A stretch of DNA of 64,000 bases from a virus. The stretch is from the IMG/VR virus record IMGVR_UViG_3300029585_000027, positions 253 to 64,252 of that record; one strand, written 5' to 3'. Positions 1-64,000 of this stretch are shown here, piece by piece. The position numbers and the translations under genes were made by a program. Each line of letters begins with the position of its first letter. Position 1 is the stretch's first letter. The notes under the pieces were generated by a model. It ran no database searches. It saw only the letters and a list, made by a program, of their open reading frames with translations, and had not been told where the DNA came from.

Positions 1-355
1 TGATATCTGCGCGACTAAAGCCAAAGTTGTCAATTAGACAGTGATTGATGACAACATCCTGCGCGATATTAGCAAGCTTTGGATCAAGCTCTAACGAGCG
101 ACGACCATGATCGTAGTATACGTGCATGATCTCATGAGAGATAACAAATGCCTTAGAGTGATCATTTAGGGTGGCCCAAAAGCTAGGGTTGATGAGAAAC
201 CGCAGTGCGTCACCAGTCTTACGACTAAAGCTTACAGCGGCAGTCGGCATCTTTGGGCTATCCACCTCAACGACCGTGCCAACGGTCCAGAACTGCGCAA
301 ATAGCGAATGATGCTTGCGGAGCGACTGGACAATTTTCAGGTATTCATCTCGCAT
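1..355 (-). CDS. DUF2201-type (VWA-associated) putative metallopeptidase, N-terminal part; runs off the window edge
   Basis: Not in ORF track. Manual translation from ATG at 355: MRDEYLKIVQ...FVISHEIMHVYYDH...ANIAQDVVINH. HExxH motif plus N-x-A-x-D-x-x-IN pattern; lies downstream of a MoxR-like AAA gene, the usual partner. Confidence 0.75.
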   Translation of the reverse strand, partial: MRDEYLKIVQSLRKHHSLFAQFWTVGTVVEVDSPKMPTAAVSFSRKTGDALRFLINPSFWATLNDHSKAFVISHEIMHVYYDHGRRSLELDPKLANIAQDVVINHCLIDNFGFSRADI

Positions 356-363
356 GACAGTGA

Positions 364-392
364 AGTATATCACACAATCGAGGGTTAGTCAA
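364..392 (-). promoter_or_regulatory. sigma70-type early promoter
   Basis: TTGACT-17 nt-TATACT with TGTG extended -10. Confidence 0.8.
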
Positions 393-406
393 CTCTAGCA
401 GAGTGA

Positions 407-1792
407 TTATTGAATCCACTTGCTAAAGTCTTGTGAGCTTTCTTGTGTGATTTCGATCGTCTTCTTGAGGTCGTCGATCCCGGGATCGCTTTTATTTTCA
501 GTGTAAAGCTGATCAACCATGTCATAGAACTCCTTTTCAGTAAGAAGTGTAACACCCTGACGCTTGGCACGCTCGACCTTATCACCGGGCTTCTCAGAAA
601 CAACTAGGTGAGTCACCTTGAAGTTGAACCGAGTAGCAATAGAGATACCGTGGTGGTGAAGAAGCTGTTCGGCTTCCGCACGATTCATTGTAGACAACTT
701 ACCGGAGAAGCAAACAGTCATAGTCTCTGGTGCAACCTCTTCGCCCTTTACGGTGATTTTACGACCTGAGACATTTGCACGCTTTTTACCAGCCGTAGTT
801 TTCTGATGCGCACCGAAGGCTTCGACAACTCGGTTTGAATATGCGCGGGGATTGCTTAGCACATCCGGGATCAGATGTTCGAACTTGTCAACGTTAGAGA
901 CTACATAACCGATGAGTCGATTACCCCTTCTACTGCGAAGACTCTGCATAAGTTCCTCTTCTGGTAGATAGGTTGCAAACTTCTTCAAGAAGCGCTCCTT
1001 ACCCATCAAATCCTGTCTGACGTACTTGAACTTATTGTTGTCCTTGAAGAAAGCACGGATGGTTGGTTCATCCTTTGTGGATAGCTCTTCGAGAACAGCG
1101 ATCGGATCTGGCTTGTCGAGGTATTCGGCGAACTCACCAATGTTGACCTGATTGGGATCAAAGACATACTGAACATCGCCACCAGCAAGAAAAACCCTCA
1201 CACCAGACTCAAGACGTCGAGGGCTAATCAACCCCTTAACCTTATCGGTTTGAGAAATCCACCACTTGACAGCTAGAGTGCCATGATTGCCATACGTGTT
1301 TCGGAAGAAGTCCGTGCATGGTTCATTTGGGACGGGTAGGTGGACATGAAAACGATCAAGCTGAGCCGGATCAAGCTTCTCAACATCGTAGTTTGCTTCT
1401 TCGTCATCATCTGGATTAATCGCAGCAAACACAACCTTTAGCTTCGGAAACTTCTTACCATTGATGGACTTGAATTGAATTAGCTCCATCACAGCATTAC
1501 GCACCTTCTTTGGCGCGCGGTTGTATTCATCAAGGAAGATACCCTCAATGTTGTCAAAATCCAAATTCGCAGGACGCACCAACTCAAGAACACCATCTTT
1601 TTCCTTCGGCACACCAACAAGATCCACCCACGGATCGATTGTTGATGCACTGAAGTATTTCCAGTTCATGTTGAGTTTATCGAACACTTCCTTAACCATA
1701 GCGGTCTTGCCGACACCGTGGCCACCAACCAACAAAGCATTGAAGCCGTTGGTTGCTGCGTGTTCTAGAATGCTGATTTCTTTTGATGTCAT
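407..1792 (-). CDS. MoxR-like AAA+ ATPase with C-terminal BRCT domain
   Basis: Walker A GGHGVGKT, DLVGVP, Walker B IFLDEYNRA, AAINP, LDPAQLDRF; C-terminal VCFSGKL...VTHLVVSEKPGDKVERAKRQGVTLLTEKEF resembles the LigA-type BRCT. Confidence 0.85.
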   Translation of the reverse strand: MTSKEISILEHAATNGFNALLVGGHGVGKTAMVKEVFDKLNMNWKYFSASTIDPWVDLVGVPKEKDGVLELVRPANLDFDNIEGIFLDEYNRAPKKVRNAVMELIQFKSINGKKFPKLKVVFAAINPDDDEEANYDVEKLDPAQLDRFHVHLPVPNEPCTDFFRNTYGNHGTLAVKWWISQTDKVKGLISPRRLESGVRVFLAGGDVQYVFDPNQVNIGEFAEYLDKPDPIAVLEELSTKDEPTIRAFFKDNNKFKYVRQDLMGKERFLKKFATYLPEEELMQSLRSRRGNRLIGYVVSNVDKFEHLIPDVLSNPRAYSNRVVEAFGAHQKTTAGKKRANVSGRKITVKGEEVAPETMTVCFSGKLSTMNRAEAEQLLHHHGISIATRFNFKVTHLVVSEKPGDKVERAKRQGVTLLTEKEFYDMVDQLYTENKSDPGIDDLKKTIEITQESSQDFSKWIQ

Positions 1793-1828
1793 GTAACTAT
1801 GGTAGTTGTTTGTCTCGTTCGATACTGA

Positions 1829-1857
1829 AGTATATCACACAACCGATGATTGTGCAA
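1829..1857 (-). promoter_or_regulatory. sigma70-type early promoter
   Basis: TTGCAC-17-TATACT, TGTG extension. Confidence 0.65.
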
Positions 1858-2404
1858 GAATAGCCTTCACAATTTTCATATCCTCCACAGTATCAACCTT
1901 TGCGGTCTGACGTCTTAGTAGGTAGGATGGGTGCCATGTAGGAACAAGGGGGATACCCTCATATTCAAACTGTTTGCCACGAAGCTTACCAATGCGTTCT
2001 GTGGTATTAAGTAGGGATTGAGTTGCAAATCTACCCAGTGTGATCAACACCTTTGGTCGCACAAGCCCAATCTGACTCTTGAGATAACCAATACATGCCG
2101 TGATTTCCTCTGGCTCTGGATCTCTATTGTCTGGTGGACGACACTTTACCACATTGGCGATGTAAACATCATCTCTGGTCATTTCAAGACAGGCATCTAG
2201 CATCTTAGCCAGTAGTTGTCCTGACCTACCCACAAATGGGATACCAGACTCGTCCTCTTGTTCACCAGGAGCTTCGCCGATAAACATAACATCAGCATCA
2301 GGATCTCCCTCACCAAACACCACCAAGTTACGAGTTTGGCATAGTCCACACGCCTCACAGCCAAAAGCTGTCTGAGCTAGTTGTTCTAGATTAGTAGACA
2401 TCAT
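1835..2404 (-). CDS. udg: Uracil-DNA glycosylase, family 4 (Fe-S type)
   Basis: CEACGLC, GEAPGEQED, PFVGRSG, NVVKCRPPDNRDP, TWHPSYLLR. Confidence 0.95.
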   Translation of the reverse strand: MMSTNLEQLAQTAFGCEACGLCQTRNLVVFGEGDPDADVMFIGEAPGEQEDESGIPFVGRSGQLLAKMLDACLEMTRDDVYIANVVKCRPPDNRDPEPEEITACIGYLKSQIGLVRPKVLITLGRFATQSLLNTTERIGKLRGKQFEYEGIPLVPTWHPSYLLRRQTAKVDTVEDMKIVKAILAQSSVV

Positions 2405-2407
2405 TCA

Positions 2408-2785
2408 TCACGTCTTGAGGTCAAATTCTTGTGCCACCTGTTTCAGTCGAGCACACACTTTTTCACTAAACTCCTTGTGATCTTTTGCAACACAGTCATG
2501 CGCCCATTGCAATCTTACTAGGAGATCAATATCTTTCACAGCTAGCTGAATGTCTGGCCACTCACTCAACACTTCTTCAACACTAAGCCCCTCCATGTCA
2601 GGATGATAGTCTTCATCCGTTATTAGTAAGCCGATTGAGTCTTTGCGCCTATATGGACCGCGATACATCCACATGACATTGCCGGTGTTTTTGTCTTCGG
2701 CTATGCTTTGTTTTCCTTTGTTGATGACAAAGTGCCCCCAAACAATGTTGAAGGCTCTTTGTCTGTCGGTTGGACGCGCCATCAC
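2408..2785 (-). CDS. hypothetical protein
   Basis: 125-aa ORF packed in the operon. Confidence 0.6.
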   Translation of the reverse strand: MMARPTDRQRAFNIVWGHFVINKGKQSIAEDKNTGNVMWMYRGPYRRKDSIGLLITDEDYHPDMEGLSVEEVLSEWPDIQLAVKDIDLLVRLQWAHDCVAKDHKEFSEKVCARLKQVAQEFDLKT

Positions 2786-2904
2786 TAGTTGCTAAAGAGG
2801 GCTCCGAGGACCACATCTAGCAAAAACAAGAAGGCAAGCCAACCCCATCCAAGTGTTAGCACACCAGTTATCTTGAACAAAAGAATCAGCAACCAAGCAA
2901 ACAT
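2785..2904 (-). CDS. small membrane protein (39 aa)
   Basis: Manual translation MFAWLLILLFKITGVLTLGWGWLAFLFLLDVVLGALFSN; fills the gap between neighbours exactly. Confidence 0.55.
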   Translation of the reverse strand: MFAWLLILLFKITGVLTLGWGWLAFLFLLDVVLGALFSN

Positions 2905-2907
2905 AAC

Positions 2908-4260
2908 CTATCCCTTGTAAGTTGAAAACCAGTCAAAAGCGCCATCAATGTCACTAAACTCACCATCTAGCTGTGCCTCAAAGGCAGCATCTAGCATCTC
3001 GCCCATAAGACGTCCAGGCTTAATGCCCATTCCCATCAGGTGACGCCCCATCAGAATTGGCGCAGGCTTATCTGTAGCGATATCTAGCTGATCCGCCCTA
3101 TCAGTCCAAGACTTGAAGGGGTTACCCGGTGGCAATGGTGGACGACCAGAATGATCTGCCTCTACTACCCTACCAAGGGCAGTAATTGTAGCTGGAGCAA
3201 TACGATTAGCCAGACGTCGAATAGCCCTATCAGATGGGTTGTCGATACCGGCATGCACAAGATGTTCTGAGATTAGCGGAAGGACCTCAACGATCACAGA
3301 ACGTGGAGCGCCAATACGCTCAAGAAAGGCTTCCGCAGGCTCGACACCAGCTTCGCAATGCCCCTTAGCGCGCCAGCGCCCATCTTCAAACTTGGTGGTA
3401 GGGGGCTTGCCGAAGTCATGACATAGCGCGGCGAATAGCAGCACGATCCTATCATGATCTCCTAGTTGCTCTCTTTCTGCAATCCTAGCGGCAGCATCGA
3501 CTACATGACATGTGTGGATAAATACATCACCTTCGGGATGCCACTCCTTGTCTTGTGGCGTTCTAACGAGCGCCTTAATCTCGGGGTCAAGCCAGTATGT
3601 GTGTAGAAGCGTTTGTAGGCCAAAAGAAGGTGCGCATCCCTTAAGAGCCCACTTCTTCCACTCCTCCCACATACGTTCCTTGGGAAGTTCAGACTTAAAT
3701 TGAGCCATACCACGACAGATTTCTTCTGTGCGTGGATCAAGGATCATCTGAAACCTTGAGGCAAATTGCATCGCTCGCATTACCCTCAATGGGTCTTCTA
3801 CGAATGTCTTAGGATCTGTTGCGCGTAGATAGCCAACAGGAAGATCTACTTGTCCACCATGCGGATCGACAATAGTCCCATCCATACGCATTGCCATCGA
3901 ATTGATTGTGAAATCACGACGACTTGCGGCATCTTCAATACTCATGTCGGGGTCGGGCACAATGTCGAAACCACGGTGACCGACTCCAACCTTGTTATCC
4001 CTGCGTGGGACACTGACGTCGATTTGATTGTCAATCTTAAGGACACCAAATGCCTTTCCAACAGCATCTACACGAAGACCGGCAGCCGTAAGCTTAGACT
4101 GGATCTGATCCAAACCCATGCCGTAAACTTCGATATCGACATCCTTGCTTTGGATGCCTAGAAGTGTATCACGGACAAATCCACCGACAATCAATACATC
4201 TCGCGCACCAGCTTCATTGAGTAGGTGCATAATGTTTCTTACTTCGCTTGGAATACTCAT
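2908..4260 (-). CDS. cca: CCA-adding enzyme / tRNA nucleotidyltransferase with HD domain
   Basis: VGGFVRD, DVDIEV, RRDFTINSMA, EDPLRVMRAMQFASRF, WHPEGDVFIHT, ALCHDFGKP. Confidence 0.9.
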   Translation of the reverse strand: MSIPSEVRNIMHLLNEAGARDVLIVGGFVRDTLLGIQSKDVDIEVYGMGLDQIQSKLTAAGLRVDAVGKAFGVLKIDNQIDVSVPRRDNKVGVGHRGFDIVPDPDMSIEDAASRRDFTINSMAMRMDGTIVDPHGGQVDLPVGYLRATDPKTFVEDPLRVMRAMQFASRFQMILDPRTEEICRGMAQFKSELPKERMWEEWKKWALKGCAPSFGLQTLLHTYWLDPEIKALVRTPQDKEWHPEGDVFIHTCHVVDAAARIAEREQLGDHDRIVLLFAALCHDFGKPPTTKFEDGRWRAKGHCEAGVEPAEAFLERIGAPRSVIVEVLPLISEHLVHAGIDNPSDRAIRRLANRIAPATITALGRVVEADHSGRPPLPPGNPFKSWTDRADQLDIATDKPAPILMGRHLMGMGIKPGRLMGEMLDAAFEAQLDGEFSDIDGAFDWFSTYKG

Positions 4261-4278
4261 ACAGTAGTATACCACACG

Positions 4279-4620
4279 TTAGGAGCGGCGGTCGGTTTTT
4301 CTTTCGGGGGGCTGGAAGTCTCGATAGCTAGAGTCATTCTCTAGATGTTTTAGCTTCTCTTCAATGATGTCATCCAGGTTAGGATAACTGTTATCATCAT
4401 TTCTAAACGATTCGCGATAAACCGCACCAATTAGCAACGCGGATAAGACAACGTCAGCCACCTCGCTATACACCACTAGTCGAGGACGATCCTTGTTGAC
4501 AGCCTGGGCTAATTCTCCTGTTTCTTCTAGTAGTTTGGCTAGGTGAAAGCTCATATCACCATGATCAAACAGGTGACGCATCCGAGCAGCGTATCTATCA
4601 ATTGGCTCTGTCATAATCAT
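4279..4620 (-). CDS. MazG-like nucleotide pyrophosphohydrolase
   Basis: KLLEETGELAQAV...SEVADV (EExxE...ExxD pattern); start uncertain. Confidence 0.75.
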   Translation of the reverse strand: MIMTEPIDRYAARMRHLFDHGDMSFHLAKLLEETGELAQAVNKDRPRLVVYSEVADVVLSALLIGAVYRESFRNDDNSYPNLDDIIEEKLKHLENDSSYRDFQPPERKTDRRS

Positions 4621-5002
4621 CCTCGAATCTTTCGATGTCATCCTCACCAAAATAGCTGCCGGTTTGGACTTCGATAAAGACCAAATCTTGATTTTCTCCC
4701 GCGCAAACCCTGTGTAGATAACCCATGGGGATGCAGGTGTTCATAACGGGGACAAATGAGAACATCTTGAGGTGTTGTTGATCAAACCCCAGCGTAATAA
4801 TACCATTGCCAGAAATGCATTGCCAGTTCTCCTGACGATACTTGTGGCGCTGAAGACTCAACTGGTGTCCTGCCTTAACGGTAATGCGCTTGACCTTACA
4901 ATCAGGTGCATCTAGTAAAACAGTGAACTCGCCCCATGGCCTTTGTTCTGTATACAGGTGGCTCTCTGCGCCGCCGCCGAGGGGGCTTGGTGTGTCGTTC
5001 AT
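4598..5002 (-). CDS. Cupin of the type II mannose-6-phosphate isomerase C-terminal family
   Basis: RPWG, VKRITVKAGHQLSLQRHKYRQENW, IEVQTGSYFGEDDIERFEDDYDR. Confidence 0.8.
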   Translation of the reverse strand: MNDTPSPLGGGAESHLYTEQRPWGEFTVLLDAPDCKVKRITVKAGHQLSLQRHKYRQENWQCISGNGIITLGFDQQHLKMFSFVPVMNTCIPMGYLHRVCAGENQDLVFIEVQTGSYFGEDDIERFEDDYDRAN

Positions 5003-5271
5003 CGTGAACCCTCGTATGCGGGACGCATGACGAATTGACGAAACTGCGTGATGGTCATATCGACAACGGCATGGATAGACTTTCTACCGTTCTCGTTGGG
5101 GTTAATGAAATTGACAAATGTCTTGGTGTGATCCAAATCATGAGTAGTGGGGTCTCGGTATGTTTCGATATGAGTTACCCGCTCGCGTTGAATCAAGAAC
5201 TCCTTACCCTCGATACTTGTAAAAGACACCATTGGAAATACCGGCGTCGTAGTAGTTGTTTGATCAAACAT
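4999..5271 (-). CDS. hypothetical protein
   Basis: 90-aa ORF overlapping the neighbour by 4 nt. Confidence 0.6.
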   Translation of the reverse strand: MFDQTTTTTPVFPMVSFTSIEGKEFLIQRERVTHIETYRDPTTHDLDHTKTFVNFINPNENGRKSIHAVVDMTITQFRQFVMRPAYEGSR

Positions 5272-5285
5272 GTATGTCTCCTAAT

Positions 5286-5621
5286 TTAGCTATCCCTAAG
5301 AAGCCTTGCCTCAATTGCTCCAATCGCTTGCTCCATTCGCACTCGTCCAACAGGATTAGCTGAATGAATACTGAATGCAATGATCGGGCGAAAGTCGGTA
5401 GTTGCGATATCCTTTTCGATCCAGTTTAGCAGATCATAACCCGTGGGGATATCTTCCCCAAGATCATGATCTAGGCTTGCGATGATGTTCTTTCCAGACT
5501 TATGAGCATCTAGAATCATAGCGTAGGCGATGCCAGCATCACGGGCAATCGTCCACCTATCACTAGGCGGCATTCGCACATCATCAAGGAAGATGAAGGC
5601 TGTATTATCTAGCACGCCCAT
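5286..5621 (-). CDS. Cyclic-phosphate-processing receiver-like domain protein
   Basis: FLDDVRMPP, SLDHDLG, TGYDLLNWIE, IHSANPVGRVRM. Confidence 0.75.
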   Translation of the reverse strand: MGVLDNTAFIFLDDVRMPPSDRWTIARDAGIAYAMILDAHKSGKNIIASLDHDLGEDIPTGYDLLNWIEKDIATTDFRPIIAFSIHSANPVGRVRMEQAIGAIEARLLRDS

Positions 5622-5893
5622 TAGATATCTCTGGTGACGAAATTGTATCCATCCACATCAAGACCGGGGTCGACTGTAATATCCGCCTCATACTCAGCCC
5701 CATAGCTATCTTCTTCGCTGAAGCACACCATGAATCCGCCAGATGACACCCATGAGGTTTTGCCTACCCGCTTAAGAAGTCGGTCAAGACAAGCCTGAAC
5801 TTCGTCGCGGGTGCGGTTCTTGTTATAGGGGTTATTGCGCCAGACATAGTCAATAGCGCAATCGTAAGCGTTTTGTTCGTATCGGACCTTCAT
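5621..5893 (-). CDS. hypothetical protein
   Basis: 90-aa ORF, translationally coupled. Confidence 0.6.
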   Translation of the reverse strand: MKVRYEQNAYDCAIDYVWRNNPYNKNRTRDEVQACLDRLLKRVGKTSWVSSGGFMVCFSEEDSYGAEYEADITVDPGLDVDGYNFVTRDI

Positions 5894-5897
5894 TGTA

Positions 5898-7034
5898 TTA
5901 AACCTTGAGCGCCGAGCGCATCATCTTGGTTGCAACTAGTGTGCCATCCACGAGAGATTCGGCACGACTACACTGTCCAGCTTCCCATGCGATACCGAGG
6001 GCGATATTCCACACACTTAGGGGATCGCCATAGCTGTTTTGTTCTAGTTGTGAAGCAAGAACGGCAGCATTTGCATTAGCTGCGGACATTTTCAGTTCGC
6101 GCTGCAACCTAGCGACAGCAGCCGTATGATCAACCGCGTATGGAGTAGTAGACGCAAATTTGAAGACATCCCAATCCTTAATCAGGCGTGGTTCGCAGTT
6201 GTCTGCTACATCCTCAAGAGTGGTAACGTATTCCTTGAACGCCTTGCTGATATCTCCACGATGAACGAATCGCTTGCGACGATGATTTGCGGGTGTCCAG
6301 ACCATGATATTGCCAGACATCTCGTGGTAGTAGAAAGTGTGATAGCCAAAGCTTCTTGCACCCACCTCCGAATTCCACACCATCATTCCAGGCTTGAGAC
6401 CACCGAGGTCCGAAGTGTCTACTGGAAGATCCTTATCCAAAAAGAAGAACCCAAAGGAGCATTGGTCGCCACGAAACAACCCAGTGTTGAGGCCATGCAT
6501 TAGACCGCTACGCATGGCATTAGAGCGAAGCGCCGGAAGTATGGGGGTAAAGCCACGGGGGATGAGGAACTCTTCCATCTCCGTAAAGACTTCGTGATCC
6601 CAAAGTCGAGAATACGCCCCGCCATTAACGGCGCGCGCAACACTATCAATAGAATCACCATTAAAGTGATCGCGCACCAGAATGAACTTGTCGTCAGCAT
6701 CGTCATTCCAGAACAATGCATCAAGGTTTTCAACTACTAGGTCACTGCGCTCCCGCTCGTGCAGTCGCTCAAGTGTATTGACATAGATCTTTGCCATGCC
6801 GGCGACCTGTGTCATAGAGAAGTTGGTAAGCGGCAATGGCGTGTGACCCTCCAAGTTGACGAAGTATCGCTCGTCATCCGTGCTGAAGGTCATGCTACGA
6901 CTAGTTGTTTTGATGGTCCGTGATTCATCCATCTCCTTGCCAGCAACTTCGATCAACTCAGACATAGAGTCGTAGTTGTTATCTGCCGGGCGACTGAAGA
7001 CGTCAGAAATTGATTGTGTGATTGCGTGAGTCAT
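5898..7034 (-). CDS. DUF932-like phage protein
   Basis: YSRLWD, MVWNSEVGARSFG...NIMVW...FVHRG motif series; family call from memory. Confidence 0.55.
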   Translation of the reverse strand: MTHAITQSISDVFSRPADNNYDSMSELIEVAGKEMDESRTIKTTSRSMTFSTDDERYFVNLEGHTPLPLTNFSMTQVAGMAKIYVNTLERLHERERSDLVVENLDALFWNDDADDKFILVRDHFNGDSIDSVARAVNGGAYSRLWDHEVFTEMEEFLIPRGFTPILPALRSNAMRSGLMHGLNTGLFRGDQCSFGFFFLDKDLPVDTSDLGGLKPGMMVWNSEVGARSFGYHTFYYHEMSGNIMVWTPANHRRKRFVHRGDISKAFKEYVTTLEDVADNCEPRLIKDWDVFKFASTTPYAVDHTAAVARLQRELKMSAANANAAVLASQLEQNSYGDPLSVWNIALGIAWEAGQCSRAESLVDGTLVATKMMRSALKV

Positions 7035-7067
7035 TGTTTCTGTCTCGGTTGTCTACTTGAACACTCT

Positions 7068-7095
7068 ATTCTACCACATCTATGGTGGATGTCAA
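7068..7095 (-). promoter_or_regulatory. sigma70-type early promoter
   Basis: TTGACA-16-TAGAAT. Confidence 0.7.
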
Positions 7096-7101
7096 ATAGA
7101 A

Positions 7102-7524
7102 CTAGATCTTTTCACTCAAGATGTAAAGCGCCAACTCATACTTCTGACGCATAGACCCATGTTTTAGGTCGCTCATGTTGTGACGAATATCAAACATCTT
7201 CACAACGCGTGCCTTTTCATCCGCCTGGACATCTAGAATGTAGTCTAGGTAGCTCTGACCTTCACGTTTAGAAATCACCTCAATGGATTCAACTAGATAC
7301 TTCGGAATACCCATACGCACTAGGTCTACCGCAGTCACCTTAGTATCCTCCAAGACATCGTGCAGCCATGCAATAGCAACATAGTCTTCGTCAAAGCCAG
7401 CCTGAATAATTGCTCGTGCAATAGCTGCTGGGTGGGTGATATAAGGTGTTTCCTTGTCCCACCTAGTTTGTCCAGCGTGAGCTTCGGTGGCAATCTTGGT
7501 TGCCAGATCTGTTAGTTTGGTCAT
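7102..7524 (-). CDS. HD-domain protein, RelA/SpoT hydrolase (small alarmone hydrolase / Mesh1)-like
   Basis: AHAGQTR...PYITHP...AWLHDVLEDT...VKMFDIRHN. Confidence 0.85.
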   Translation of the reverse strand: MTKLTDLATKIATEAHAGQTRWDKETPYITHPAAIARAIIQAGFDEDYVAIAWLHDVLEDTKVTAVDLVRMGIPKYLVESIEVISKREGQSYLDYILDVQADEKARVVKMFDIRHNMSDLKHGSMRQKYELALYILSEKI

Positions 7525-7529
7525 TGTTT

Positions 7530-7805
7530 TTACCCGTCGTATTCAATTGTCTCGCTGTTTCCGGTGATCGAGATAAACTCAATCTGATTCTCTGGATAAT
7601 ACCTACTCTTAACCCATACCCCTTTCTCGGAATAGTCTCTTACTGACTGTTTCCAGCTACGCATGGAGGGAGACCAAAACTTTAGCCACTTTTTGACTTC
7701 TTCGCCATTCTTCAGGGATACTAATACCTCGAAGTGACCATCTGGGTCAAACATGCCACGGATTTTTCCCTTTGGCTCTTCCTGCTTCTTAGTGAATGGC
7801 CACAT
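7530..7805 (-). CDS. hypothetical protein
   Basis: 91-aa ORF in the operon. Confidence 0.6.
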   Translation of the reverse strand: MWPFTKKQEEPKGKIRGMFDPDGHFEVLVSLKNGEEVKKWLKFWSPSMRSWKQSVRDYSEKGVWVKSRYYPENQIEFISITGNSETIEYDG

Positions 7806-8123
7806 CTACTCATCCTCCAGTTGGTTCTTGTATTCTTCCATAAGTCGCTCAGCAGTGATCTTATTGATCACTCCATTATACAGGCGATCTCCAGAGTCAC
7901 CGTTAATCCATTTAGATAAGCCATTCGTGTCTTGCCACGTCAGGTGTGGTGGACACTGCATCCTCACCAAGAATTTGTAACCCCTGATGTCATCTAGAAT
8001 CAACTGTAGGATATCAGCTACAATGAAGTGACCAGCATCGATTGGAATGTTAGTCCTGCGACAATAGTCAACAATAACATCCTCAACTCGTTGTCGGTTA
8101 TCGCGCTCTGGAAACTTATTCAT
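7806..8123 (-). CDS. hypothetical protein (start re-assigned to ATG 8123)
   Basis: ATG overlaps the stop of the upstream small ORF. Confidence 0.55.
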   Translation of the reverse strand: MNKFPERDNRQRVEDVIVDYCRRTNIPIDAGHFIVADILQLILDDIRGYKFLVRMQCPPHLTWQDTNGLSKWINGDSGDRLYNGVINKITAERLMEEYKNQLEDE

Positions 8124-8271
8124 CTTCTTCATGGCATGAACACATGCATTCGTATTCGGCGTCACCAACATAGCTATCACACTCTTCGCAGTCGATGAAT
8201 TCACATTCGTCGCTACGCTTAACGCGATGTCCCGATGGTGCAAACTTGTCTATTACTTTGTCTCGTTCCAC
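8116..8271 (-). CDS. small Cys/acidic protein (51 aa)
   Basis: GTG start overlaps the ligase TAG; MERDKVIDKFAPSGHRVKRSDECEFIDCEECDSYVGDAEYECMCSCHEEDE. Confidence 0.5.
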   Translation of the reverse strand: MERDKVIDKFAPSGHRVKRSDECEFIDCEECDSYVGDAEYECMCSCHEEDE

Positions 8272-9404
8272 TAGATGTCTTCTCGAATTCTAAGACTAAC
8301 GGGGTGCCACGGCTTCTTCTCTTTGGTATACCCTGAATGCTTCACAGTAAGCACCTTGCCGATGTAATCTTCTCTATTGTGCCAGATGCGATCTTTCTCA
8401 TACTGGTCACCAAATGCAGTGCAATCAAACTCTAAGCCTTCTGGAGTTTCACACACAAAGACGGCAACCTTCAGATCTGTGTCATTGACAATTCGATCCT
8501 TACCCTCCTTAACACCAGTGATGACATACTCGCTGTCATCAAACTTTTTGATCTTCAGCAAATGACTACTGCGATAACCGGCTAGGTATCCATCATCGGG
8601 GATGCGCAGGATGCCGCCCTCGTATCCCTCATCGATTGCTTTGTCGGTTAGGTCAATAGCTTCTTCCATGCTATCAACATGAACTGCACGAACGAGCTTG
8701 ACGGGGCTAGATGGCGTGCTCGTTTTGACTACACGACATAGCGCATCAAACCTATCCATATAGGTTACATCCATCATCATGTCATAAACATGATACTCAA
8801 CCTTGATAGAGTCTGCTTGTTCTCGACGAATAAGGGATCCAATATTCTGGAGCATCTCTCCGTGAACGTATAGCTCGCCGTCCAACAACATCCCCTCATC
8901 CACACTATCTTCTAGATGACGTAGGATATGCCCCATGCTCTTGATGAGATCACCACGACGTGAATACATTACCATTTCGCCATCTTTCTTCGTTACGATA
9001 GCGCGATGACCATCAAGCTTTGGTTGCCAATGAGCGGGAAACTCAATAGACTTGACGTCCTTGGCGGGCTTGGCGAGCATTGGCTTGGGAAACCCCAATG
9101 CGTTATGGTTCGCCTTACTTGTGTCGGTCGGGATTTCTGTTTTGTATCCCTGTTTGATCTTCTTGCGATAGCGAGACACGGCTTCGCTTACAGCCTGTTC
9201 GTAGGGGGTAGTCTCATTACTCTTGCCAATGTTCTTTCCCTGTGTGATTACATCACGACGGATTACCGGCTTACCATCTAGTTTGGTCTGAGTAACCATT
9301 ACTACAGTGGTGGGATTCTCCCCCTGGACATTACAACACCAAGTCTTGACATTGCCAGTCTTGGTTGGTGCATAAATGATCTGACCTAGTTTGAAGTCTG
9401 TCAT
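8271..9404 (-). CDS. lig: ATP-dependent DNA ligase with N-terminal extension
   Basis: PMLA, motif I QPKLDGHRA, SRRG, LDGELY, YHVYD, EGGILR, LLKIK, C-terminal OB fold. Confidence 0.92.
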   Translation of the reverse strand: MTDFKLGQIIYAPTKTGNVKTWCCNVQGENPTTVVMVTQTKLDGKPVIRRDVITQGKNIGKSNETTPYEQAVSEAVSRYRKKIKQGYKTEIPTDTSKANHNALGFPKPMLAKPAKDVKSIEFPAHWQPKLDGHRAIVTKKDGEMVMYSRRGDLIKSMGHILRHLEDSVDEGMLLDGELYVHGEMLQNIGSLIRREQADSIKVEYHVYDMMMDVTYMDRFDALCRVVKTSTPSSPVKLVRAVHVDSMEEAIDLTDKAIDEGYEGGILRIPDDGYLAGYRSSHLLKIKKFDDSEYVITGVKEGKDRIVNDTDLKVAVFVCETPEGLEFDCTAFGDQYEKDRIWHNREDYIGKVLTVKHSGYTKEKKPWHPVSLRIREDI

Positions 9405-9411
9405 AGTATTC

Positions 9412-9705
9412 TTACGCGACCCAATACACCCATCCAGATACAATCCCTGCAATAACAGCCGCATGAAGTGCAGCCATGCCAGAGACTACATCCTTGTCAC
9501 GATATCCATCATAGATAGCCCATGTAATCAAAAAGCTGATGAATGTCCCTAGACATGTTAAGAAACCAAACACACCACCAGCCCCCATCTCTTTAGATGG
9601 ATCAACGACAGGATAGAGATCAGAGATATGAATGCCGGCGAGAATGTTAGCTACAAAGAGCAATCCATGCAACACGCATAACAATACCCGGATAAAGCAA
9701 ATCAT
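9412..9705 (-). CDS. membrane protein
   Basis: Three hydrophobic segments in 97 aa. Confidence 0.6.
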   Translation of the reverse strand: MICFIRVLLCVLHGLLFVANILAGIHISDLYPVVDPSKEMGAGGVFGFLTCLGTFISFLITWAIYDGYRDKDVVSGMAALHAAVIAGIVSGWVYWVA

Positions 9706-9873
9706 CTACTTATCCTTCTTGCGCATTGGGGTGCCCGGTGGAGTCCGGTCCTTAGCAAGGATAGTTGCACCCTCGATGGTTAGTTCGCCACGCTTAAAGC
9801 CACGCACGCGACGGACTGCGGTGCGGAAGTTACGGGCGGAGACGGTCACGTTATCGATCGTATACTGGTTCAT
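9706..9873 (-). CDS. small basic hypothetical protein (55 aa)
   Basis: Manual translation MNQYTIDNVTVSARNFRTAVRRVRG...; directly downstream of a promoter. Confidence 0.55.
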   Translation of the reverse strand: MNQYTIDNVTVSARNFRTAVRRVRGFKRGELTIEGATILAKDRTPPGTPMRKKDK

Positions 9874-9879
9874 GGTTGA

Positions 9880-9907
9880 ATCCTATCACACTTCATCTAG
9901 ATGTCAA
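9880..9907 (-). promoter_or_regulatory. sigma70-type early promoter
   Basis: TTGACA-16-TAGGAT, TGTG extension. Confidence 0.65.
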
Positions 9908-9921
9908 GTAAAAAACTGGCC

Positions 9922-10128
9922 TCACTTCCCAAGCCTGTTAGCAATGACACCTGCGTAATTACCCGGGTGACCATCGTATTCAAGCTCTACAGCAATATCG
10001 CGAAAGTAATGTTTTAGCCGTGTGTGTTCTTTTTCTTCGTTCTCGAAAGCCTTACGCAATCGCGCAACCTCTTCTTCAAGCTCAAGATTCTTCCTGGTGA
10101 GCTTAGCAATTACCTCTAGGTCTTTCAT
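9922..10128 (-). CDS. hypothetical coiled-coil protein
   Basis: 68-aa ORF. Confidence 0.55.
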   Translation of the reverse strand: MKDLEVIAKLTRKNLELEEEVARLRKAFENEEKEHTRLKHYFRDIAVELEYDGHPGNYAGVIANRLGK

Positions 10129-10640
10129 TTTCGATTCTCCAATTCAGTTCTGAATTGATTGTGGTCAATACCATAGGCATCAGCAACATAGCAACAAATG
10201 CTATGTAGCACTGGTCCCTCCTGCCCAACAAGGTCTAGTAGATGGAGAATGAACTCCAGACTATCCTTGTGGCAAAACTCTGGAGGATAAGTGTTAAGTC
10301 GGTCCTGCACCTCTACAGCCTTGGCTGCAATCTTCTGCAAGATAGGCTTAATGGCGGTCGAGTTGTCTCCAGAGGATCGCTTAAGCTCATCTTCTGCGCC
10401 TCTCAGCCACACGAGAAACTCCTTGCCGGGAACTACTCGAATACCGAATGACTCAGCAAGCCCCAGGGCGTGCGTGCTGGGCTTTTCTCCTGTTACTAGT
10501 AGTGAGACACCCGGCACAACATAGGGCTGCACATCGCATCCTAGAGCGCGCAATCGGCGCTTAAGATCCTCCCGATTGGTGAGAGAATCAGATAAGGTTG
10601 GCTTAATGTGGCCAGAAAAACAGATAATTGTGTCGATCAT
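10125..10640 (-). CDS. BRCT-domain protein
   Basis: IICFSG...LRALGCDVQPYVVPGVSLLVTGEKPS...AESFGIRVVPGKEFLVWL. Confidence 0.7.
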   Translation of the reverse strand: MIDTIICFSGHIKPTLSDSLTNREDLKRRLRALGCDVQPYVVPGVSLLVTGEKPSTHALGLAESFGIRVVPGKEFLVWLRGAEDELKRSSGDNSTAIKPILQKIAAKAVEVQDRLNTYPPEFCHKDSLEFILHLLDLVGQEGPVLHSICCYVADAYGIDHNQFRTELENRK

Positions 10641-10643
10641 GAC

Positions 10644-10892
10644 TTAACTCTCAGATGGTAACTTAGGTTGTTCGATCTTCATCCAGAATCCAGCAGCTTC
10701 CGACTGGTAAACAAACGCACCACTGGCCTTGCCACACATACTGGTGCTACCACTGCTATTCTTGAATGGCCCCATGATTTCTATGACCTCTAGTTGAGGT
10801 TCTTGATCCTGAGACTTACCCCATGGGAACCCATAGAACCAGTAGTGACCCTGCTCGGTGGGGAATTTGCAACTCCAACTAGAATCACTCAT
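10644..10892 (-). CDS. hypothetical protein
   Basis: 82-aa ORF in the operon. Confidence 0.55.
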   Translation of the reverse strand: MSDSSWSCKFPTEQGHYWFYGFPWGKSQDQEPQLEVIEIMGPFKNSSGSTSMCGKASGAFVYQSEAAGFWMKIEQPKLPSES

Positions 10893-11101
10893 TACTTTGG
10901 CTTCAGTTGATTAAGTGCAATGCGCAACTTATCTGCTTGCTCGTGATCTAAGACAATCACAGCACCGATCTTGCCATCGTCGGTCATTGAACGAATCTCG
11001 ATAAGATCGAGTCCATCACGATCTGGACCAATACGAATATGCTCGCCGGTCTTATCGTTCCAGATTTCGTAATGACATTCGAGTGAGTATTTTTGTTCCA
11101 T
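10892..11101 (-). CDS. hypothetical protein
   Basis: 69-aa ORF. Confidence 0.55.
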   Translation of the reverse strand: MEQKYSLECHYEIWNDKTGEHIRIGPDRDGLDLIEIRSMTDDGKIGAVIVLDHEQADKLRIALNQLKPK

Positions 11102-11155
11102 GATGTTCCTCTTGTGTCAACAAGTATATCACATCAGCCTAGATGGGGGCTTGTT

Positions 11156-11362
11156 TCACAGCTTTCTTTTTTCTGTCCAGATGTTGTAAACACCGACACC
11201 TAGATGTTTGTGCTTAATGTCCATCAAGACACCATTCCAACTAATCCACCCACCAGTATTCTCTAGTAGATACCGAAGGTTCTTACGATTAGTCGTATAT
11301 GTTACATTGCCAGCAAATCTGTTATAGAACTGCTCTGGTGATTCAGGTTTTTGCTTGTTCAT
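11156..11362 (-). CDS. hypothetical protein
   Basis: 68-aa ORF, coupled. Confidence 0.55.
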   Translation of the reverse strand: MNKQKPESPEQFYNRFAGNVTYTTNRKNLRYLLENTGGWISWNGVLMDIKHKHLGVGVYNIWTEKRKL

Positions 11363-11589
11363 TACTTACCACTAATGCTAAGGAACATGTTGGCTACGTT
11401 ACCGTCCCACTTAATGGGGTATGTCTTCAGGCAGTCAGTGGGCATGAAGTTGACATCTAGCTGTGAATCCCATACACGGGCTTCAAACCAAATGGCAGCA
11501 TCTTGCTCACCCTGCCCCTCATACCAAGCAATAAACTCTTCAACTTGTTGCTTGGTTTTGAAACCCGAGATTTTAAGCTCGAATGTCAT
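11362..11589 (-). CDS. hypothetical phage protein
   Basis: 75-aa ORF. Confidence 0.55.
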   Translation of the reverse strand: MTFELKISGFKTKQQVEEFIAWYEGQGEQDAAIWFEARVWDSQLDVNFMPTDCLKTYPIKWDGNVANMFLSISGK

Positions 11590-11592
11590 AGC

Positions 11593-11880
11593 TTATGCCT
11601 GACCGCCCCAAGTGATACCACGGAAGTTAGTCCTGAGCATCCTCATCTTAACGGGCTTTCCGCGTGGATGACTATTTTCCTGGATTCGTTCCATCATCCG
11701 ACGATGTCTATCTGGATCTTCCCAATAATCTGGGACAAGATACATATCGTCTGGCAAGTCTTCTTCTAGTGACTTTAGCCGATTTTCAATCTGGGCGTCA
11801 AACACATCTTCCCATGGAAGCATCGATGGGTCTACCCAAACCTTAAACGAACCAAGATAGGTGTGAATTTCAATCTCCAT
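11593..11880 (-). CDS. hypothetical protein
   Basis: 95-aa ORF. Confidence 0.55.
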   Translation of the reverse strand: MEIEIHTYLGSFKVWVDPSMLPWEDVFDAQIENRLKSLEEDLPDDMYLVPDYWEDPDRHRRMMERIQENSHPRGKPVKMRMLRTNFRGITWGGQA

Positions 11881-11889
11881 TTCTTCTCT

Positions 11890-12060
11890 CTAGTTGCTAC
11901 AGTTTTTGTGAATGTAGATAAAGCGATGTGCTTGATCTACGTGATTACCATATAGGGACAGTTGTTCTTTGGTGTCACAAGCGTGACAAATCATATGCTC
12001 ATCCCACGCGTCTACATACCTGACACTCAGATGATTATATAGATAGTGGATTGTCCGCAT
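11890..12060 (-). CDS. hypothetical protein (56 aa)
   Basis: Manual translation MRTIHYLYNHLSVRYVDAW...KNCSN; fills the gap. Confidence 0.45.
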   Translation of the reverse strand: MRTIHYLYNHLSVRYVDAWDEHMICHACDTKEQLSLYGNHVDQAHRFIYIHKNCSN

Positions 12061-12070
12061 GTTCACAGAT

Positions 12071-12277
12071 CTAGTTGCCTATGTAGATATCCACATAAGG
12101 AGTGCCAACCTCTTCCTCGCAAAGCTCACCAAGCTCTTCTCCATCAGTCTTACGAATGAAGGGATTGCCCACTGGATCACAAGCGCCAGAGGCACCATGA
12201 GTGGCATATACGGGGAGGTCGCCGTGACCATCATCGGCTAGCTTCTGCAATGAAGCGATTAACTTGTTGAGTTTCAT
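12071..12277 (-). CDS. hypothetical protein
   Basis: 68-aa ORF with AGGA upstream. Confidence 0.6.
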   Translation of the reverse strand: MKLNKLIASLQKLADDGHGDLPVYATHGASGACDPVGNPFIRKTDGEELGELCEEEVGTPYVDIYIGN

Positions 12278-12365
12278 CTAGTTGTCCTTTTGTCTGCCAA
12301 TCCAATTTAATCTAGAGGAAGGTGAGTCAGAGCGATCAAAGTCATAACTCTGTCCCCTCCAGATA

Positions 12366-12440
12366 AGGTGCCCTCGCTAGGGAATTAAACCCCAATCTAC
12401 TGGGCTTCAGTCGCTTTCACATTAAGCTAACTAGAACACC
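12366..12440 (-). ncRNA. degenerate tRNA-shaped RNA (pseudo-tRNA or tRNA mimic)
   Basis: Four-arm fold: GGTGTTCT/AGGGCACC, GCTT/AAGC, ACTG/CAGT, TGGGG-TTTAATT-CCCTA; TATACT 9 nt upstream; no encoded CCA. Confidence 0.45.
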
Positions 12441-12500
12441 TGCCAATCAAGTATATCACATCTTAGGCTGCGGTGTCTTGATCTGCTAGATGTTTTTCTC

Positions 12501-12965
12501 TTACGGATTAAAGTAAACCTCTAGAGTCTCAGACACGCCATTATTGGTGTATAGCTGGATATACAACGTGATACCCAATAGGATCGGTGGTGGGTCAAAT
12601 CGTAGATACCAGACCCCATTTCCAGGCGTATAGGTGATCTCACCAACTCCAGGCCATGGAGATAAAACGGGGAACAAGACTAGGTCGGCTGGCACTTCAC
12701 CAATACATGAGGCTTGTGGTGCCTGTGCTGGAAAATGCCTTAAGCTGATCGCGACGGCTGCTGGCTCGTAGATGCCAGTGGTTGCGGGCCATATGAAATT
12801 TGACCATGAGCAACTCCATGGAATGGGGTCAGATAAACTGCCAAAGGTTCGCCATCCAACAGTATAGACACTGTCGCAGATCGCGGGTTGTGAGTGCAGG
12901 ATAACGGGAATCTGTGCCGGTAGATTAACCGACAGTAGTGCAAGAATTGTGATTAGTTTCATCAT
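12501..12965 (-). CDS. putative secreted protein
   Basis: N-terminal signal-peptide-like MKLITILALLSVNLPAQ; Pro/Trp-rich beta-type body. Confidence 0.55.
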   Translation of the reverse strand: MMKLITILALLSVNLPAQIPVILHSQPAICDSVYTVGWRTFGSLSDPIPWSCSWSNFIWPATTGIYEPAAVAISLRHFPAQAPQASCIGEVPADLVLFPVLSPWPGVGEITYTPGNGVWYLRFDPPPILLGITLYIQLYTNNGVSETLEVYFNP

Positions 12966-13244
12966 CTAGTTGCTCTCTGAATAAAGCTTTGGTCTACAAC
13001 ATTTACATAAGGGATGGCAGAACTTAGGCTCATCTGCACACCATGACCCCTTCTCGTGATTTGGGTGAACACAGTAAGTTGAGTCGCCGTTTACGTCAGC
13101 CATATACTCAGCTAAGACCCTAGCCACGATGGTTTTTTCATAGGGTAGAAGGTGGGGCTTTTGTGCGGTTTTCATCCATTTAAGTGCCCGTTCTCTATAC
13201 AACTCGCGTGTAGGATGATATACATTTGGGTGTTCGTCTGTCAT
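12966..13244 (-). CDS. hypothetical Cys/His-rich protein
   Basis: 92-aa ORF. Confidence 0.5.
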   Translation of the reverse strand: MTDEHPNVYHPTRELYRERALKWMKTAQKPHLLPYEKTIVARVLAEYMADVNGDSTYCVHPNHEKGSWCADEPKFCHPLCKCCRPKLYSESN

Positions 13245-13588
13245 GGGTGTAGTGTTGACGTTAGTTCTAGTGTTCCATCGCGGGATGAAAAGAGTTCGTT
13301 GATTGAAAACGATGAAATCTGACGGTAGTCAGATAGGTGGTTTTGCCGATTTTGGATGTAGTTCGGCTCATTACCCGAATTTGCCCTAAGCTATGGTAAA
13401 ACAACGACTTAGGTGCTCTAGAAGCAATCCCAGAATCACCATATACCAAGAACAAACAAAGAGAAAGAAAGGAAGGTCGTGGAGCGAGGGGAGGAATCGG
13501 GGCCAAAGCGAATTAGAGCGTTTGGGGTTTTTAACTGGCGAGGGCATTTTAACTTAACACACGCACTTAACACGCATAATCACCCAGA

Positions 13589-13699
13589 CTAAACCATACT
13601 CCACAGCCCATAGATTAGCCCACCCGCCAGGAATAGGATCAACCAATTCACCATGATCTCCAACCCAGTGATTGGTTCTTCTTCTTGTTCTGGTTCCAT
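13589..13699 (-). CDS. small single-pass membrane protein (36 aa)
   Basis: MEPEQEEEPITGLEIMVNWLILFLAGGLIYGLWSMV, GGAG upstream. Confidence 0.5.
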   Translation of the reverse strand: MEPEQEEEPITGLEIMVNWLILFLAGGLIYGLWSMV

Positions 13700-13710
13700 T
13701 TATCGTCTCC

Positions 13711-13818
13711 TTAGTTCGTCAGGATAAGAACGGCAACTAGAATAATAATGACAGTCAGCGCCACCACAATCTCCGCCTTATCCAGCCATGGTCTCGGCAC
13801 CTCTTGCGGATCATCCAT
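13711..13818 (-). CDS. small single-pass membrane protein (35 aa)
   Basis: MDDPQEVPRPWLDKAEIVVALTVIIILVAVLILTN. Confidence 0.5.
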   Translation of the reverse strand: MDDPQEVPRPWLDKAEIVVALTVIIILVAVLILTN

Positions 13819-13957
13819 TACAGCCGCCCAGAAACACTAACCCACCCAGCATATAGAACACTGCCAACGTCACAAGCATAACACGCATGCCCGCGAACGT
13901 CTCAGCCACTTTTTGTCCCTCTATATGGGAGAGATCTTCTTTGTTGGTTTTGGTCAT
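13811..13957 (-). CDS. small single-pass membrane protein (48 aa)
   Basis: MTKTNKEDLSH...RVMLVTLAVFYMLGGLVFLGGCNG. Confidence 0.5.
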   Translation of the reverse strand: MTKTNKEDLSHIEGQKVAETFAGMRVMLVTLAVFYMLGGLVFLGGCNG

Positions 13958-13989
13958 TTTGGGTCGTTTTAAGTCAACTAGAGCAAATC

Positions 13990-14463
13990 CTAGAGTTCCC
14001 CGTCGAATTTCAAACCATTCATCGTTATGATGTATCGCGCCAAATCTGTCATCCATAAGCGCCATACCCTCTCAGACTGAACACCAAACTTTTCCAGCGA
14101 CCTTCCTAGTCTATCTAGTTTGTCGTAGGCAATGTTCCAGTTTCCGTGTTCCAGATCAGCTAGAAGCGAGTTAGCATAAGCAGTCTGGCTAATCACCTCA
14201 GCATGAATCCATTCCATCTCACGGTTTAGCTCTGATGCTACTGCCTCTAGGAGGATATCAGGTGCAAACTTATATAGATCCTCATTTTCTACTAGAGGAC
14301 CAAACCGCTCTTCGACGGTCTTAGGGGTGAACTTAAACTGTGAGGATTGAAGGTCAAAACGCACATAGATAAGCGCACCGCCCGCAGTCTCTAGTCTTAC
14401 GGCGAACCGTTCTTTGAGCCATTTGCTTGACGGATTAGTCTCGTGGAACCTTTTGACGTCCAT
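13990..14463 (-). CDS. hypothetical protein
   Basis: 157-aa ORF directly after a promoter. Confidence 0.65.
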   Translation of the reverse strand: MDVKRFHETNPSSKWLKERFAVRLETAGGALIYVRFDLQSSQFKFTPKTVEERFGPLVENEDLYKFAPDILLEAVASELNREMEWIHAEVISQTAYANSLLADLEHGNWNIAYDKLDRLGRSLEKFGVQSERVWRLWMTDLARYIITMNGLKFDGEL

Positions 14464-14469
14464 GAGAGT

Positions 14470-14498
14470 AGCTTAACACAAGATCATCTAGTTGTCAA
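14470..14498 (-). promoter_or_regulatory. sigma70-type early promoter
   Basis: TTGACA-17-TAAGCT. Confidence 0.7.
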
Positions 14499-14866
14499 GT
14501 GCGTGTGCCTTGTTTTGTGCTATATCCGTAAAGAAAAGATACCGCACAAAAAACGCAAGTAGACACATAATACCTTGAAAGAGTCAAGCAGTCTCCCTCA
14601 CAACGAGTGCCGCTGGCCCTCGTGTTCGGACAGGGTGAGCGAAAGCGAGCGTGCTGATTGCAGCTAGCAAAGAAAAGGGATAAGTAAGGCACCCGGGGTG
14701 AGAGGCGGGGGTAAGGTTCTGGTGCTAACCACTCCCAACTAACGACACGGCTAATCGACAAGGTAACCAGAAGAACACTAGAATACAACGCTAGGTGTAA
14801 ACGGGTTGCACCCCATATTTAGGCGGCCTCAGCAAGTGTCATATAAAACGCGATATATCCCGCGCG

Positions 14867-14890
14867 GCAAGCCCGAGAGGGCTCGGTGTA
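14867..14890. repeat. intergenic repeat copy 1 (GCAAGCCCGAGAGGGC)
   Basis: Exact 16-mer shared with copies near 15952, 18703 and 21510. Confidence 0.85.
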
Positions 14891-15073
14891 TCAATCATCA
14901 TCCTCACAAATGACGTCCAACGTGGTTAGATGGAGTTCATCGTAGAGATCCTTAACCTTACTGTGTTGGTCTTGGGTGATATTGTTTACATGAGAGTCGA
15001 GCAGGTTTGCGACAGACCTTAGACGACTAGCGTAGATCTTGGCAACGATGCCGTATGTCGTTCGCTTCATCAT
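14891..15073 (-). CDS. hypothetical protein
   Basis: ORF ends at TGA abutting the repeat; start uncertain. Confidence 0.5.
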   Translation of the reverse strand: MMKRTTYGIVAKIYASRLRSVANLLDSHVNNITQDQHSKVKDLYDELHLTTLDVICEDDD

Positions 15074-15342
15074 GATGGAATATCTCCATTCGCACAAAAC
15101 GCTTCCCACTGGCCTTTAATCAGGTCCAGATTAAGGTCGCGCCTATTCACTACGCCACTAGTCGTAACGAAAGCTACCCGTGGTCCATTCTTGGGACTGT
15201 TGGTAACGAGAATGTAAGGACTTCGAGAGTAGGTATCTACGATCCAGATTGCCCACTCCCCACTACCGCTAGGTAGGCTGTCGTTTGGTGGACCCAAGAT
15301 CTTGGTAAGCTTGTCGACGACGTTGAGAATTGTGTTTTCCAT
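15070..15342 (-). CDS. hypothetical protein
   Basis: 90-aa ORF. Confidence 0.55.
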   Translation of the reverse strand: MENTILNVVDKLTKILGPPNDSLPSGSGEWAIWIVDTYSRSPYILVTNSPKNGPRVAFVTTSGVVNRRDLNLDLIKGQWEAFCANGDIPS

Positions 15343-15344
15343 CT

Positions 15345-15659
15345 CTAGTTGCCCGTGTGTTTGAACCAGCCAGTAACCTTTGGCTTTTCCTTGACGATTA
15401 CAGGCACGTTGCCCATATCCTTAAGACGAGTGACACCACGAGAGGCATCTAGATCGTCCATATCGTCGAACACTTGCCCGCAGTAGCAACAAACAAGGCT
15501 CATTTCGATATCGTCCGAGCCAATCTCGGAGAACGTCGCGCCTTGCCAAAGAACTTGAGAGGCGGGATGCCTACACTTTTCGCGGATCTTCATTGTTCTT
15601 GTCGTCATCGTTTCCACACTTCCCGCATTGGAAGTTAGTATGCAAAGGAAGATCGTCAC
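15345..15659 (-). CDS. hypothetical protein with Cys motif
   Basis: CRH...CCYC; true start probably downstream of the one given. Confidence 0.5.
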   Translation of the reverse strand: MTIFLCILTSNAGSVETMTTRTMKIREKCRHPASQVLWQGATFSEIGSDDIEMSLVCCYCGQVFDDMDDLDASRGVTRLKDMGNVPVIVKEKPKVTGWFKHTGN

Positions 15660-15720
15660 GCCCGCAAATCCTACAAGGAACGCGGAAGTCGTCTTCGGGA
15701 AAGGTTAATGCAATGAGCAT
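15571..15720 (-). CDS. small zinc-ribbon protein
   Basis: MLIALTFPEDDFRVPCRICG...QCGKCG. Confidence 0.5.
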   Translation of the reverse strand: MLIALTFPEDDFRVPCRICGRDDLPLHTNFQCGKCGNDDDKNNEDPRKV

Positions 15721-15886
15721 CGTTTCTAGTTGTCTCGGTGTTTGCGCCCTATCCAATAGTAACCCATCAGATAGGCGGCGATGAATACTAGCACACTTAG
15801 ACCGATTGTGCAATCTCGATCCAAAAATGGCGAGACGTCGCGTGGTGTTGGTTGTCCCTTCTCGGCATTCATCTGGTTGCTACTAC

Positions 15887-15915
15887 AGTATATCACGGAA
15901 CGGTCAAGGAGTCAA
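15887..15915 (-). promoter_or_regulatory. sigma70-type early promoter
   Basis: TTGACT-17-TATACT. Confidence 0.8.
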
Positions 15916-15951
15916 GTATCAGTAAACAATTCCCTATAAGGGGGGTGGCAG

Positions 15952-15981
15952 GCAAGCCCGAGAGGGCTGAGTGTTTCAGCC
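15952..15981. repeat. intergenic repeat copy 2
   Basis: GCAAGCCCGAGAGGGCTGAGTGTTTCAGCC. Confidence 0.85.
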
Positions 15982-16063
15982 CGGCTCGGATGAGTTGTTA
16001 TGGCTAACGCCTTCGTGTTCGCCGCATCGTTAGTCGGTATGAAACCATAAACGCAAACAGGAA

Positions 16064-16117
16064 CACAAGAAGTGTTAGCCCCCCGGTGACCTCGCGGTCG
16101 ATGAAGGGGGAAACACT
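16064..16117 (-). terminator. probable intrinsic terminator of the amidoligase operon
   Basis: GTGTTTCCCCC...GACC-GCGA-GGTC...GGGGGGCTAACAC followed by TTCTT. Confidence 0.6.
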
Positions 16118-16123
16118 CAAGGC

Positions 16124-16999
16124 TTAGTCCTCCACGCTATCGCGCGCCATCAACTCCGCAAAGTCTTCGTCGGACATTTCGTGGATTCGATCGTTAGCGC
16201 GATCCGCATGCGGACCCATTACGACGGGACGGGTGTAGTCGTAGTCGTAGTCGCCCGGTTCTTCCGATTCTCGCGCCATATCCATAGCGCGCGCCTCGGC
16301 GTCAATGTCGTCCTCGGACCAATCGTCGTCGTCGCCTTCAAGGTCGTGGTGGCTCTTGGCTCCCTTGTTGGTAGACTTGTCGTTGTCACCGTAAACGATG
16401 CCGCTAACGTAGTCGTCACCCCAAGCGTATGAACCGCCATAGCGGGATACCCAGCACGTTTCCGAGCTAGACTTAATCCCTTCTTCCTTGGTGTCCAACC
16501 AATCGCCGAACAACTCGACTTCGCCACCGGAAAGGATAGCGAAACGGCTAGGGGAGAAAGCTTCCACAACATCCTTGCCGAAGTTATGGATAGCAGAAGC
16601 AACTACGCGGGTATCGCTCCAGCCAAACGGGTTCTTGCGCGGAAGTTGCAATCCGCACTCCTCAGCGACCATTCGCCATTCGCCAACGTGGCCATTGTGC
16701 ATAAGCACTGCTTCGGCACTACCCGAAAGCTTAAGGCTAGGCTTTTGTTCGATGGGGAATGGATGCGTCAGTTGCGGCGAGCTATCGCCAACGGTAGTCA
16801 ACCGCGCATGAATCAGGAACGGCAACGGAAGATGTTGCGACAGTTCATGGATAGCGTCTTCGTCCAACCCCTTTTCCCATCGGGTCAAACCCGTTTTGGG
16901 ATCGGTCCACATGATACCCATACCGTCGCGGTTGGTAGTGGCAATGTCTTGAATCAGACTGTAGGACGGACGATTGAAGCACGAAAGAATGCAGCACAT
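16124..16999 (-). CDS. Class II glutamine amidotransferase (Ntn hydrolase)-like protein with acidic tail
   Basis: True start MCCIL gives an N-terminal Cys nucleophile; NRDGMG, HARLTTVG, THPF, MHNGH, SDT. Confidence 0.8.
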   Translation of the reverse strand: MCCILSCFNRPSYSLIQDIATTNRDGMGIMWTDPKTGLTRWEKGLDEDAIHELSQHLPLPFLIHARLTTVGDSSPQLTHPFPIEQKPSLKLSGSAEAVLMHNGHVGEWRMVAEECGLQLPRKNPFGWSDTRVVASAIHNFGKDVVEAFSPSRFAILSGGEVELFGDWLDTKEEGIKSSSETCWVSRYGGSYAWGDDYVSGIVYGDNDKSTNKGAKSHHDLEGDDDDWSEDDIDAEARAMDMARESEEPGDYDYDYTRPVVMGPHADRANDRIHEMSDEDFAELMARDSVED

Positions 17000-17003
17000 A
17001 AGC

Positions 17004-17699
17004 TTAGATCTCCAGGGAGAAGTTTTCGGTGTCGACAGCAGTATCGACAAGGGATTCGGAGTTGTCGATATCGACTTCCGAGATATCGAAACCATCGGGG
17101 GTTTCAATGTCAAACTCGAAAGGCTCATCGGTGGGAACAACCTTTGCCAGATAGGCATCGGTGTAAGCCAAGACGCGGCGCATGAAACGCTTTGCCAGCT
17201 TAGCCATACGGAACATCGGGAGCAAACGCACCTCCAACGTTCCGTGCTTCTCAAACGAACAGAAGTTTACCATTCGGTATCGTTCGTGCATTCTGAAGCT
17301 TCCTTCGTTCCAGTCGCTACGGCAAAACTCATTCTCGCCGTTGAGTCGTGACCAGAAATGCGAGTTACGCACGTTGCATCGTTCGCCAAGCTTACGAAGA
17401 GTAGCCAGAAGCCCGTCTTGGTATTCCTTGTTTTCCGCGATAAGCGAGATAGCCTGGACATTGTTGACGAAACTCATATGGACATGCATTCCACAGGTAG
17501 CGCCAACGTGTTCGGGATAGTTGCCGTCGATGAACTGACGTGCTTCCTTGAGCGTAGCCATAGGGCGCGAAACAATCTCGCCCACCCTCCACTCGCCCCG
17601 CACATTCACGGAACCGTCTTCGTGGAAGTTATCAGGCAATTCGGGTTCTTCGTCCCAACCGCCTTCCAGCTCTACGCCAAAAAGTTTGACGTATCGCAT
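17004..17699 (-). CDS. Putative amidoligase (COOH-NH2 ligase, glutamine-synthetase-like fold)
   Basis: FGVELE, DGSV, EIVS, TCGMHVHMS, RYRMVN, TLEVRL. Confidence 0.75.
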   Translation of the reverse strand: MRYVKLFGVELEGGWDEEPELPDNFHEDGSVNVRGEWRVGEIVSRPMATLKEARQFIDGNYPEHVGATCGMHVHMSFVNNVQAISLIAENKEYQDGLLATLRKLGERCNVRNSHFWSRLNGENEFCRSDWNEGSFRMHERYRMVNFCSFEKHGTLEVRLLPMFRMAKLAKRFMRRVLAYTDAYLAKVVPTDEPFEFDIETPDGFDISEVDIDNSESLVDTAVDTENFSLEI

Positions 17700-18085
17700 T
17701 ACTGGCACCTCGCCGTAATGCTAACGGTGTAGTCCACCGGCTTGACGTGCTGTTCGTAGACGGTAGAGAACCAGTCGCGAATCTGTTCGGCAAACGCCCG
17801 GAGTTGATCGCGCGTGCGCGGAAGTTGAACGGTAACGTCGATACCGTTATCCTTGGACGAACCGACACCAAGCACGATCGGCAACAGTTCATTGTCTTCG
17901 ATGTTGCGCGTGCGACAGTAGTAATACTTGCGCTCATCGTTGCTGTTCGGCAGGTAGTGAACTTCCTTGCGCCCGATGCGACTAAGCACATCTTCCAACG
18001 TCGGCGACGTCTTGACCTGGACGTTAAGACCATCGGCGGTGCGACGGATGCGGAGAGAACAGAAATCGTTTTTCAGGGTTGCCAT
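17699..18085 (-). CDS. hypothetical protein of the amidoligase operon
   Basis: 128 aa; stop overlaps the amidoligase ATG. Confidence 0.65.
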   Translation of the reverse strand: MATLKNDFCSLRIRRTADGLNVQVKTSPTLEDVLSRIGRKEVHYLPNSNDERKYYYCRTRNIEDNELLPIVLGVGSSKDNGIDVTVQLPRTRDQLRAFAEQIRDWFSTVYEQHVKPVDYTVSITARCQ

Positions 18086-18131
18086 TGCTTTCTAGCTAGT
18101 GGGGTTTGGGGTTTGGGGTTTGATGAAGCTA

Positions 18132-18476
18132 CTAGTAATCATCGTCGTAGTCATCGTCAAAGTCTTCGTCATCTTCGTGGTTGTCCATAAAGATATCGTC
18201 ATGAGTAAAGATCGTAAGACCTTCTCCCGACTTGATGCCGAGAATATCACTACCGGGCATGTAATCCAGGTAATAGACATACTCCCCGTTACTGCTTACA
18301 TACTTTTCGTAAACCGATTGTGCCGAATGGCCAAGACGGGTAACGATACAACGAAGAACGTGACGAATCCTACCCGGCGAATAATCGTAGTCGCCTTGTT
18401 CCTTGTTAAGCGTCGGGACGACAAACTCGCCGACCGTGCCGCGAACAAAGGACGCTAGTTGTTCTTGGGTAATCAT
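18132..18476 (-). CDS. hypothetical protein with acidic C-terminus
   Basis: 114 aa; first gene after the promoter. Confidence 0.6.
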   Translation of the reverse strand: MITQEQLASFVRGTVGEFVVPTLNKEQGDYDYSPGRIRHVLRCIVTRLGHSAQSVYEKYVSSNGEYVYYLDYMPGSDILGIKSGEGLTIFTHDDIFMDNHEDDEDFDDDYDDDY

Positions 18477-18485
18477 CGCTGCACA

Positions 18486-18514
18486 AGTATAGCACGGATT
18501 GCGAATCGAGGCAA
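18486..18514 (-). promoter_or_regulatory. sigma70-type early promoter
   Basis: TTGCCT-17-TATACT. Confidence 0.7.
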
Positions 18515-18627
18515 GTTATGGACCATGAATATCAAAATGAGAATCGTGGTTGACAAATGACGCAAAGTGTGGTATTCGCGCACGCGCGCGGAAGTATTAC
18601 TGTCACGCGGTTGTCTCAAAATAAGAC

Positions 18628-18656
18628 TTGACAGACCTTGAATCGTGTGGTATAAT
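18628..18656 (+). promoter_or_regulatory. consensus sigma70 promoter pointing antisense to local genes
   Basis: TTGACA-17-TATAAT with TGTG extension. Confidence 0.8.
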
Positions 18657-18702
18657 TCAGGAGGAGGCATCAGGTGTCGCATATACGGCTATATGTGGGG
18701 GC

Positions 18703-18729
18703 GCAAGCCCGAGAGGGCGGGCTGTTTCA
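18703..18729. repeat. intergenic repeat copy 3
   Basis: GCAAGCCCGAGAGGGCGGGCTGTTTCA; terminal TCA is the stop of the adjacent gene. Confidence 0.85.
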
Positions 18730-18918
18730 ATCTTCATCCTCCAAATAAGGCGCTATACCTTCTTTGTGGATTTCGGGTAGTAAACCCTTCTCGATAGCCC
18801 ACTTTGCAACAGCGCACGCATCCGCAATCAACAACACGTTGTTAAACTGCGCATCGTCTTTCGGGTTCACAATGGTGTTATCCATTGCGTCGTTGATTTG
18901 CTTAGTAGCCTTACGCAT
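18727..18918 (-). CDS. hypothetical protein
   Basis: 63-aa ORF, coupled. Confidence 0.55.
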   Translation of the reverse strand: MRKATKQINDAMDNTIVNPKDDAQFNNVLLIADACAVAKWAIEKGLLPEIHKEGIAPYLEDED

Positions 18919-19074
18919 CTAGATGCCCGGAATAGTGATGCCGCTACGCTTAGCAAGCTTCTTGAGCGCACGAACAACGCGAGCATGTAATGGCTTCCAT
19001 TCTTTGCCGTCTCGCTTGAGTTGTCGCACTACTGCTTCTGCGCGTGCAATGACGATGAATCGCTGGTGTCGCAT
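18919..19074 (-). CDS. small basic protein (51 aa)
   Basis: Manual translation MRHQRFIVIARAEAVVRQLKRDG...; TAG-ATG coupling at both ends. Confidence 0.55.
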   Translation of the reverse strand: MRHQRFIVIARAEAVVRQLKRDGKEWKPLHARVVRALKKLAKRSGITIPGI

Positions 19075-19389
19075 CTAGTTGTTAAGGATCTTCAGTAATT
19101 CAATCTGCGGTGCCGTCATTTCCATTGCGTTGTCAATGAGAGTGCCAAAACAGATAGCGGCAATGAACCCAACGCAAAGCAAGAATACAACGTGCCTATC
19201 TTCCTTTTCCCTTACTTGCATAATGCAAATAAAGATGATGAGCATCGGCAAGCCGATCGTGAGCGAAAGCCAGAAACCAAGGGAGCTTTTCGCATATACC
19301 TCAGCGACCAAGGATTGCCACATTTCTGGCGCACCTTCCGAGATTCTGGCGATTGCTTCCGCAATCTTGAGTTGAAGTTGTTCGTCCAT
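19075..19389 (-). CDS. two-TM membrane protein
   Basis: Two hydrophobic helices; directly after a promoter. Confidence 0.6.
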   Translation of the reverse strand: MDEQLQLKIAEAIARISEGAPEMWQSLVAEVYAKSSLGFWLSLTIGLPMLIIFICIMQVREKEDRHVVFLLCVGFIAAICFGTLIDNAMEMTAPQIELLKILNN

Positions 19390-19397
19390 GACAAGGG

Positions 19398-19426
19398 AGT
19401 ATATCACACGATCATCTAGGTGTCAA
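19398..19426 (-). promoter_or_regulatory. sigma70-type early promoter
   Basis: TTGACA-17-TATACT, TGTG extension. Confidence 0.85.
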
Positions 19427-19488
19427 ATGTGCGAAGTCTTATTCTTATACGATATGTGTGGCGGGCAGGCGCGAGCGGTTTCGGTGTA

Positions 19489-19545
19489 TAAAAAGAAACC
19501 CCTGAAGACCCGAAGGTAGCTCCAGGGGTTTCCCCGCTGCCGGAT
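19489..19545 (-). terminator. intrinsic terminator
   Basis: AAACCCCTG...ACC-TTCG-GGT...CAGGGGTTT followed by CTTTT. Confidence 0.7.
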
Positions 19546-19572
19546 TGTGGGTTTGCGAATTGCGGTCCGGTC

Positions 19573-19869
19573 TTACGCTACGATGAACGTCTCTCCGCTG
19601 ACGTTGAACGATACAAGGGTGGCGAGATTGACCATGCGATACTCGCGTTTGGTCATGTCGAACACGGGAAGGAGGTTACGACGCTTAGCATCGTAGGGGA
19701 GTTCGCCCCCGGCAAGGTGTCGCTTTACGCCTCTACGGCACTTCATTTCGCGCATCGTTCCGTCTCGTTTACGGAAATAGGCTGTAAAGATTCGACCTTG
19801 TGTTTCGTTCCACAAGAATACGCTAGCGCGTTCTCGTGCGATCGGTTGGGGCTCGCGGATTGTCGTCAT
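19573..19869 (-). CDS. SH3/Sm-like beta-barrel protein (WYL_2-like)
   Basis: FTAYFRKRDGTMREM...VFDMTKREYRMVNLATLVSF. Confidence 0.65.
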   Translation of the reverse strand: MTTIREPQPIARERASVFLWNETQGRIFTAYFRKRDGTMREMKCRRGVKRHLAGGELPYDAKRRNLLPVFDMTKREYRMVNLATLVSFNVSGETFIVA

Positions 19870-19898
19870 CGTTTCTTCTAGTTGCCTTCCGTCAGAAC

Positions 19899-19927
19899 AG
19901 TATATCACCATCCCAACGGATAAGCAA
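19899..19927 (-). promoter_or_regulatory. sigma70-type early promoter
   Basis: TTGCTT-17-TATACT. Confidence 0.6.
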
Positions 19928-19960
19928 GGCTATCTGGCGAAAACCAGTCCCATATAGGGA

Positions 19961-20443
19961 CTAGCCTTCGCTTTCGTCGTCCTTCGTGGCGAATGCGGCT
20001 TCGTGCTCTTCGTCGGTGCGCTTCGATTCGTCTGACAGTGGCGTCAGATCGTCGGGCATATCGACGTCGTCACCTTGCTCGGCAGCGGCCAAAAGTGCTT
20101 CGAGTCGTTCGATATCGAACGGGAGTTTGGCGGCGAATGCCGTTGCGCGGTCGCGAGTCTCAATCTGAGACGCCAGACGTGCTTGAGTCTGCTTGATCTT
20201 GTCGTCGATCGACGAACGCACCATACCCTTGCCATCCGGTCCCGGCTGGCTACCTTCCAAGGTGAACCGTGCCGCCTTGAGTTCGGTAGTCGTCTTGCGG
20301 AGACGGCGCTTGATCGCCTTCAGTTTGCCGCTTTCGGTGCTGGTGTCGATCTTGCCCGCCATCTTGGCTTCGAGTCGCGCTTGCTCTTTCTTGAAGTGCT
20401 CCAACATTTCCGCATCGGTGCGGCGGTTTCGCTTGTTTCCCAT
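19961..20443 (-). CDS. coiled-coil hypothetical protein
   Basis: 160 aa, AAGGA upstream. Confidence 0.65.
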   Translation of the reverse strand: MGNKRNRRTDAEMLEHFKKEQARLEAKMAGKIDTSTESGKLKAIKRRLRKTTTELKAARFTLEGSQPGPDGKGMVRSSIDDKIKQTQARLASQIETRDRATAFAAKLPFDIERLEALLAAAEQGDDVDMPDDLTPLSDESKRTDEEHEAAFATKDDESEG

Positions 20444-20502
20444 CGGTCTATTCCTTTTGTGTTCTAGTTGCGTTTGGCGGGATTGCCTTTCGCGTCTGCT
20501 GA

Positions 20503-20531
20503 AGTGTAACCTATGCTAGAACGTTTGTCAA
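20503..20531 (-). promoter_or_regulatory. sigma70-type early promoter
   Basis: TTGACA-17-TACACT. Confidence 0.7.
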
Positions 20532-20665
20532 GTTAGGCACCTCGAATTAGGCGGATAGATCAATATTGAGAAACCCGGGTATATTGGCTTGACGTTTTGC
20601 GGATTGTGTGATACTCGCGCGCGCACGCGCAGATTAGAACGTCTCGCATTGTTTCATATTGAGAC

Positions 20666-20694
20666 TTGACAGGTCGTGTTTTGTGTGATATACT
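20666..20694 (+). promoter_or_regulatory. consensus sigma70 promoter pointing antisense to local genes
   Basis: TTGACA-17-TATACT with TGTG extension. Confidence 0.8.
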
Positions 20695-20733
20695 TCAGGG
20701 GGCACGGGTCTGATATTTTGCGATATGTGGGCG

Positions 20734-20760
20734 GCATGCCCGAGAGGGCGGGCTGTCTCA
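20734..20760. repeat. intergenic repeat copy 4
   Basis: GCATGCCCGAGAGGGCGGGCTGTCTCA. Confidence 0.85.
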
Positions 20761-20780
20761 GAATGAGACCAGATAAGCAT

Positions 20781-20820
20781 AAAAAAAGAACGGGCAGCAC
20801 CTACAAGGCACTACCCGTTC
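20781..20820 (-). terminator. intrinsic terminator downstream of the mini-tmRNA
   Basis: 14-bp stem GAACGGGTAGTGCC/GGTGCTGCCCGTTC (three G.U pairs) followed by T7. Confidence 0.85.
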
Positions 20821-20852
20821 TCAACACCTCAACTCAACTCTCTCAAACCAAA

Positions 20853-20969
20853 TGGTGGAGACGGTGGGAATTGAACCCACGTCCAACTAGGCAAGCCGCG
20901 TTTTTTGCTAGGGCGTTTGGCGCGGTGGGACTCTCACCCTGTTCCTAGTTGTCTAAACCGATCGTCCCC
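20853..20969 (-). ncRNA. miniature tmRNA-like RNA (tRNA-like domain only, 117 nt)
   Basis: 5' GGGGACG-ATCGGTTTAGAC, helix CAACTAGG/CCTAGTTG, GGAC, T-arm GTGGG-TTCAATT-CCCAC, 3' CGTCTCC-ACCA; G3.U70 and A73 present. Confidence 0.85.
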
Positions 20970-20978
20970 ATATGCTGT

Positions 20979-21007
20979 AGTATACCCTAAGATTCGCCCG
21001 TTGTCAA
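20979..21007 (-). promoter_or_regulatory. promoter of the mini-tmRNA
   Basis: TTGACA-17-TATACT, ending 9 nt before G1. Confidence 0.85.
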
Positions 21008-21008
21008 G

Positions 21009-21377
21009 TTATACGGGGGAAATCGGGTTAAGCGGCTTCAGGTATTCCGTTTTGCCGCAATTGCCGCAGACACCTAGCCCGTTGTCGTAGCCGTAGCACC
21101 ATTGGCATTTGACGACACCTTGGCGCACGTCGTCTTTGATCGCGTCGATATCCTCGATCATCAGTCTCATTCCGAGATCGCTGATACCGGGAATCGGTGC
21201 GGTGTTGAATTGGTCGCGGAATAAGTGGTTTGTCTCAACTTGAATCCACTTACCCGACAGCGCCTCTAGTTGCTTCTGCCATTCTGGCTTGTGCAACTGT
21301 CCGCATTGTGGGTTAGCGCCTTTGTAGCACCGACGCACGTATGCACTAGCGGCATCCTCCCTAACACGAATCATCAT
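21009..21377 (-). CDS. hypothetical protein with C-terminal zinc ribbon
   Basis: CQWC...CGNC; start re-assigned downstream of the promoter. Confidence 0.6.
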   Translation of the reverse strand: MMIRVREDAASAYVRRCYKGANPQCGQLHKPEWQKQLEALSGKWIQVETNHLFRDQFNTAPIPGISDLGMRLMIEDIDAIKDDVRQGVVKCQWCYGYDNGLGVCGNCGKTEYLKPLNPISPV

Positions 21378-21444
21378 CGTCTTTTTCTCCGAACGATTAA
21401 CAGAACGGCGACACCACACAACACAAGTAATAGCGTCATGCCTA

Positions 21445-21473
21445 AGTATACCACACAAACCGCCAGAAGTCAA
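21445..21473 (-). promoter_or_regulatory. sigma70-type early promoter
   Basis: TTGACT-17-TATACT. Confidence 0.8.
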
Positions 21474-21509
21474 ACCACAGGGGTCTAACGTTTTGCAATA
21501 TGCTCCGAC

Positions 21510-21536
21510 GCAAGCCCGAGAGGGCGGGCTGTTTCA
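21510..21536. repeat. intergenic repeat copy 5
   Basis: GCAAGCCCGAGAGGGCGGGCTGTTTCA. Confidence 0.85.
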
Positions 21537-21563
21537 GCCCGACCCGAGGGAGAGAGGCGAGTC

Positions 21564-21818
21564 TCAATGTAAGACTTTGTAGCCCAATCCTTGCAACCCG
21601 CTTAGGTCGCCATTGACGCATACGACATTGATAGCAGCAGCTAGACTACTGTAGCCGTTAAACTCCGCCATGGCCAACGTCTTGTTCGTGATAACGTCGA
21701 ACGATGGCACAGCACCACCACTAGCGAACCACCGCGCGAGATCGACCATACGCTCGCACCGATCTTGATCGGTTTCGGTTTCGTCGTTGATGAAAGCAAG
21801 ACAAGCGATGGGGTCCAT
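21564..21818 (-). CDS. hypothetical protein
   Basis: MDPIACLAF..., AGGA upstream. Confidence 0.6.
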   Translation of the reverse strand: MDPIACLAFINDETETDQDRCERMVDLARWFASGGAVPSFDVITNKTLAMAEFNGYSSLAAAINVVCVNGDLSGLQGLGYKVLH

Positions 21819-21856
21819 GGTGTTCCTAGTTGAGTTTAAGGATTTCATAACGCGCA

Positions 21857-21885
21857 AGTATAACACACAAACGCGTAAACGTCAA
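21857..21885 (-). promoter_or_regulatory. sigma70-type early promoter
   Basis: TTGACG-17-TATACT. Confidence 0.8.
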
Positions 21886-21892
21886 GCGATGG

Positions 21893-22165
21893 TCATACGA
21901 TCGTCTCGATCATAGACCGTAGGGCTGTTGCCAGGGTATCGCTTCCGCAACACGCAAGGAATGCGTGCGGGTCGTCGTCGATAGTGTCGCGAATCTCCCA
22001 AGCCGACACTTCGGTAAAGTGTAGGGTGAACCCGTCGCCGTCGTCGTTCGGCTCTACTGCGTCGCAGTTTTCAAACACTCCGCCATCGTAGCCGCGATCC
22101 GCGAGCCACAGTAGCGTAGTGTAATCGCGCTCCGAAAGGGGTTTCGTCTTGTAAGGGTAGATCAT
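21893..22165 (-). CDS. hypothetical acidic protein
   Basis: MIYPYKTK...; after a promoter. Confidence 0.55.
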   Translation of the reverse strand: MIYPYKTKPLSERDYTTLLWLADRGYDGGVFENCDAVEPNDDGDGFTLHFTEVSAWEIRDTIDDDPHAFLACCGSDTLATALRSMIETIV

Positions 22166-22173
22166 GGCACCAC

Positions 22174-22202
22174 AGCATACCACACTAGTTGCCAAAAGTC
22201 AA
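22174..22202 (-). promoter_or_regulatory. sigma70-type early promoter
   Basis: TTGACT-17-TATGCT. Confidence 0.75.
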
Positions 22203-22268
22203 GCCAACACAACAAGAACTAGCCCCAAAACGAGAAGTCACAGATCGTCTCATTATAAGACCCCATCA

Positions 22269-22295
22269 GCACGCCCGAGCAGCCGGGCTGTCTCA
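22269..22295. repeat. intergenic repeat, diverged copy 6
   Basis: GCACGCCCG-AGCAGC-CGGGCTGTCTCA: stem kept, loop changed. Confidence 0.65.
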
Positions 22296-22529
22296 CAATG
22301 AGAATAACTGATAGAAGTTCAGTCCCATATTGAGAAGCGTCAGGTATGACAACGTGGTGAGGTGTCGAGCGTGGGCATTTTGCTCCGTCTCGATCTCAGA
22401 CAAACTGGTTTGTTGCTGGTTCACTAGGTGATCTCGATCAATCTCACAATGATACGGATGATGATAGCCACCGCGACGCATCCGCCTACCGCTACGGCTA
22501 TCCAATGTGCAACGCACGCGAAAGCGCAT
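22293..22529 (-). CDS. hypothetical protein
   Basis: ORF whose TGA lies in the repeat; start uncertain. Confidence 0.4.
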   Translation of the reverse strand: MRFRVRCTLDSRSGRRMRRGGYHHPYHCEIDRDHLVNQQQTSLSEIETEQNAHARHLTTLSYLTLLNMGLNFYQLFSL

Positions 22530-22548
22530 GCGCTAAGGTGCGCGCGCC

Positions 22549-22767
22549 TCATTTGCCGAACACCGTGCAATAGGGGTTGCACTCTTGCTGCCCGGTTTCG
22601 TCGTCGATGGCGAGGCAGTAAACCCGGGCGAGCGTTGCGCCTTCAAACTCGACGTAATCCTTGGCGCAATCAATAGCCGCTGCCGGATTCTTGAGCGGTC
22701 GCGAATCGATAAACGTTTCGGCTGGCAGCTTAGCGTCCGGGAATGAGACCATAATAAGGAATTGCAC
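22549..22767 (-). CDS. hypothetical protein
   Basis: 72 aa, AAGGGAG upstream. Confidence 0.55.
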   Translation of the reverse strand: MQFLIMVSFPDAKLPAETFIDSRPLKNPAAAIDCAKDYVEFEGATLARVYCLAIDDETGQQECNPYCTVFGK

Positions 22768-22779
22768 TGCTTGTCTCCC

Positions 22780-23019
22780 TTAGAGAATCTCGGCGAAATC
22801 GCGTCCGCGCATGAGGCATTCGCCCCATTTGCGCGTATCGGTATCGGCGTGGACAAACTCGCCCCCGTGGCGTTCCGTGAGGATCGCGCACGCTTCGGTA
22901 ACGGTTGCGGCTTCCGTCATCGCCAGACGCACGACCGTTTCGGGGAAGTAGGTTACGACTCCGAAAACGCCATCGGTCGTTGTCTTGTAAACGTGGCCTT
23001 TGCTTTGCTGGTTCTTCAT
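22780..23019 (-). CDS. hypothetical protein
   Basis: 79 aa. Confidence 0.55.
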   Translation of the reverse strand: MKNQQSKGHVYKTTTDGVFGVVTYFPETVVRLAMTEAATVTEACAILTERHGGEFVHADTDTRKWGECLMRGRDFAEIL

Positions 23020-23033
23020 AGTAACCCTATCGG

Positions 23034-23270
23034 CTAGTTGCTCGCCAGACTTGAGCTAGTGGGCAAAGTTTCTGCGAGAATCGCGACGGTTTCCGGCAGC
23101 ATGCGCGCAAACTCGAATCGTGGCCAATCCTCGCAACCGCGCAAGCACGACTTGCAAACGGGCGTCCAATCCGAGCCGGTTTCCTTCGTCGTTGCGTGAA
23201 TCCAGGGGACGCTAACAATGTGCGTAGCCTTGCGTTGGCATTCGATGCACGTTGGTTGTTGGTCTTGCAT
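23034..23270 (-). CDS. small zinc-finger-like protein
   Basis: MQDQQPTCIEC...VCKSC. Confidence 0.55.
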   Translation of the reverse strand: MQDQQPTCIECQRKATHIVSVPWIHATTKETGSDWTPVCKSCLRGCEDWPRFEFARMLPETVAILAETLPTSSSLASN

Positions 23271-23384
23271 GCTGTTACTATCGGCTAGTTGTCCGTAGAA
23301 CTGTAGCACGAGAGAAGGAAAAGCGAGAGAAACCACCACCCCACATAGTCTCATTCCGGGACATAGAGGAGCAGGCGCGCTGTC

Positions 23385-23618
23385 TCAGATTGAGAATGAG
23401 TCTTTACGTGCGTCACGCTTGGCTTGTGCCTCGGCTTCGATGCGTGCCAACCTATCGCGCACGCTAGCCTTTTGTCTCTCGATGAGAATGGGCACTTCGG
23501 CTAGGCTATCTACCTCGCCCACCTCAATCCCAGATCGAGACACTAACCATCGTCCCGCTTGCGTCATGCGCACCTTGCACCCGTCGACCTCGATTGTCCC
23601 ATGTTGAGTCAGCTTCAT
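23385..23618 (-). CDS. hypothetical protein
   Basis: 77 aa, GAGGA upstream. Confidence 0.6.
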   Translation of the reverse strand: MKLTQHGTIEVDGCKVRMTQAGRWLVSRSGIEVGEVDSLAEVPILIERQKASVRDRLARIEAEAQAKRDARKDSFSI

Positions 23619-23634
23619 GATTCCTCTAGTTGTC

Positions 23635-24066
23635 TCAGATTGATTCTTGCCCGTAGGCTGTCAGAATGTCATGCCCCTCGCATCGAATGGCGAGGATACC
23701 CGCCGCACGTAGTGTGCGGTAGCCCTTGCCCGTGCCAGTGTTTACTTTCTTACCGTGGGCGAATGTCCAAAAGGATAGCGTCATGCGCTCGGCGCTGGCC
23801 ATCGCGTGACCCGTGCCCGCAACGGTGCCGTCTTGCTCGCTCTGGTAAACTCCCTGCCGTCCGATCATGTCGCGCACCGTGCCATCCTTGCAGCAGTAGA
23901 GAACGCGAAAGATGCGGTCGCCGCATGCGCGCATAAACTGCCAGACTTCCGACGCGTCGCCGAGTAGGGTAACGTCGCCACGTAGGACGAAATCGCCTTG
24001 CCGCTTAGCGTAGCTATCTCGCTTGGCTTCCCACTGCTTTGTTAGGTTGTGTTCGGTTGTTTGCAT
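23635..24066 (-). CDS. SH3/Sm-like beta-barrel protein, likely paralog of 19573-19869
   Basis: FRVLYCCKDGTVRDM...KGYRTLRAAGILAI matches the F-x-V-x-F-x-K-x-DG-x-x-R-x-M...YR pattern. Confidence 0.55.
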   Translation of the reverse strand: MQTTEHNLTKQWEAKRDSYAKRQGDFVLRGDVTLLGDASEVWQFMRACGDRIFRVLYCCKDGTVRDMIGRQGVYQSEQDGTVAGTGHAMASAERMTLSFWTFAHGKKVNTGTGKGYRTLRAAGILAIRCEGHDILTAYGQESI

Positions 24067-24105
24067 GGTAGACCTATCGGCTAGTTGCTTGGATTACTTG
24101 AGCGA

Positions 24106-24222
24106 TTAAACAGCGAATCCGCCGAGCATCGTGTAGAGCGACCAGCACACCGCGCCCGGGATCGAACCCAGAACAACACACTTGAGGAGCCAGGGACCGT
24201 AGTTGCGTGCGATGTTTTCCAT
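24106..24222 (-). CDS. small membrane protein (38 aa)
   Basis: MENIARNYGPWLLKCVVLGSIPGAVCWSLYTMLGGFAV. Confidence 0.45.
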   Translation of the reverse strand: MENIARNYGPWLLKCVVLGSIPGAVCWSLYTMLGGFAV

Positions 24223-24274
24223 GTTACTTGTATCGACTAGTTGCGTTGGAAACTTGAGCTGCTTGCCCTTGTTT

Positions 24275-24397
24275 TTATGCGAAGACGACGAACGCGCTAA
24301 GGGCGACACCGAACACCGTGCCGAACATGAACGTTGCACCGAAGCGAATGCGGTTGGCGTTGAAGATGGCGAAGTTGTTGTTGCGGTTGTTGCTCAT
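24275..24397 (-). CDS. small membrane protein (40 aa)
   Basis: MSNNRNNNFAIF...FMFGTVFGVALSAFVVFA, AAGG upstream. Confidence 0.45.
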   Translation of the reverse strand: MSNNRNNNFAIFNANRIRFGATFMFGTVFGVALSAFVVFA

Positions 24398-24702
24398 AAC
24401 ACTACCTTTATCGGCTAAGCATAGCTCAAACTTTAATGATGGGGAAAGAAAACGGCGAGAATCTGACGTGCCAACCATGATCTTTTGGGGTGGGGGTTTT
24501 TCAACTTGAGACGCCCCCTGTTGGCGCTGAGACACGGGGTGGCATGCTACAGCAATTCACACGCTGTATTTAGAGGATGAAACACCTAAACGGCTGGGGT
24601 ATGGGTATGTTTTTGGATATTCGTCTGGACTTTTCGCTCTTTTCTCCATATTATACTATTACGACTTAGTGTAGAAACCAACGAAACAGCTAAACTAAAC
24701 CT

Positions 24703-24981
24703 ATGAAGATCCTACCCGGCACGCAAGAGACACTAGATGGAATGAAGGGAATGGACTTCACCCCAGAGAATGGAGAAGGTGTGGTTTATCTTAAGCTGGC
24801 ATTTATCAAGCCAGATACAATGAAGGATGGGGATCCTTCCAAGTTGGTTGATGACGCCCCCGGCGTCGTGCTTTGTGGCGACCTAAGTAAAATTCGTGCG
24901 CAACTCGATAAGTGGTTTGGCGAGTCTGCGAATCAATACATTCAGGAGTCCAAACCCAAAACACCAGAAGAACGTTGGTAA
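24703..24981 (+). CDS. hypothetical protein
   Basis: 92 aa, first gene of the plus arm. Confidence 0.6.
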   Translation: MKILPGTQETLDGMKGMDFTPENGEGVVYLKLAFIKPDTMKDGDPSKLVDDAPGVVLCGDLSKIRAQLDKWFGESANQYIQESKPKTPEERW

Positions 24982-24989
24982 ACAAGAAT

Positions 24990-25250
24990 ATGGGCACATC
25001 ATTTCCTAATGGCGACAAGCCACAGAATAAGATCACAATTTCCAAGAGTAGCGGCACAACTCGTCGCGTAGATGCTGAAAGCGGCAAGGCCGATCGCAGT
25101 TTCGCTCAACCCAACCCGAACATCCCACCCCGCGAAGTAGATGCCAAGGCGCACGCCAACGTCCAAGATGAACTTGAAGCTATCAACAAGAACTCAAGAA
25201 CTGGACGTAAGCACGAGCGGGATGACAAGAGTGGTTCACAAGGCGAGTGA
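24990..25250 (+). CDS. hypothetical hydrophilic protein
   Basis: MGTSFPNGDK...; 86 aa. Confidence 0.55.
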   Translation: MGTSFPNGDKPQNKITISKSSGTTRRVDAESGKADRSFAQPNPNIPPREVDAKAHANVQDELEAINKNSRTGRKHERDDKSGSQGE

Positions 25251-25878
25251 TCACGTCGGTAGCGGGATCTACTACAATGACGTCCTTGACCTAGTTGAGA
25301 CGATCGTTTCTATGAAGAAGGGGAAGTATAACTTCCCTGGAGTAGATCCAGAGGATTTGGCGCAAGATATTCGGGTTATGTGCTGGCAGGCACTAGAAAA
25401 CAAGTTCGACCCGACCAAGCTTGGAAAATCGGTATTCCACTTTGTCGCTCGTGTAGTTGACAATGGTCTATACAACAAGTTTCGCGGTATCTACCTAGAT
25501 AACAACCCACCGTGCCTCCGATGCGAGCACTACATTAAGGACACTAAGTCCTGCGCGATTGAGGAGGTGGGTTGTGACCGCATCGTGTCATACAGACAGC
25601 GCATGGCTCAGAAGCGTGCCATTGCTGCGCCACTGAGCTACAATGCTCAACTCGATCAGGATGACAACTCTGATTACACGGCGCACGAGTCGTTGAGTGT
25701 AGGATCCACCACTGGTGTTAGTGATCTAGATGACACTCTGAGGTCTTCTCTAGATGTCGCTCTATTACCGTATTACGATCAAATGATCAATGGTAAGTCA
25801 GAAGCGGTTCCACTCCACTATCGCAGGTTGGTTCAGAAGCAGGTGAAGAGCATAATTGAAGGACAGGATGATGAGTAA
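25222..25878 (+). CDS. phage RNA polymerase sigma factor-like protein with 4-Cys insertion
   Basis: Region-2-like EDLAQDIRVMCWQAL...FDP...FHFVARVVDNGLYNKFR; CLRC...C...C insert; start uncertain. Confidence 0.65.
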   Translation: MTRVVHKASDHVGSGIYYNDVLDLVETIVSMKKGKYNFPGVDPEDLAQDIRVMCWQALENKFDPTKLGKSVFHFVARVVDNGLYNKFRGIYLDNNPPCLRCEHYIKDTKSCAIEEVGCDRIVSYRQRMAQKRAIAAPLSYNAQLDQDDNSDYTAHESLSVGSTTGVSDLDDTLRSSLDVALLPYYDQMINGKSEAVPLHYRRLVQKQVKSIIEGQDDE

Positions 25879-26644
25879 GCGTGATCAGGTATGGGCTAAC
25901 CAGTCCGCCGTCCAGCGTGGTGTCTTGCAGGCGCAAAAGCGTATTCAAGCTCGTAACAAGAAGAAACTTGACGAGCTTATCTCCAAGTCTACAAAGCTAG
26001 ACGTTGGCGACTACGACGCTGAGTTCCCGTGTAGACACACAGGATTTGTCGGGCGCGAGATTAAGGACGGCAACCGCTTTGTGTGTCGCGAATGTAACGC
26101 GCGCTTCTATCACCACCCAAGCATCTCGGACGAGACCGCCTTGGACGCCCCACCATCCCCTGATCTTCTAGTTGCCATGCAGGATTTCCGCAAGGGATTA
26201 ACTACCCTAAAGGAAGCATGTGACAAAGCAAATGAAAGTGTCAAGGACTTCCAAGATGCTATTGTAAAGCACTTCCAGCGTAACGATAACGATGGTGATG
26301 GAGAGCACCTTGATCGACGCTTAACCTCGCTTGACGTAATCGACGAAGTATTTGCGACTCCGGGTGTGCCCTCAGAGGATCTAAAGCAGATTTGGTTTGA
26401 AAGCTTCCCAGACATTACAAAGATTGAGTCCTTTCACGATGAAGCGAACATGCAGTTGGTTTTGACCTTCAGCTTCATTGATGGGACTAAACAACGCACA
26501 ATTAATACCTACGCTGAACTCGCAGCCTACACAAGCTCTGCGGTAAGAGGTAGCGGTTTCGATAAGTTCACACAGCCCATTATAAGGCAGAACTATCCAG
26601 CCAGCATCAGCAATATCATGAAGGTAAAGGGGCCAATCAAATGA
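25868..26644 (+). CDS. hypothetical protein with zinc ribbon
   Basis: CRH...CREC. Confidence 0.65.
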   Translation: MMSKRDQVWANQSAVQRGVLQAQKRIQARNKKKLDELISKSTKLDVGDYDAEFPCRHTGFVGREIKDGNRFVCRECNARFYHHPSISDETALDAPPSPDLLVAMQDFRKGLTTLKEACDKANESVKDFQDAIVKHFQRNDNDGDGEHLDRRLTSLDVIDEVFATPGVPSEDLKQIWFESFPDITKIESFHDEANMQLVLTFSFIDGTKQRTINTYAELAAYTSSAVRGSGFDKFTQPIIRQNYPASISNIMKVKGPIK

Positions 26645-27552
26645 GCACTGCACGACGTAGATGGACCCCCGACGAGAAGCGCACAGTGCTTCAGTTGTCT
26701 AACGAAGGTTGGACCCACAAGCAGATCGCCGAGAAGCTACGCCCCGGCGTGTCCTCAGCGTGGCGTTCGGTAGGTGAGATCATCCGTGACGACAGGAAGG
26801 CCAAGGAGGAGGCTGAGACGCCCGCCGTGAGCCCCAACACCGCCATGGCTCCGAGCACAGTCGCTCCCCCACCCTCGCGATCACAGGTAAAGCTCCCCCC
26901 AACAATGGACAAGTCTCTATCGGCTCGTTCCTTCATGACGATGATGGACGATGACCAGAGAAGGATTTTCATTGCAACCTATGAGGATCTTAGAGGCAAC
27001 GCCGATGAAGAATCTCTAACAAGTGCTGAAAGTGAAATGTTAATTCGTGCCGCTTACAGCAACGTGAAATATCTCAGAGCGCAATCCCTACTTCATTTGG
27101 CTGAGACCTATCTCATGGCAGAAATGGAGGGAGGGCTGACTGATTCTGACGAAGATAAGGCGAAAAAAAGGTTTGCCGGGGGAAGGGAGTCATACAAGAA
27201 AGAGGTCGAGCAATGGCACAAAGAATACATGGACTTGCTCAACGACTTGAAGCTTACACGTAAGCAACGCCTTGATAAAATCAAGGACACCCGTAACACA
27301 TTCCTCGACCTTCAACAGGAACTCACCGACAAGCTCCGTAGAGATTCGCTAGTGGAAGAGATTAAGCGTATCAACATGGCGACTGAAGATGAGTTCCGCC
27401 GTATGGCAAAGGGCGAAGTAGGTCCCGATGGACAGAAACACCCGTGGCTGGTTGGTGCCTTCGACGAATATTTGTCTGAGCCGTTAAAGCCTCAGACTGA
27501 AGAGCAGCTAGAAAATACAGAGGAAGTGGCTGATGACCAAACTGACGAGTAA
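26641..27552 (+). CDS. putative terminase small subunit / HTH DNA-binding protein
   Basis: N-terminal HTH-like WTPDEK...GWTHKQIAEKL, helical coiled coil; positioned upstream of TerL. Confidence 0.45.
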   Translation: MSTARRRWTPDEKRTVLQLSNEGWTHKQIAEKLRPGVSSAWRSVGEIIRDDRKAKEEAETPAVSPNTAMAPSTVAPPPSRSQVKLPPTMDKSLSARSFMTMMDDDQRRIFIATYEDLRGNADEESLTSAESEMLIRAAYSNVKYLRAQSLLHLAETYLMAEMEGGLTDSDEDKAKKRFAGGRESYKKEVEQWHKEYMDLLNDLKLTRKQRLDKIKDTRNTFLDLQQELTDKLRRDSLVEEIKRINMATEDEFRRMAKGEVGPDGQKHPWLVGAFDEYLSEPLKPQTEEQLENTEEVADDQTDE

Positions 27553-27635
27553 GATCTGGTGGGGCATCATCGCCTTTCTGAGTGATATGGGTGACCCAGA
27601 ATTAGCATTTCGTAACTTAGGTAGGAGAAAATTAG

Positions 27636-27965
27636 ATGAACGTTCCACATAGATGTCCCACATGTAGTGGTCGCGGCGAGATCAAGAAGAAGCGCGCCCA
27701 GGTTGGTTCTGTAGTTGTATCTCAGGATCCGCTGCGTTTTAGGTGTCACAGTTGCTACGGCACTGGCGTTGTTTGGGATACCACAGTTTCATTCCAGCCC
27801 TTCACCACCACTTGGATCAAACCAGATCAACCCAACAGCGACGGGTTCACCATTAGCAACACGTTGAAGTGTGGTAGTTGCAACTTACCCTCAAATACTC
27901 CAGCACCTCACAACTGCCAAACCCCATTGAACCACACAATGATGTTCTTTGGTCAGGAGGGGTAA
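27636..27965 (+). CDS. DnaJ-type zinc-finger protein
   Basis: CPTCSGRG and CHSCYGTG. Confidence 0.55.
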   Translation: MNVPHRCPTCSGRGEIKKKRAQVGSVVVSQDPLRFRCHSCYGTGVVWDTTVSFQPFTTTWIKPDQPNSDGFTISNTLKCGSCNLPSNTPAPHNCQTPLNHTMMFFGQEG

Positions 27966-28507
27966 TGACGCGCGCAAAATCACCATATCCGGTCAAGCCA
28001 ACGATCTTGATCGACACACGGGAAAAACCCGCCAACCGACTGTTCTCTGTTAATGAGGCGGGTGACAAGGAAGTCGCGGCCTACATTGAGCAGAAGGTTG
28101 ATGCGGGAGATTACTCCATTCTAGAGATGCCTGATCTAGTTGTCATTGAGAAGAAGCAAGATGGCAAAGAATTATACGGCAACCTGATTCTAAAGCGAGA
28201 CGTATTCATGCGCGCAGTTAACCGCATGCGTCAGTTTAAGAACAAGTATATCATCGTTCAGCAAACCTACGCCGAATTCCTAGACCCGCGCAACTGGACA
28301 TTCATTGGAAACACTGCTAGGCGCTTCCAGGCAATCGCGGCAGTAGAAAGCTGGCTGATCTCCCTCACACAGACTGAGGGCATCCACTTTATGTTTGCTG
28401 GACACAAGCACGCGCCACGCGCTGCTAAGAAGATCCTACTGAAATCATATGAGTGGGAAAGAAAACGACTAATGAAGCAAAGCAAGGAGCGAGACAGTGC
28501 AGACTGA
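27965..28507 (+). CDS. ERCC4/XPF-family nuclease
   Basis: ILIDTREK, GDYSI, VIEKK. Confidence 0.8.
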   Translation: MTRAKSPYPVKPTILIDTREKPANRLFSVNEAGDKEVAAYIEQKVDAGDYSILEMPDLVVIEKKQDGKELYGNLILKRDVFMRAVNRMRQFKNKYIIVQQTYAEFLDPRNWTFIGNTARRFQAIAAVESWLISLTQTEGIHFMFAGHKHAPRAAKKILLKSYEWERKRLMKQSKERDSAD

Positions 28508-28691
28508 TCGCTTCTTCCTAGATCAAGATAACAGTTGTCACTGGTATTTGGTTCAAGAGCAGTTCCGCAAAGAATGGGACGCTTGGACCAACCTACCAGA
28601 GGATGACGAACGATCATGGGAGGCACCGTCATTCGCAGAGCGTTTAGATGGCGGGCCACAGCAAGTTACATTCACGGACCCCAGGCAATAA
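28497..28691 (+). CDS. hypothetical protein
   Basis: 64 aa, coupled. Confidence 0.6.
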   Translation: MQTDRFFLDQDNSCHWYLVQEQFRKEWDAWTNLPEDDERSWEAPSFAERLDGGPQQVTFTDPRQ

Positions 28692-28939
28692 TGAAGAAGG
28701 TCACTGTCAACGACATAGTATCAACTCTAGCTGCCTATGACATCAAAGTCAGGGTGCAGCCAACGTTTGATCTATTTCCTGACAGAGAGTTAGACCTAAA
28801 TCACTACAGCGTTGTCTGTGGGAACGAACAAGATCAAATTCGCGTCTATCACTGGATTCAGTTCATGACGCCGCTATTCGACAATTTTAACGCTTGGGCG
28901 GTGCTGATCACTGCTATCGAGCCAACCGGAAAATACTAG
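28691..28939 (+). CDS. hypothetical protein
   Basis: TAATG coupling; 82 aa. Confidence 0.55.
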   Translation: MKKVTVNDIVSTLAAYDIKVRVQPTFDLFPDRELDLNHYSVVCGNEQDQIRVYHWIQFMTPLFDNFNAWAVLITAIEPTGKY

Positions 28940-29125
28940 ATGCCTAAGAAACCCTCTCCAAAGAAAAGACACCCTAAAGGACGAAAGGACGTATGGTGGA
29001 TTGAAGAAGAAGATGGGATTAAAGTGATAATGGAATGCACAATGGGCGGACCAATCGCTAACATCGCCAAACTTAAGTGGGCGGAGCTTGAGGCAATCTT
29101 AAAGCGTAGGGAAACAAATGGATAA
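28940..29125 (+). CDS. hypothetical protein
   Basis: 61 aa. Confidence 0.55.
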   Translation: MPKKPSPKKRHPKGRKDVWWIEEEDGIKVIMECTMGGPIANIAKLKWAELEAILKRRETNG

Positions 29126-29426
29126 AGCACTATCAACAAGAAAGGTTAAGAACTTTCGCCAGAAGATCTTTGACCTGACCAATCAAGAGTTAGAGTTACG
29201 CTCCAGAATGAAGCTACTCTATGAACAATTGGTTCTAGATGCCGGGGACTCTGAAATCGCCCTGCGTCACGCGAGGCAAGCCTACTACCAGATCCAGAAA
29301 CACCGTCTGACAAAGTTGACGGAAGAACTACTGGAATTTCACCCATTCTTCGGGGCCAACTCTATCAAGAGTCCCTTAGATGAACAAGAAGACGAAGAAG
29401 AGGATGATGATGACGGTATTGTCTAA
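29118..29426 (+). CDS. hypothetical protein
   Basis: 102 aa, coiled coil with acidic tail. Confidence 0.6.
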   Translation: MDKALSTRKVKNFRQKIFDLTNQELELRSRMKLLYEQLVLDAGDSEIALRHARQAYYQIQKHRLTKLTEELLEFHPFFGANSIKSPLDEQEDEEEDDDDGIV

Positions 29427-31440
29427 AGTTGTAACGGATAATGAGACTATCTCAGATAGCCTCTACATGCACGATCAAAAGCAGTATCCTTACATAGTGA
29501 ATCGGGTCGCGGACATTAGTCTGACAAAATTTGTTGAATTGGTTTTTCGCAATCAGTTCGGCGATCCCCTTCGATTGCTGCCTTTCCAGAGCGTCATGTT
29601 GCATACCATGTGGCATAAGAAGTTCCCCATGGTGTTAGCCTGTCGTGGTGCTGGTAAGACGTTCATGTTGGCTGTGTTCTGTATTTTGAAATGCCTGCTG
29701 GTTCCGGGGACGAAGGTTGTGATCGTTTCTGGTGGTTTCCGTCAGGCGAAGTTCACCTTCCAGTATATTGATACCCTGATTAAGGCGTCTCCAATCCTAG
29801 CCGAGACGATCCGAAAGTTCCATCCAGGTAACGACTTTGGCGTTAAGTTTGCCACCGATAAGGTGTATCTGAAGGTTGGTAACAACACCCAGATCACTGG
29901 TATTCCAGTCGGCGATGGTTCCAAGGTGCGTGGTATGCGTGCAACTACACTAGTATGTGACGAAGTTGCGTCCATCGATGACTCGGTGTTCGATACTGCG
30001 ATTGGTCCCTTCCTTTCTGTTAAGGCAGACCCGGCAGAAGCTGTTATTGCGCAAAACTTCATCAATAGGCTAAAGGAGCTAGGCGCGAATGATGAAGTGG
30101 TAAAGCTGGTCGAAGATTCACGCCGATCTAGCGGCAACCAGTTGGTGCTTTCTGGAACAGCCACATATCAATTCAATCACTTCTTCCGCCGATTTGAGGC
30201 ATATAACATCTTTGCATCCTCTGGGGGAGACCCGCAGAAGATTAAGGAAGGTCTACGTCGTCAGTCGCGAGACGGAACAATTAGTGTGTCAGATGACATG
30301 CTAGAGCGTTGGGGTAAGGTATGGCACGAGTATGCGGTGTTCGCACTACCATATTACGGCATGCCCGAGGGCTTCTTGGATGCTGACATTGTGGCGAACC
30401 ACAAGGCAATCATGGATCCCGTTATCTTTGGACACGAATATGAATGCAGATTTAGTAAAGACACAAACGGCTTCTTCCCGAGATCGATCATTGACGAAGC
30501 CTCTCCAGGCAAGGGGAATGAGGATGAATTCCATTATGAGGTGTATGGCGAGCCCGGTTTTCAGTATGTTATGGGACTCGACCCTGCTCGTTGGAACGAC
30601 AACTTCGGGTTGGTTGTTCTAAAGCTAGTTGGCACTACAGCACAGGTAGTTCATTGCGAAAGCTGGAACAAGGCCAAATGGGAAGTCAGTCTTGGTCGTA
30701 TTAAAGATGTCTTGGGACGTTTTCCAGGCATCTCCTACATCGCATGCGATAAAGGTGGTGGTGGTGACACGATTCAGGAAATGCTCGCCAGCGCGAAGTA
30801 TCTCCGAGAAGGCGAACAACCCATCATCGAGATTGAACCAACGGATGAATACAAGGCGATCCCGAACGCCCGTCGTATTCTAGAGATGGTTAACTTCCAT
30901 ACGTGGTCTGCCCCGGCTAACCACGCTATGAAGCGAGACATCATCATGAAGAACCTACTATTCCCGGGGCGGCTCGACGACGACATCGTGATGAACAATC
31001 ATGCTAAGCGTTTGATCGACGCCCCGGAATTTGATTACGATGACCAGGAGCATGTTCTATGTGCGGAGCATGTTAATGACCTGCTTTACGGAACCGAGGA
31101 CGACGAGGGTGAAGTGATTACCCTTGGCAACTACAGAGAAATGGCAGAGTTAACTAACGAACTTTGCACGATTATCCAAACGGTTACCGAAAAGGGATCT
31201 GAAACCTTCGGTCTTCAAAAGTTAAGTGACCAACCAGATGGACTAGATGTCCGTCGCCGAGACCGTTACAGTGCATTGCTGCTTGCGGCTCATGGTGCCA
31301 GGATTATCAAGGGTCACGGTCACGAGAAGGGATGGGGTAAAGCCTACGGAGGTGCCCCAAGAGACATCCTTAACAACAGTAAGGGTCCTCACGGTGGCGG
31401 TTATCGTCCAATGTATAGAAAGGGCGGCGTAGCCTTCTAG
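29404..31440 (+). CDS. terL: Terminase large subunit
   Basis: LLPFQ, Walker A ACRGAGKT, GMRA-Walker B LVCDEVA, nuclease YVMGLDPA...DNFGL, DRYSALLLA. Confidence 0.93.
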   Translation: MMMTVLSKVVTDNETISDSLYMHDQKQYPYIVNRVADISLTKFVELVFRNQFGDPLRLLPFQSVMLHTMWHKKFPMVLACRGAGKTFMLAVFCILKCLLVPGTKVVIVSGGFRQAKFTFQYIDTLIKASPILAETIRKFHPGNDFGVKFATDKVYLKVGNNTQITGIPVGDGSKVRGMRATTLVCDEVASIDDSVFDTAIGPFLSVKADPAEAVIAQNFINRLKELGANDEVVKLVEDSRRSSGNQLVLSGTATYQFNHFFRRFEAYNIFASSGGDPQKIKEGLRRQSRDGTISVSDDMLERWGKVWHEYAVFALPYYGMPEGFLDADIVANHKAIMDPVIFGHEYECRFSKDTNGFFPRSIIDEASPGKGNEDEFHYEVYGEPGFQYVMGLDPARWNDNFGLVVLKLVGTTAQVVHCESWNKAKWEVSLGRIKDVLGRFPGISYIACDKGGGGDTIQEMLASAKYLREGEQPIIEIEPTDEYKAIPNARRILEMVNFHTWSAPANHAMKRDIIMKNLLFPGRLDDDIVMNNHAKRLIDAPEFDYDDQEHVLCAEHVNDLLYGTEDDEGEVITLGNYREMAELTNELCTIIQTVTEKGSETFGLQKLSDQPDGLDVRRRDRYSALLLAAHGARIIKGHGHEKGWGKAYGGAPRDILNNSKGPHGGGYRPMYRKGGVAF

Positions 31441-31444
31441 GGTA

Positions 31445-31453
31445 TTAGTGTAT
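31445..31453 (+). promoter_or_regulatory. putative late promoter motif TTAGTGTAT
   Basis: Intergenic, upstream of portal; recurs before other late genes. Confidence 0.65.
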
Positions 31454-31509
31454 GATAGGATTGCGATCGTCCTTTTGGGCGATCACATCCGTCCACAGGA
31501 GATCATGAT

Positions 31510-33954
31510 ATGGCAGAGCACGAACCAGGCAATAAAGCAAAGGGCGCAGTTGACCCAACCCCGGCAGAAATTCTAGCGGCGGCACCAGTCGTCCAAGAAT
31601 CTAATGAGGGTAAGTCAGATTTTCGTCGTGTTTACGCCAGCACTGAACGTAACATGATCCTAGCCAAGAATCAACCTAGTCAAGCTAAGGCTGGATTTGG
31701 GTTTTATGGCGAGAACCTTGGAAATGACCTCTACGCCCCGCCTGTCGAGTTCGCCGGGCAGGGAAACAATGGAGGCTTTTTCGGATCTTCCGACCCGTAT
31801 AGCAACCCCGCGCGATATGGTGCATTTGGGGGTGTTGGCTACCAAGGCAAGGAAGGTTGGGTGTATGGCCAGGGCGGCAGCATTAACGTTGATCACCAGC
31901 GTATCGCTCAATGCGTCTTGCTATACAAGACTGAAGGCATTGTCCAGACGATCGTTCACCTATTGGCTGACTTTACAGTCGAGAACATCGATCTTGTTCA
32001 CGAGGACGACACAGTCCATAACTTCTACCAATCGTGGAAGACGAAGATTCGACTTAAGGAGCGACTACATCGCTTCGTAGTAGACCTTCTAAGAACGGGC
32101 AATGTCTTTATCTGGACCAAGGAAGCAAAGCTGAAGACCGCTGAAAAAACCGCGATGAAGCGTGGTGTGGCTGCCCAACTTATTGGTGACGAGCTTGTAG
32201 TCCAACTCGAAGAGAAGGGCAAGCAACTTCGTGACAAGACTATTGCAGTGCAACTAGAAGATGATGATATCACAAAGTTCAAGGAGCTAAGTGATGCATG
32301 TCGCACGAATGCCAGCGCCGGACATGTTAATGAGGTAATGCTGGGACGGGCAGATGCCTCGGATCGTAACTCTGTTAAGGATCCAAACACTCCAAAACAG
32401 GCACAAGCAATCATCCCATGGGACTACATCTCCCTAAACCCGCTACAGATGGAGCCGCGTGGTTCACGCTTCGCGAATGAACATTACTGGGTAATGATGC
32501 TTAGCCAACGAGACATGAAGCCACTATCGCGCTTTATGTCGTATCGCCACTACAGTGATATTGGCACAACCAAAATCAACATTCCTGAAATCTTCAGGGG
32601 TAAGCTCCAGCCAGCAAAGAAGGGCTCTCCATATGCGGCAGAGCTACGTCTAGACGACGAACGCCTATCTGTGATCCAAGATATTACCAAGGCGGATTAT
32701 GAAGACTGGGCTACTCCGCAAATCTACCCAGCGTGCAAGGAAGTCAACTTCAAGCGCATGCTACGTCAGGGTGAGATCTCAGCAATGGAATCGCTAAAGC
32801 ACGCCGTTACGTTGATCAAGCTTGGCGACGTGGCAGAAGGCTTTATCCCGACTGAAGAACAAATCGAACGCGTAGCAGCCGCCCTGGCTGGTGGATCTCA
32901 GGTCCATCACCTAGTATGGGATAACCTCATCGAGGGTCAGATGCTACAACCTAACATTGGTAACATCTTCGATCCGAAGAAGTATGAACAGGTTGACAAG
33001 GACATCTACGCTTCGTTGGGTGTCTCTGAATCTGTAATGGCTGGTAAGGGTAGCTTTGCTAACTCATTCATGTCCGTCAAGCTGCTTCTAGAAAAACTTG
33101 AGACCATTCGTTGCAAGCTTGAAGATTGGCTGCGAGTTGAAGTGAAGAAGATTGCTGATGCAATGAAGTTTAGGCGTCTCCCGATCATCAAGTGGGGGCT
33201 AATGAATCTACGCGATGAGAACGCTGAACGAAAGCTATGGATCGACTTGTATGATCGTGGCATTGTTTCCGATGAATCTATGCTTGAGCAATTCGGGACT
33301 GACTTTAACATCGAGTCAGAACGCCAGAAGTATGAAAAGAAGATCAAGGAAGAAGAAAACAAGGGGATTAAGCAGGACGACAAGAAGTTCCGCTCGCCGG
33401 TCATGGTCTCTCAGGGACCATTCAAGCGTAGCGTTCTTGAGCCACCTAAGCCAAAGCCTGCCGGTGGCGCTGGTGGAAGACCAGTTAAAACTGGAACGCC
33501 CCAGACAAAGAAGCGCAATACCAAGCCAAAGGGAATGGGATCTATCCAGAAGTTCCAGCGCTTCCATCAATTTGCTACTGATGCCGTCAAGTTAATTGCA
33601 GACACCGCTACTGATATGGCGGTCAAAGCTCAGGAGGTCAGGGACTCTCGCTCCTTAACTAAAGCCCAGAAGGTTGAGCTTGAACAAATCGTAACGCATA
33701 CTCTAGCTGCTCTGGATCCTAACACTAAGTTAAGTCAAGATTTAGTGTATGATCTACTAAAGGGTAATGATGATGCCTTCTCGACGGAGAGGTGCAAGCG
33801 AATTGTTGCTCTTTATCAGGAAGAGGCATCCGAGGTTACTACCAAGGAAGAGCGCCTGGACCTGATGTGCAATGCATTCGCCGCAATTAACGCAGATCTG
33901 CTGGAGGATTACGATGATCAAGAAGATACTAGAACTGCTGGGCAAGGCAGCTAA
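31510..33954 (+). CDS. Portal protein
   Basis: 814 aa directly after TerL and before the protease; mostly helical; synteny. Confidence 0.8.
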   Translation: MAEHEPGNKAKGAVDPTPAEILAAAPVVQESNEGKSDFRRVYASTERNMILAKNQPSQAKAGFGFYGENLGNDLYAPPVEFAGQGNNGGFFGSSDPYSNPARYGAFGGVGYQGKEGWVYGQGGSINVDHQRIAQCVLLYKTEGIVQTIVHLLADFTVENIDLVHEDDTVHNFYQSWKTKIRLKERLHRFVVDLLRTGNVFIWTKEAKLKTAEKTAMKRGVAAQLIGDELVVQLEEKGKQLRDKTIAVQLEDDDITKFKELSDACRTNASAGHVNEVMLGRADASDRNSVKDPNTPKQAQAIIPWDYISLNPLQMEPRGSRFANEHYWVMMLSQRDMKPLSRFMSYRHYSDIGTTKINIPEIFRGKLQPAKKGSPYAAELRLDDERLSVIQDITKADYEDWATPQIYPACKEVNFKRMLRQGEISAMESLKHAVTLIKLGDVAEGFIPTEEQIERVAAALAGGSQVHHLVWDNLIEGQMLQPNIGNIFDPKKYEQVDKDIYASLGVSESVMAGKGSFANSFMSVKLLLEKLETIRCKLEDWLRVEVKKIADAMKFRRLPIIKWGLMNLRDENAERKLWIDLYDRGIVSDESMLEQFGTDFNIESERQKYEKKIKEEENKGIKQDDKKFRSPVMVSQGPFKRSVLEPPKPKPAGGAGGRPVKTGTPQTKKRNTKPKGMGSIQKFQRFHQFATDAVKLIADTATDMAVKAQEVRDSRSLTKAQKVELEQIVTHTLAALDPNTKLSQDLVYDLLKGNDDAFSTERCKRIVALYQEEASEVTTKEERLDLMCNAFAAINADLLEDYDDQEDTRTAGQGS

Positions 33955-34069
33955 GTATATCGGTCAAGCCATTATGTGGCTAGGTCGACTATTACGGGTA
34001 GTCAAGGCTGCCGAAGAAGAAGTCAAGGAAATCTCGGAAGAGGGGAAGAATAATGACCAACCCAAGTGA
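33914..34069 (+). CDS. small hypothetical protein
   Basis: MIKKILELLGK...; amphipathic, GGAGG upstream. Confidence 0.45.
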   Translation: MIKKILELLGKAAKYIGQAIMWLGRLLRVVKAAEEEVKEISEEGKNNDQPK

Positions 34070-34382
34070 TAAGTCTGGCCTAGAACTAGAGGCTGCCCAC
34101 AGAATCGATCGTCTAGCTGCCGAATTGGGAACCCCAAAGGCAAAGGCTACCGACGCTCCACCAATTGTAATCGTTAGCGATGGCACGCCGGAAGGCACCA
34201 TGCTAATGCTTCATGGCCAACAGGTCCCCGCTCAACGCATCTCGATGTATTGCAGCAATGATCCGGATTACTCTTGTTGCGATCTCAGCATTACGGTTGA
34301 GAGCACTGACGAGGGTGGTCTTACTGTCCAAAAGACACTTACGCTCCGAAAGGAGCCATCTGCTAACAAGGACGCATACTAA
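34053..34382 (+). CDS. hypothetical protein
   Basis: 109 aa, coupled. Confidence 0.6.
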   Translation: MTNPSDKSGLELEAAHRIDRLAAELGTPKAKATDAPPIVIVSDGTPEGTMLMLHGQQVPAQRISMYCSNDPDYSCCDLSITVESTDEGGLTVQKTLTLRKEPSANKDAY

Positions 34383-34609
34383 TGGCTATTGCAACTAACC
34401 CCGGTCCGTTTGCTGGTGATTCCTTTGATAAGGATCGTAACCGCATTCGTCGTATTACGTTTTGCATTGGATCAGTTAAGACTGCGGCGCATCTAGATAA
34501 CCAAAGATCTGGAACGACTCCTGGATACTCTAAGGTCCGCGATGATTCTAGTGATCCAAATAACATCCAGACCGCTGAGCGCCCGACTTATATCACTGAG
34601 GAAGCGTAA
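34382..34609 (+). CDS. hypothetical (possibly virion) protein
   Basis: 75 aa, coupled. Confidence 0.6.
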   Translation: MAIATNPGPFAGDSFDKDRNRIRRITFCIGSVKTAAHLDNQRSGTTPGYSKVRDDSSDPNNIQTAERPTYITEEA

Positions 34610-34824
34610 TGTCTAATTGGAGAACTGATGATGACCGAGCTAAAGAACTCGGTATGACTCTAGACCAATTTAGGAGTCTCATTGGTGATGACCCGCTAGA
34701 GCAATACTATTCTGACGCTGGCTATAAGGGACCTAGTGATAGTCCCAAGAAGGACGATAAAAAGTCTGAAAAGCCAGCCAAGAAGGAAGTTAAGGCTGAA
34801 GACGGTAATTCTGAACAAGATTAA
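34609..34824 (+). CDS. hypothetical protein
   Basis: 71 aa, coupled. Confidence 0.6.
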   Translation: MSNWRTDDDRAKELGMTLDQFRSLIGDDPLEQYYSDAGYKGPSDSPKKDDKKSEKPAKKEVKAEDGNSEQD

Positions 34825-34841
34825 CTAATCCTTCTGCACCT

Positions 34842-34850
34842 TTAGTGTAT
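34842..34850 (+). promoter_or_regulatory. putative late promoter motif TTAGTGTAT
   Basis: Intergenic, 10 nt before the protease ATG. Confidence 0.65.
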
Positions 34851-34860
34851 AAGCATTAAC

Positions 34861-36618
34861 ATGGCCAATAACACACCAAAACTTAGAGCGACAGCTATCC
34901 GACAAATTCGGTTTGCTCGCCCCTCAAAGATCAATGAGGGGAAGATTACAGCCGCATTTTCTAAGCTGTCTAACACACTAGACACTAGTGTTGATGACCT
35001 ACGTAATCAGGCTGACCTGTTGCACGTAGAGGCGGTTTTGGTTTCCGAAGGTATTAACGAGAACGATGATGCCTTCCTGCGCGCGGAATTAAAGCGCGCC
35101 ATCTCAAGCCCAATTCTCAAGCCGATGAATTGGCAACATAAGGACGATCAGATCCTCGGCGCGATGTATGCTGTAGAAGCCCGCGACCTAGAAGGTAATG
35201 TCCTTGCGGCGGAAGAAATTGAAGAACAGCCTATTGAGCTAGTGATTCAAGGTGTCGTATGGCACTCACTTCCCCACATTAAGTCCACTGCGAGTGAGAT
35301 CGTCCAACGTATTGAAAAGGGCGATCTTTTCGTATCAATGGAATGCTGGTTTGACGACTACGACTATGGGCTATACACCCAAGCCGGCGAGTTGTTTGAC
35401 TGCATTGAACGTAAACCAGAAACCGCCTTCCTGGACGGACGTCTTCGTGCGAACGGTGGAACTGGAACATACAATGGTATGCGTATTGGTAGAGCATTGT
35501 CTGGAGTTAGTTTCGGAGGCGTAGCCTTCGTGGACCGACCAGCCAACAGGCGCTCGTTTATTCTCAACCACTTTGCTTTTGACCCACTCGCAGAAGTGGA
35601 AGAGGTAGAAGCGGGTAGTAATGATTTGATTCAGGATCAAGTCGCTACACAAACAACGTTGTTTAGTAATGCAAATCAACCATCGGAGGTTAATATGAAC
35701 GATCTGAACCGTGCTGCTGCCAGCGCCGAAGAGATCCAGAAGGGTGTAGAAAAGGCACTAGACGCGCGTCAACGCGCCGAAGCTGCTGAGCGCACTGCTG
35801 CTGATCTACAGAAGGCAACCGCAAAGAACGCACAACTAGAGAGCAACCTAGCTGAGGCTAAGGAAGCTCTAGCATCGCTTCAGAACGCTATCGATCAGGC
35901 ATATGCCGGCGCAACCACTGACACTCCAGCCGAGATCTCCAAGATCGACAAGGCTCTTGAGGTCAAGGGTCCGGGCGCTGGTGACGCAGTTTGGGCTGCT
36001 AAGATTGCTTGGATCGCTGACAGCCGCAAGGCAGTAGCGAGCGCTCTTGTTGAAAACAAGGACGTCGAAGCTGACACGAAGCTAATCGAAGAGAACACTG
36101 CTCTTAAGGCAGAACTCAACACCATCAAGACCGATCTTCGCAAGCGTGAAATCGAATACCTCTTCGCTGAGGTTCTCGAAATGAGCAAGGAAGAAACGGA
36201 CAAGTTCGTTGAAGCTGGCCTAGCCAAGGCTACTGACGAAGACTACAACACTTGGCTAGACGAGAAGAAGCTCTTTGCAAACAAGATGCTTGATCTCAAG
36301 AAGAAGAAGGACAAGAAGGATGAGAGCAAGGCTTCGGAAGAAGCGGATGCCGGTCTTCTAGAGCCGTCTGATCGTGAAACCGGGATTGAGGATCATGGCG
36401 CGAAGCTTCGCCCAGACCTTGGTCGCGTCCCAAGCGATATGCCACGCGTTCCACGCACGAAGCTAAACGCTTCTGCTGATCTTGACGCAATGTTTGAGGA
36501 AGTTGATGGTCCTAATCTAGCTGGCGCAAGCGCCGACGAGAACAAGGCCCCATCGGCGATGACCCGCCTTGTGGCTGGTCTTCTCAAGTCCAAGAATGAC
36601 ACCGAGAAGGAGGTCTAA
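34861..36618 (+). CDS. Prohead protease fused to a scaffold-like coiled coil
   Basis: N-INENDDAF, PMNWQH, VSMEC, FGGVAFVDRPAN; Ala/Glu/Lys-rich C-terminal half. Confidence 0.8.
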   Translation: MANNTPKLRATAIRQIRFARPSKINEGKITAAFSKLSNTLDTSVDDLRNQADLLHVEAVLVSEGINENDDAFLRAELKRAISSPILKPMNWQHKDDQILGAMYAVEARDLEGNVLAAEEIEEQPIELVIQGVVWHSLPHIKSTASEIVQRIEKGDLFVSMECWFDDYDYGLYTQAGELFDCIERKPETAFLDGRLRANGGTGTYNGMRIGRALSGVSFGGVAFVDRPANRRSFILNHFAFDPLAEVEEVEAGSNDLIQDQVATQTTLFSNANQPSEVNMNDLNRAAASAEEIQKGVEKALDARQRAEAAERTAADLQKATAKNAQLESNLAEAKEALASLQNAIDQAYAGATTDTPAEISKIDKALEVKGPGAGDAVWAAKIAWIADSRKAVASALVENKDVEADTKLIEENTALKAELNTIKTDLRKREIEYLFAEVLEMSKEETDKFVEAGLAKATDEDYNTWLDEKKLFANKMLDLKKKKDKKDESKASEEADAGLLEPSDRETGIEDHGAKLRPDLGRVPSDMPRVPRTKLNASADLDAMFEEVDGPNLAGASADENKAPSAMTRLVAGLLKSKNDTEKEV

Positions 36619-36620
36619 TC

Positions 36621-37094
36621 ATGGCACTTAAGAGTGGAGGTCTAAGCCACCGTCACGAGACCACAATGCAATACATCCTTGACCGCGCCGCAGAGCCGGG
36701 CACGCTTGTTGTTGCTTCTGGTGTTGCTGGTAAGGTGGATGTTGCGGGCGGAAGTGCCGCTGAGGTTGGTGCTTCTGGCACTTGGCCAATCGGTGTGCTT
36801 CTAAACACCCGCGAAGAGTTTAACTACGCCAAGGAACTTGAGCGTGTTCAATACGATACGGATGACATCGGCACTGTTGTTACCCTACTACGTCGTGGTG
36901 AGCTAGACACTGATCTAGTTATCGCGAATGGTGGTGTTGCAATTGCTCCTGGTCAGCCGGCTTACCTTGCCCCAGATGGCAAGATCGGTAACGCAAACCT
37001 CAGCGCCGCAGGCGGCGAAGAGCAACGCGTTGGTCAATTCATGGAAGCAGTTGATTCGGACGGCTTTGCCCGTGTGCGAATCGAACTACAATAA
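36621..37094 (+). CDS. Capsid decoration/cement protein
   Basis: Between protease and MCP; PIGVLL, PGQPAYL...GKI, VGQF, GFARVRI. Confidence 0.7.
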   Translation: MALKSGGLSHRHETTMQYILDRAAEPGTLVVASGVAGKVDVAGGSAAEVGASGTWPIGVLLNTREEFNYAKELERVQYDTDDIGTVVTLLRRGELDTDLVIANGGVAIAPGQPAYLAPDGKIGNANLSAAGGEEQRVGQFMEAVDSDGFARVRIELQ

Positions 37095-37112
37095 TCAACG
37101 GAGGAAACAGAT

Positions 37113-38141
37113 ATGTATGAGAAGAAGAATGAGGAGACTCTAACGCTTCTACGTGCGATGGCCTCCCGCGATCAGCGAAAGGCTGACGCCGCACGACAGG
37201 CGTTTGCACAGGAGCTTATTTCTCCACTACGTCGAGGCATCTTTGATGCTGACAACCTAGGCGAGATCTACAGCCCACAGGTAATCCCTTACGGTGCGAC
37301 GGCTAGCTACCCGCTAGACTTTGTCCGTCCGGGTGATGAGGACGCCTACACCGCCTATACTCTAGCTGAGCAGGGTCGCCTGCCCGAGCGTCGAGTTGAA
37401 GCGTCGGAAATCAACGTGCCTACCTTCAAGATCGGTAACTCGATCGACTGGGACATCAAGTTCATGAAGGAAGCTCGTTGGGATGTTGTTCAGCGCGCAC
37501 TAGCAGTCTTTGAGGCTGGCTTTGTTCGCAAGATCAACTCTGACGGATGGCGCACTGTCCTTGCCGCTGCTGCGGACCGAGGTCTGATCGTGCAAGCTAA
37601 CGGCACCGCCGCATTCACGGGTTCTGCAAGCTGTCTAACGACTGCTGCCAGCGCTGGTGAGTTCACGAAGGAGCTTGTTAGTCGTATGCACACCGCGATG
37701 ACTCGTGGTGCGGGTGGTAACGGTAACGCCGGTCGTTTGACTGACCTTTACCTATCGCTTGAGGCAATGGAGTGTGTTCGCGCATGGGACGCAACCCGAA
37801 TCGACGAGTTCACTCGTCGTGAGATCTTCACGAGCGCCGACAAGGGGCTTGCTAAGGTCTACGGTGTAATCATGCACGCAATGACCGAGTTTGGTCAGGA
37901 TCAGGAATACGATGCATTCCTAGAAACTGTCCTAGGTCTCGCCAAGCCGGGCTCGACCGAGCAGTTCTGCGTCGGTCTCGATCTAAGCACTGACGACTCG
38001 TTCGTCATGCCGATCAAGGAAGAGCTTGAAGTGTATGACGACCCGAACCTCACGCGCTTCCAGCGTATGGGCGTTTACGGTTGGATGCGCCATGGCTTCG
38101 CCTGCCTCGACAACCGTCGAGTGCTACTAGGCGCTTTCTAA
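37113..38141 (+). CDS. Major capsid protein (HK97-like fold inferred)
   Basis: 342 aa, strong RBS, followed by a terminator; synteny. Confidence 0.8.
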   Translation: MYEKKNEETLTLLRAMASRDQRKADAARQAFAQELISPLRRGIFDADNLGEIYSPQVIPYGATASYPLDFVRPGDEDAYTAYTLAEQGRLPERRVEASEINVPTFKIGNSIDWDIKFMKEARWDVVQRALAVFEAGFVRKINSDGWRTVLAAAADRGLIVQANGTAAFTGSASCLTTAASAGEFTKELVSRMHTAMTRGAGGNGNAGRLTDLYLSLEAMECVRAWDATRIDEFTRREIFTSADKGLAKVYGVIMHAMTEFGQDQEYDAFLETVLGLAKPGSTEQFCVGLDLSTDDSFVMPIKEELEVYDDPNLTRFQRMGVYGWMRHGFACLDNRRVLLGAF

Positions 38142-38168
38142 TCCTTACGGGTTAGATTCAAAACAGAG

Positions 38169-38200
38169 AAGGGGGTGGCTTAGGCCACCCCTTTTTCGTT
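38169..38200 (+). terminator. intrinsic terminator after MCP
   Basis: AAGGGGGTGGC-TTAG-GCCACCCCTTTTT. Confidence 0.9.
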
Positions 38201-38211
38201 TCGTGTCCAAA

Positions 38212-38220
38212 TTAGTGTAT
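38212..38220 (+). promoter_or_regulatory. putative late promoter motif TTAGTGTAT
   Basis: Intergenic, directly after the terminator. Confidence 0.65.
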
Positions 38221-38267
38221 TAGATACTTAACAACGGACATACCAGTAATCACTAAGGAGGGCTCAC

Positions 38268-39218
38268 ATGGCACAGGACGGCAAAATTCTAACAGTGGGC
38301 ACCGCAGCCACCGAGCTTGATATTTACGTCACAGCCGGTCAAAACGGAGCACCGCTCGATCCTACGGATATCCGATTCAGGATCTTTGACCCAACGGGTG
38401 CAGAAGCGGTTACTGAAACCGTAGGCACAAAGACCGGAGTCGGTGTATACACGGCATCTGGCGCGCTCATTCCCACAGGTTTTCAACTAGGTGAGAATTG
38501 GAGCATTAAATGGGATATCACAACCCCATCATCCAGTGGTCAATCCACTGAGTTATTTTGTGTGGCAGCGGCAGACCTCGCAACATCATTTGCCAACCCT
38601 GCCGGTAACAGCATTGAGAGTCTGTTTGACAGAGTGAGGATTGATATTGGCGATCCCGATGCAATGATTTTCACTGACGGCTTAATGCGTCGCACACTAA
38701 AGAAGGCTGTAAGTAGGGTCAATAGAAGGCTTGGACTAGTCCAGGTATCTAACGATAGCCATTTCATTTGGCTTATTGCATTCACATCTAGAACATCAAC
38801 ACCAGTTCTAACCCTCGATCTGTCTGCTGGAACTATCACTCCGTCTACAGATCCATATGCCGATATCCTAGTCTTGCAGATGGAAGAGATTTTGCTAACC
38901 GGCGAAACAGTTGCCTTGCAACGTCTCAATCAAGCAACTGCTGGTGCATTCGGTAGTGGTATCGTTGGCGTAGCTGGCGATGGCGTATCCGCAACCAATG
39001 CTGATGGAGTAAGCATCTCAAAAGCTGTCGGTCGTCTAAGTCACCGTGCTGATCTAGCGAAATTTAACCTCACCAACATTCGTCAGGAACTTGAGGCTGC
39101 AATCAAGGACCTTCGTTGGAGGCTCGCAGGAGGCTCAGGACGCGATGTTTCCATCCCGAGGTTCGGTGGGTTCCGTGGTCCATATGGGGGCAATGGTGGC
39201 GGTTACGGAGCCTGCTAA
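38268..39218 (+). CDS. Head-tail adaptor / neck protein
   Basis: Follows MCP; beta-rich N-terminus plus VRIDIGD...LKKAVSRVN adaptor-like segment. Confidence 0.55.
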   Translation: MAQDGKILTVGTAATELDIYVTAGQNGAPLDPTDIRFRIFDPTGAEAVTETVGTKTGVGVYTASGALIPTGFQLGENWSIKWDITTPSSSGQSTELFCVAAADLATSFANPAGNSIESLFDRVRIDIGDPDAMIFTDGLMRRTLKKAVSRVNRRLGLVQVSNDSHFIWLIAFTSRTSTPVLTLDLSAGTITPSTDPYADILVLQMEEILLTGETVALQRLNQATAGAFGSGIVGVAGDGVSATNADGVSISKAVGRLSHRADLAKFNLTNIRQELEAAIKDLRWRLAGGSGRDVSIPRFGGFRGPYGGNGGGYGAC

Positions 39219-39550
39219 TGCTTGTATTTTACCGACACCCTAAAGGTTCGACCATGATCAATGGTGTAAGAATCTATGGCTTCCTAGAGATGCACGGTCC
39301 GGTGGTCGTGCCTTGGGAGGTCTATAAAGAGTGTCAGGATAGTCTCATTCAGGCTTCATACACCAAAGACATTCTAGAAGAGTTATTTCCAGATAGGCAA
39401 TTTCCCAACCTATCCTTTACATATAGTGAACTAAGACATCTAGACTGGGAGCAGATGTGCTCTTTGTGTAAGTCATTTGGATTCACTACCAACAGGTCAA
39501 AGGAATCACGTCGTCGTAAGCTACGTAAATTCCTAAAGGAGAATTGCTGA
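39218..39550 (+). CDS. hypothetical protein
   Basis: 110 aa, coupled. Confidence 0.55.
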   Translation: MLVFYRHPKGSTMINGVRIYGFLEMHGPVVVPWEVYKECQDSLIQASYTKDILEELFPDRQFPNLSFTYSELRHLDWEQMCSLCKSFGFTTNRSKESRRRKLRKFLKENC

Positions 39551-40098
39551 TGTTAGGATTTGACCAACAAATTGGTGATCAGAGATGTGACTACGTCAAC
39601 CCATTTCAGGTTGAGCGTGGTGGCGTTCTATCACTTGAAACCCTCAGCGGCATCCAATACGCTACGTATGTAGCAAACCCCACTCAATCAACTGTTCCGA
39701 TCGGCATCATGCAACATGATCAGGAAGAGGTTGATCTATATCGTGCAGTTGCTCCCTGGCGGACTCGTAGGGCTTATCCGGAATTTACTCCATACCCTTA
39801 CATAATCCTTGGCACCGTTGTTACTAATGCCATCCACCCGGATATCGACCCGGCATCCGTTCGTCCAGGAGCACCTGCATACCTAGCCCCGTCAGGCTTG
39901 ATCACATCAGTAACTACATTCAATAGCAGACGCATTGGCACGTTTGACAGCCTGCTTAATGATCCGTCAGTGAGTGTTCCGGGGAATCGCAACCAGGGCT
40001 CGTCTATGCGAGTAGCTGGGAACGAAGCCATCGTTAATCCGCAACCCGCCACAGTCCCTACTGCTGGCTGGGCTAGAATCAGAGTAAACATTCGATAA
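39550..40098 (+). CDS. Paralog of the decoration protein
   Basis: PIGI, PGAPAYLAPSGLI, RIGTF, GWARIRV. Confidence 0.6.
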   Translation: MLGFDQQIGDQRCDYVNPFQVERGGVLSLETLSGIQYATYVANPTQSTVPIGIMQHDQEEVDLYRAVAPWRTRRAYPEFTPYPYIILGTVVTNAIHPDIDPASVRPGAPAYLAPSGLITSVTTFNSRRIGTFDSLLNDPSVSVPGNRNQGSSMRVAGNEAIVNPQPATVPTAGWARIRVNIR

Positions 40099-40099
40099 C

Positions 40100-40687
40100 A
40101 TGGAACACCCTATTAAGTCATATCTAGATGCCTATGAAGCTATCCCGGGATGGGATACCCTTAGAACTCAACGCATGCCAGAAATTGTAGACATGGCATT
40201 GGCTGGAGCTAGTGGTGACATTCTAGAGATTGGGGCGCACCAGGGGTTAACAACCGTAGAATTGTGTCGTGTCGGAAAGAAGTATGATCGTCACGTTTAC
40301 GTTATTGACCCATGGGATGGTCGTCAAGAAGGTAATGGCAAGGTCATGGAGAACTTCAACGACAATACACGTCACCACTCAAACCTAACAGTTCACAAAG
40401 TCGGGTCTGAAGCTCTAGGTCCAATGAGACAATTCATTGATGACAAGACAAGATTTGCTTTCGTTCTCATTGACGGCTTGCATACCTATGGAGCGGTTCA
40501 AAACGATATCGAAAAGTATGCTGCACTACTGACAGACAACAGTATTCTGTGTATTGATGACTGGCGTGGCCCTTATGGGTTCTCTGCCAAGATTCGAGAA
40601 GCGGCAGCAGATCATCTAGATGAATCATTTACGTGTCTAGAGGCTCCAGACTCATTCATTGAACAATACTTCGTCAGGCGACAATAG
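40100..40687 (+). CDS. Class I SAM-dependent methyltransferase (Methyltransf_24-like)
   Basis: ILEIGAHQG, YVIDPW, VLIDGLHTYGAV..DI, LCIDD. Confidence 0.85.
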   Translation: MEHPIKSYLDAYEAIPGWDTLRTQRMPEIVDMALAGASGDILEIGAHQGLTTVELCRVGKKYDRHVYVIDPWDGRQEGNGKVMENFNDNTRHHSNLTVHKVGSEALGPMRQFIDDKTRFAFVLIDGLHTYGAVQNDIEKYAALLTDNSILCIDDWRGPYGFSAKIREAAADHLDESFTCLEAPDSFIEQYFVRRQ

Positions 40688-40695
40688 GAGATCTA

Positions 40696-41238
40696 ATGGT
40701 AGATAAAAGAGACGTCAACCCACTAGGCTTGCCATTCCCAGACGATGGCTCATTCTCAGACATTCAGAATGAGTTTGAAAATTGCTATGACGCAATCTTC
40801 GATAGCGCATTCTTTGCACTTGGAAGAAACATTGTGTTACATCTAGAGCCGGAAAGGACAATTGAGACTTCTGGTCTTCAAGCAAGCACACCAGCGGTTC
40901 ACTACAATCCATTCCAACGTCGAGGTGGTCGTCAAGTCCCTAGCCAGATTTCGACTACTAGAATGCCAGCAGTCAGAATGACGCACCGCGATGTGACATA
41001 TATTGCTCAAATCAAGCATGGTCCGCGTAGTGTGGATGAAAAGGGTGGTATTGAATTACTCAATGGTGAGGTAACAACAACAACCGTCATTGAGTCTAGG
41101 CCACACATTAATCAATGTCACACAGCCACAATTGATGGCATGCGATACAAACTAGAATGGGTTCGCCCCATCGGTTTTCGCGATGTTAGATACGCAATCT
41201 CAAAGTGGAAGATTGTCAACGAATCCGAGAATCCATAA
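40696..41238 (+). CDS. putative head-closure/neck protein
   Basis: 180 aa; synteny. Confidence 0.45.
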   Translation: MVDKRDVNPLGLPFPDDGSFSDIQNEFENCYDAIFDSAFFALGRNIVLHLEPERTIETSGLQASTPAVHYNPFQRRGGRQVPSQISTTRMPAVRMTHRDVTYIAQIKHGPRSVDEKGGIELLNGEVTTTTVIESRPHINQCHTATIDGMRYKLEWVRPIGFRDVRYAISKWKIVNESENP

Positions 41239-42239
41239 TGGGAAAGAACGACGTAGAAGTATCACTCCAGCAGGAGATGCAGCAACTAGGTGAATCGCTA
41301 AAGCGCGTCACTGCTGCTGCGCTATCAGGCACTCCGGGTGCTGCTGCATCAATCAAGGGCAAGAAGAAAGCCGCACAGTTTACCTTCAAGATTAGGACTT
41401 CAAACGAGAAGCGCAGTCTTGAGAGTCAGGCACGTCGTAGCTTTCTTAACAACGTCTTTTCCAAGAGGGCTCCAGAGGTGGAGGCTGTCATCAAGAAAGC
41501 TCTTGTCGCTGTTATAGCTGGCTTGGTCGGCGCGGGCAATTCTAACGTCAGGGTCTTTAATCGATCTCTTGGTTCAGCAAAGGCACAAAAGGACCTTGAA
41601 AGAGAACCATTTGCCAAGTTCGTTATGAGTAAGGCAGGTGCTGGTGAAATTGGTTTACCAGACCCAATGGAATCTATCAGAAATCTCAAAGCTGCACTTC
41701 TTCAGGCTATTACTGTAGATGTCGTAGTGCGAAAAGATGGTCCGCAAGTCAAGTTCACATTTGATCAACGTAAGCTATTGAAGCTTACTCCACATCCAAG
41801 CAAATTTGAGAACGGAACAAAGGGACCGTTCTTTTCATGGCTTAGTCTTGTTACTGGTCCAGACTTTGTCACCAGTGGCACGCCCGGCTTTTCTATGGTT
41901 CGTGTGAGTGACATTAGGGCATCTCAGCGAAAAGCATCTCCGACCTCTAAGTCGGCAAAGAAGATCAATCTTCGCAGGGCAAATATTGCAGAGAACCTTG
42001 TTAGAGCATCTAGAACTAGAGGCAATGCAGGAGAATTTGCAGCAATCATGCTTAGTAATCGATCAAAGCGAGGTGGTCAATCACCCGCTGAAAGATTCGG
42101 TGGAAGCAAAAGTAGCTACGCACCCAGTAGTAAATACAAGGGGTTCTGGGATGAATGGTGGATGCGCACCAAGATGGACCTAGGCGTTTGGTCACGAAGG
42201 ATTATGAGCGCGACAGCAAGAGCGCTACTGAGAGGATGA
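41238..42239 (+). CDS. putative neck/tail-completion protein (basic)
   Basis: 333 aa; synteny. Confidence 0.45.
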   Translation: MGKNDVEVSLQQEMQQLGESLKRVTAAALSGTPGAAASIKGKKKAAQFTFKIRTSNEKRSLESQARRSFLNNVFSKRAPEVEAVIKKALVAVIAGLVGAGNSNVRVFNRSLGSAKAQKDLEREPFAKFVMSKAGAGEIGLPDPMESIRNLKAALLQAITVDVVVRKDGPQVKFTFDQRKLLKLTPHPSKFENGTKGPFFSWLSLVTGPDFVTSGTPGFSMVRVSDIRASQRKASPTSKSAKKINLRRANIAENLVRASRTRGNAGEFAAIMLSNRSKRGGQSPAERFGGSKSSYAPSSKYKGFWDEWWMRTKMDLGVWSRRIMSATARALLRG

Positions 42240-42240
42240 T

Positions 42241-43299
42241 ATGTTTCACAAGCTAAGATACCAACTCAAGCATAGCTGGAGAGAATTTCTCGACGCGGAG
42301 CTTCTCCGAGATGGCAACTATGATGTCATTACAAGTGGACAGCAGTTCTATGATGGAACTGACTTAAGCACGCTAGTTCCAGATACCTCTGAAGAGGTGT
42401 TGGCGGAAGGGGGTTACGCCCCTGGACAAGTATGGCAGTCGCTATTCACCAATTGGGTATATCAAAATCCGCCAGCACTCAACCCGTCTGTAGTTTTGAG
42501 ACATTGGCCAACTGCATTCCGAGCTAGCGGTGTATATATCGATGGAGCGTTTAGACTAGAGGATGACCCAGTCTACCCTCATGCAATTGACTACATCAAT
42601 GGTCGTATCATTTTCGATACACCACTACCACTAGATACTCAGGTCCACGCTGACTATACATACAAAACGGTCAAGATTCTCAACCTACGAGAATTCAACA
42701 ACCAACTTCGACAAGGCGTATTGGAACAACAGTATAAGTCCAATCCATTCACCGCTGGCCAGCTTGTATATCCATCTGGATCCACCAAGATTACACCACT
42801 GCCAATCATCTTTGTAGAAGACATGGGTAGGACATATAGCAACTACCAACTAGGTGATAGGTCGCTTGTTGCTCGTGACGAATTGGTATGTGAAATCTGG
42901 TCTTTGGATGAAAGCACTAGAGATAATCTGATTGACCTCATTGCCTATCAGCAACGTAAAAGCTTTCCGATTATCAACTACAACATTTCACCGTTTCCGC
43001 TGTCTGGCATTAAGAACCAACTAAGTCCGGATTATGTTCCATACATTAGTCTGGCATTAAATCAACCGCTACCAGGACCAGCATTTTCTGGACTGAATCC
43101 AGTTGCATTTAGAGGCTTTATTGAAGAAACCGAAGTCGCAGATTTAGACTCATTCTTTAGTGATTCTACGACACAGCAGGATGTTTTCGAGAGGGCTTTG
43201 GTTCGAATGATAGTCGAAACTTATCCAATTATGCCTACAACACCCTTTGGTTTCGATATATCTCTAGAGGGTATGGACGGTAGAAACTACGAGAGCTGA
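42241..43299 (+). CDS. putative tail terminator/completion protein
   Basis: 352 aa immediately upstream of the tail tube; YSNYQLGD...EIWS...RDNLIDLI. Confidence 0.5.
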   Translation: MFHKLRYQLKHSWREFLDAELLRDGNYDVITSGQQFYDGTDLSTLVPDTSEEVLAEGGYAPGQVWQSLFTNWVYQNPPALNPSVVLRHWPTAFRASGVYIDGAFRLEDDPVYPHAIDYINGRIIFDTPLPLDTQVHADYTYKTVKILNLREFNNQLRQGVLEQQYKSNPFTAGQLVYPSGSTKITPLPIIFVEDMGRTYSNYQLGDRSLVARDELVCEIWSLDESTRDNLIDLIAYQQRKSFPIINYNISPFPLSGIKNQLSPDYVPYISLALNQPLPGPAFSGLNPVAFRGFIEETEVADLDSFFSDSTTQQDVFERALVRMIVETYPIMPTTPFGFDISLEGMDGRNYES

Positions 43300-43301
43300 A
43301 T

Positions 43302-43326
43302 AACCCCTTAGAGAATAAGGGGATTT
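43302..43326 (+). terminator. probable terminator
   Basis: CCCCTTA-GAGAA-TAAGGGG followed by ATTT. Confidence 0.55.
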
Positions 43327-43333
43327 AGTGTAT
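43325..43333 (+). promoter_or_regulatory. putative late promoter motif TTAGTGTAT
   Basis: Intergenic, upstream of the tail tube gene. Confidence 0.65.
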
Positions 43334-43396
43334 TATCTGAATGAGCAAACTGCTCACAGATGCATCTGATTAGACACGCAATTAGGAGGTTATCAT

Positions 43397-44779
43397 ATGA
43401 CTAATCGCAGAACTTTTTACGCCCTAGAACAAGTGGCGATCAAGGATAACGCTGCGGCTCCAACAAACAGCGTGGCACCACTTAACGCGCGCGAATACGC
43501 CTCTGGTCTCTTCTCTGCCGCTTCGGTAGATGAGGTCGGTGGTCTCTGGGAAGTCCCTCGCGGTATGCAGTCGGCGGCTATGTCCACCAACTTCAACCGT
43601 GAGACGGTGTTCCAGCTAGGTCAAGTCGAGCTTTACGAATACTCTGAGCGCCAGCCAGACGTAGAGGTCACCCTAGAAAAGGTAATCGACGGCACAAAGC
43701 CACTGTGGTTCATGCTGACAGATCCGGCATTTACGGACCTTGTTGGAAAAACTGCGTTTTACCGCAGTGACATCATTCTCAACATTTACTCGGATACCCA
43801 GTTCCGCGCAAACTCCGCAGCACCGCTGTCGGCAGTTCTAGCTTCTGGTATGTATTTGTCCACGGTTGTCTACACCTTCCCAGTTGATGGTGCGGTAACC
43901 GAGTCGATCACCCTGGTGGGTAACGACAAGAAGTGGGCGAACTTCGATGCAAGTGTTCCGGGTGAGACCGTTTCTACTTATCCACCGGCTCTTACTCCGC
44001 CAACGAATGCAACACCTGTAGGTGTTCCTTCTGGTGTGTTCGGTCACGAACCACTTGGTGGCGTTCAGGAGCTTGCAGGCGGCGCAGGAGGCTTCGGCGT
44101 TCTCGTTGTAGGTTCCGGCGTTCAGCGTCGTGAAGAAGTTGACATCCGTCGTTCGGTTCTACCGTCTGACATCCCGGGTGTGACTGTCGCTCTTGGTTCT
44201 GGTGTAAGCACCACGCAACTAGAGCAAAAGGGTTACATTAGTGCTGGAGCGTCCGGTGCTGTTGACTCTGCTGGTAACGCACTGACTCAGCTAGTAGCTG
44301 ATGCCAACACGAGTGGTATCATTGAACACCTTCAGTCCGTAACAGTGACCGCAGATATTGGTCGTGACGATATCTTTGAGCTTGGCTCGAAGCGTCCATT
44401 CACCAAGTATGTAACCTTCCCAGTGGAAGTTACGACTGCGATTGAAGTTGTCACCTCGCAAGGTGACCTAGTTGACGCAACGTCCGAAGTAGACTGTGGT
44501 CCAGATCAGACCGCGAACAACACTATCATCATTCGCACATGCGACGGTTTGCAGGTAGACGCTGGAGATTCCAACGTTCTAACGAATATCGATGTTGGTG
44601 GTGGTGAAGCTGGTGGTGACAACATGACTGTCACTTACAACTTCAGCTCGTTCAACGCTCTGACGGTCAGCCATGACAGGTTCCAACCGAACCACCGTGT
44701 GCTGGTATTCGACCGTGGTGGTAGGTTCAACGTGGGTGCTGCCCCGTTCCCGAACCTATTCGATGACAGCGGATCCTAG
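43397..44779 (+). CDS. Major tail (tube) protein with internal duplication
   Basis: 460 aa, AGGAGG RBS, own terminator, upstream of chaperones and TMP. Confidence 0.7.
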   Translation: MTNRRTFYALEQVAIKDNAAAPTNSVAPLNAREYASGLFSAASVDEVGGLWEVPRGMQSAAMSTNFNRETVFQLGQVELYEYSERQPDVEVTLEKVIDGTKPLWFMLTDPAFTDLVGKTAFYRSDIILNIYSDTQFRANSAAPLSAVLASGMYLSTVVYTFPVDGAVTESITLVGNDKKWANFDASVPGETVSTYPPALTPPTNATPVGVPSGVFGHEPLGGVQELAGGAGGFGVLVVGSGVQRREEVDIRRSVLPSDIPGVTVALGSGVSTTQLEQKGYISAGASGAVDSAGNALTQLVADANTSGIIEHLQSVTVTADIGRDDIFELGSKRPFTKYVTFPVEVTTAIEVVTSQGDLVDATSEVDCGPDQTANNTIIIRTCDGLQVDAGDSNVLTNIDVGGGEAGGDNMTVTYNFSSFNALTVSHDRFQPNHRVLVFDRGGRFNVGAAPFPNLFDDSGS

Positions 44780-44800
44780 TCCAGCTAGGTAAGTAGACAA

Positions 44801-44833
44801 AGGCCCGCCCCTCTGGGGTGGGTCTTTCCCCTT
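44801..44833 (+). terminator. intrinsic terminator
   Basis: GGCCCGCCCC-TCT-GGGGTGGGTC-TTT. Confidence 0.75.
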
Positions 44834-44861
44834 TGGGGAGGATTGGTTTCAGGATTTGGGT

Positions 44862-46178
44862 ATGGAGAAAGAACAGGATGTAACAGAACTACTAGATGCA
44901 ATCATCTGGGGGCGTAGAATCGTCGAGGTTCTGAATAGCAATAATGAGATGGTGACCTATGTCATTCGTCCGCTTACTCTAGAGGAGAAGAATCTAGGGA
45001 ACTACATCTACAAGAAATCCATGGAAGATGCTCTACATGAGAGTTTGTTGACGCGTTCCGCATTGAGATCTCAGGCCATCAAGCAGGAGCTATGGAAACC
45101 TAATTACGAAGATGACATGAAGTCTCTACGTGAGGAGTTGGCCAAACAGCTTGATGCGCGGGACAAGGAAGAGAAGGCTCACATGTTGGATAGCAAGGGG
45201 AAGCCAAGACGTAAGACTCCCACCGCTAAACTCAAAAAGCTAAACGAGAGAATTATGGGTATCTCCTCAATCCTACGTAAGCTAGATGTCGATCAGACTC
45301 AGCATATTGAACTTCCCAGTGCGGAGTATAGGGCAGAGTGTGAACGTGGAAACTATTTCTTGCGGTGTGCTACCTTGACCTTTCCAGATATGCAGCCACG
45401 CTGGACTTCAATGGAAGAACTGAAGAACGAAACAGATACCAAGCTTGTTGCTAGTTTGATGCGTGCATACTATAATGAGTCAATCACTGATGAATCAGGG
45501 ATTAGAAGAGTGGCGAGGTCTGGATTCTGGCGTTGTAAATGGGTTGGCTCTAAGAAGAATCGTGGCGTCAAAACGTTATTCGATCGTGAGATGTATGACC
45601 TGACACTTGACCAGTTTAGGTTGGTTTATTGGTCGCAGGTATATGACTCTGCATATGAATCAATGGACTGCCCATCAGATGCTGTAATAGATGATGACAA
45701 GTTGTTTGATCGTTGGCTTGAAGATCAACATAGTAAGCGTGAACAAGAGCGAAAGAAGACTGCATTCGACAAAAAGGTAAGTGCCTTAAACAAGCAGGCT
45801 GACGCAAATGAAGTTAGCTTTAGCGTTCTTGGTGAATACTCAGAAGAGTGTTCTTGCGGCATTAAGGAGCAGGCTGAGAAGCTTGGATACGACAAGCGTG
45901 GTCATATCCATTCACCAGAATGCTCCTATGGTGTATTCCTCTACTATGATGAGGAAAAGAAGACACAAAAGGTTGAAGAGATTCAATCAGCAAACCCAGA
46001 GCGGGTGCGCAAGCTACTAGCCAGCGAGCAGAAATATCTAGCTGAGTCTGGTAAGGATGGTGTAGAAGACCAACATCTCAGAGGTGACAAGGCAAGAACT
46101 ACACTTGGAATGGGGACCAGTTACCATGGTCCTGGAGATTTGAGTAAGGGCAAACAAGGCCGGGCTAAGCCTAGCTAG
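44862..46178 (+). CDS. putative tail assembly chaperone (long form)
   Basis: Between tube and TMP; YVIRPLT start; helical. Confidence 0.5.
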   Translation: MEKEQDVTELLDAIIWGRRIVEVLNSNNEMVTYVIRPLTLEEKNLGNYIYKKSMEDALHESLLTRSALRSQAIKQELWKPNYEDDMKSLREELAKQLDARDKEEKAHMLDSKGKPRRKTPTAKLKKLNERIMGISSILRKLDVDQTQHIELPSAEYRAECERGNYFLRCATLTFPDMQPRWTSMEELKNETDTKLVASLMRAYYNESITDESGIRRVARSGFWRCKWVGSKKNRGVKTLFDREMYDLTLDQFRLVYWSQVYDSAYESMDCPSDAVIDDDKLFDRWLEDQHSKREQERKKTAFDKKVSALNKQADANEVSFSVLGEYSEECSCGIKEQAEKLGYDKRGHIHSPECSYGVFLYYDEEKKTQKVEEIQSANPERVRKLLASEQKYLAESGKDGVEDQHLRGDKARTTLGMGTSYHGPGDLSKGKQGRAKPS

Positions 46179-46187
46179 GAGATCAAC

Positions 46188-46718
46188 ATGGAGTTTCAGC
46201 AGGTCGTTAAGAGACGATTGAAGGGTATGGCAGTAAGAGTTCTCTCTACTATTGAACACACAATCAGGGCTGACCTGGATGCTGTGGGTGATGATGAGAA
46301 ATTCGTGCTCACTGGCGCAGACCTCAGTATTATCAGAAATGAGATACTTAACGCTGCCGGTGACACAACTAGATCATTGTCACAACTCGGGGGAGAGGCT
46401 AGTCCATCACACAGCCTATCGCTTAGTCGCGAGATGATTTCAGCCATCAATAAGGCAGTTGTAAGTATGGATGGCGAAGACCCGGTGTTCACTATATCCG
46501 GAGATTTTAACCTCCTTCACAAAATTCGTAATGCTGTAGGAGCCGGAATAGTGTATGATAAGTCATATACCTGCGCTGGCGTTGACGACATTGTAGATTC
46601 GCTGATGCCATTTTTGGACTCGGCACAAATCGCTGGCATTAAGATTTCGGGTGGTGGTTATCGAGAATGGCGCGATGCTGTTTGCGAAATGTATCTGGAG
46701 GGACTAGGCGATGAGTAA
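46188..46718 (+). CDS. hypothetical protein
   Basis: 176 aa, AGGAG RBS. Confidence 0.65.
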   Translation: MEFQQVVKRRLKGMAVRVLSTIEHTIRADLDAVGDDEKFVLTGADLSIIRNEILNAAGDTTRSLSQLGGEASPSHSLSLSREMISAINKAVVSMDGEDPVFTISGDFNLLHKIRNAVGAGIVYDKSYTCAGVDDIVDSLMPFLDSAQIAGIKISGGGYREWRDAVCEMYLEGLGDE

Positions 46719-47412
46719 TGGAGTGGAATTTACATCAGTAGTAGACGGCAAGGAAGTCAAGCTAAAGCTATTGGTCGAGAATGTGGATATTGAGCGTCGT
46801 TGCGACACCGAGTATCACATTGCATACACCCAACTAATGCAGAAGGGTATCCTTCCAAAAGCAACCCTAGAAAAGCAGATGTCAGACCTAGGTATCTGGA
46901 CCAAGTCAGACGAAGACCAAATGACCTCTCTTCAGCGTCAGTTAGTTGATCTTCAGGTGAAGCTAGAGAAATCCAACACTCATGAGGAGGGTCTGGCGCT
47001 AGCTCAAGATATGGGGGTCCTCAGAGCCGATTGTCTCAAGCTGATTGAAGCAAAGTCTGCCGTGCTCTCCAACTCATGTGAAACACTAGCGGATGCTATT
47101 CGTCGCGACGCATACATCGCATATGCAACCGTGTATGCGGAAACGAACAAGAAGGTGTTCAAGGATTACCATGACTTCATGCTCCGTGCTGAAGAACAAG
47201 TAGTTCTAGATGCACGTAGTGAATTGCTCAAGATCACGAGCGAAACCTTTCAGGAGTCCCTTGTTAGCCTACCAGAAATTGGTTACGTCAGGGAAGTTGA
47301 AAGACAAATTAAGGCTGATGCCGCAAAGGTAGAGAAGAAGCCAACCACACGCAAGAAGACCACAACTAAGAAGAGGACAGCGAAGAAGACAACACGAAAG
47401 ACTGCCAGCTAA
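46711..47412 (+). CDS. putative tail assembly chaperone (short paralog)
   Basis: Similar to the N-terminal half of 44862-46178; directly before TMP. Confidence 0.5.
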   Translation: MSNGVEFTSVVDGKEVKLKLLVENVDIERRCDTEYHIAYTQLMQKGILPKATLEKQMSDLGIWTKSDEDQMTSLQRQLVDLQVKLEKSNTHEEGLALAQDMGVLRADCLKLIEAKSAVLSNSCETLADAIRRDAYIAYATVYAETNKKVFKDYHDFMLRAEEQVVLDARSELLKITSETFQESLVSLPEIGYVREVERQIKADAAKVEKKPTTRKKTTTKKRTAKKTTRKTAS

Positions 47413-47435
47413 TACTTACTTAAGGAAGGTAGCAA

Positions 47436-50400
47436 TTGTCAGACAAATTTGATATCGAGGCCAAGCTGAAGATTACCGGCGTGGAGGTCAAAGGAGACCT
47501 TGACGCTGGAACTCTAAAGTTTAAGGTAGATACATCGGCACTAAAGAAGCTAGTGTCTGATGCTGGCGAAGCTGCGAAAAAAGTTAAGGCTAAGTTTGAC
47601 AAGCTGAAGCTGAATAAGATCAAGCTAGAGGTCAACAAGACAAGCTTGCGCACTATGGAAAGTCAAATCCGTAATGCTGTTCAAAATGCTGTCAAGAAGA
47701 CCAAGCTAGAGCTTCAGGCTAATGTTGCTGGTGGGACCAAGACTGATCCATTCAAGGCTCAGCGTCAAGCTGCTGGCAAGTCTGCACAATCCCTTCAAAC
47801 TCTACACGAGTTGACCAAGCAGGTAAATCAGGGGTTACGTTCTCTTGTCAGGACTATGGGATCGATGTCTCAAGGACCAGCATCCTCGGCGGCTAAGGGC
47901 AACCTGCCATTTCCACCGGGTGCTCGCACTGTAAGTGCTGGATCGCTTGGTGGCGGTGGTGGTGGCACTCCACGCCCACCGGGTGGATCATCCCCAGGTG
48001 GCGCTGGTCGTGGCGGTGGCGGCGTTGGTGACCTATCGCGTGGGATGCAGAACCTCGCTAAGAATACACAGAATGCAAATGAAAAGCTAGAGACCCTAGA
48101 AGACCTAACATTCCAGGTTGGTAGAAAAGCAGCGGCTTTCCGTGGTGTTGCTATTGCCATTAATGGTATTGTAACCGCAGCACAAAATGCAGCAAAGTTC
48201 ATCATCGACTTCAACGATTCATTGATCGAAGTCAACAAGATTTTGCAGCTCAGTGATGCCTCTCTTAATATTCTAGGTGACGATCTATTCTCCCTATCGG
48301 CTAAGACAGGTGTAGCCTCTGATCAGACTATTGGCATTGCAGAAGCTTTTGCTCGTGCTGGTTTGGCGGGACGAGGCTATGGATCTGTAGTTGACCTAAC
48401 AGACAGAGCGTTGGTCGGCTTGCAGGGAACCACACTAGACGCTGGCCAAGCTACCGAACTGTTCATTCAGATCATCCAGCAGGTTGAGGGTGGCGTGCGT
48501 GGATTGAACAAAGAGCTGGTTACGACCACCAAGCTTTTCGATGTCTTGGGTAAGGCTGAAGACATTACTGCATCAAAGGCAACTGACGTCCAGCAGGCGT
48601 TTAAGCGCTCGGCAGCGTCGATCTTTGCAACTGGTGCGACTATCGAGCAAGCCACGGCAATTATCTCAGTTCTTCAAGAAAGAACACAGCGTGGTGGCGA
48701 CGTCATCGGCACGGCGTTGAAGACGCTAGCATCACGTATCTCAAGTTCTACTTCCGATGCCACCAAGGCTCTTAATGAGATTGGTGTCGAAACCATTGAC
48801 GCCCAGGGTAATCTACGAAACCTATTTGACGTCCTGCAAGACACTGCTGTAGCATTCAATAGCCTAACCGAGTCTGAGCGCGCAGACGTTGCGGTTAAGG
48901 CTGCTGGTATTCGTCAGGTTGAAGTTTTCCGTGCAGCCCTACTAGACTTTGGTCGAACTCAAGAAGTAACCAATGAACTCGTTAATGCTAGTGGTGACGC
49001 TGCACGTAAGCAAGGTGCAGAGCAGAAGAAGCTAGCAAACACAATTTCTCGATTGCAACTAGGACTACAACAATTAGTTAAGACGGCATCCGAGGGGATT
49101 ATTGGTGAAGCGTTTGTTGGTGCTATTGACCTTGCTGAGAAACTAGTTACGGGTATAGCCAAGCTTGACAAGATGTTGGGTGGCGCAGTATCTAGTTTTG
49201 GTGGATTGCTTGCGATCGGCGTTGGCTTTAAGGTCATCGTCCCAATGCTTGTTGGAATTACCCGAGCGGTTGGATTCTTTATTGGCATGCAAAAGGAATC
49301 TGCTGTTGCGATGCAAGGCATTAATAGTGCCGGTATGCAAACCGCTAGCACCATCAACGGTCAATTGAACTCTTCGATGCAAAGAACTGCAACACTGACG
49401 GCGCAAGCCAATGGTCAGATGCAGCAGCTTTCTGCCTCTACTCTTTTCGCGGCAAGTCAAGCCGAGCGACTAGCAAAGGCTAATGCGGCTTCTGCCCTGG
49501 CTTCCCCAGCGGGACAGGCTGGTATTGCCAATCTAGCCCGTGGAAACATCGGCAATGGTGGTGTTGATATCATCCAAACAGGTGGTAAGGGTAAGGGTTC
49601 AGCTAAGGGAATCAACAAGCTTGGAAAGGCTGCGCAGGGAACAGGACTCAAAGTCATTGGTCTAGGTGCTGTAGCATCTATTGCGGGAGGTGCATTGCAA
49701 TCCTTTGCAGATGACCTCAAGAAGGAAACTGGCGGTGGCTTCTTAAGTAATGCTGCCGATATTGGTGGTGGTGCCCTTGGTGGTGCTGGCACTGGTGCTC
49801 TTATTGGTTCAATCATTCCAGGTATCGGAACAGCTATCGGAGCATCTGTTGGTGCTATTGTTGGTGCGTTCAAACCCCTAGTATCAGCATTCCATAGCGC
49901 GGGCTCCACAATCGATGAGCTAAGATCTCGTTATCTACAGCTTGGCATCATTCAGGCAGAAAATGGCGAAGTCACCAGTGCGGTTGCCGCCAAGCTAGAC
50001 AAGGCGTTGCGTAACCTAGAGGGATTCCAAAACTTTGAATTGGGCCTTGAAGAAGGTAGACTTAAGGATCTGTTTGACCCAGAGGGGGCATCAAAGAGAG
50101 AGCAAGAGGTTGATAAGGCGCGCGTCTCCGCCCAGAAGGGGCTTGAGGCAGGCTTTGACAGAAATGCTAGCGCGACAGAGCGGAATGCCAAAGTGTTCGC
50201 TGCCATCAGCAAGGCTCTACAGGCGAGATCCGGTCAGTCCAGTATTGATCTAGCTGCTCCTGAACTTCTAGACAAGAGTGCTCCAGTGCTACAGAGCATT
50301 GGTGAGAATACCCTTAGAGAGATTGAAACAGAGGCTTTGAAGATTGCTGAAACCTTTGGGGTATCCTCTGAGGCTATTAGCTCAGTCTTTGATGAAGAGA

Positions 50401-53400
50401 TTGGTAAGATCCGAAATAAGCCAGTTACTCGTGAAACTGTTGCTGCGGCAGAGCGTGAAGTTGCGGATAAAACCAAGGCATTCGTCGATAGTCTAGATGT
50501 CCTGTTGCCAGCAGGACAACAAATTACACGCGCAGCTAAGGAACAAGCTGGTAAGTTCAAGGATGCTGTTAAGTCTATTGCTCTTGGTCGTGGAGGCGAA
50601 GAAGCCGAGAAGATTGTTAGGGAGACCCTAGCTAAGGCACTAACCGGACAAACTATCCTTTCTGGAGCTGGTGGAGAGTCGCTACTGGGCTCTGCTGGAC
50701 GAAATGAGCTACAAACACAGGTAGACGTGGCGCAGGGATTAGCGGCTCAGAGACGCAATGCGGGCGTCCCAGGCTTTGGATCTGCGCTACCTGATATCCT
50801 CAAGAAGCTAGGTCCACTACTTGACCAGGGTGTGGAAGCTGAGACAATTAGAAGACAACAAGAAAGACTAGAGCTTGGGCGCAACAGAGTGTCGAGTGCG
50901 TTCGATTCTACCCGTAGTGAATTCCCTGTTGAAAGTTTTGGAAGATTCTTGGACACACCGATTAATGAACTCGGTGTAATCCTTCGTGACTTTATTTCCG
51001 ACTTTGGTCGAGAGATTGAGAAGATGGGTGAGGTTCAACTACGAGCAATCACCCCGCAACAACAACTAGCTGATGCTCTGGCTAAGAATGCTGCATCGTC
51101 AGCACAGGACCTACGTCGAAGAGCTGACCTAGAAAAGGCTGATGCCCTTGCTAGCTCTAAGCAGAAATTCCAGACTATTGCCGGTCGCGGCGAACGTCAA
51201 TTTGCAGGGATTGCTGGTGAGGAGAATAACCTAACGACAGTTGGGGACGCACTACAAAGTCTATTCCAAGCTCTTCTAGATGCAAATCGTAAGATCTCAG
51301 ATCAGGGAATTACCAACCCCGACGAGCAACGTCGTGTATTGGCATCAGCCCGCGAGGGTGTAGACCTCACCAATATTGATGACAAGCAGATTAAGGCTGT
51401 GACTGATAATGTCCTACAGCTATCGAAGACATTTGTCAAGCTCGACACGGAAGCCCTCCAGGCTATTGTTAAGAGTAACGCTGCTGCTGTAGCTGCACTA
51501 AAGAATCGACTTAGTGAAGAGGCTCGTCTGATTGCGCTTAGCGAAAGACAACGCCAAGCCACTGCGCTTAATGCTCGTGCCGTAGCCGAAGAGCTTACTG
51601 GTATTCGTCGTCTTGTGGCAGAAAGACAGATTGAGGCAGACCTAGCCGAGGGTTCTGTTACTGCACAAAAGGGACGTCTATCTAGCATTGATGAGGAAAT
51701 TGCAAAGCTTAATGCTGTCGAACAAACCGAACGCAATCGCGCGGGTGTGCTCGATCAGCTAGAGGTGCTAGAACGCGCTCGTGCAGATGAGTCAATCAAG
51801 CTAGAGGAGATGCTAGCTAAGCAACGAATCACCTCCATCAGAAATACACTTCAGGTAGCAAACGAGGCAGTGAATGCTGCCAAGGCAACCGCAGACCAAG
51901 AACGAAAGAGGATTTCTACATTAGCTGAAATCGGTGGATTACTAGCAGTTGATCAAACCCAAATGGGTAAGTTCAATGCTGAATTAGATAGCCTAAGCTC
52001 ACAGTTCAAAACATCACAAGCAGCGCTGGCGTCTGAAGCGGCAGCAGTTAATGCGACAATCACAGATCAAGCAGAGCGTGAAGAACGACTAGCTGACATC
52101 AAGAGGCGTGGCTCGGCATTGGCTTTAGATCAAGCCAAGGCTGAAGCTCAAGTCATTCAGAAGAGGAGAGAGGCTGTTAAGCAGGTTGCAGAAGAGATTC
52201 TTGGCAACCAGCAAGAACAGGTCGATGCTCAACGGGCAGTTATGGAAGCGACTCGTGGCGTAGCAGCAGCATTTGAGGGATATCTTCAAGCTGTTGATGG
52301 CGCAGTCATGGCTACCACACGTTACAACCTAGGGTTGTCCCTAGCGAGTGTTGAAACGACAAAGATTACTGGTGGTTTTTCTGGCATGCGGGAAGAGATT
52401 GGCGCAGTCCAAGATGCATTCCGTGGTGCCGAGAGCCTAGCACGTCAACTTGGTGCAAGCGAAAAGACGCTAGTAGAAATCAGACGCGACTCTATCAATC
52501 AGCAGCTTTCGCTATTCCAAAATCTACTACAGGAGCAATCTCAACTAGCACGCAACTTCTTTACTAGCTCTGCTCAAGATCAGTCAGATCTATTCCTTGG
52601 CATCAATGAGGCTGGCAGTATTGCTGACCTTCTTGGCGGTAGCTTTGATAACTTCAAGAAGCTTGGAGAGGGTGCAATCAATGATTTAGGTGCTCAGCTT
52701 CTAGCTCTACCACAAGAAACACGTCAGAGAGTCATCTCGTCTCTTGAGAGTCTAAAGGCTGTAGGTGGAGAAGTCGGTGGGTTTACAGCAGACGAATTAC
52801 TAACCGCAATCGAAACGGCATCACTTGGTGTTTCTGGAGAGGGTCTACAGGTTGATCCACTGTTCGAGGTGCAAGAGCGTATTGCATCTCTTCAAGAAGA
52901 ACAGGCACGTCTTGCTACAGAGCAACTACTAGCATCACAAGAACAACTCATCAGTTCGAAGGAGCAACTAGAACAAGCAGAAGCTGCGAAGGATCTTGCA
53001 GAGATTCAGCTTGAGCGAATCAAGGAAGAGGGTTCAATGCTTCGTGGCAAGATGGGTGAACTACAAGGTCAACTAAACACCACACTACTACAACAGGAGC
53101 AGACCCAGCGCCAGGGATTTAATGCAGTTACAAGTGCTGTTGACAGGGCCACCAATGCAATTGTCAACCAGCTACCAAATGCATTTAGTGTTAAGGTTGC
53201 TGAATCTTTCCGTGAGGTTATGTCTGCTGGCGGCATCAGTGCTGCGGCAGAATTTGAACCATCTGCCGCTAACGCAACTCCAAAAAGCAGAGGTCGTGAA
53301 GTAGCTGAAGCTCAACGCGCCGCTGGTAGAAACCGAGCAGTAGCTCATCAGCAATTCGCTCAATCTGGAGCATCAACCGTCAACCAAGCTGTTGCGGTTA

Positions 53401-53807
53401 ATAGTGCCCCGGCTGGCGGGGGTGCGGGTGATATCAACGAGGCAAACACACAAGCGGTGCGTCGCCTAGAAGAAGTCATCACCGAACTACGAACCCTAAA
53501 CTCTACCGGAGAGGCCAACCTAGCAGTATCCGAGCAAATCCTAGATTCGTCAGGTGGAACTCTTGGAACAGCCAGCGCCACAGTCGCCGGGGATTCTCAG
53601 CCAGAGATCACTATCAATGTTGAAGGTCAGACAACAGTCACGGTTACTGGTTTTGAAGCCGGGGTGGCACGTTTGGCAACGTCGCTTGCTGAATCACTTG
53701 GTGGTTTCGTCAGCGCTGAAGAAGCTCGACGTATTGCAGATGAGGTTCTGGAAAACATCAGAACTGAACTACTACGTCGCGGCATTATCACCCCAACCAC
53801 ACTATAA
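47436..53807 (+). CDS. Tape measure protein
   Basis: 2123 aa, Ala/Gln/Leu-rich helical; TMP core FNDSLIEVNKIL...AFARAG...IGTALKT; Gly-rich hydrophobic segments; TTG start. Confidence 0.92.
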   Translation: MSDKFDIEAKLKITGVEVKGDLDAGTLKFKVDTSALKKLVSDAGEAAKKVKAKFDKLKLNKIKLEVNKTSLRTMESQIRNAVQNAVKKTKLELQANVAGGTKTDPFKAQRQAAGKSAQSLQTLHELTKQVNQGLRSLVRTMGSMSQGPASSAAKGNLPFPPGARTVSAGSLGGGGGGTPRPPGGSSPGGAGRGGGGVGDLSRGMQNLAKNTQNANEKLETLEDLTFQVGRKAAAFRGVAIAINGIVTAAQNAAKFIIDFNDSLIEVNKILQLSDASLNILGDDLFSLSAKTGVASDQTIGIAEAFARAGLAGRGYGSVVDLTDRALVGLQGTTLDAGQATELFIQIIQQVEGGVRGLNKELVTTTKLFDVLGKAEDITASKATDVQQAFKRSAASIFATGATIEQATAIISVLQERTQRGGDVIGTALKTLASRISSSTSDATKALNEIGVETIDAQGNLRNLFDVLQDTAVAFNSLTESERADVAVKAAGIRQVEVFRAALLDFGRTQEVTNELVNASGDAARKQGAEQKKLANTISRLQLGLQQLVKTASEGIIGEAFVGAIDLAEKLVTGIAKLDKMLGGAVSSFGGLLAIGVGFKVIVPMLVGITRAVGFFIGMQKESAVAMQGINSAGMQTASTINGQLNSSMQRTATLTAQANGQMQQLSASTLFAASQAERLAKANAASALASPAGQAGIANLARGNIGNGGVDIIQTGGKGKGSAKGINKLGKAAQGTGLKVIGLGAVASIAGGALQSFADDLKKETGGGFLSNAADIGGGALGGAGTGALIGSIIPGIGTAIGASVGAIVGAFKPLVSAFHSAGSTIDELRSRYLQLGIIQAENGEVTSAVAAKLDKALRNLEGFQNFELGLEEGRLKDLFDPEGASKREQEVDKARVSAQKGLEAGFDRNASATERNAKVFAAISKALQARSGQSSIDLAAPELLDKSAPVLQSIGENTLREIETEALKIAETFGVSSEAISSVFDEEIGKIRNKPVTRETVAAAEREVADKTKAFVDSLDVLLPAGQQITRAAKEQAGKFKDAVKSIALGRGGEEAEKIVRETLAKALTGQTILSGAGGESLLGSAGRNELQTQVDVAQGLAAQRRNAGVPGFGSALPDILKKLGPLLDQGVEAETIRRQQERLELGRNRVSSAFDSTRSEFPVESFGRFLDTPINELGVILRDFISDFGREIEKMGEVQLRAITPQQQLADALAKNAASSAQDLRRRADLEKADALASSKQKFQTIAGRGERQFAGIAGEENNLTTVGDALQSLFQALLDANRKISDQGITNPDEQRRVLASAREGVDLTNIDDKQIKAVTDNVLQLSKTFVKLDTEALQAIVKSNAAAVAALKNRLSEEARLIALSERQRQATALNARAVAEELTGIRRLVAERQIEADLAEGSVTAQKGRLSSIDEEIAKLNAVEQTERNRAGVLDQLEVLERARADESIKLEEMLAKQRITSIRNTLQVANEAVNAAKATADQERKRISTLAEIGGLLAVDQTQMGKFNAELDSLSSQFKTSQAALASEAAAVNATITDQAEREERLADIKRRGSALALDQAKAEAQVIQKRREAVKQVAEEILGNQQEQVDAQRAVMEATRGVAAAFEGYLQAVDGAVMATTRYNLGLSLASVETTKITGGFSGMREEIGAVQDAFRGAESLARQLGASEKTLVEIRRDSINQQLSLFQNLLQEQSQLARNFFTSSAQDQSDLFLGINEAGSIADLLGGSFDNFKKLGEGAINDLGAQLLALPQETRQRVISSLESLKAVGGEVGGFTADELLTAIETASLGVSGEGLQVDPLFEVQERIASLQEEQARLATEQLLASQEQLISSKEQLEQAEAAKDLAEIQLERIKEEGSMLRGKMGELQGQLNTTLLQQEQTQRQGFNAVTSAVDRATNAIVNQLPNAFSVKVAESFREVMSAGGISAAAEFEPSAANATPKSRGREVAEAQRAAGRNRAVAHQQFAQSGASTVNQAVAVNSAPAGGGAGDINEANTQAVRRLEEVITELRTLNSTGEANLAVSEQILDSSGGTLGTASATVAGDSQPEITINVEGQTTVTVTGFEAGVARLATSLAESLGGFVSAEEARRIADEVLENIRTELLRRGIITPTTL

Positions 53808-53809
53808 CA

Positions 53810-55297
53810 ATGGCAACTCCAGAATCATCACTACCAGGACTGAACCCCTCATACATTGAGGTGGCATATGGTGGCTCGGTGCTTACACCGTCGCCACTAA
53901 TCTCTCATTCGGTTCAAATCGAGAGAGACGATTCAGACAATCGAGAGGTGCTGAGAACAACACGAACCCTGACGGGAACCATTCTAACTTCGGGGATTGG
54001 TTATCACTTTGTTCGTCAAAAGCAACGTGAGCTAGAAGATGCATTCGCTGCTGACAATCTAGAGTTTACGATTACTGCTACTGCCGATCACCCATGTCTT
54101 GTTGCTGGGACGCCCATCGAAAGTGGCGTATTCCCATTAGTGCAGTCGATTGACATTCAAGAAGACACCCAGTTTAATAGACTTGACTATACCATTGTTC
54201 TGGAAGACGCCACCGCGCCTAGCGGGGTTTCCGGACTGGTAACAAATCTCACCAATACTTGGCAATACACAGAAAATGAAACAGAGTGTTTGGTCGACAT
54301 CACCCACTCTGTCAGTGCTCAAGGCGTCAACACCTCCGTCTCTGGGATGCCATCCAATGCGTTGTCTAATGCTAAGGAACGTGTCACCCAGCTTCTTGGT
54401 CTATCAGCAGCGCCAGAGGGATTCCCAGCTTATGTGCAGCCAGCTAGTGGTAGCAATGTCAGATTCTACGAGGTTACGACTTCCCGTGAAGAGAATGTTG
54501 GATTTGAAGATGGCACGTATGCAGTAACCGAGAACTTCAAACTTGTTTCTGGATTACTGCCATTTGCTGACGAACGCACCGCCCAGTATCAGCTAGATGA
54601 GTCTAGGATCACAACCATTACCTTACAGGGAACGGTTCGTGGTATGGGTAGAACTAATGACGGAGCACCCGCTGGATCAAGTAGATCAAGTGGCGGAACC
54701 GGATTTGTTAACGCCCTTAGTGGCTTCAACACATTGGTCCGTCCAGAGTGGACGAGTGATGCGTTGGAGGTATATGATCGCTACGGCGGATCTGGCTTCC
54801 TGGTCATCGATCGTCCCACCGCTGTTTCAATCACCCAGACTCCATGCGCGGGAACGGTGGGGTATAGTGTTACCTACACAGACAACCCAACCGAGAACCT
54901 ACCCAGTGGCATCCAAGACCTAAGTTGTTCTGTTCAAAGGACAGACCCAACCGTATCTAATGCTATTATTGGGGTGCCATTCGCCGCTCTTGGTCCAGTT
55001 TTTCAGAGGCTATGCACTACCTCCGAGGGGTCTTACGCCATTCAGTGTAATGTAGTAGCCTTCAACACCGGCAATGAGGTTATCGATACAAATAGGGCTA
55101 TTGAGGTTGCTGAGCAAGAAATCATCAAGCTCCAGCCAAACCCCGCTGACTATATCGCGATGAAGCTCACCGGAAGGAACCAAACTGTTGACAGAATCAA
55201 CAGGAGTATTAATGTGACCTACACATGGACCTTCTCACAGTCTATCGACACTGTGCCATCTGACACTGGACCAATCACTCTGGGGAGGATTTCTTAA
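53810..55297 (+). CDS. Tail tip / distal tail protein
   Basis: 495 aa, beta-rich, directly after TMP. Confidence 0.55.
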   Translation: MATPESSLPGLNPSYIEVAYGGSVLTPSPLISHSVQIERDDSDNREVLRTTRTLTGTILTSGIGYHFVRQKQRELEDAFAADNLEFTITATADHPCLVAGTPIESGVFPLVQSIDIQEDTQFNRLDYTIVLEDATAPSGVSGLVTNLTNTWQYTENETECLVDITHSVSAQGVNTSVSGMPSNALSNAKERVTQLLGLSAAPEGFPAYVQPASGSNVRFYEVTTSREENVGFEDGTYAVTENFKLVSGLLPFADERTAQYQLDESRITTITLQGTVRGMGRTNDGAPAGSSRSSGGTGFVNALSGFNTLVRPEWTSDALEVYDRYGGSGFLVIDRPTAVSITQTPCAGTVGYSVTYTDNPTENLPSGIQDLSCSVQRTDPTVSNAIIGVPFAALGPVFQRLCTTSEGSYAIQCNVVAFNTGNEVIDTNRAIEVAEQEIIKLQPNPADYIAMKLTGRNQTVDRINRSINVTYTWTFSQSIDTVPSDTGPITLGRIS

Positions 55298-55827
55298 TGG
55301 TTTTCCCAACAGTTCAATTCATTCAGTTTGACAAAGATGTTGACCCGTCCGGTGTTCGTGATATTCCAGCTAGTGGTGTTAAGCTACTGGATACATCAAT
55401 CACTGGCTGTCTCGACTTCGGTAACGCCAACACGACTAGCTCTGGGGCAATCAGCGACACCAAGATGGTGCTCTTTAGGGTGTCAGATATGGGCGATGCA
55501 TCTGGCATCTACAACATGAAGTTCTTCCTAGAGAATGCTTCAGCCTTCAACACCGGCAACTACAGATTCCTACATCGCATTTCGACTGACTTCCTTGGCG
55601 CTGGATTTACACTAGGTCTCGCTGATCTAGATGTCCCAGTAACCCTACCAGTTGCACAAAACGTCACTAGCACAAGTGGCACCCCAACACTCAGTGGCAT
55701 TGCCGATGGTCACACTAGTCAGTATATCTACCTAGCAGTTTTTGTTGATTCGGATGTTCCGTTTGGCACCTATGGGGGTTGCGCAGCCGGTAGTTTCCGT
55801 TATCGCATGCTTTACGATTTCTCATAA
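55297..55827 (+). CDS. virion structural protein (paralog A)
   Basis: 176 aa; C-terminus ...YRMLYDFS. Confidence 0.6.
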   Translation: MVFPTVQFIQFDKDVDPSGVRDIPASGVKLLDTSITGCLDFGNANTTSSGAISDTKMVLFRVSDMGDASGIYNMKFFLENASAFNTGNYRFLHRISTDFLGAGFTLGLADLDVPVTLPVAQNVTSTSGTPTLSGIADGHTSQYIYLAVFVDSDVPFGTYGGCAAGSFRYRMLYDFS

Positions 55828-55829
55828 CC

Positions 55830-56420
55830 ATGTCATCGGGTATCATCTTACCACAAATTAGGTTCTCTAGTTGGCTCAATGCCGAACTGGCAGATCCTGT
55901 AGGAACCAGACACTTAGTCTCCGGAGCATTTGCTTACGATAAGGAGGTTGGGGTAGGCTGTAGCAGGGCTATGGCTTTTGGGAACTTGCGACTTAACACT
56001 GGAGACAATAGTCCATTCGTGGGCTCCAATGTTGCAGTCATCAACTTCTCGTTTCCGAATTTCGGTGACCTCCAAGCATCCGGCATCTCCACTATTTCCA
56101 ACATGAAGATATGGCTTCCAGCAGGGTCTGGAACCGTCCTAGACCTACCAGGATCGCATCTTCAGTTTCAAACCAGTGGAGTATGGGTTCCTAATCTCAA
56201 CTTCCCCAGCGGCGCAGGACAGGAATTTTTAGGCACTGTGCCATCTCAATTCAATGTTCGTCGTATCGATGGAACACCAGCCATCGACAGCTTTAATGAC
56301 GACAACGTCTCTGAATGGATTTATCTCAGGATGTTTCTGGATACTGACTTTCCAGTTGGATCCTATGGAGTGTGCGGTAGTGGCCTGTTAAGATTACGCT
56401 TAACGTATGACTTCTACTAA
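55830..56420 (+). CDS. virion structural protein (paralog B)
   Basis: 196 aa; C-terminus ...LRLTYDFY. Confidence 0.6.
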   Translation: MSSGIILPQIRFSSWLNAELADPVGTRHLVSGAFAYDKEVGVGCSRAMAFGNLRLNTGDNSPFVGSNVAVINFSFPNFGDLQASGISTISNMKIWLPAGSGTVLDLPGSHLQFQTSGVWVPNLNFPSGAGQEFLGTVPSQFNVRRIDGTPAIDSFNDDNVSEWIYLRMFLDTDFPVGSYGVCGSGLLRLRLTYDFY

Positions 56421-56442
56421 ATGCTCGTCCCGTTAAGTCGTT

Positions 56443-56451
56443 TTAGTGTAT
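56443..56451 (+). promoter_or_regulatory. putative late promoter motif TTAGTGTAT
   Basis: Intergenic. Confidence 0.65.
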
Positions 56452-56512
56452 TAGTCTAGGGGGATGTTCTCCCTGCTAGCAAGAACTAGTTCTTTACTTT
56501 TAGGAGGTAAAC

Positions 56513-56698
56513 ATGGCAACTATCAATGCAACTTCCAGCAACAACCGCGTAAACCGCATGCGTATGAGCAAGTCTCGCACGCTGCTACTTTACAGCGATC
56601 GTGTCATTGCGACCGGCGCTTTTGTGGGTGTAGCTCAGTTCGTAAGCCGTCTCGCTGTGAGCGAGTTGACGCTAACGAACCCGTTCACGATTGCGTGA
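56513..56698 (+). CDS. small virion-type protein
   Basis: 61 aa, AGGAGG RBS, own promoter motif and terminator. Confidence 0.65.
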   Translation: MATINATSSNNRVNRMRMSKSRTLLLYSDRVIATGAFVGVAQFVSRLAVSELTLTNPFTIA

Positions 56699-56721
56699 TC
56701 GATGGAGTAGACTGGACTTCA

Positions 56722-56754
56722 ACGGCTGCCCTCTTTGGAGGGTGGCCGTATTTT
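56722..56754 (+). terminator. intrinsic terminator
   Basis: ACGGCTGCCCTC-TTTG-GAGGGTGGCCGT-ATTTT. Confidence 0.8.
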
Positions 56755-56769
56755 CAAATGGGTTAGGAT

Positions 56770-57288
56770 ATGACTGGTGGGTTACTAGATTCAAGTATGG
56801 CTTTGAGGCATTCTCACGATGATGGTGGGCATGCAATTTACACGATTGAACTAGAGTTCACAGATTTGTTTGGTCGCCGTCGCAAGCATGCAGATACGGT
56901 GAGTTTACCACTAACACAATCGCCACGACAACAAGTGTCTTTTACGGCGATGTCTAGTGTGAATATGGGAGTGGCTGTAGTGGAATCGGTCTCAGACCTA
57001 AACACTGGGGTGATGTTTTCTGACGGTAACCGTGTTACCTTAGCCAACTATCACGATTTTACGCCATCAGTTGGTGATGTTGTCAGCGTGCTTGAACACT
57101 TCTACGTGAATTCAACAGAGAGAATGTTCTACGTGATCTTACCTCACCCTCTAAATATCGATCCAGAAATGTTAGCACTACAATCTATCAATGCTGATAT
57201 TCTAGATGAGTCTGGTAAACTTGTTTACAGGCTAAGTGCTGATCCACTTTTCAAGGGAGGAAGTCATGGCGCGTCAGTGGGATCCTAA
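56770..57288 (+). CDS. hypothetical protein
   Basis: 172 aa. Confidence 0.6.
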   Translation: MTGGLLDSSMALRHSHDDGGHAIYTIELEFTDLFGRRRKHADTVSLPLTQSPRQQVSFTAMSSVNMGVAVVESVSDLNTGVMFSDGNRVTLANYHDFTPSVGDVVSVLEHFYVNSTERMFYVILPHPLNIDPEMLALQSINADILDESGKLVYRLSADPLFKGGSHGASVGS

Positions 57289-60200
57289 CGGCTCGCATGC
57301 AGATTACTGGAGAAGCGACAATCCTTTGATTGGCGCGTGGTATCGTTTTGGCGATGACCTACCCAAGAATGCATTCCTCAGCAACGAAGAGAAGGATAGT
57401 CCGACAGTATACCTGTCTGGCTTGATGAAGGATTCCGGTCCGTGTAAACATCACCTCAAGCCATACTTTCTTACTGGGACTGATGAGACTGTGCTCACGC
57501 CAGTTCCAGGGATTGCACCATGGGCGCTGTCAGGCAGTGGCTTGCAGTTCAATCAAACATACCCCGATAACAAGATGTTGTATGCAGATCCTGCATATGT
57601 GATCCATAATCGTGATGGGGTTACTGATCATGGCACGCTATCAAATGGCGTCAACATGTATTCTGGCATCACCGTTATCGGATGGGCTAGAATTCCCGAT
57701 GCTGGTGGCCCGCAGGGTGCCCAGACGATTTTAGGACGTGCTGACCAGGACACCAGTCTATCTACACACCTACTTTGGAGAATTGTTTGGAGTCAGCCAA
57801 CATCGACTAGCTTTGTTTTTGCTAGCACATTCCTATCCCAAACGAACTTTACTTTCAACGGGACTGGAACATTTCCAGCGACAAGAGTTCTTCAGGGTAA
57901 CACCTTAAGCAGCGCCACGTCTCCGAACTTTCCTACAGATCGTAGCCTTCCATTCTTTTTTGCTCTTCAGTATAGCCGCGAGGAAGTAGAAGACAACAGA
58001 TCATTTACGGGTAATGGTAGTGGTATTGCTCGTATCTTTGTTGGCACAGAAGCAAGCGGTATTAGCGCAGTTCAAGAAAACCTGTATCGCGGACCCGACA
58101 TTGACTGCACCTATATCAATCCAGATCGTGGTGGAGTCCCGCTAAGCATCTTCTCGGAAAGCAGGCCACTACGTGGAGCAACAACAAATCGTCACCTCGT
58201 TGATGGTGCGGTGCTCGATGAAGTCGTTATTGTTAACGATGGTATGATGTCACCAGAACGTATTCTTCACTATGCTTTAAGTGGCATGACGAAGATTGAC
58301 ACTTCTGACCCAGAACATCCAGATTTCGAGGTGGAGTTTCCTCAGTCTAGCGGACTACAGGCATATTGGGGTTTCGAGGACAACGGCAATAACACATCAC
58401 CAAATACGCTAAATGACCCACGACTAGAGCTTTCACTCAGTGGACTTGGTTCGTCGTATGACTTTGCTGATGGTGTAAACGGCGGTAGATGTATTCGTGT
58501 TAGCCCCGCCAACGCAATGAATACTGCTAGCGATGGTGAGTTGCTACTAGCACGAAATGACTATCCGTTAATCCCAGCGGTTAGTGGACTTCCACTACTA
58601 TTCCCTAGTGGTCATGTAGTTGACGAAGGTATGACCGTTATTGGGTGGATGCGACCAATTCCAACAGGAACAATTGCCAATGGTGGATTTGGTTGGATTG
58701 GTGCAAACGGTAGACACAATAGCTTTTTCATTGATAACAATGCAACAGCCGGTAGTGTTGGCCTAAACTCTCTAAGCGTATCTGCGTATCCAAGTGGACA
58801 AACCGCCCTGCTTGAACACATCAGAGTTACTTCTGATGAAAGCGTAAGCGCGACTTTGCAGCCGGGTAATGGTCTAGGGACAACCACCAGCACTGGAATC
58901 TTCAATTCTGAATATGACGTTGCTGATGATGGTTGGCATCTATGGGCTGGGGTTTGGGACTTCAAGGCGGGCACGATCTACTTGGTAAAAGATGCCAAGC
59001 ATGTTATCCCAATGACCCAAGCGATGTCATCGACCTCTGGATTGAGTTCAGATGGCCTAGGACCATGGGAAGGATTTTTTGGATTCGTCCCCCGTGGCAC
59101 CAACTCTGTTGAATATGATGACTTTGCAGTTTACAACCGCGTTCTATCAATTCCGGAAATGTCGGGATTTGGTCTCGCGAATATTCAGGGTCCGCCTATT
59201 CAGACAGATATCGACACATCGTTTAGATCTCTAGTTGGATATTGGCCACTAGCCGATGTTACAAACTATGATCCAGTAGGTATTTCTGGCTATAGACTTA
59301 ATGATGAGAGTTGGTATTTTCACCACCTAACAAACATTAGCGGTCTGTTCTCGTTTGATGGAGACAGCCTCAATACTGAAGTAAGTGAATTCCCTACGTC
59401 AACAGAAGTTAACGTTAGTGGTTCAATGATTAGTCTTGAGCGTGTGTTGCATGGTAGCAACCTAGATGCGTCGAACTCCAATCTTTTCGCCGCTAGTGGA
59501 TTTTCTGCTGGTGCATGGGTATATCTACCATCCGGCGACCTACAGACTCAAGGTAATGGATCAAGTGGTCTTTACGGCACCCACATGATTATGGGCGCAT
59601 GGGGACCAGAAGATAATGAGCGTTCATGGTTTATGGGGATCGAGGGTAACAAACTAGCCGTCAAGTTTGTTGAGAGCAATGAAACCCCGAATGAATTCAC
59701 ATCAACATTAGAGCCAACATATAATCAACCCTTCTTTGTCGGTTGTAACTTTTTCCCGTCTGGCTCTAGTCTAGTTGCTCAGATGGTCAAGATAGATTCT
59801 AGCTCTACAGCACCAACACAATACGCTATTGATTCGACATTTGCCAGCCCGAGTATTACGCCACGCTCTGTAGGCGCTAGCGGCTTCAGCATTCTCAATG
59901 CACCGGGTCGAGGATGGGGGTTCCCATCTGGGACGCGTATGCAGCATGCGTTTATGCACCTCGGGCACCTAAACGAAGACAGGTGGCAAAGAGTGAAGCG
60001 CGATGCTATTAGGATCAACACACTAGCATCAGGAGCGGTATCAACAACCGACCCAGACAACATCAGTCATTGGAATTTTGACAAGGCTGGTAGTGAGATT
60101 CTAGACGTTGGTAAAGAACAGAATCACCTATCCATCTTCAATACTGATGGACATGATATCGGTGTCGAGGCAGCCATCCACTCAAGTGGCGTGGTTGTTC

Positions 60201-61822
60201 GTAAGCCAGAATATCTTGATACACGCCCAGATAACGCTCAGTCTAGAAGATTAGATTTGGGATCTGGCACACAGTCTTGGACGGCTCTTACGTGGCTGAT
60301 TCCACCCGTTATCAGCAACACAGATGAACACGTTATCCTTAACAAGGGTAGTGGTCCGGCAGCTTCGCCAACGGGCATTAAGGTATTTACCGATGCCGAC
60401 TCACTCACAGCACAAGCTTTGGCTGCCGATAAGACGACTGCTGGTAACAATGGAGATCTAGCACCATCAGAATGGAATCACCTTGCGGTTACGTATGATC
60501 GTGACAATAATGAGTTTGGTGTCGTTATCAATGGTAGATACGCCGGCACCTCGTTCGTTGATCTGATCGAAATCGAACCCAACAACTCCGGTCTATCACT
60601 AGGTGGTCGCGGCGATGCTGGATTCGATGCCAATGCAGGAGGTAGTGCGTTCTCTGGTCTTCTAGATGACGCTATGTTGTTCTCTCGCGTGCTAACCCTA
60701 CCAGAGATCTCTGGCCTAGCAGCCAACTCATACAATTACAACAATCAGGCTGGAGCTGTCAACGGTCTGTTTGGTGGTTGGATCAGTGGTATCCCACAAA
60801 ATGTGATTTCTGGATTGATTGGATCATACATGCATGGTCAGGCGCAAGACATCGAATTGATCGCTGGTTATGTTAGTGGTGTATCCGGTATCGTCGGAGA
60901 GTATGGTGGATTCATTCATGGATCTGCTCAGATTAGTGGATTGACCGCCGCATTCTTACACGGTGCAGAACAGCAGAGTGGGGTCTTCGGACACTTCATG
61001 CACGGTCTAGACATCGCCAGTGGCCTGCTGGGAAGCTACACCTTCGGTGCATGCGAAGCACAAGATGAGTTTGATGTAACATTGACGTTTGAAATCATTA
61101 CGTCTAAGGACTTTGATGCCAGACTTGGTGTTGAGAAGACTGAGATCTATGACTTCGACTCTAGACTAGGTGTCATCAGGATTACCGAACCACCAGAATG
61201 CACTCTAGAAATGCCACTTATCGGCACCATTGCGTCTGGCATTCCATATACGCTCACTGTCGAGGGTAGTGGTATTGCCCAAGATAACAAGAATGTTGAG
61301 AAGGTAAGATTCACCTTCGCAGACTTTAAGGGTGCAGTGGACGGAACCTTGATTGATGGAGTTCCATTCAGTGGTCTATACCAAGCTTCAAGGACGTTTG
61401 ACACCCCAGGTTGGTATACTGTCAAGATGGAGGTTTTGGATAGCTATGGTTATCGCACAAGCTGCGCGAGGCCATTCCTACTCATTCCATCAGGATCAAC
61501 ATCTGGTGCATACATTGCAACCCTACCCGGGGTATCAATCTCAGGAACTCCCGACACCGGAAGTGCAATCCAGCGCGTATTCTTGACCCATACGCTTACC
61601 GGGCTAGACAACACAAGTGGCGTCTTGGAATACACTGATTTCTCAGACCAACAAGAATCTCTGGTGAATAGCCTGGAGATGCCACCTGGAACTCAGTTTA
61701 CGGATTTTGTTAGAACTCATGACTATACAATGCCAGGACGATACACGCCAGTCTGGGCTGTAAGCGGCTCATGGGGTATTGTGTCTGACTCTCTATCGGA
61801 TGGAATTGACTATCAAGTATGA
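57266..61822 (+). CDS. Large virion protein with repeated LamG/concanavalin-like domains and C-terminal PKD-like folds
   Basis: Repeated AYWGFED / GYWPL / SHWNFD openings, WNHLAVTYD, GLLDDAMLFSRVLT, FDDFAVYNRVLS-type ends; PGWYTVKMEVLDSYG, YTMPGRYT. Confidence 0.75.
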   Translation: MARQWDPNGSHADYWRSDNPLIGAWYRFGDDLPKNAFLSNEEKDSPTVYLSGLMKDSGPCKHHLKPYFLTGTDETVLTPVPGIAPWALSGSGLQFNQTYPDNKMLYADPAYVIHNRDGVTDHGTLSNGVNMYSGITVIGWARIPDAGGPQGAQTILGRADQDTSLSTHLLWRIVWSQPTSTSFVFASTFLSQTNFTFNGTGTFPATRVLQGNTLSSATSPNFPTDRSLPFFFALQYSREEVEDNRSFTGNGSGIARIFVGTEASGISAVQENLYRGPDIDCTYINPDRGGVPLSIFSESRPLRGATTNRHLVDGAVLDEVVIVNDGMMSPERILHYALSGMTKIDTSDPEHPDFEVEFPQSSGLQAYWGFEDNGNNTSPNTLNDPRLELSLSGLGSSYDFADGVNGGRCIRVSPANAMNTASDGELLLARNDYPLIPAVSGLPLLFPSGHVVDEGMTVIGWMRPIPTGTIANGGFGWIGANGRHNSFFIDNNATAGSVGLNSLSVSAYPSGQTALLEHIRVTSDESVSATLQPGNGLGTTTSTGIFNSEYDVADDGWHLWAGVWDFKAGTIYLVKDAKHVIPMTQAMSSTSGLSSDGLGPWEGFFGFVPRGTNSVEYDDFAVYNRVLSIPEMSGFGLANIQGPPIQTDIDTSFRSLVGYWPLADVTNYDPVGISGYRLNDESWYFHHLTNISGLFSFDGDSLNTEVSEFPTSTEVNVSGSMISLERVLHGSNLDASNSNLFAASGFSAGAWVYLPSGDLQTQGNGSSGLYGTHMIMGAWGPEDNERSWFMGIEGNKLAVKFVESNETPNEFTSTLEPTYNQPFFVGCNFFPSGSSLVAQMVKIDSSSTAPTQYAIDSTFASPSITPRSVGASGFSILNAPGRGWGFPSGTRMQHAFMHLGHLNEDRWQRVKRDAIRINTLASGAVSTTDPDNISHWNFDKAGSEILDVGKEQNHLSIFNTDGHDIGVEAAIHSSGVVVRKPEYLDTRPDNAQSRRLDLGSGTQSWTALTWLIPPVISNTDEHVILNKGSGPAASPTGIKVFTDADSLTAQALAADKTTAGNNGDLAPSEWNHLAVTYDRDNNEFGVVINGRYAGTSFVDLIEIEPNNSGLSLGGRGDAGFDANAGGSAFSGLLDDAMLFSRVLTLPEISGLAANSYNYNNQAGAVNGLFGGWISGIPQNVISGLIGSYMHGQAQDIELIAGYVSGVSGIVGEYGGFIHGSAQISGLTAAFLHGAEQQSGVFGHFMHGLDIASGLLGSYTFGACEAQDEFDVTLTFEIITSKDFDARLGVEKTEIYDFDSRLGVIRITEPPECTLEMPLIGTIASGIPYTLTVEGSGIAQDNKNVEKVRFTFADFKGAVDGTLIDGVPFSGLYQASRTFDTPGWYTVKMEVLDSYGYRTSCARPFLLIPSGSTSGAYIATLPGVSISGTPDTGSAIQRVFLTHTLTGLDNTSGVLEYTDFSDQQESLVNSLEMPPGTQFTDFVRTHDYTMPGRYTPVWAVSGSWGIVSDSLSDGIDYQV

Positions 61823-64000
61823 CATGCCCTAGTGGATTTGAATTTCTACATAGACCATATCCATACCCTCGTGAACCTTTTAGGCTTAACCCTCAAGAAA
61901 TTGTTGGTTACGAGGGGCGCTACTTCTCTATCCCCGCCTTTGCTCTTCTAGCTGACAAGAGATTATTCACTGAGGCAACTAGTCACCCAGTTGATACACC
62001 GATTGCTCTTTACATCAATAAAGATGCAGGGTTGTTTCAGTTTATCGAACCTACGCTTAATGCTAGTGGTTATGAGGTTGCCACACCTCACTATGCAGAC
62101 TATGTCCTAGACATGAGGACTCTACTAGAGGATGTTGTCTCTCTACATGCTAACGACACAGAGTATTCATTCAATGAGTTCTTTGCATCGCACATGAAGA
62201 GAAATCGTTCTTCATACGATCTACTAAACTCCAGTGCGTCTGGAGTAAGCGACCTAGATTATGTTCACCCCGCTCCGACAAACACCGTTCCCGTTGCTCC
62301 GTCAAGCACGATCATAGTTACGACAAGCGGTAATACAATTGAGCTAGGTGCCCTACAATTCCAAGACATTGATATAGATGAGGTTATGTGGCAGCCGTTC
62401 ACAAGACCAAAGTCTACGTCAACAACATCCCAAGGGGTGCCGACTCAACCGATCTTCCCAGCAGCTCTACCCAACGGTGACTTACCCACCTTTAGCGCAA
62501 AGGACCAGGAAGAATTTGGCAAGCTTGGCCTGGACGTCTCGACATCTGGCGGTGTGCTTATCACTGGTGATCGTCTCGTGCAGGGAACTAGCATCAAGCT
62601 ACTAACGGGCTCTGGTCAAGTTGGAGCATTCGATGGTGACTTCATTCGCAACATCCCGTGGGCGCGGTTCCCGGCTCAAGATGAACTTAATCGATACTAC
62701 GAAACTCAAAACAGTGGTTGCATCAACGCATCTGGTCGTCAGGCTATCTACAACATTCCGGCTGGACTATCCAATGACTCAGTCTATCTTCTAGATGTCT
62801 CTGATACTGGCACTAGCGGTCAGCTAATCCAACACTACCCAGCTAACTATAGCGCAACTAGTGGCATTAACAAGAATGGTATAGCACATCCCGGAGTGCA
62901 TGTGGTTGATAGGTTGATGTATAGCCTAAACGAGTTCAGTGCCAACAACCTTGCCGCAGGCAGAAGCCTTGTCAATGGTAAGAAGGTGTTTGGGCATTTT
63001 GTTGGTGATGAGACCAACCAAAGAGGTGAAACTGTCACATCCAAGTTTAAGTATGCAAACGGGAATACTGTTTATACATTTGGAGGAGTGCAGAACCCGA
63101 GAGTATCAAATACCATATCTTCTGTCAACTGGGCTACAATGGACAATACATTGTCTCCAGCATCATGGGGGGTGCAGTTTACATCAGCATTTCAACCCCG
63201 TATTGGTTTGTTCGGAGCCCCACCAAGCACCACATGGACACTTGGTGATATTATGGCGGCAGAGGATGGTGTTGTCTGGTTTAAGGTTTACAATCAATGG
63301 GGCACTATGGATCGCATGGTTTGTCCGGGTAGTGATTTTGCAGGTGGCGGAGAAGCAACTGAAGATACAATTGATTATGAAACACACACCTTTAGAGAGG
63401 GCACCAATCCGATCACTGGAGAGTTTGAGTGGATTGAATTAGATCCACCAGAGTCACCGACCTTCTCGTCTCAAACCGTAAAGTATTTTAGAGATACATA
63501 CACGATTGGCAACATCATGTCGTTCTTCTTCAACCGAAAGATCAACCATGGTTTTGTTCATGCTAAGGGAGAAACCTACATCCAGTGGAGTGAACTGGGT
63601 AATTTTGGAATTCAGCTCAAACCACGCTATGGTAAGCTTGCCCCAATTAGCTCTGCTCCTAGATCGACTCAGCAAAGCCCACCAACTGCGCACTCATCTA
63701 GCACCTATGTAGTCGGATTCTTTCCGAGTTGGAAGATTAGGCTTCAGGTGACTACCAACAATCAAATCACCATTCCGCAGAGCATGGGTATCACCCCAGC
63801 GGCATCTGTAGATATTACGTTTCATCCAGACCTCCCAATGACTTCGGCTGATGTTGATACATTCGGTCCAGTGGTTTGGGATCCAGACACTTCGTTACAT
63901 TACCTGTATTTTACTACCATCAATGGCAACAGACCATTCTTTGCCAAGATGGATTCTTCATTTCAAATCGTTCACATTAATCGAGTGGCCAGCACAGATG
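61819..64000 (+). CDS. virion/tail protein, 3' partial
   Basis: Not in ORF track; ATGA overlap with the previous gene; frame read open to the window end (727 codons); Ser/Thr/Gly/Pro-rich. Confidence 0.8.
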   Translation, partial: MTCPSGFEFLHRPYPYPREPFRLNPQEIVGYEGRYFSIPAFALLADKRLFTEATSHPVDTPIALYINKDAGLFQFIEPTLNASGYEVATPHYADYVLDMRTLLEDVVSLHANDTEYSFNEFFASHMKRNRSSYDLLNSSASGVSDLDYVHPAPTNTVPVAPSSTIIVTTSGNTIELGALQFQDIDIDEVMWQPFTRPKSTSTTSQGVPTQPIFPAALPNGDLPTFSAKDQEEFGKLGLDVSTSGGVLITGDRLVQGTSIKLLTGSGQVGAFDGDFIRNIPWARFPAQDELNRYYETQNSGCINASGRQAIYNIPAGLSNDSVYLLDVSDTGTSGQLIQHYPANYSATSGINKNGIAHPGVHVVDRLMYSLNEFSANNLAAGRSLVNGKKVFGHFVGDETNQRGETVTSKFKYANGNTVYTFGGVQNPRVSNTISSVNWATMDNTLSPASWGVQFTSAFQPRIGLFGAPPSTTWTLGDIMAAEDGVVWFKVYNQWGTMDRMVCPGSDFAGGGEATEDTIDYETHTFREGTNPITGEFEWIELDPPESPTFSSQTVKYFRDTYTIGNIMSFFFNRKINHGFVHAKGETYIQWSELGNFGIQLKPRYGKLAPISSAPRSTQQSPPTAHSSSTYVVGFFPSWKIRLQVTTNNQITIPQSMGITPAASVDITFHPDLPMTSADVDTFGPVVWDPDTSLHYLYFTTINGNRPFFAKMDSSFQIVHINRVASTD

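Follow-up and report, generated by a model that had tools for sequence, protein, structure and literature searches.

The 12-mer GCCCGAGAGGGC occurs exactly at positions 14871, 15956, 18707, 20738 and 21514 of the window (the whole stretch of viral DNA analysed, 64,000 nucleotides), always on the plus strand. The expectation is zero copies (100 shuffles), which bears out the five sites reported by a first-pass annotation, and no sixth exact copy was found anywhere in the 82-kb contig (G000) to which the window belongs. The 12-mer is the core of a module of ∼62 nt, rather than of an element of 12–27 nt as had been described, and in the gene-sense direction the module runs TGAnACA–GC stem-loop–CTCGsGCwTGCC–CACATATCG–GAC. 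A search profile built from the element copies and run over the 82-kb contig recovered three diverged copies, F (22245..22298, E 1.1e-6), H (19433..19494, E 6.5e-9) and G (23341..23390, E 1.4e-4), corresponding to those suspected earlier near 22273, 19460–19490 and 23360–23387; nothing beyond these eight copies was found in the contig at E<0.1. The eight lie within 8.5 kb, confined to the early region, and, as first claimed, all are intergenic and share one orientation, that of the minus-strand genes.

The copies, all on the minus strand, are accompanied by a variety of signals. Copy A (14834..14896, exact core 14871–14882, E 8.6e-11) folds at −11.3 kcal/mol, and its first TGA is the stop codon of the ORF at 14891..15109. 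The TGA of copy C (18672..18732, exact core 18707–18718, E 5.5e-11) likewise ends the ORF at 18727..18918, and those of copy F and of copy G, the most diverged, end the ORFs at 22293..22529 and 23385..23618; the TCA at 14891, 18727, 22293 and 23385 had been correctly read as these minus-strand stops. The stem of copy F is kept and its loop changed, also as described. Copy B (15922..15981, exact core 15956–15967, E 8.6e-8) is followed by a sigma70-type promoter on the minus strand (15915–15887), and copy E (21479..21539, exact core 21514–21525, E 3.8e-11, −13.5 kcal/mol) by a gene-sense promoter of the same type (21473–21445, minus strand, 10/12) and then a near-leaderless ATG.

Copy H keeps all of the sequence boxes and is nearly stemless (−1.1 kcal/mol). 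It adjoins an intrinsic terminator, the stem of which (19494..19533, minus strand, −30 kcal/mol, z −4.35) is followed by a U-tract that enters the element, and below it lies a gene-sense sigma70-type promoter (19398..19426, minus strand, 11/12) with an ATG 8 nt further. Copy D (20704..20763, exact core 20738–20749, E 3e-13) is placed behind the terminator of a tmRNA-like gene, with an intrinsic terminator of a 17-bp stem and U7 (20786..20822, minus strand) 22 nt upstream, and its left end completes the palindrome GTCTCA-GAA-TGAGAC. Gene-sense sigma70-type promoters are also found below the copy D module (20503..20531, minus strand) and, for a four-gene operon, downstream of the copy C module (18486..18514, minus strand). 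On the plus strand, antisense sigma70-type promoters are aimed into copy C (18628..18656, TTGACA-17-TATAAT, 12/12, TG-extended) and copy D (20666..20694, 11/12, TG-extended), and these are the strongest promoters of the region. Six of the eight window copies fold at −9 to −13.5 kcal/mol; copies H and G are almost without a stem.

The element is not peculiar to this contig. A 175-kb relative (G001) carries nine further copies in the syntenic region, in gene-sense orientation, and 134 more were found across 46 marine metagenome contigs, bringing the family to 151 copies (142 distinct) on at least 48 contigs, with a density of up to 10 per 8 kb and a single orientation inside each contig. There is no copy in a second relative (G002, estimated to be 83% complete), the contig of which ends within the early region. 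An exact 16-mer gave one more match in G001 and 22 single, chance-like matches in other IMG/VR contigs. Against representative bacterial genomes the family pattern produced 29 single matches, three of them with nhmmer E ≤0.01 and the best at 20 bits; being single and weak, these provide no host lead. Two of three early genes used as IMG/VR probes gave no further relatives, and a literature search for the 12-mer returned nothing relevant. The positional bias is strong and the element is conserved in relatives, so the outcome that the first-pass annotation had named as refuting its proposal was not observed.

The carrier had been associated with the T4-type phages. Its TerL is <30% identical to that of any cultured phage, with best matches in Bacillus and Clostridium phages, and it has a 2123-aa tape-measure protein; on these grounds a T4-type affiliation is not supported. 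Cultured phages gave no megablast match to a 10-kb query, and the early ORFs matched no families except GATase_6 and WYL_2.

Aligned over the family, the element displays three boxes in fixed register, ACA, CTCGsGC-wTGC and CATATCG, within which ACA, CTC and TGC are near-invariant; the position of CTC is identical in 110 of 116 distinct cores. The boxes have no palindromic symmetry and, to our knowledge, match no known host-factor site. They flank a GC-rich stem-loop, the pairing register of which floats. A Watson–Crick stem of at least 4 bp is present in 105 of the 116 cores (registers 29, 30, 31 and 35), and folding is more stable than in column-shuffled controls (z −11); RNAalifold returned a consensus structure on neither strand, no column pair had high mutual information, and Rfam gave no match on the element at E up to 10. 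TTGCC rather than a U-tract comes after the stem, so that the earlier statement that this is not a classical terminator stands and an intrinsic terminator was rejected; true terminators with U-tracts do occur beside copies D and H. The GNRA hairpin proposed as a conserved feature did not hold up, since no more than 35 of 87 distinct cores can adopt the C-GAGN-G tetraloop register. GAGA is the commonest loop on the antisense strand. A strand call from G·U pairs was rejected as well: in 80 of 87 cores the more stable fold is that of the antisense strand, but same-composition shuffles show an equal bias. Among the mechanisms that the first-pass annotation had left unranked, these sequence data favour sequence-specific recognition combined with a generic stem-loop.

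The earlier reading of the element as a cassette or transcription-unit boundary, analogous to the promoter-early stem-loops (PeSLs), is supported in that the cassettes between modules differ between relatives. G000 and G001 share only the flanks plus a single inter-element cassette; early proteins encoded at window positions 19573–19869, 19961–20443 and 23635–24066 are conserved in both. Contig L151 has one additional cassette and module compared with L099 and L136; such comparisons support a scheme in which whole cassettes would be gained, lost and replaced at element copies. Of the alignment ends, 18% are no more than 40 nt from an element, compared with 6% of random positions, a three-fold difference. 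The excess of breakpoints is modest, and divergence is in any case faster in intergenic DNA. Since ∼60 nt of similar sequence recurs approximately every 1 kb in direct orientation, the copies are probably also cassette seams. The element identity is 0.709 within contigs and 0.705 between contigs, and concerted evolution within genomes was rejected, 259 of 1000 permutations reaching the observed difference. With no excess of within-genome similarity, frequent gene conversion is not indicated, and the equal identities point to selection, not recent copying, as the source of the similarity.

Several explanations of the element were weighed against its surroundings. Its first bases coincide with the stop codon of the preceding unit or with the U-tract of that unit's intrinsic terminator. 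Among 139 copies, 100 have the TGA at a constant position, in 47 it closes an ORF of at least 40 codons in frame, and 29 adjoin an intrinsic terminator. Acidic C-terminal tails of the upstream ORFs are mildly enriched only. A stop codon inside the element in 47 of 139 copies would suit a Rho-type factor-dependent terminator or a 3′-end hairpin for gene-sense transcripts, in which translation would halt at the TGA and C-rich RNA beyond it would load Rho, or the stem would shield the 3′ end of the upstream mRNA. The stem, nearly always there without a U-tract, and a C/G ratio of 1.2–1.4 over ∼100 nt, compared with ∼0.85 in flanking coding DNA, are consistent with this. However, the C>G bias is modest, rut sites are degenerate, leaving the invariant boxes in fixed register unexplained, and the 29 copies directly behind a canonical intrinsic terminator have stems that are no weaker (−7.1 versus −8.1 kcal/mol, p 0.54). 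The idea that the stem is dispensable behind terminators is not supported by this last comparison. Because copies behind a real terminator still keep the stem, a simple terminator is disfavoured, and we consider this explanation unlikely. Far less probable still is a dedicated recombination site, an attC-like or HUH-type single-stranded hairpin that would be cut by a recombinase. The cassette-boundary position, the co-oriented copies and a structure conserved more than its register all speak for such a site, but no tyrosine recombinase (PF00589) was found in 82–175 kb of three relatives, inverted core sites are absent from the two ends of the element, and the cassettes carry several genes and their own promoters. 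An integron attC was rejected for want of a PF00589 match in these contigs and of inverse core sites.

The promoters of the family bear on two further explanations. A gene-sense sigma70-type promoter is found at most 190 nt away in 83 of 124 copies, at a variable distance (24–126 nt) and outside the conserved block, whilst an antisense one, directed back into the element, is found at 41–47 nt (∼45) in 34 of 124 (27%). The element may be read from the plus strand, as the 5′ leader of transcripts from the antisense promoters, where it would be an attenuator yielding an RNA of ∼70 nt or a nut/put-like site acting on anti-early transcription that heads for the plus-strand late genes. In line with this, the promoter at a fixed distance in those 34 copies is the strongest of the region (12/12, 11/12), the order of linear box (GCGATATGTG), spacer and hairpin is nut-like, GAGA is prominent among antisense loops, and the co-oriented copies would all be met alike by plus-strand read-through. 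Nevertheless, 73% of copies have no adjoining antisense promoter, the C-GAGN-G register is feasible in just 35 of 87 cores, RNAalifold supports neither strand, the G·U asymmetry is explained by base composition, and the plus strand too is without a U-tract after the stem; we regard this explanation as rather improbable. A promoter for host RNA polymerase with a phage sigma factor, carrying the stem-loop in its spacer, is likewise improbable. Here TGAnACA would be the −35, followed by a 16–17 nt spacer, a −10 around wTGCC and a start within CACATAT. This geometry suits a sigma70-family promoter, the phage encodes two to three sigma70-family proteins, a place behind terminators is natural for a promoter, and PeSL stem-loops commonly lie between −35 and −10 (PMC2839356). 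Against it, the bipartite motif is almost limited to the early-region copies and absent before replication and structural genes, the invariant CTCGsGC would fall in the spacer, and most units already own a sigma70 promoter just downstream. As far as sequence searches can detect, the element is not a genome-wide promoter class, and we know of no −10 that wTGCC resembles. A hairpin promoter for a phage polymerase, one of the earlier suggestions, lost ground because no T7-like or multisubunit RNA polymerase gene was found in 82–175 kb of the three relatives. PF00940, PF00623 and PF00562 gave no match in these incomplete contigs; the PF00940 search carries little weight, since its control matched in no genome.

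Our best reading is that the element marks the upstream edge of early transcription units and forms a border between early-gene cassettes in uncultured tailed phages of one marine lineage. With a probability of roughly 0.5, we infer that it works as a PeSL-like insulator and regulatory boundary module with a putative sequence-specific docking site, and also as a recombination seam. The fixed boxes would dock a sequence-specific factor, whether an early protein of the phage or a protein of the host, which probably acts on DNA. The generic stem-loop would damp transcripts entering the border, and boxes and stem-loop would jointly shield adjacent units against read-through and against the antisense promoter. 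What speaks against this reading is that a DNA-binding dimer has no need of a hairpin with a floating register, so two separate constraints must be assumed. It is also conceivable, if doubtful, that the element is a polar, factor-bound switch on antisense transcription and thereby an early shut-off device at each cassette border. The consensus sigma70 promoters ∼45 nt away would then drive antisense transcription through the early units in the direction of the late genes, and the element together with a phage factor would decide between a stop after ∼70 nt and a run-on that silences the early cassettes.

The element resembles the PeSLs of the T4-type phages RB49/phi1, PST/T4 and nt-1/KVP40 (Arbiol et al. 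2010, PMC2839356; Comeau et al. 2014, PMC4122927), for which terminator activity and mini-circles have been shown (PMC2839356, PMC4122927). Both are repeated, co-oriented intergenic modules of ∼60–100 bp in a hyperplastic, ORFan-rich early region, both pair a GC stem-loop with a host sigma70-type early promoter and extend from the upstream stop codon, and in both relatives differ by entire module-flanked cassettes. Unlike the PeSLs, the conserved part here is a separate block of ∼45 nt with invariant boxes at a variable distance upstream of the promoter, the sigma70-like early promoter is not within the conserved repeat, a quarter of copies have a fixed-distance antisense promoter, and the carrier phage is not T4-like.

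On the plus strand the element also recalls a lambda-type nut site, with a conserved linear box, a spacer of ∼8 nt, a short GC stem and often a GAGA loop, in several copies per early region, some of them just downstream of a strong promoter. In contrast to nut, neither hairpin register nor loop is conserved, most copies have no promoter upstream on the plus strand (34 of 124 have one), the element is oriented antisense to the genes and its linear box is unlike boxA. A lambda-type nut site was rejected, since the boxB-like GNRA register is feasible in 35 of 87 cores only and the register floats. We know of no N-like protein for this phage.

Through its search profile, the element makes the early host-takeover region of a widespread uncultured marine phage lineage recognisable from sequence, and it indicates that modular shuffling of the PeSL kind also occurs outside the T4-type phages. 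It further suggests a putative sequence-specific factor that would read a non-palindromic site of ∼45 nt at every early-unit border. If that factor were found, the module might be usable as a portable insulator, and the separate control of many small ORFan cassettes would be explained.

The exact core GCCCGAGAGGGC occurs five times on the plus strand of the window, at 14871, 15956, 18707, 20738 and 21514 (copies A, B, C, D and E), against an expectation of 0.00, and no further exact copy is present in the whole 82-kb contig that contains it (G000). Across 12–24.5 kb of the window the minus strand is the coding strand for the genes, and the element is accordingly described here in the gene sense. 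Alignment of the copies identified the 12-mer as the core of a longer unit of some 62 nt. With a profile constructed from 14 copies, eight were found in G000, all gene-sense and all within window 14.8–23.4 kb. The five exact matches and the positional bias put forward in the first-pass annotation were thus borne out; the profile recovered all three diverged copies that it had named (F, G and H), and the overlaps with stop codons that it had listed proved correct when the ORFs were checked.

The conservation in relatives that this annotation anticipated was also found. A 175-kb relative (G001), whose TerL is 81% identical to that of G000, carries nine copies, every one in the syntenic early region at 142.9–151.1 kb. 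Scanning with a degenerate pattern gave no further true copies in IMG/VR and 80 matching metagenome stretches, 46 of which were confirmed with the profile to hold 134 copies, uniformly oriented inside each contig and at most ten per 8 kb, making 142 distinct copies overall. Representative bacterial genomes gave single matches at chance level only. The element is absent from the contigs of two more distant relatives (G002 and G003), both of which end within the early region; these independent contigs (L053:1-1900 and L055, respectively) end ∼1.8 kb beyond the homologue of window 23635–24066, a point at which repeats may have broken the assembly or the genome may end. The element is a real, strongly non-random and widespread feature.

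G000, an IMG/VR record of about 49% estimated completeness, encodes TerL, a portal protein, a major head protein and a 2123-aa tape-measure protein. The T4-type affiliation suggested at first found no support: nothing T4-like was seen, no cultured phage matches G000 at the DNA level, and its TerL is <30% identical to that of any cultured phage.

The early-region flanks are conserved between G000 and G001. The only inter-element cassette in common lies between copies D and H (a 160-aa protein and a WYL_2 protein); every other cassette is unrelated, with the modules retained. Contig L151 has one additional cassette and module relative to L099 and L136, and 18% of internal alignment ends between contigs fall ≤40 nt from an element, compared with 6% for random positions. 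Synteny comparison supports the proposed cassette-boundary role. Copies are as similar within a contig (identity 0.709) as between contigs (0.705), and so we ascribe their conservation to a common function under selection, not to recent copying or gene conversion.

The consensus, tnTGAnACAcCnaGcCcnCTCGgGCtTGCcnccc-acATATcGc-N-GAC, contains the near-invariant boxes ACA, CTC and TGC, with CTC at an identical position in 110 of 116 distinct cores. A Watson–Crick stem of at least 4 bp, always using the conserved CTCGsGC arm, is present in 105 of the 116, in registers (i+j) of 29 (21 cores), 30 (10), 31 (33), 35 (31) or others. Because the register varies, RNAalifold gave no consensus structure on either strand and no pair of element columns had high mutual information. 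Even so, folding is much stronger in the cores than in column-shuffled controls (z −11), so that fixed boxes and a generic stem–loop are two coexisting constraints. A folding preference for the antisense strand was rejected as strand evidence, since base composition accounts for it fully; pairing therefore cannot tell which strand acts.

The first position of the element is a TGA in 100 of 139 copies, and in 47 of these it ends an ORF (≥40 codons) in frame. The left end also overlaps a 15-bp palindrome, GTCTCA-N3-TGAGAC, in 39 of 141 family copies, the left half often being coded by the final codons of the upstream ORF (..EVSV*, ..VSL*). Within G000, 18 of 23 near-matches lie in window 18613–24512, and the palindrome resembles an operator of a dimeric regulator. 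A 117-nt tmRNA-like RNA at 20853–20969 on the minus strand (Rfam RF00023, 68 bits, only the model ends being spanned) has a G3·U70 acceptor stem and an encoded CCA, with its own sigma70-type promoter at 21007–20979 and a terminator at 20822–20786, both on the same strand; ARAGORN did not detect it.

Of 124 copies, 83 have a gene-sense sigma70-type promoter ≤190 nt away, at 24–126 nt; many of the others belong to longer modules with the promoter >200 nt off. Many early genes appear leaderless or nearly so, with a TATACT-type −10 only 5–9 nt ahead of the ATG (window 19390, 21439, 18476 and 22165, and many metagenome loci). In the long modules that follow copies C and D, alternating (CG)n tracts (18540–18610 and 20590–20650) adjoin a second, weaker plus-strand promoter-like site, an arrangement kept in G001 (146.4 kb) and several metagenome loci. 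About 170 nt downstream of copy A, the motif GCCTCTCACCCCGGGTGCC (∼14690–14712, minus strand) recurs at the equivalent place in L126, L117, L099 and L136 and may be an additional conserved non-coding element. Gene junctions also carry CAACTAG on the coding strand (for example at 15345, 15726, 19075, 23034 and 23285), and the TAG in it often ends the upstream ORF in frame; the plus strand of G000 has 39 CTAGTTG and 24 CAACTAG words, and the word is also found in G002. Its extended form, CAACTAGCCGATAG, ends 7 nt ahead of an ATG and includes GCCGATAG, which resembles the sigma28/FliA −10 element, GCCGATAA.

Several other readings explain part of these data. The absence of a U-tract after the stem agrees with the earlier view that this is not a classical terminator. 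A Rho-type terminator might be considered, C/G across the element reaching 1.2–1.4 against about 0.85 in coding DNA, although this bias is modest. However, a canonical intrinsic terminator directly abuts 29 of 139 copies (D and H in the window), its U-tract running into the element, and the stems of such copies are not weaker than others, which argues against the stem as a mere terminator of upstream genes. Transcription from the other side would suit a nut-like or attenuator antisense leader: in 34 of 124 copies an opposite-strand sigma70-type promoter, at a near-fixed 41–47 nt, is directed back through the element, as on the plus strand of the window at 18628–18656 (12/12 match) and 20666–20694 (11/12). 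The tetraloop register is possible, however, in just 35 of 87 cores.

The element could also be a promoter read by a phage sigma factor, its spacer containing the stem. A search across 82–175 kb of three relatives gave no phage RNA polymerase, and two to three phage sigma70-family proteins are encoded: a 211-aa protein adjoining an SSB gene (L065:1468-2103, ∼80.7 kb of G000; Sigma70_r2 and FliA/WhiG models), a putative one at window 25141–25878 (weak match, E 0.004) and one in G001 (L069:1381-2007). Yet the bipartite motif was not found outside the early region. A dedicated recombination site would likewise fit in part, but no integrase was found in the same 82–175 kb of the three relatives.

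Since the boxes are kept irrespective of the likely gene-sense transcription, and the stem floats in register, we infer that the boxes would form a putative docking site for a sequence-specific factor, with the stem probably acting as a generic damper of incoming transcription. The promoter-early stem-loop (PeSL) combines a terminator and a promoter in one cassette, flanks ORFans and mediates shuffling (PMC2839356, PMC4122927). In contrast to the PeSL, the conserved part here stands apart from the promoter and has invariant non-palindromic boxes. We class the module with the PeSLs as a boundary element.

What the first reader, a model, noticed from the sequence alone, without database searches (positions are those of the whole stretch)
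20781..21007. Stand-alone 117-nt mini-tmRNA: alanine-identity tRNA-like domain with no mRNA-like domain
Seen: the minus strand reads GGGGACG ATCGGTTTAGAC AACTAGG AACAGGGTGAGAGTCCCACCGCGCCAAACGCCCTAGCAAAAAACGCGGCTTG CCTAGTT GGAC GTGGGTTCAATTCCCAC CGTCTCC ACCA. It has a 7-bp acceptor stem with G3.U70 and discriminator A, an encoded CCA, a stemless D-loop ending in GAC, an 8-bp helix CAACTAGG/CCTAGTTG, a GGAC linker and a canonical T-arm. A consensus promoter ends 9 nt before G1 and a T7 terminator follows. The ~52-nt interior can form one H-type pseudoknot (AGGGTG/CGCCCT and CCGCG/CGCGG, A-rich loop), reminiscent of pk1. Established: these are the tmRNA (ssrA) features used by AlaRS, SmpB and EF-Tu; normal tmRNA is about 350 nt with a tag ORF, and tag-less forms are known mainly from some mitochondria. 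Inference: a phage TLD-only RNA that could be alanylated and either sequester SmpB and blunt trans-translation, add Ala without a tag, or act as a decoy for tRNA/tmRNA-cutting defences. The only tag-like remnant is CAA AAA ACG CGG CTT GCC TAG (QKTRLA-stop), which is speculative.
Basis: partly seen in the sequence, partly recalled or inferred. Interest (0 to 1): 0.9.

Follow-up and report, generated by a model that had tools for sequence, protein, structure and literature searches.

The report
Phage tag-less mini-tmRNA, 117 nt
An uncultured, mostly marine phage carries a 117-base RNA gene that keeps only the alanine-accepting, tRNA-like end of the bacterial ribosome-rescue RNA (tmRNA); this kind of RNA is already known from one mycobacteriophage, and here it appears as a distinct, conserved, larger variant.

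Summary
Window 20853-20969 (-) is a 117-nt gene that matches Rfam tmRNA at 68.4 bits (cut-off 47). Only the tRNA-like domain (TLD) and one helix align. A sigma-70-type promoter ends 9 nt before G1, and a 17-bp terminator with seven T follows. I found 15 distinct relatives of 114-119 nt in independent metagenome assemblies, so mis-assembly is excluded.

Covariation supports five helices: acceptor stem, P2, two interior hairpins and the T stem (97.9% of cells paired; 13 of 28 pairs change on both sides). G3:U70, A73 and CCA are invariant. The QKTRLA-stop frame is kept in 14 of 15 members but cannot be separated from the helix constraint, so I do not accept it as a tag.

The kind is known: the 'TLD only' tmRNA of mycobacteriophage DS6A (PMC4131195, PMC11915505). 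This scan has already noted more than 100 phage mini-tmRNAs on other DNA.

New here are the conserved 66-nt three-way-junction interior and one unexplained fact: helix P2 carries CAACUAG, the phage's most over-represented early-gene start motif.

The most likely function, inferred and not shown, is competition with host tmRNA for SmpB, with tag-less alanine addition. No RNA data were available. Interest is moderate.

The parts
20853..20969 (-). Mini-tmRNA gene, 117 nt: acceptor stem, stemless D-loop, helix P2, interior hairpins A and B, GGAC linker, T arm, ACCA
   Evidence: Rfam RF00023 68.4 bits. Own covariance model R1 129.7 bits. Five helices supported by covariation in 15 homologs.
20979..21007 (-). 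Sigma-70-type promoter TTGACA-17-TATACT, ending 9 nt before G1
   Evidence: 11 of 12 matches. A comparable dedicated promoter is seen in only one other family member, L007; in the rest the RNA directly follows the upstream ORF.
20786..20822 (-). Intrinsic terminator: 17-bp stem, 3-nt loop, then seven T
   Evidence: A hairpin followed by a T run appears downstream in at least 10 family loci.
20944..20951 (-). P2 5' strand CAACUAGG. It contains the heptamer CAACUAG that is enriched before early genes.
20883..20890 (-). P2 3' strand CCUAGUUG. It holds the UAG of the putative QKTRLA-stop frame.
20924..20936 (-). Interior hairpin A: GGG-UGAGAGU-CCC
   Evidence: Minimum-free-energy fold. It changes to GCGG/CCGC and GGGG/CCCC in relatives.
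20893..20922 (-). Interior hairpin B: CCGCG/CGCGG with a 20-nt A-rich loop
   Evidence: 4 of 5 pairs change on both sides; 98.7% of cells paired.
20666..20694 (+). Opposite-strand consensus promoter pointing at the RNA gene. It is part of a repeated border module of the early region.
   Evidence: An equivalent promoter lies 60-500 nt downstream of the RNA in 14 of 15 family loci.
19961..20443 (-). Conserved downstream neighbour: 160-aa all-helical protein of unknown function (P0001)
   Evidence: 28 homologs. Every homolog contig with at least 500 nt of upstream DNA carries the RNA. No Pfam family and no PDB fold match.
2908..4275 (-). CCA-adding-type nucleotidyltransferase (PolyA_pol head plus HD domain), a possible 3'-end repair enzyme for this RNA
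   Evidence: Pfam PF01743 7.1e-17 and PF01966 6.7e-10. No tRNA reaches the gathering score in the 81.9-kb record.

Best explanation
It is a phage-encoded, tag-less mini-tmRNA. The RNA folds into the complete tRNA-like domain of tmRNA, with a 66-nt three-way-junction insert where the mRNA-like domain and pseudoknots would be.

Inferred steps:
1. It is transcribed early from its own sigma-70 promoter and trimmed to G1...CCA.
2. Host AlaRS charges it with alanine through G3:U70 and A73.
3. Host SmpB binds at the D-loop/GAC/GGAC elbow, and EF-Tu binds the charged RNA.
4. It then competes with host tmRNA for SmpB and for stalled, mRNA-empty ribosomes. Non-stop products made during infection would then receive only alanine, possibly several, instead of the proteolysis tag, or trans-translation would simply be damped.

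Shown here: identity, structure, conservation and expression signals. Inferred from published work on TLD fragments: charging, SmpB binding and the effect on rescue.
For: - Rfam tmRNA 68.4 bits against a cut-off of 47.
- 15 distinct homologs of 114-119 nt.
- Covariation: 97.9% of cells paired, 13 of 28 pairs changed on both sides, 0 of 500 shuffles reach this, slid controls 43-53%.
- G3:U70, A73, CCA, GAC and GGAC are invariant in 15 of 15.
- D-loop GG goes with T-loop UUC in 9 of 9 members, and D-loop AG goes with T-loop (U/G)GC in 6 of 6. This fits a conserved elbow contact.
- Promoter and terminator are present.
- No SmpB gene in the 81.9-kb record, so a host partner is needed.
- No canonical tag frame.
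[quoted passage not shown] 2009; also PMC11915505). A TLD fragment with SmpB supports polyalanine synthesis without mRNA (PMC3929946, citing Shimizu and Ueda 2006).
- I located the DS6A RNA myself: JN698994 28478-28560, 83 nt, 43.2 bits.
Against: - No transcript evidence. No RNA run holds the locus, and the runs that share words hold only relatives as DNA-like contigs.
- Host, AlaRS charging and SmpB binding are untested.
- The 66-nt interior is conserved, which a pure SmpB sponge would not need; DS6A manages with about 20 nt.
- A sub-clade has a non-canonical T-loop, GGCAGNN.
- Only 2 of 15 loci have a dedicated promoter.
- P2 is far more sequence-conserved than a helix requires and equals an early-gene motif, which hints at an additional or different role.
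Confidence: 0.62

Rival explanations
1. It is a working minimal tmRNA. After alanine transfer the ribosome resumes on the short frame (Q)-K-T-[R/G/Q]-[L/F]-[A/V]-stop, which runs from the A-rich loop of hairpin B through its 3' strand and the linker into P2. This would add a 5-7-residue tag with a hydrophobic end.
For: - The frame and an in-frame stop at the same codon are present in 14 of 15 members: UAG 13 times, and UAA in L033 despite three changed P2 pairs.
- Several changes are synonymous third-position changes (CAA/CAG, AAA/AAG, ACG/ACA, CUU/CUC), and the second positions at columns 71 and 80 are invariant.
- The peptide ends in LA, FA or LV, loosely like tmRNA tags.
- Tags of only 2 aa exist in real tmRNAs (PMC11915505).
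Against: - Most of the frame lies in helices, so its conservation follows from the covarying structure.
- L034 loses the stop by the same change that breaks a P2 pair.
- There is no GCN resume codon. An upstream U-A-G spaced as in E. coli would select a frame with no stop (my own analysis).
- The stop lies 5 nt from the TLD 3' half, so the closed RNA loop is only 66 nt. That is very short for threading through the mRNA channel (inference from published tmRNA-ribosome structures).
- The numbers are too small for a codon-position test.
Confidence: 0.1
2. The tRNA-like domain is mainly a scaffold or stabiliser. The working part is P2 or the interior: the RNA acts as a decoy for whatever reads the CAACUAG early-gene start motif, or as an antisense seed (CUAGUUG) against it. 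That would tie early-gene translation or processing to this RNA.
For: - CAACTAG occurs 54 times in the window against 7.3 +/- 2.5 in shuffles.
- It is the top sense-strand heptamer of the early arm: 25 observed against 3.7 expected, z 11, with the RNA gene masked.
- 22 of 26 early-arm copies lie within 30 nt upstream of an ORF start.
- The P2 5' strand is this heptamer and the 3' strand is its complement.
- 13 of 15 homologs keep it while the other helices covary freely.
- Relatives' flanks are enriched too, for example L004 with 14 sense and 2 antisense copies in 9 kb.
Against: - L033 and L034 changed P2 to CUAUUAGG and CAUUUAGG while their own genes keep CAACTAG leaders.
- Complementarity does not extend beyond 7 nt.
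- Both strands are locked in P2.
- In L004- and L031-type relatives the heptamer overlaps the -35 box (TTGACAACTAG), so it may be a DNA-level signal.
- The chance of the top heptamer falling in a 117-nt gene is about 1%, which is small but not negligible.
- The invariant G3:U70/A73/CCA features argue that charging matters.
Confidence: 0.15
3. It is a decoy or spare substrate for host defences or phage takeover enzymes that cut or strip tRNA-like 3' ends. It would be serviced by the phage's own CCA-adding/HD enzyme.
For: - The phage encodes a PolyA_pol-head plus HD nucleotidyltransferase.
- No tRNA reaches the gathering score in the 81.9 kb held, so this RNA is the only evident phage-encoded client.
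Against: - No defence system that targets tmRNA is known to me.
- The record is about 49% complete, so tRNA genes may lie elsewhere.
- Nothing in the sequence tests this.
Confidence: 0.06
4. It is a non-functional remnant: a decayed phage tmRNA, or an attP-type fragment of a host ssrA gene.
For: Phages often integrate into ssrA and carry its 3' end, and the mRNA-like domain is missing here.
Against: - Both halves of the TLD are present, with a promoter and terminator.
- 15 diverged homologs keep length and structure through compensatory changes.
- No tyrosine integrase in the record.
- Gene order is standard, not permuted (permuted model 22.4 bits against a cut-off of 47).
Confidence: 0.02

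Closest known systems
'TLD only' (CDS-less; 'Standard, no CDS') tmRNA of mycobacteriophage DS6A (tmRNA Website tmID 11587; PMC4131195; PMC11915505; Mao et al. 2009, RNA Biol 6:355, not readable here)
   Same: - Phage-borne, in standard gene order, with a complete alanine-type TLD and helix P2 and no tag coding sequence.
- Detected only through the TLD by the tmRNA model (DS6A 43.2 bits).
- Missed by ARAGORN and unannotated in its GenBank record.
   Different: - DS6A is 83 nt, with about 20 nt beyond P2 forming a simple hairpin, and ends in CUA rather than CCA.
- The window RNA is 117 nt, with a conserved 66-nt three-way junction, an encoded CCA, its own promoter and terminator, and a P2 that equals an early-gene motif.
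- There is no sequence relation outside the TLD. Host and phage lineage are unrelated.
Bacterial one-piece tmRNA (SsrA; Rfam RF00023)
   Same: Acceptor stem with G3:U70 and A73; D-loop GG...UUNGAC; GGAC; T arm; CCA; a helix in the position of H2a.
   Different: 292 of 374 model positions are absent: no PK1-PK4, no H5, no resume codon, no tag of the usual length.
Engineered TLD fragments used in vitro (T. thermophilus TLD-SmpB crystal 2CZJ; Shimizu and Ueda 2006, as reviewed in PMC3929946 and PMC3985003)
   Same: The same parts are retained: 5' about 25 nt and 3' about 34 nt joined by a short insert. These fragments bind SmpB and EF-Tu, enter the ribosome and give polyalanine without mRNA.
   Different: Those are laboratory constructs closed by a UUCG loop. 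This is a natural, conserved gene with a structured 66-nt insert.
Mitochondrial (jakobid and oomycete) and plastid CDS-less tmRNAs (PMC11915505)
   Same: TLD retained, no tag reading frame, presumed to work with SmpB.
   Different: The organellar forms are permuted or about 65 bp, and the partner SmpB is encoded by the host nucleus. This one is viral, in standard order, and longer.
Other phage mini-tmRNAs found here and noted earlier by this scan (L002 110 nt in a tRNA array; L003 122 nt; L035 163 nt)
   Same: The same TLD frame.
   Different: The interiors are unrelated in sequence and fold. L035 belongs to the same phage group (its neighbour protein is 49% identical) yet has a different 112-nt interior and a different P2.

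Membership tests
tmRNA (SsrA, RF00023) | Score at or above the curated Rfam gathering threshold | tested here: met
   68.4 bits against 47. However, 5 of 15 family members fall below the threshold and are found only with the family-specific model.
tmRNA (SsrA, RF00023) | Alanine identity set: 7-bp acceptor stem with G3:U70, discriminator A73, 3' CCA | tested here: met
   G3:U70 in 15 of 15, ACCA in 15 of 15, acceptor stem 100% paired with 2 covarying pairs.
tmRNA (SsrA, RF00023) | tRNA-like elbow: T arm with a 7-nt T-loop, stemless D-loop with GG and UUNGAC, and 3' GGAC | tested here: met
   In the window: GUGGG-UUCAAUU-CCCAC, D-loop AUCGGUUUAGAC, and GGAC. D-loop and T-loop co-vary across the family.
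tmRNA (SsrA, RF00023) | mRNA-like domain: resume codon (usually GCN) and a tag frame ending in a stop | tested here: not met
   Only a 6-codon frame, QKTRLA-stop, lying mostly inside helices. No GCN resume codon in that frame. The stop is lost in L034.
tmRNA (SsrA, RF00023) | Pseudoknots (PK1 before the tag, PK2-4 after it) | tested here: not met
   The proposed PK stem 1 pairs in 64.8% of cells with no consistent covariation, while hairpin A competes for the same bases and covaries.
tmRNA (SsrA, RF00023) | Alanylation by AlaRS, SmpB and EF-Tu binding, activity on stalled ribosomes | not testable with these tools
   Needs biochemistry. No SmpB gene in the 81.9-kb record.
TLD-only / 'Standard, no CDS' tmRNA (DS6A type) | Complete TLD in standard gene order, with no tag coding sequence | tested here: met
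   The permuted model scores only 22.4 bits against a cut-off of 47.
TLD-only / 'Standard, no CDS' tmRNA (DS6A type) | Interior reduced to little more than a closing hairpin (total 65-85 nt) | tested here: not met
   The interior is 66 nt (117 nt in total) and forms a conserved three-way junction. The DS6A RNA is 83 nt in total.
TLD-only / 'Standard, no CDS' tmRNA (DS6A type) | Inhibits host tmRNA when expressed | not testable with these tools
   Reported for a similar molecule and for DS6A (PMC4131195, PMC11915505). Not tested for this RNA.
tRNA (RF00005) | Anticodon arm and D stem | tested here: not met
   ARAGORN finds none. Within the clan, the tmRNA model is the best match for this stretch.
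ssrA-derived attP fragment of an integrating element | Only the 3' part of ssrA, next to an integrase | tested here: not met
   Both the 5' and 3' halves are present. No Phage_integrase match in the record.

The most novel reading that the evidence does not exclude
The RNA is more than an SmpB sponge. Its unusually sequence-conserved helix P2 is the phage's own early-gene start motif (CAACUAG) paired to its complement. An alanine-charged tmRNA mimic would then be wired into the control of early-gene translation or mRNA processing, either as a decoy for the reader of that motif or as a 7-nt antisense seed released when P2 opens.
Probability: 0.15. Interest if true: 0.85.

Novelty: new variant of a known kind. 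Interest (0 to 1): 0.5.

Why it matters
Trans-translation is the main ribosome-rescue route in bacteria, and how phages handle it is poorly known. A natural, conserved, promoter-driven TLD-only RNA in a whole group of large uncultured phages shows that the single DS6A case is not an oddity.

It also provides a defined family for experiments: 15 sequences, a covariance model and a supported secondary structure. Three questions become testable:
- Does it block SsrA tagging?
- Does it add bare alanine tails?
- What does the conserved 66-nt insert do?

Standard annotation misses it: ARAGORN finds none, and Rfam at its gathering score misses a third of the family. Phage tmRNA mimics are therefore under-counted.

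The link between helix P2 and the early-gene motif CAACUAG, if real, would connect ribosome-rescue mimicry with phage early-gene control.

Tried and rejected
1. BLAST of the locus, and of 15 kb around it, against 50,697 phage records gave no match. The terminase is at most 30% identical to Bacillus and Clostridium phage terminases. The neighbour proteins have no cultured relatives. Host and phage lineage therefore stay unknown.
2. Pattern scans of viral contigs gave only L002, L003 and L004. The genome-contig scan gave four chance hits with no tmRNA.
3. Expression: no RNA run holds the locus. Laying four runs showed only relatives as contigs, with no ends and no direction.
5. The mini-ORF as a tag could not be separated from structural constraint.
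6. The neighbour protein P0001 has no significant Pfam family. Its AlphaFold model is all-helical (pLDDT 87.3) with no PDB fold match. Its constant adjacency may be simple vertical inheritance.
7. No SmpB and no integrase in the record.
8. The conserved element and the opposite-strand promoter downstream of the RNA at first looked specific to this locus. They are a module repeated at several early transcription-unit borders (earlier notes e1-5324789 and e1-5324792).
9. ARAGORN's 323-nt 'tmRNA' in L033 starts in the Shine-Dalgarno of a 60-aa ORF and is spurious.
10. The full-length tmRNA in L008 shares GGTGACAGTCC at the same spacing. I take this as a chance pattern hit.
12. Mao et al. 2009 is not held, so its content is cited only through PMC4131195 and PMC11915505.

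Full report
**1. The observation**

Rfam's tmRNA model (RF00023) matches it end to end at 68.4 bits, against a gathering score of 47 (E 1.6e-24). Only the tRNA-like domain (TLD) and the first helix align; 292 interior model positions are replaced by 42 unaligned bases. ARAGORN reports nothing in the window.

A TTGACA-17-TATACT promoter (11 of 12 matches) lies at 21007..20979 and ends 9 nt before G1. A 17-bp hairpin at 20822..20786 is followed by seven T. The window is bases 253-64252 of an 81.9-kb IMG/VR virus record that CheckV puts at 49% complete. That record holds only this one tmRNA-like gene. It has a terminase, a portal protein and a DNA ligase but no close cultured relative.

**2. It is a conserved gene, not an artefact**

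- One homolog came from viral contigs (L004, a 176-kb contig).
- Three came from a metagenome pattern scan (L007, L010, L011).
- The 160-aa protein encoded about 400 nt downstream (P0001) has 28 homologs. I fetched their contigs.
- A covariance model built from ten sequences (R1) finds the RNA in every such contig that has at least 500 nt upstream of the protein gene.
- In total there are 15 distinct full-length members of 114-119 nt, one copy cut by a contig end, and a 163-nt variant.

These come from JGI, ENA/TARA and Logan assemblies of different samples, many of them marine. A mis-assembled deletion of a full-length tmRNA is therefore excluded. Rfam at its gathering score misses 5 of the 15. 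ARAGORN finds none of them; its one call, in L033, starts in the Shine-Dalgarno of a 60-aa ORF and is spurious.

**3. Structure**

On the model-based alignment A5, the five helices pair in 97.9% of cells. Thirteen of 28 pairs change on both sides, none of 500 shuffles reaches this, and partners slid by 1-3 columns give 43-53%.

| Helix | Pairs changed on both sides | Cells paired |
|---|---|---|
| Acceptor stem | 2 of 7 | 100% |
| P2 | 4 of 8 | 99.2% |
| Hairpin B | 4 of 5 | 98.7% |
| T stem | 3 of 5 | 100% |

G3:U70 is present in 15 of 15 members, as are A73 and CCA.

Hairpin A is misaligned by one column for one clade, but it reads GGG/CCC, GCGG/CCGC or GGGG/CCCC around a 7-nt loop UGARAGU. 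It appears in the unconstrained minimum-free-energy folds of most members.

Its outer pair holds in 2 of 15 members. In the L004 clade, where hairpin A changed by compensation, the supposed partner in loop B did not follow. The interior is therefore best described as a three-way junction of P2, hairpin A and hairpin B, with hairpin B carrying a 20-nt A-rich loop. A 3-4-bp GGG(U)/(G)CCC alternative remains possible in 11-12 members.

D-loop GG goes with T-loop UUC in 9 of 9 members, and D-loop AG goes with T-loop UGC or GGC in 6 of 6. That is what a conserved G18/G19-to-55/56 elbow contact would give. This reading is an inference from tRNA structure.

**4. Is there a tag?**

In one frame the RNA reads CAA AAA ACG CGG CUU GCC UAG. 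Across the family this is (Q)-K-T-[R/G/Q]-[L/F]-[A/V]-stop.

- The stop is kept in 14 of 15 members. That count includes UAA in L033, where three P2 pairs changed.
- In L034 the stop is lost by the same change that breaks a P2 pair.
- Several differences are synonymous. However, most of the frame lies in covarying helices, there is no GCN resume codon, and the stop is 5 nt from the TLD.

I rate a working mini-tag at about 10%.

**5. What it most likely does**

All determinants that AlaRS and SmpB use on tmRNA are present and invariant, and the record encodes no SmpB.

- Hudson et al. list DS6A as a phage with 'TLD only'. They state that a similar molecule, chargeable or not, strongly inhibits tmRNA, perhaps by titrating SmpB (PMC4131195).
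- The 2025 database paper says the DS6A form inhibits endogenous tmRNA in E. coli, and counts 9 'Standard, no CDS' sequences (PMC11915505).
- A TLD fragment with SmpB supports polyalanine synthesis without mRNA in vitro (PMC3929946).

My best reading (0.62) is an alanine-charged SmpB-binding competitor. It would blunt SsrA tagging of products from broken messages during infection, and may add bare alanine instead. Nothing here shows transcription or activity: no RNA run holds the locus.

**6. Context**

Only the window and L007 have a dedicated promoter. Elsewhere the RNA follows directly on the upstream ORF and would need RNase P processing. A hairpin followed by a T run lies downstream in at least 10 loci.

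A consensus promoter on the opposite strand points at the gene in 14 of 15 loci. It belongs to a border module repeated elsewhere in the early region (earlier notes e1-5324789 and e1-5324792), so I do not treat it as specific to this RNA.

The gene order RNA - P0001 - WYL_2/Sm-like protein (PF10902) - SprT-like - GP88 is conserved. P0001 is all-helical with no fold match.

The phage encodes a CCA-adding-type enzyme with an HD domain, and no tRNA reaches the gathering score.

**7. An unexplained link**

The P2 5' strand is CAACUAGG. The evidence on CAACTAG:

- It occurs 54 times in the window, against 7.3 +/- 2.5 in shuffles.
- It is the most over-represented sense-strand heptamer of the early arm: 25 observed against 3.7 expected with the RNA gene masked.
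- 22 of 26 early-arm copies are followed within 30 nt by the start of an ORF.
- Relatives show the same enrichment. In L004- and L031-type phages the heptamer overlaps the -35 box as TTGACAACTAG.
- P2 keeps the heptamer in 13 of 15 members while the other helices covary freely.
- L033 and L034 lost it in P2 but keep it before their genes.

The chance that the top heptamer falls in a 117-nt gene on either strand is about 1% (my estimate). I cannot say whether this reflects a shared reader, an antisense seed or a DNA-level signal.

**8. Comparison and novelty**

The DS6A RNA is at JN698994 28478-28560. It is 83 nt, scores 43.2 bits, and is unannotated in its record. It shares only the TLD frame with the window RNA.

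This scan has already recorded more than 100 phage mini-tmRNAs on other DNA. The kind is therefore known.

What is new is a distinct 117-nt family with a conserved three-way-junction insert, its own expression signals in this phage, and the link between P2 and the early-gene motif. My rating is a new variant of a known kind, with interest 0.5.

Noticed in passing
window 1-24600 (- strand), e.g. 24087, 23040, 19081, 12972: CAACTAG is the top over-represented sense-strand heptamer of the early arm (25 observed against 3.7 expected, RNA gene masked). It sits 0-30 nt before the start of 22 of 26 following ORFs and supplies an in-frame TAG stop to 9 upstream frames. The late arm shows no such enrichment.
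   Followed up: partly
L004 (e.g. 2548, 3756, 4955, 5143 in RNA-gene orientation); L031 996, 1413: In relatives the heptamer overlaps the -35 box: TTGACAACTAG-N12-TATACT, with the ATG only about 5 nt after the -10 box. This suggests many leaderless or near-leaderless early mRNAs.
   Followed up: no
window 20666-20694 (+) and the equivalent sites in 14 of 15 family loci: A consensus TTGACA-17-TATACT promoter on the otherwise non-coding strand points at the RNA gene. It is followed by the repeated element GCATGCCCGAG..CTCGGG and a TCTCA..TGAGA hairpin. In L004-type loci no terminator separates it from the RNA gene, so it would produce an antisense transcript.
   Followed up: partly
window 12378-12429 (-): A sub-threshold tRNA-like match (RF00005, 24.8 bits against 29) lies just behind a TATACT -10 box and before an ORF whose ATG is near 12345. 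It has a T-arm-like GGGGUUUAAUUCCC and a possible 7-bp acceptor-like stem.
   Followed up: no
window 2908-4275 (-): A CCA-adding-type nucleotidyltransferase (PolyA_pol head plus HD domain) in a phage record where no tRNA gene reaches the gathering score.
   Followed up: partly
window 20969/20972 (relative in run X1): A 1.9-kb contig of a close relative carries 113 extra letters immediately upstream of G1 of the mini-tmRNA, possibly a second small RNA gene. The sequence could not be fetched.
   Followed up: no
L023, L024, L025, L027, L028 (T-loop of the RNA): A sub-clade replaces the T-loop UUCRAUU with GGCAGNN, together with a D-loop change from GG to AG. Rfam's tmRNA model drops these below its gathering score.
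   Followed up: partly
L035 1123-1285 (+), also L036: A phage of the same group (neighbour protein 49% identical) has a 163-nt mini-tmRNA with an unrelated 112-nt interior and a different P2 (GUGUC/GACAC).
   Followed up: partly
L002 8298-12734: Another viral contig has a 110-nt mini-tmRNA lacking the encoded CCA, embedded in an array of at least nine tRNA genes.
   Followed up: no
window 19573-19911 (-): A WYL_2 / Sm-like SH3 beta-barrel protein (PF10902, 1e-06) is conserved two genes downstream of the RNA in all longer family loci. It is a candidate RNA-binding partner, untested.
   Followed up: no
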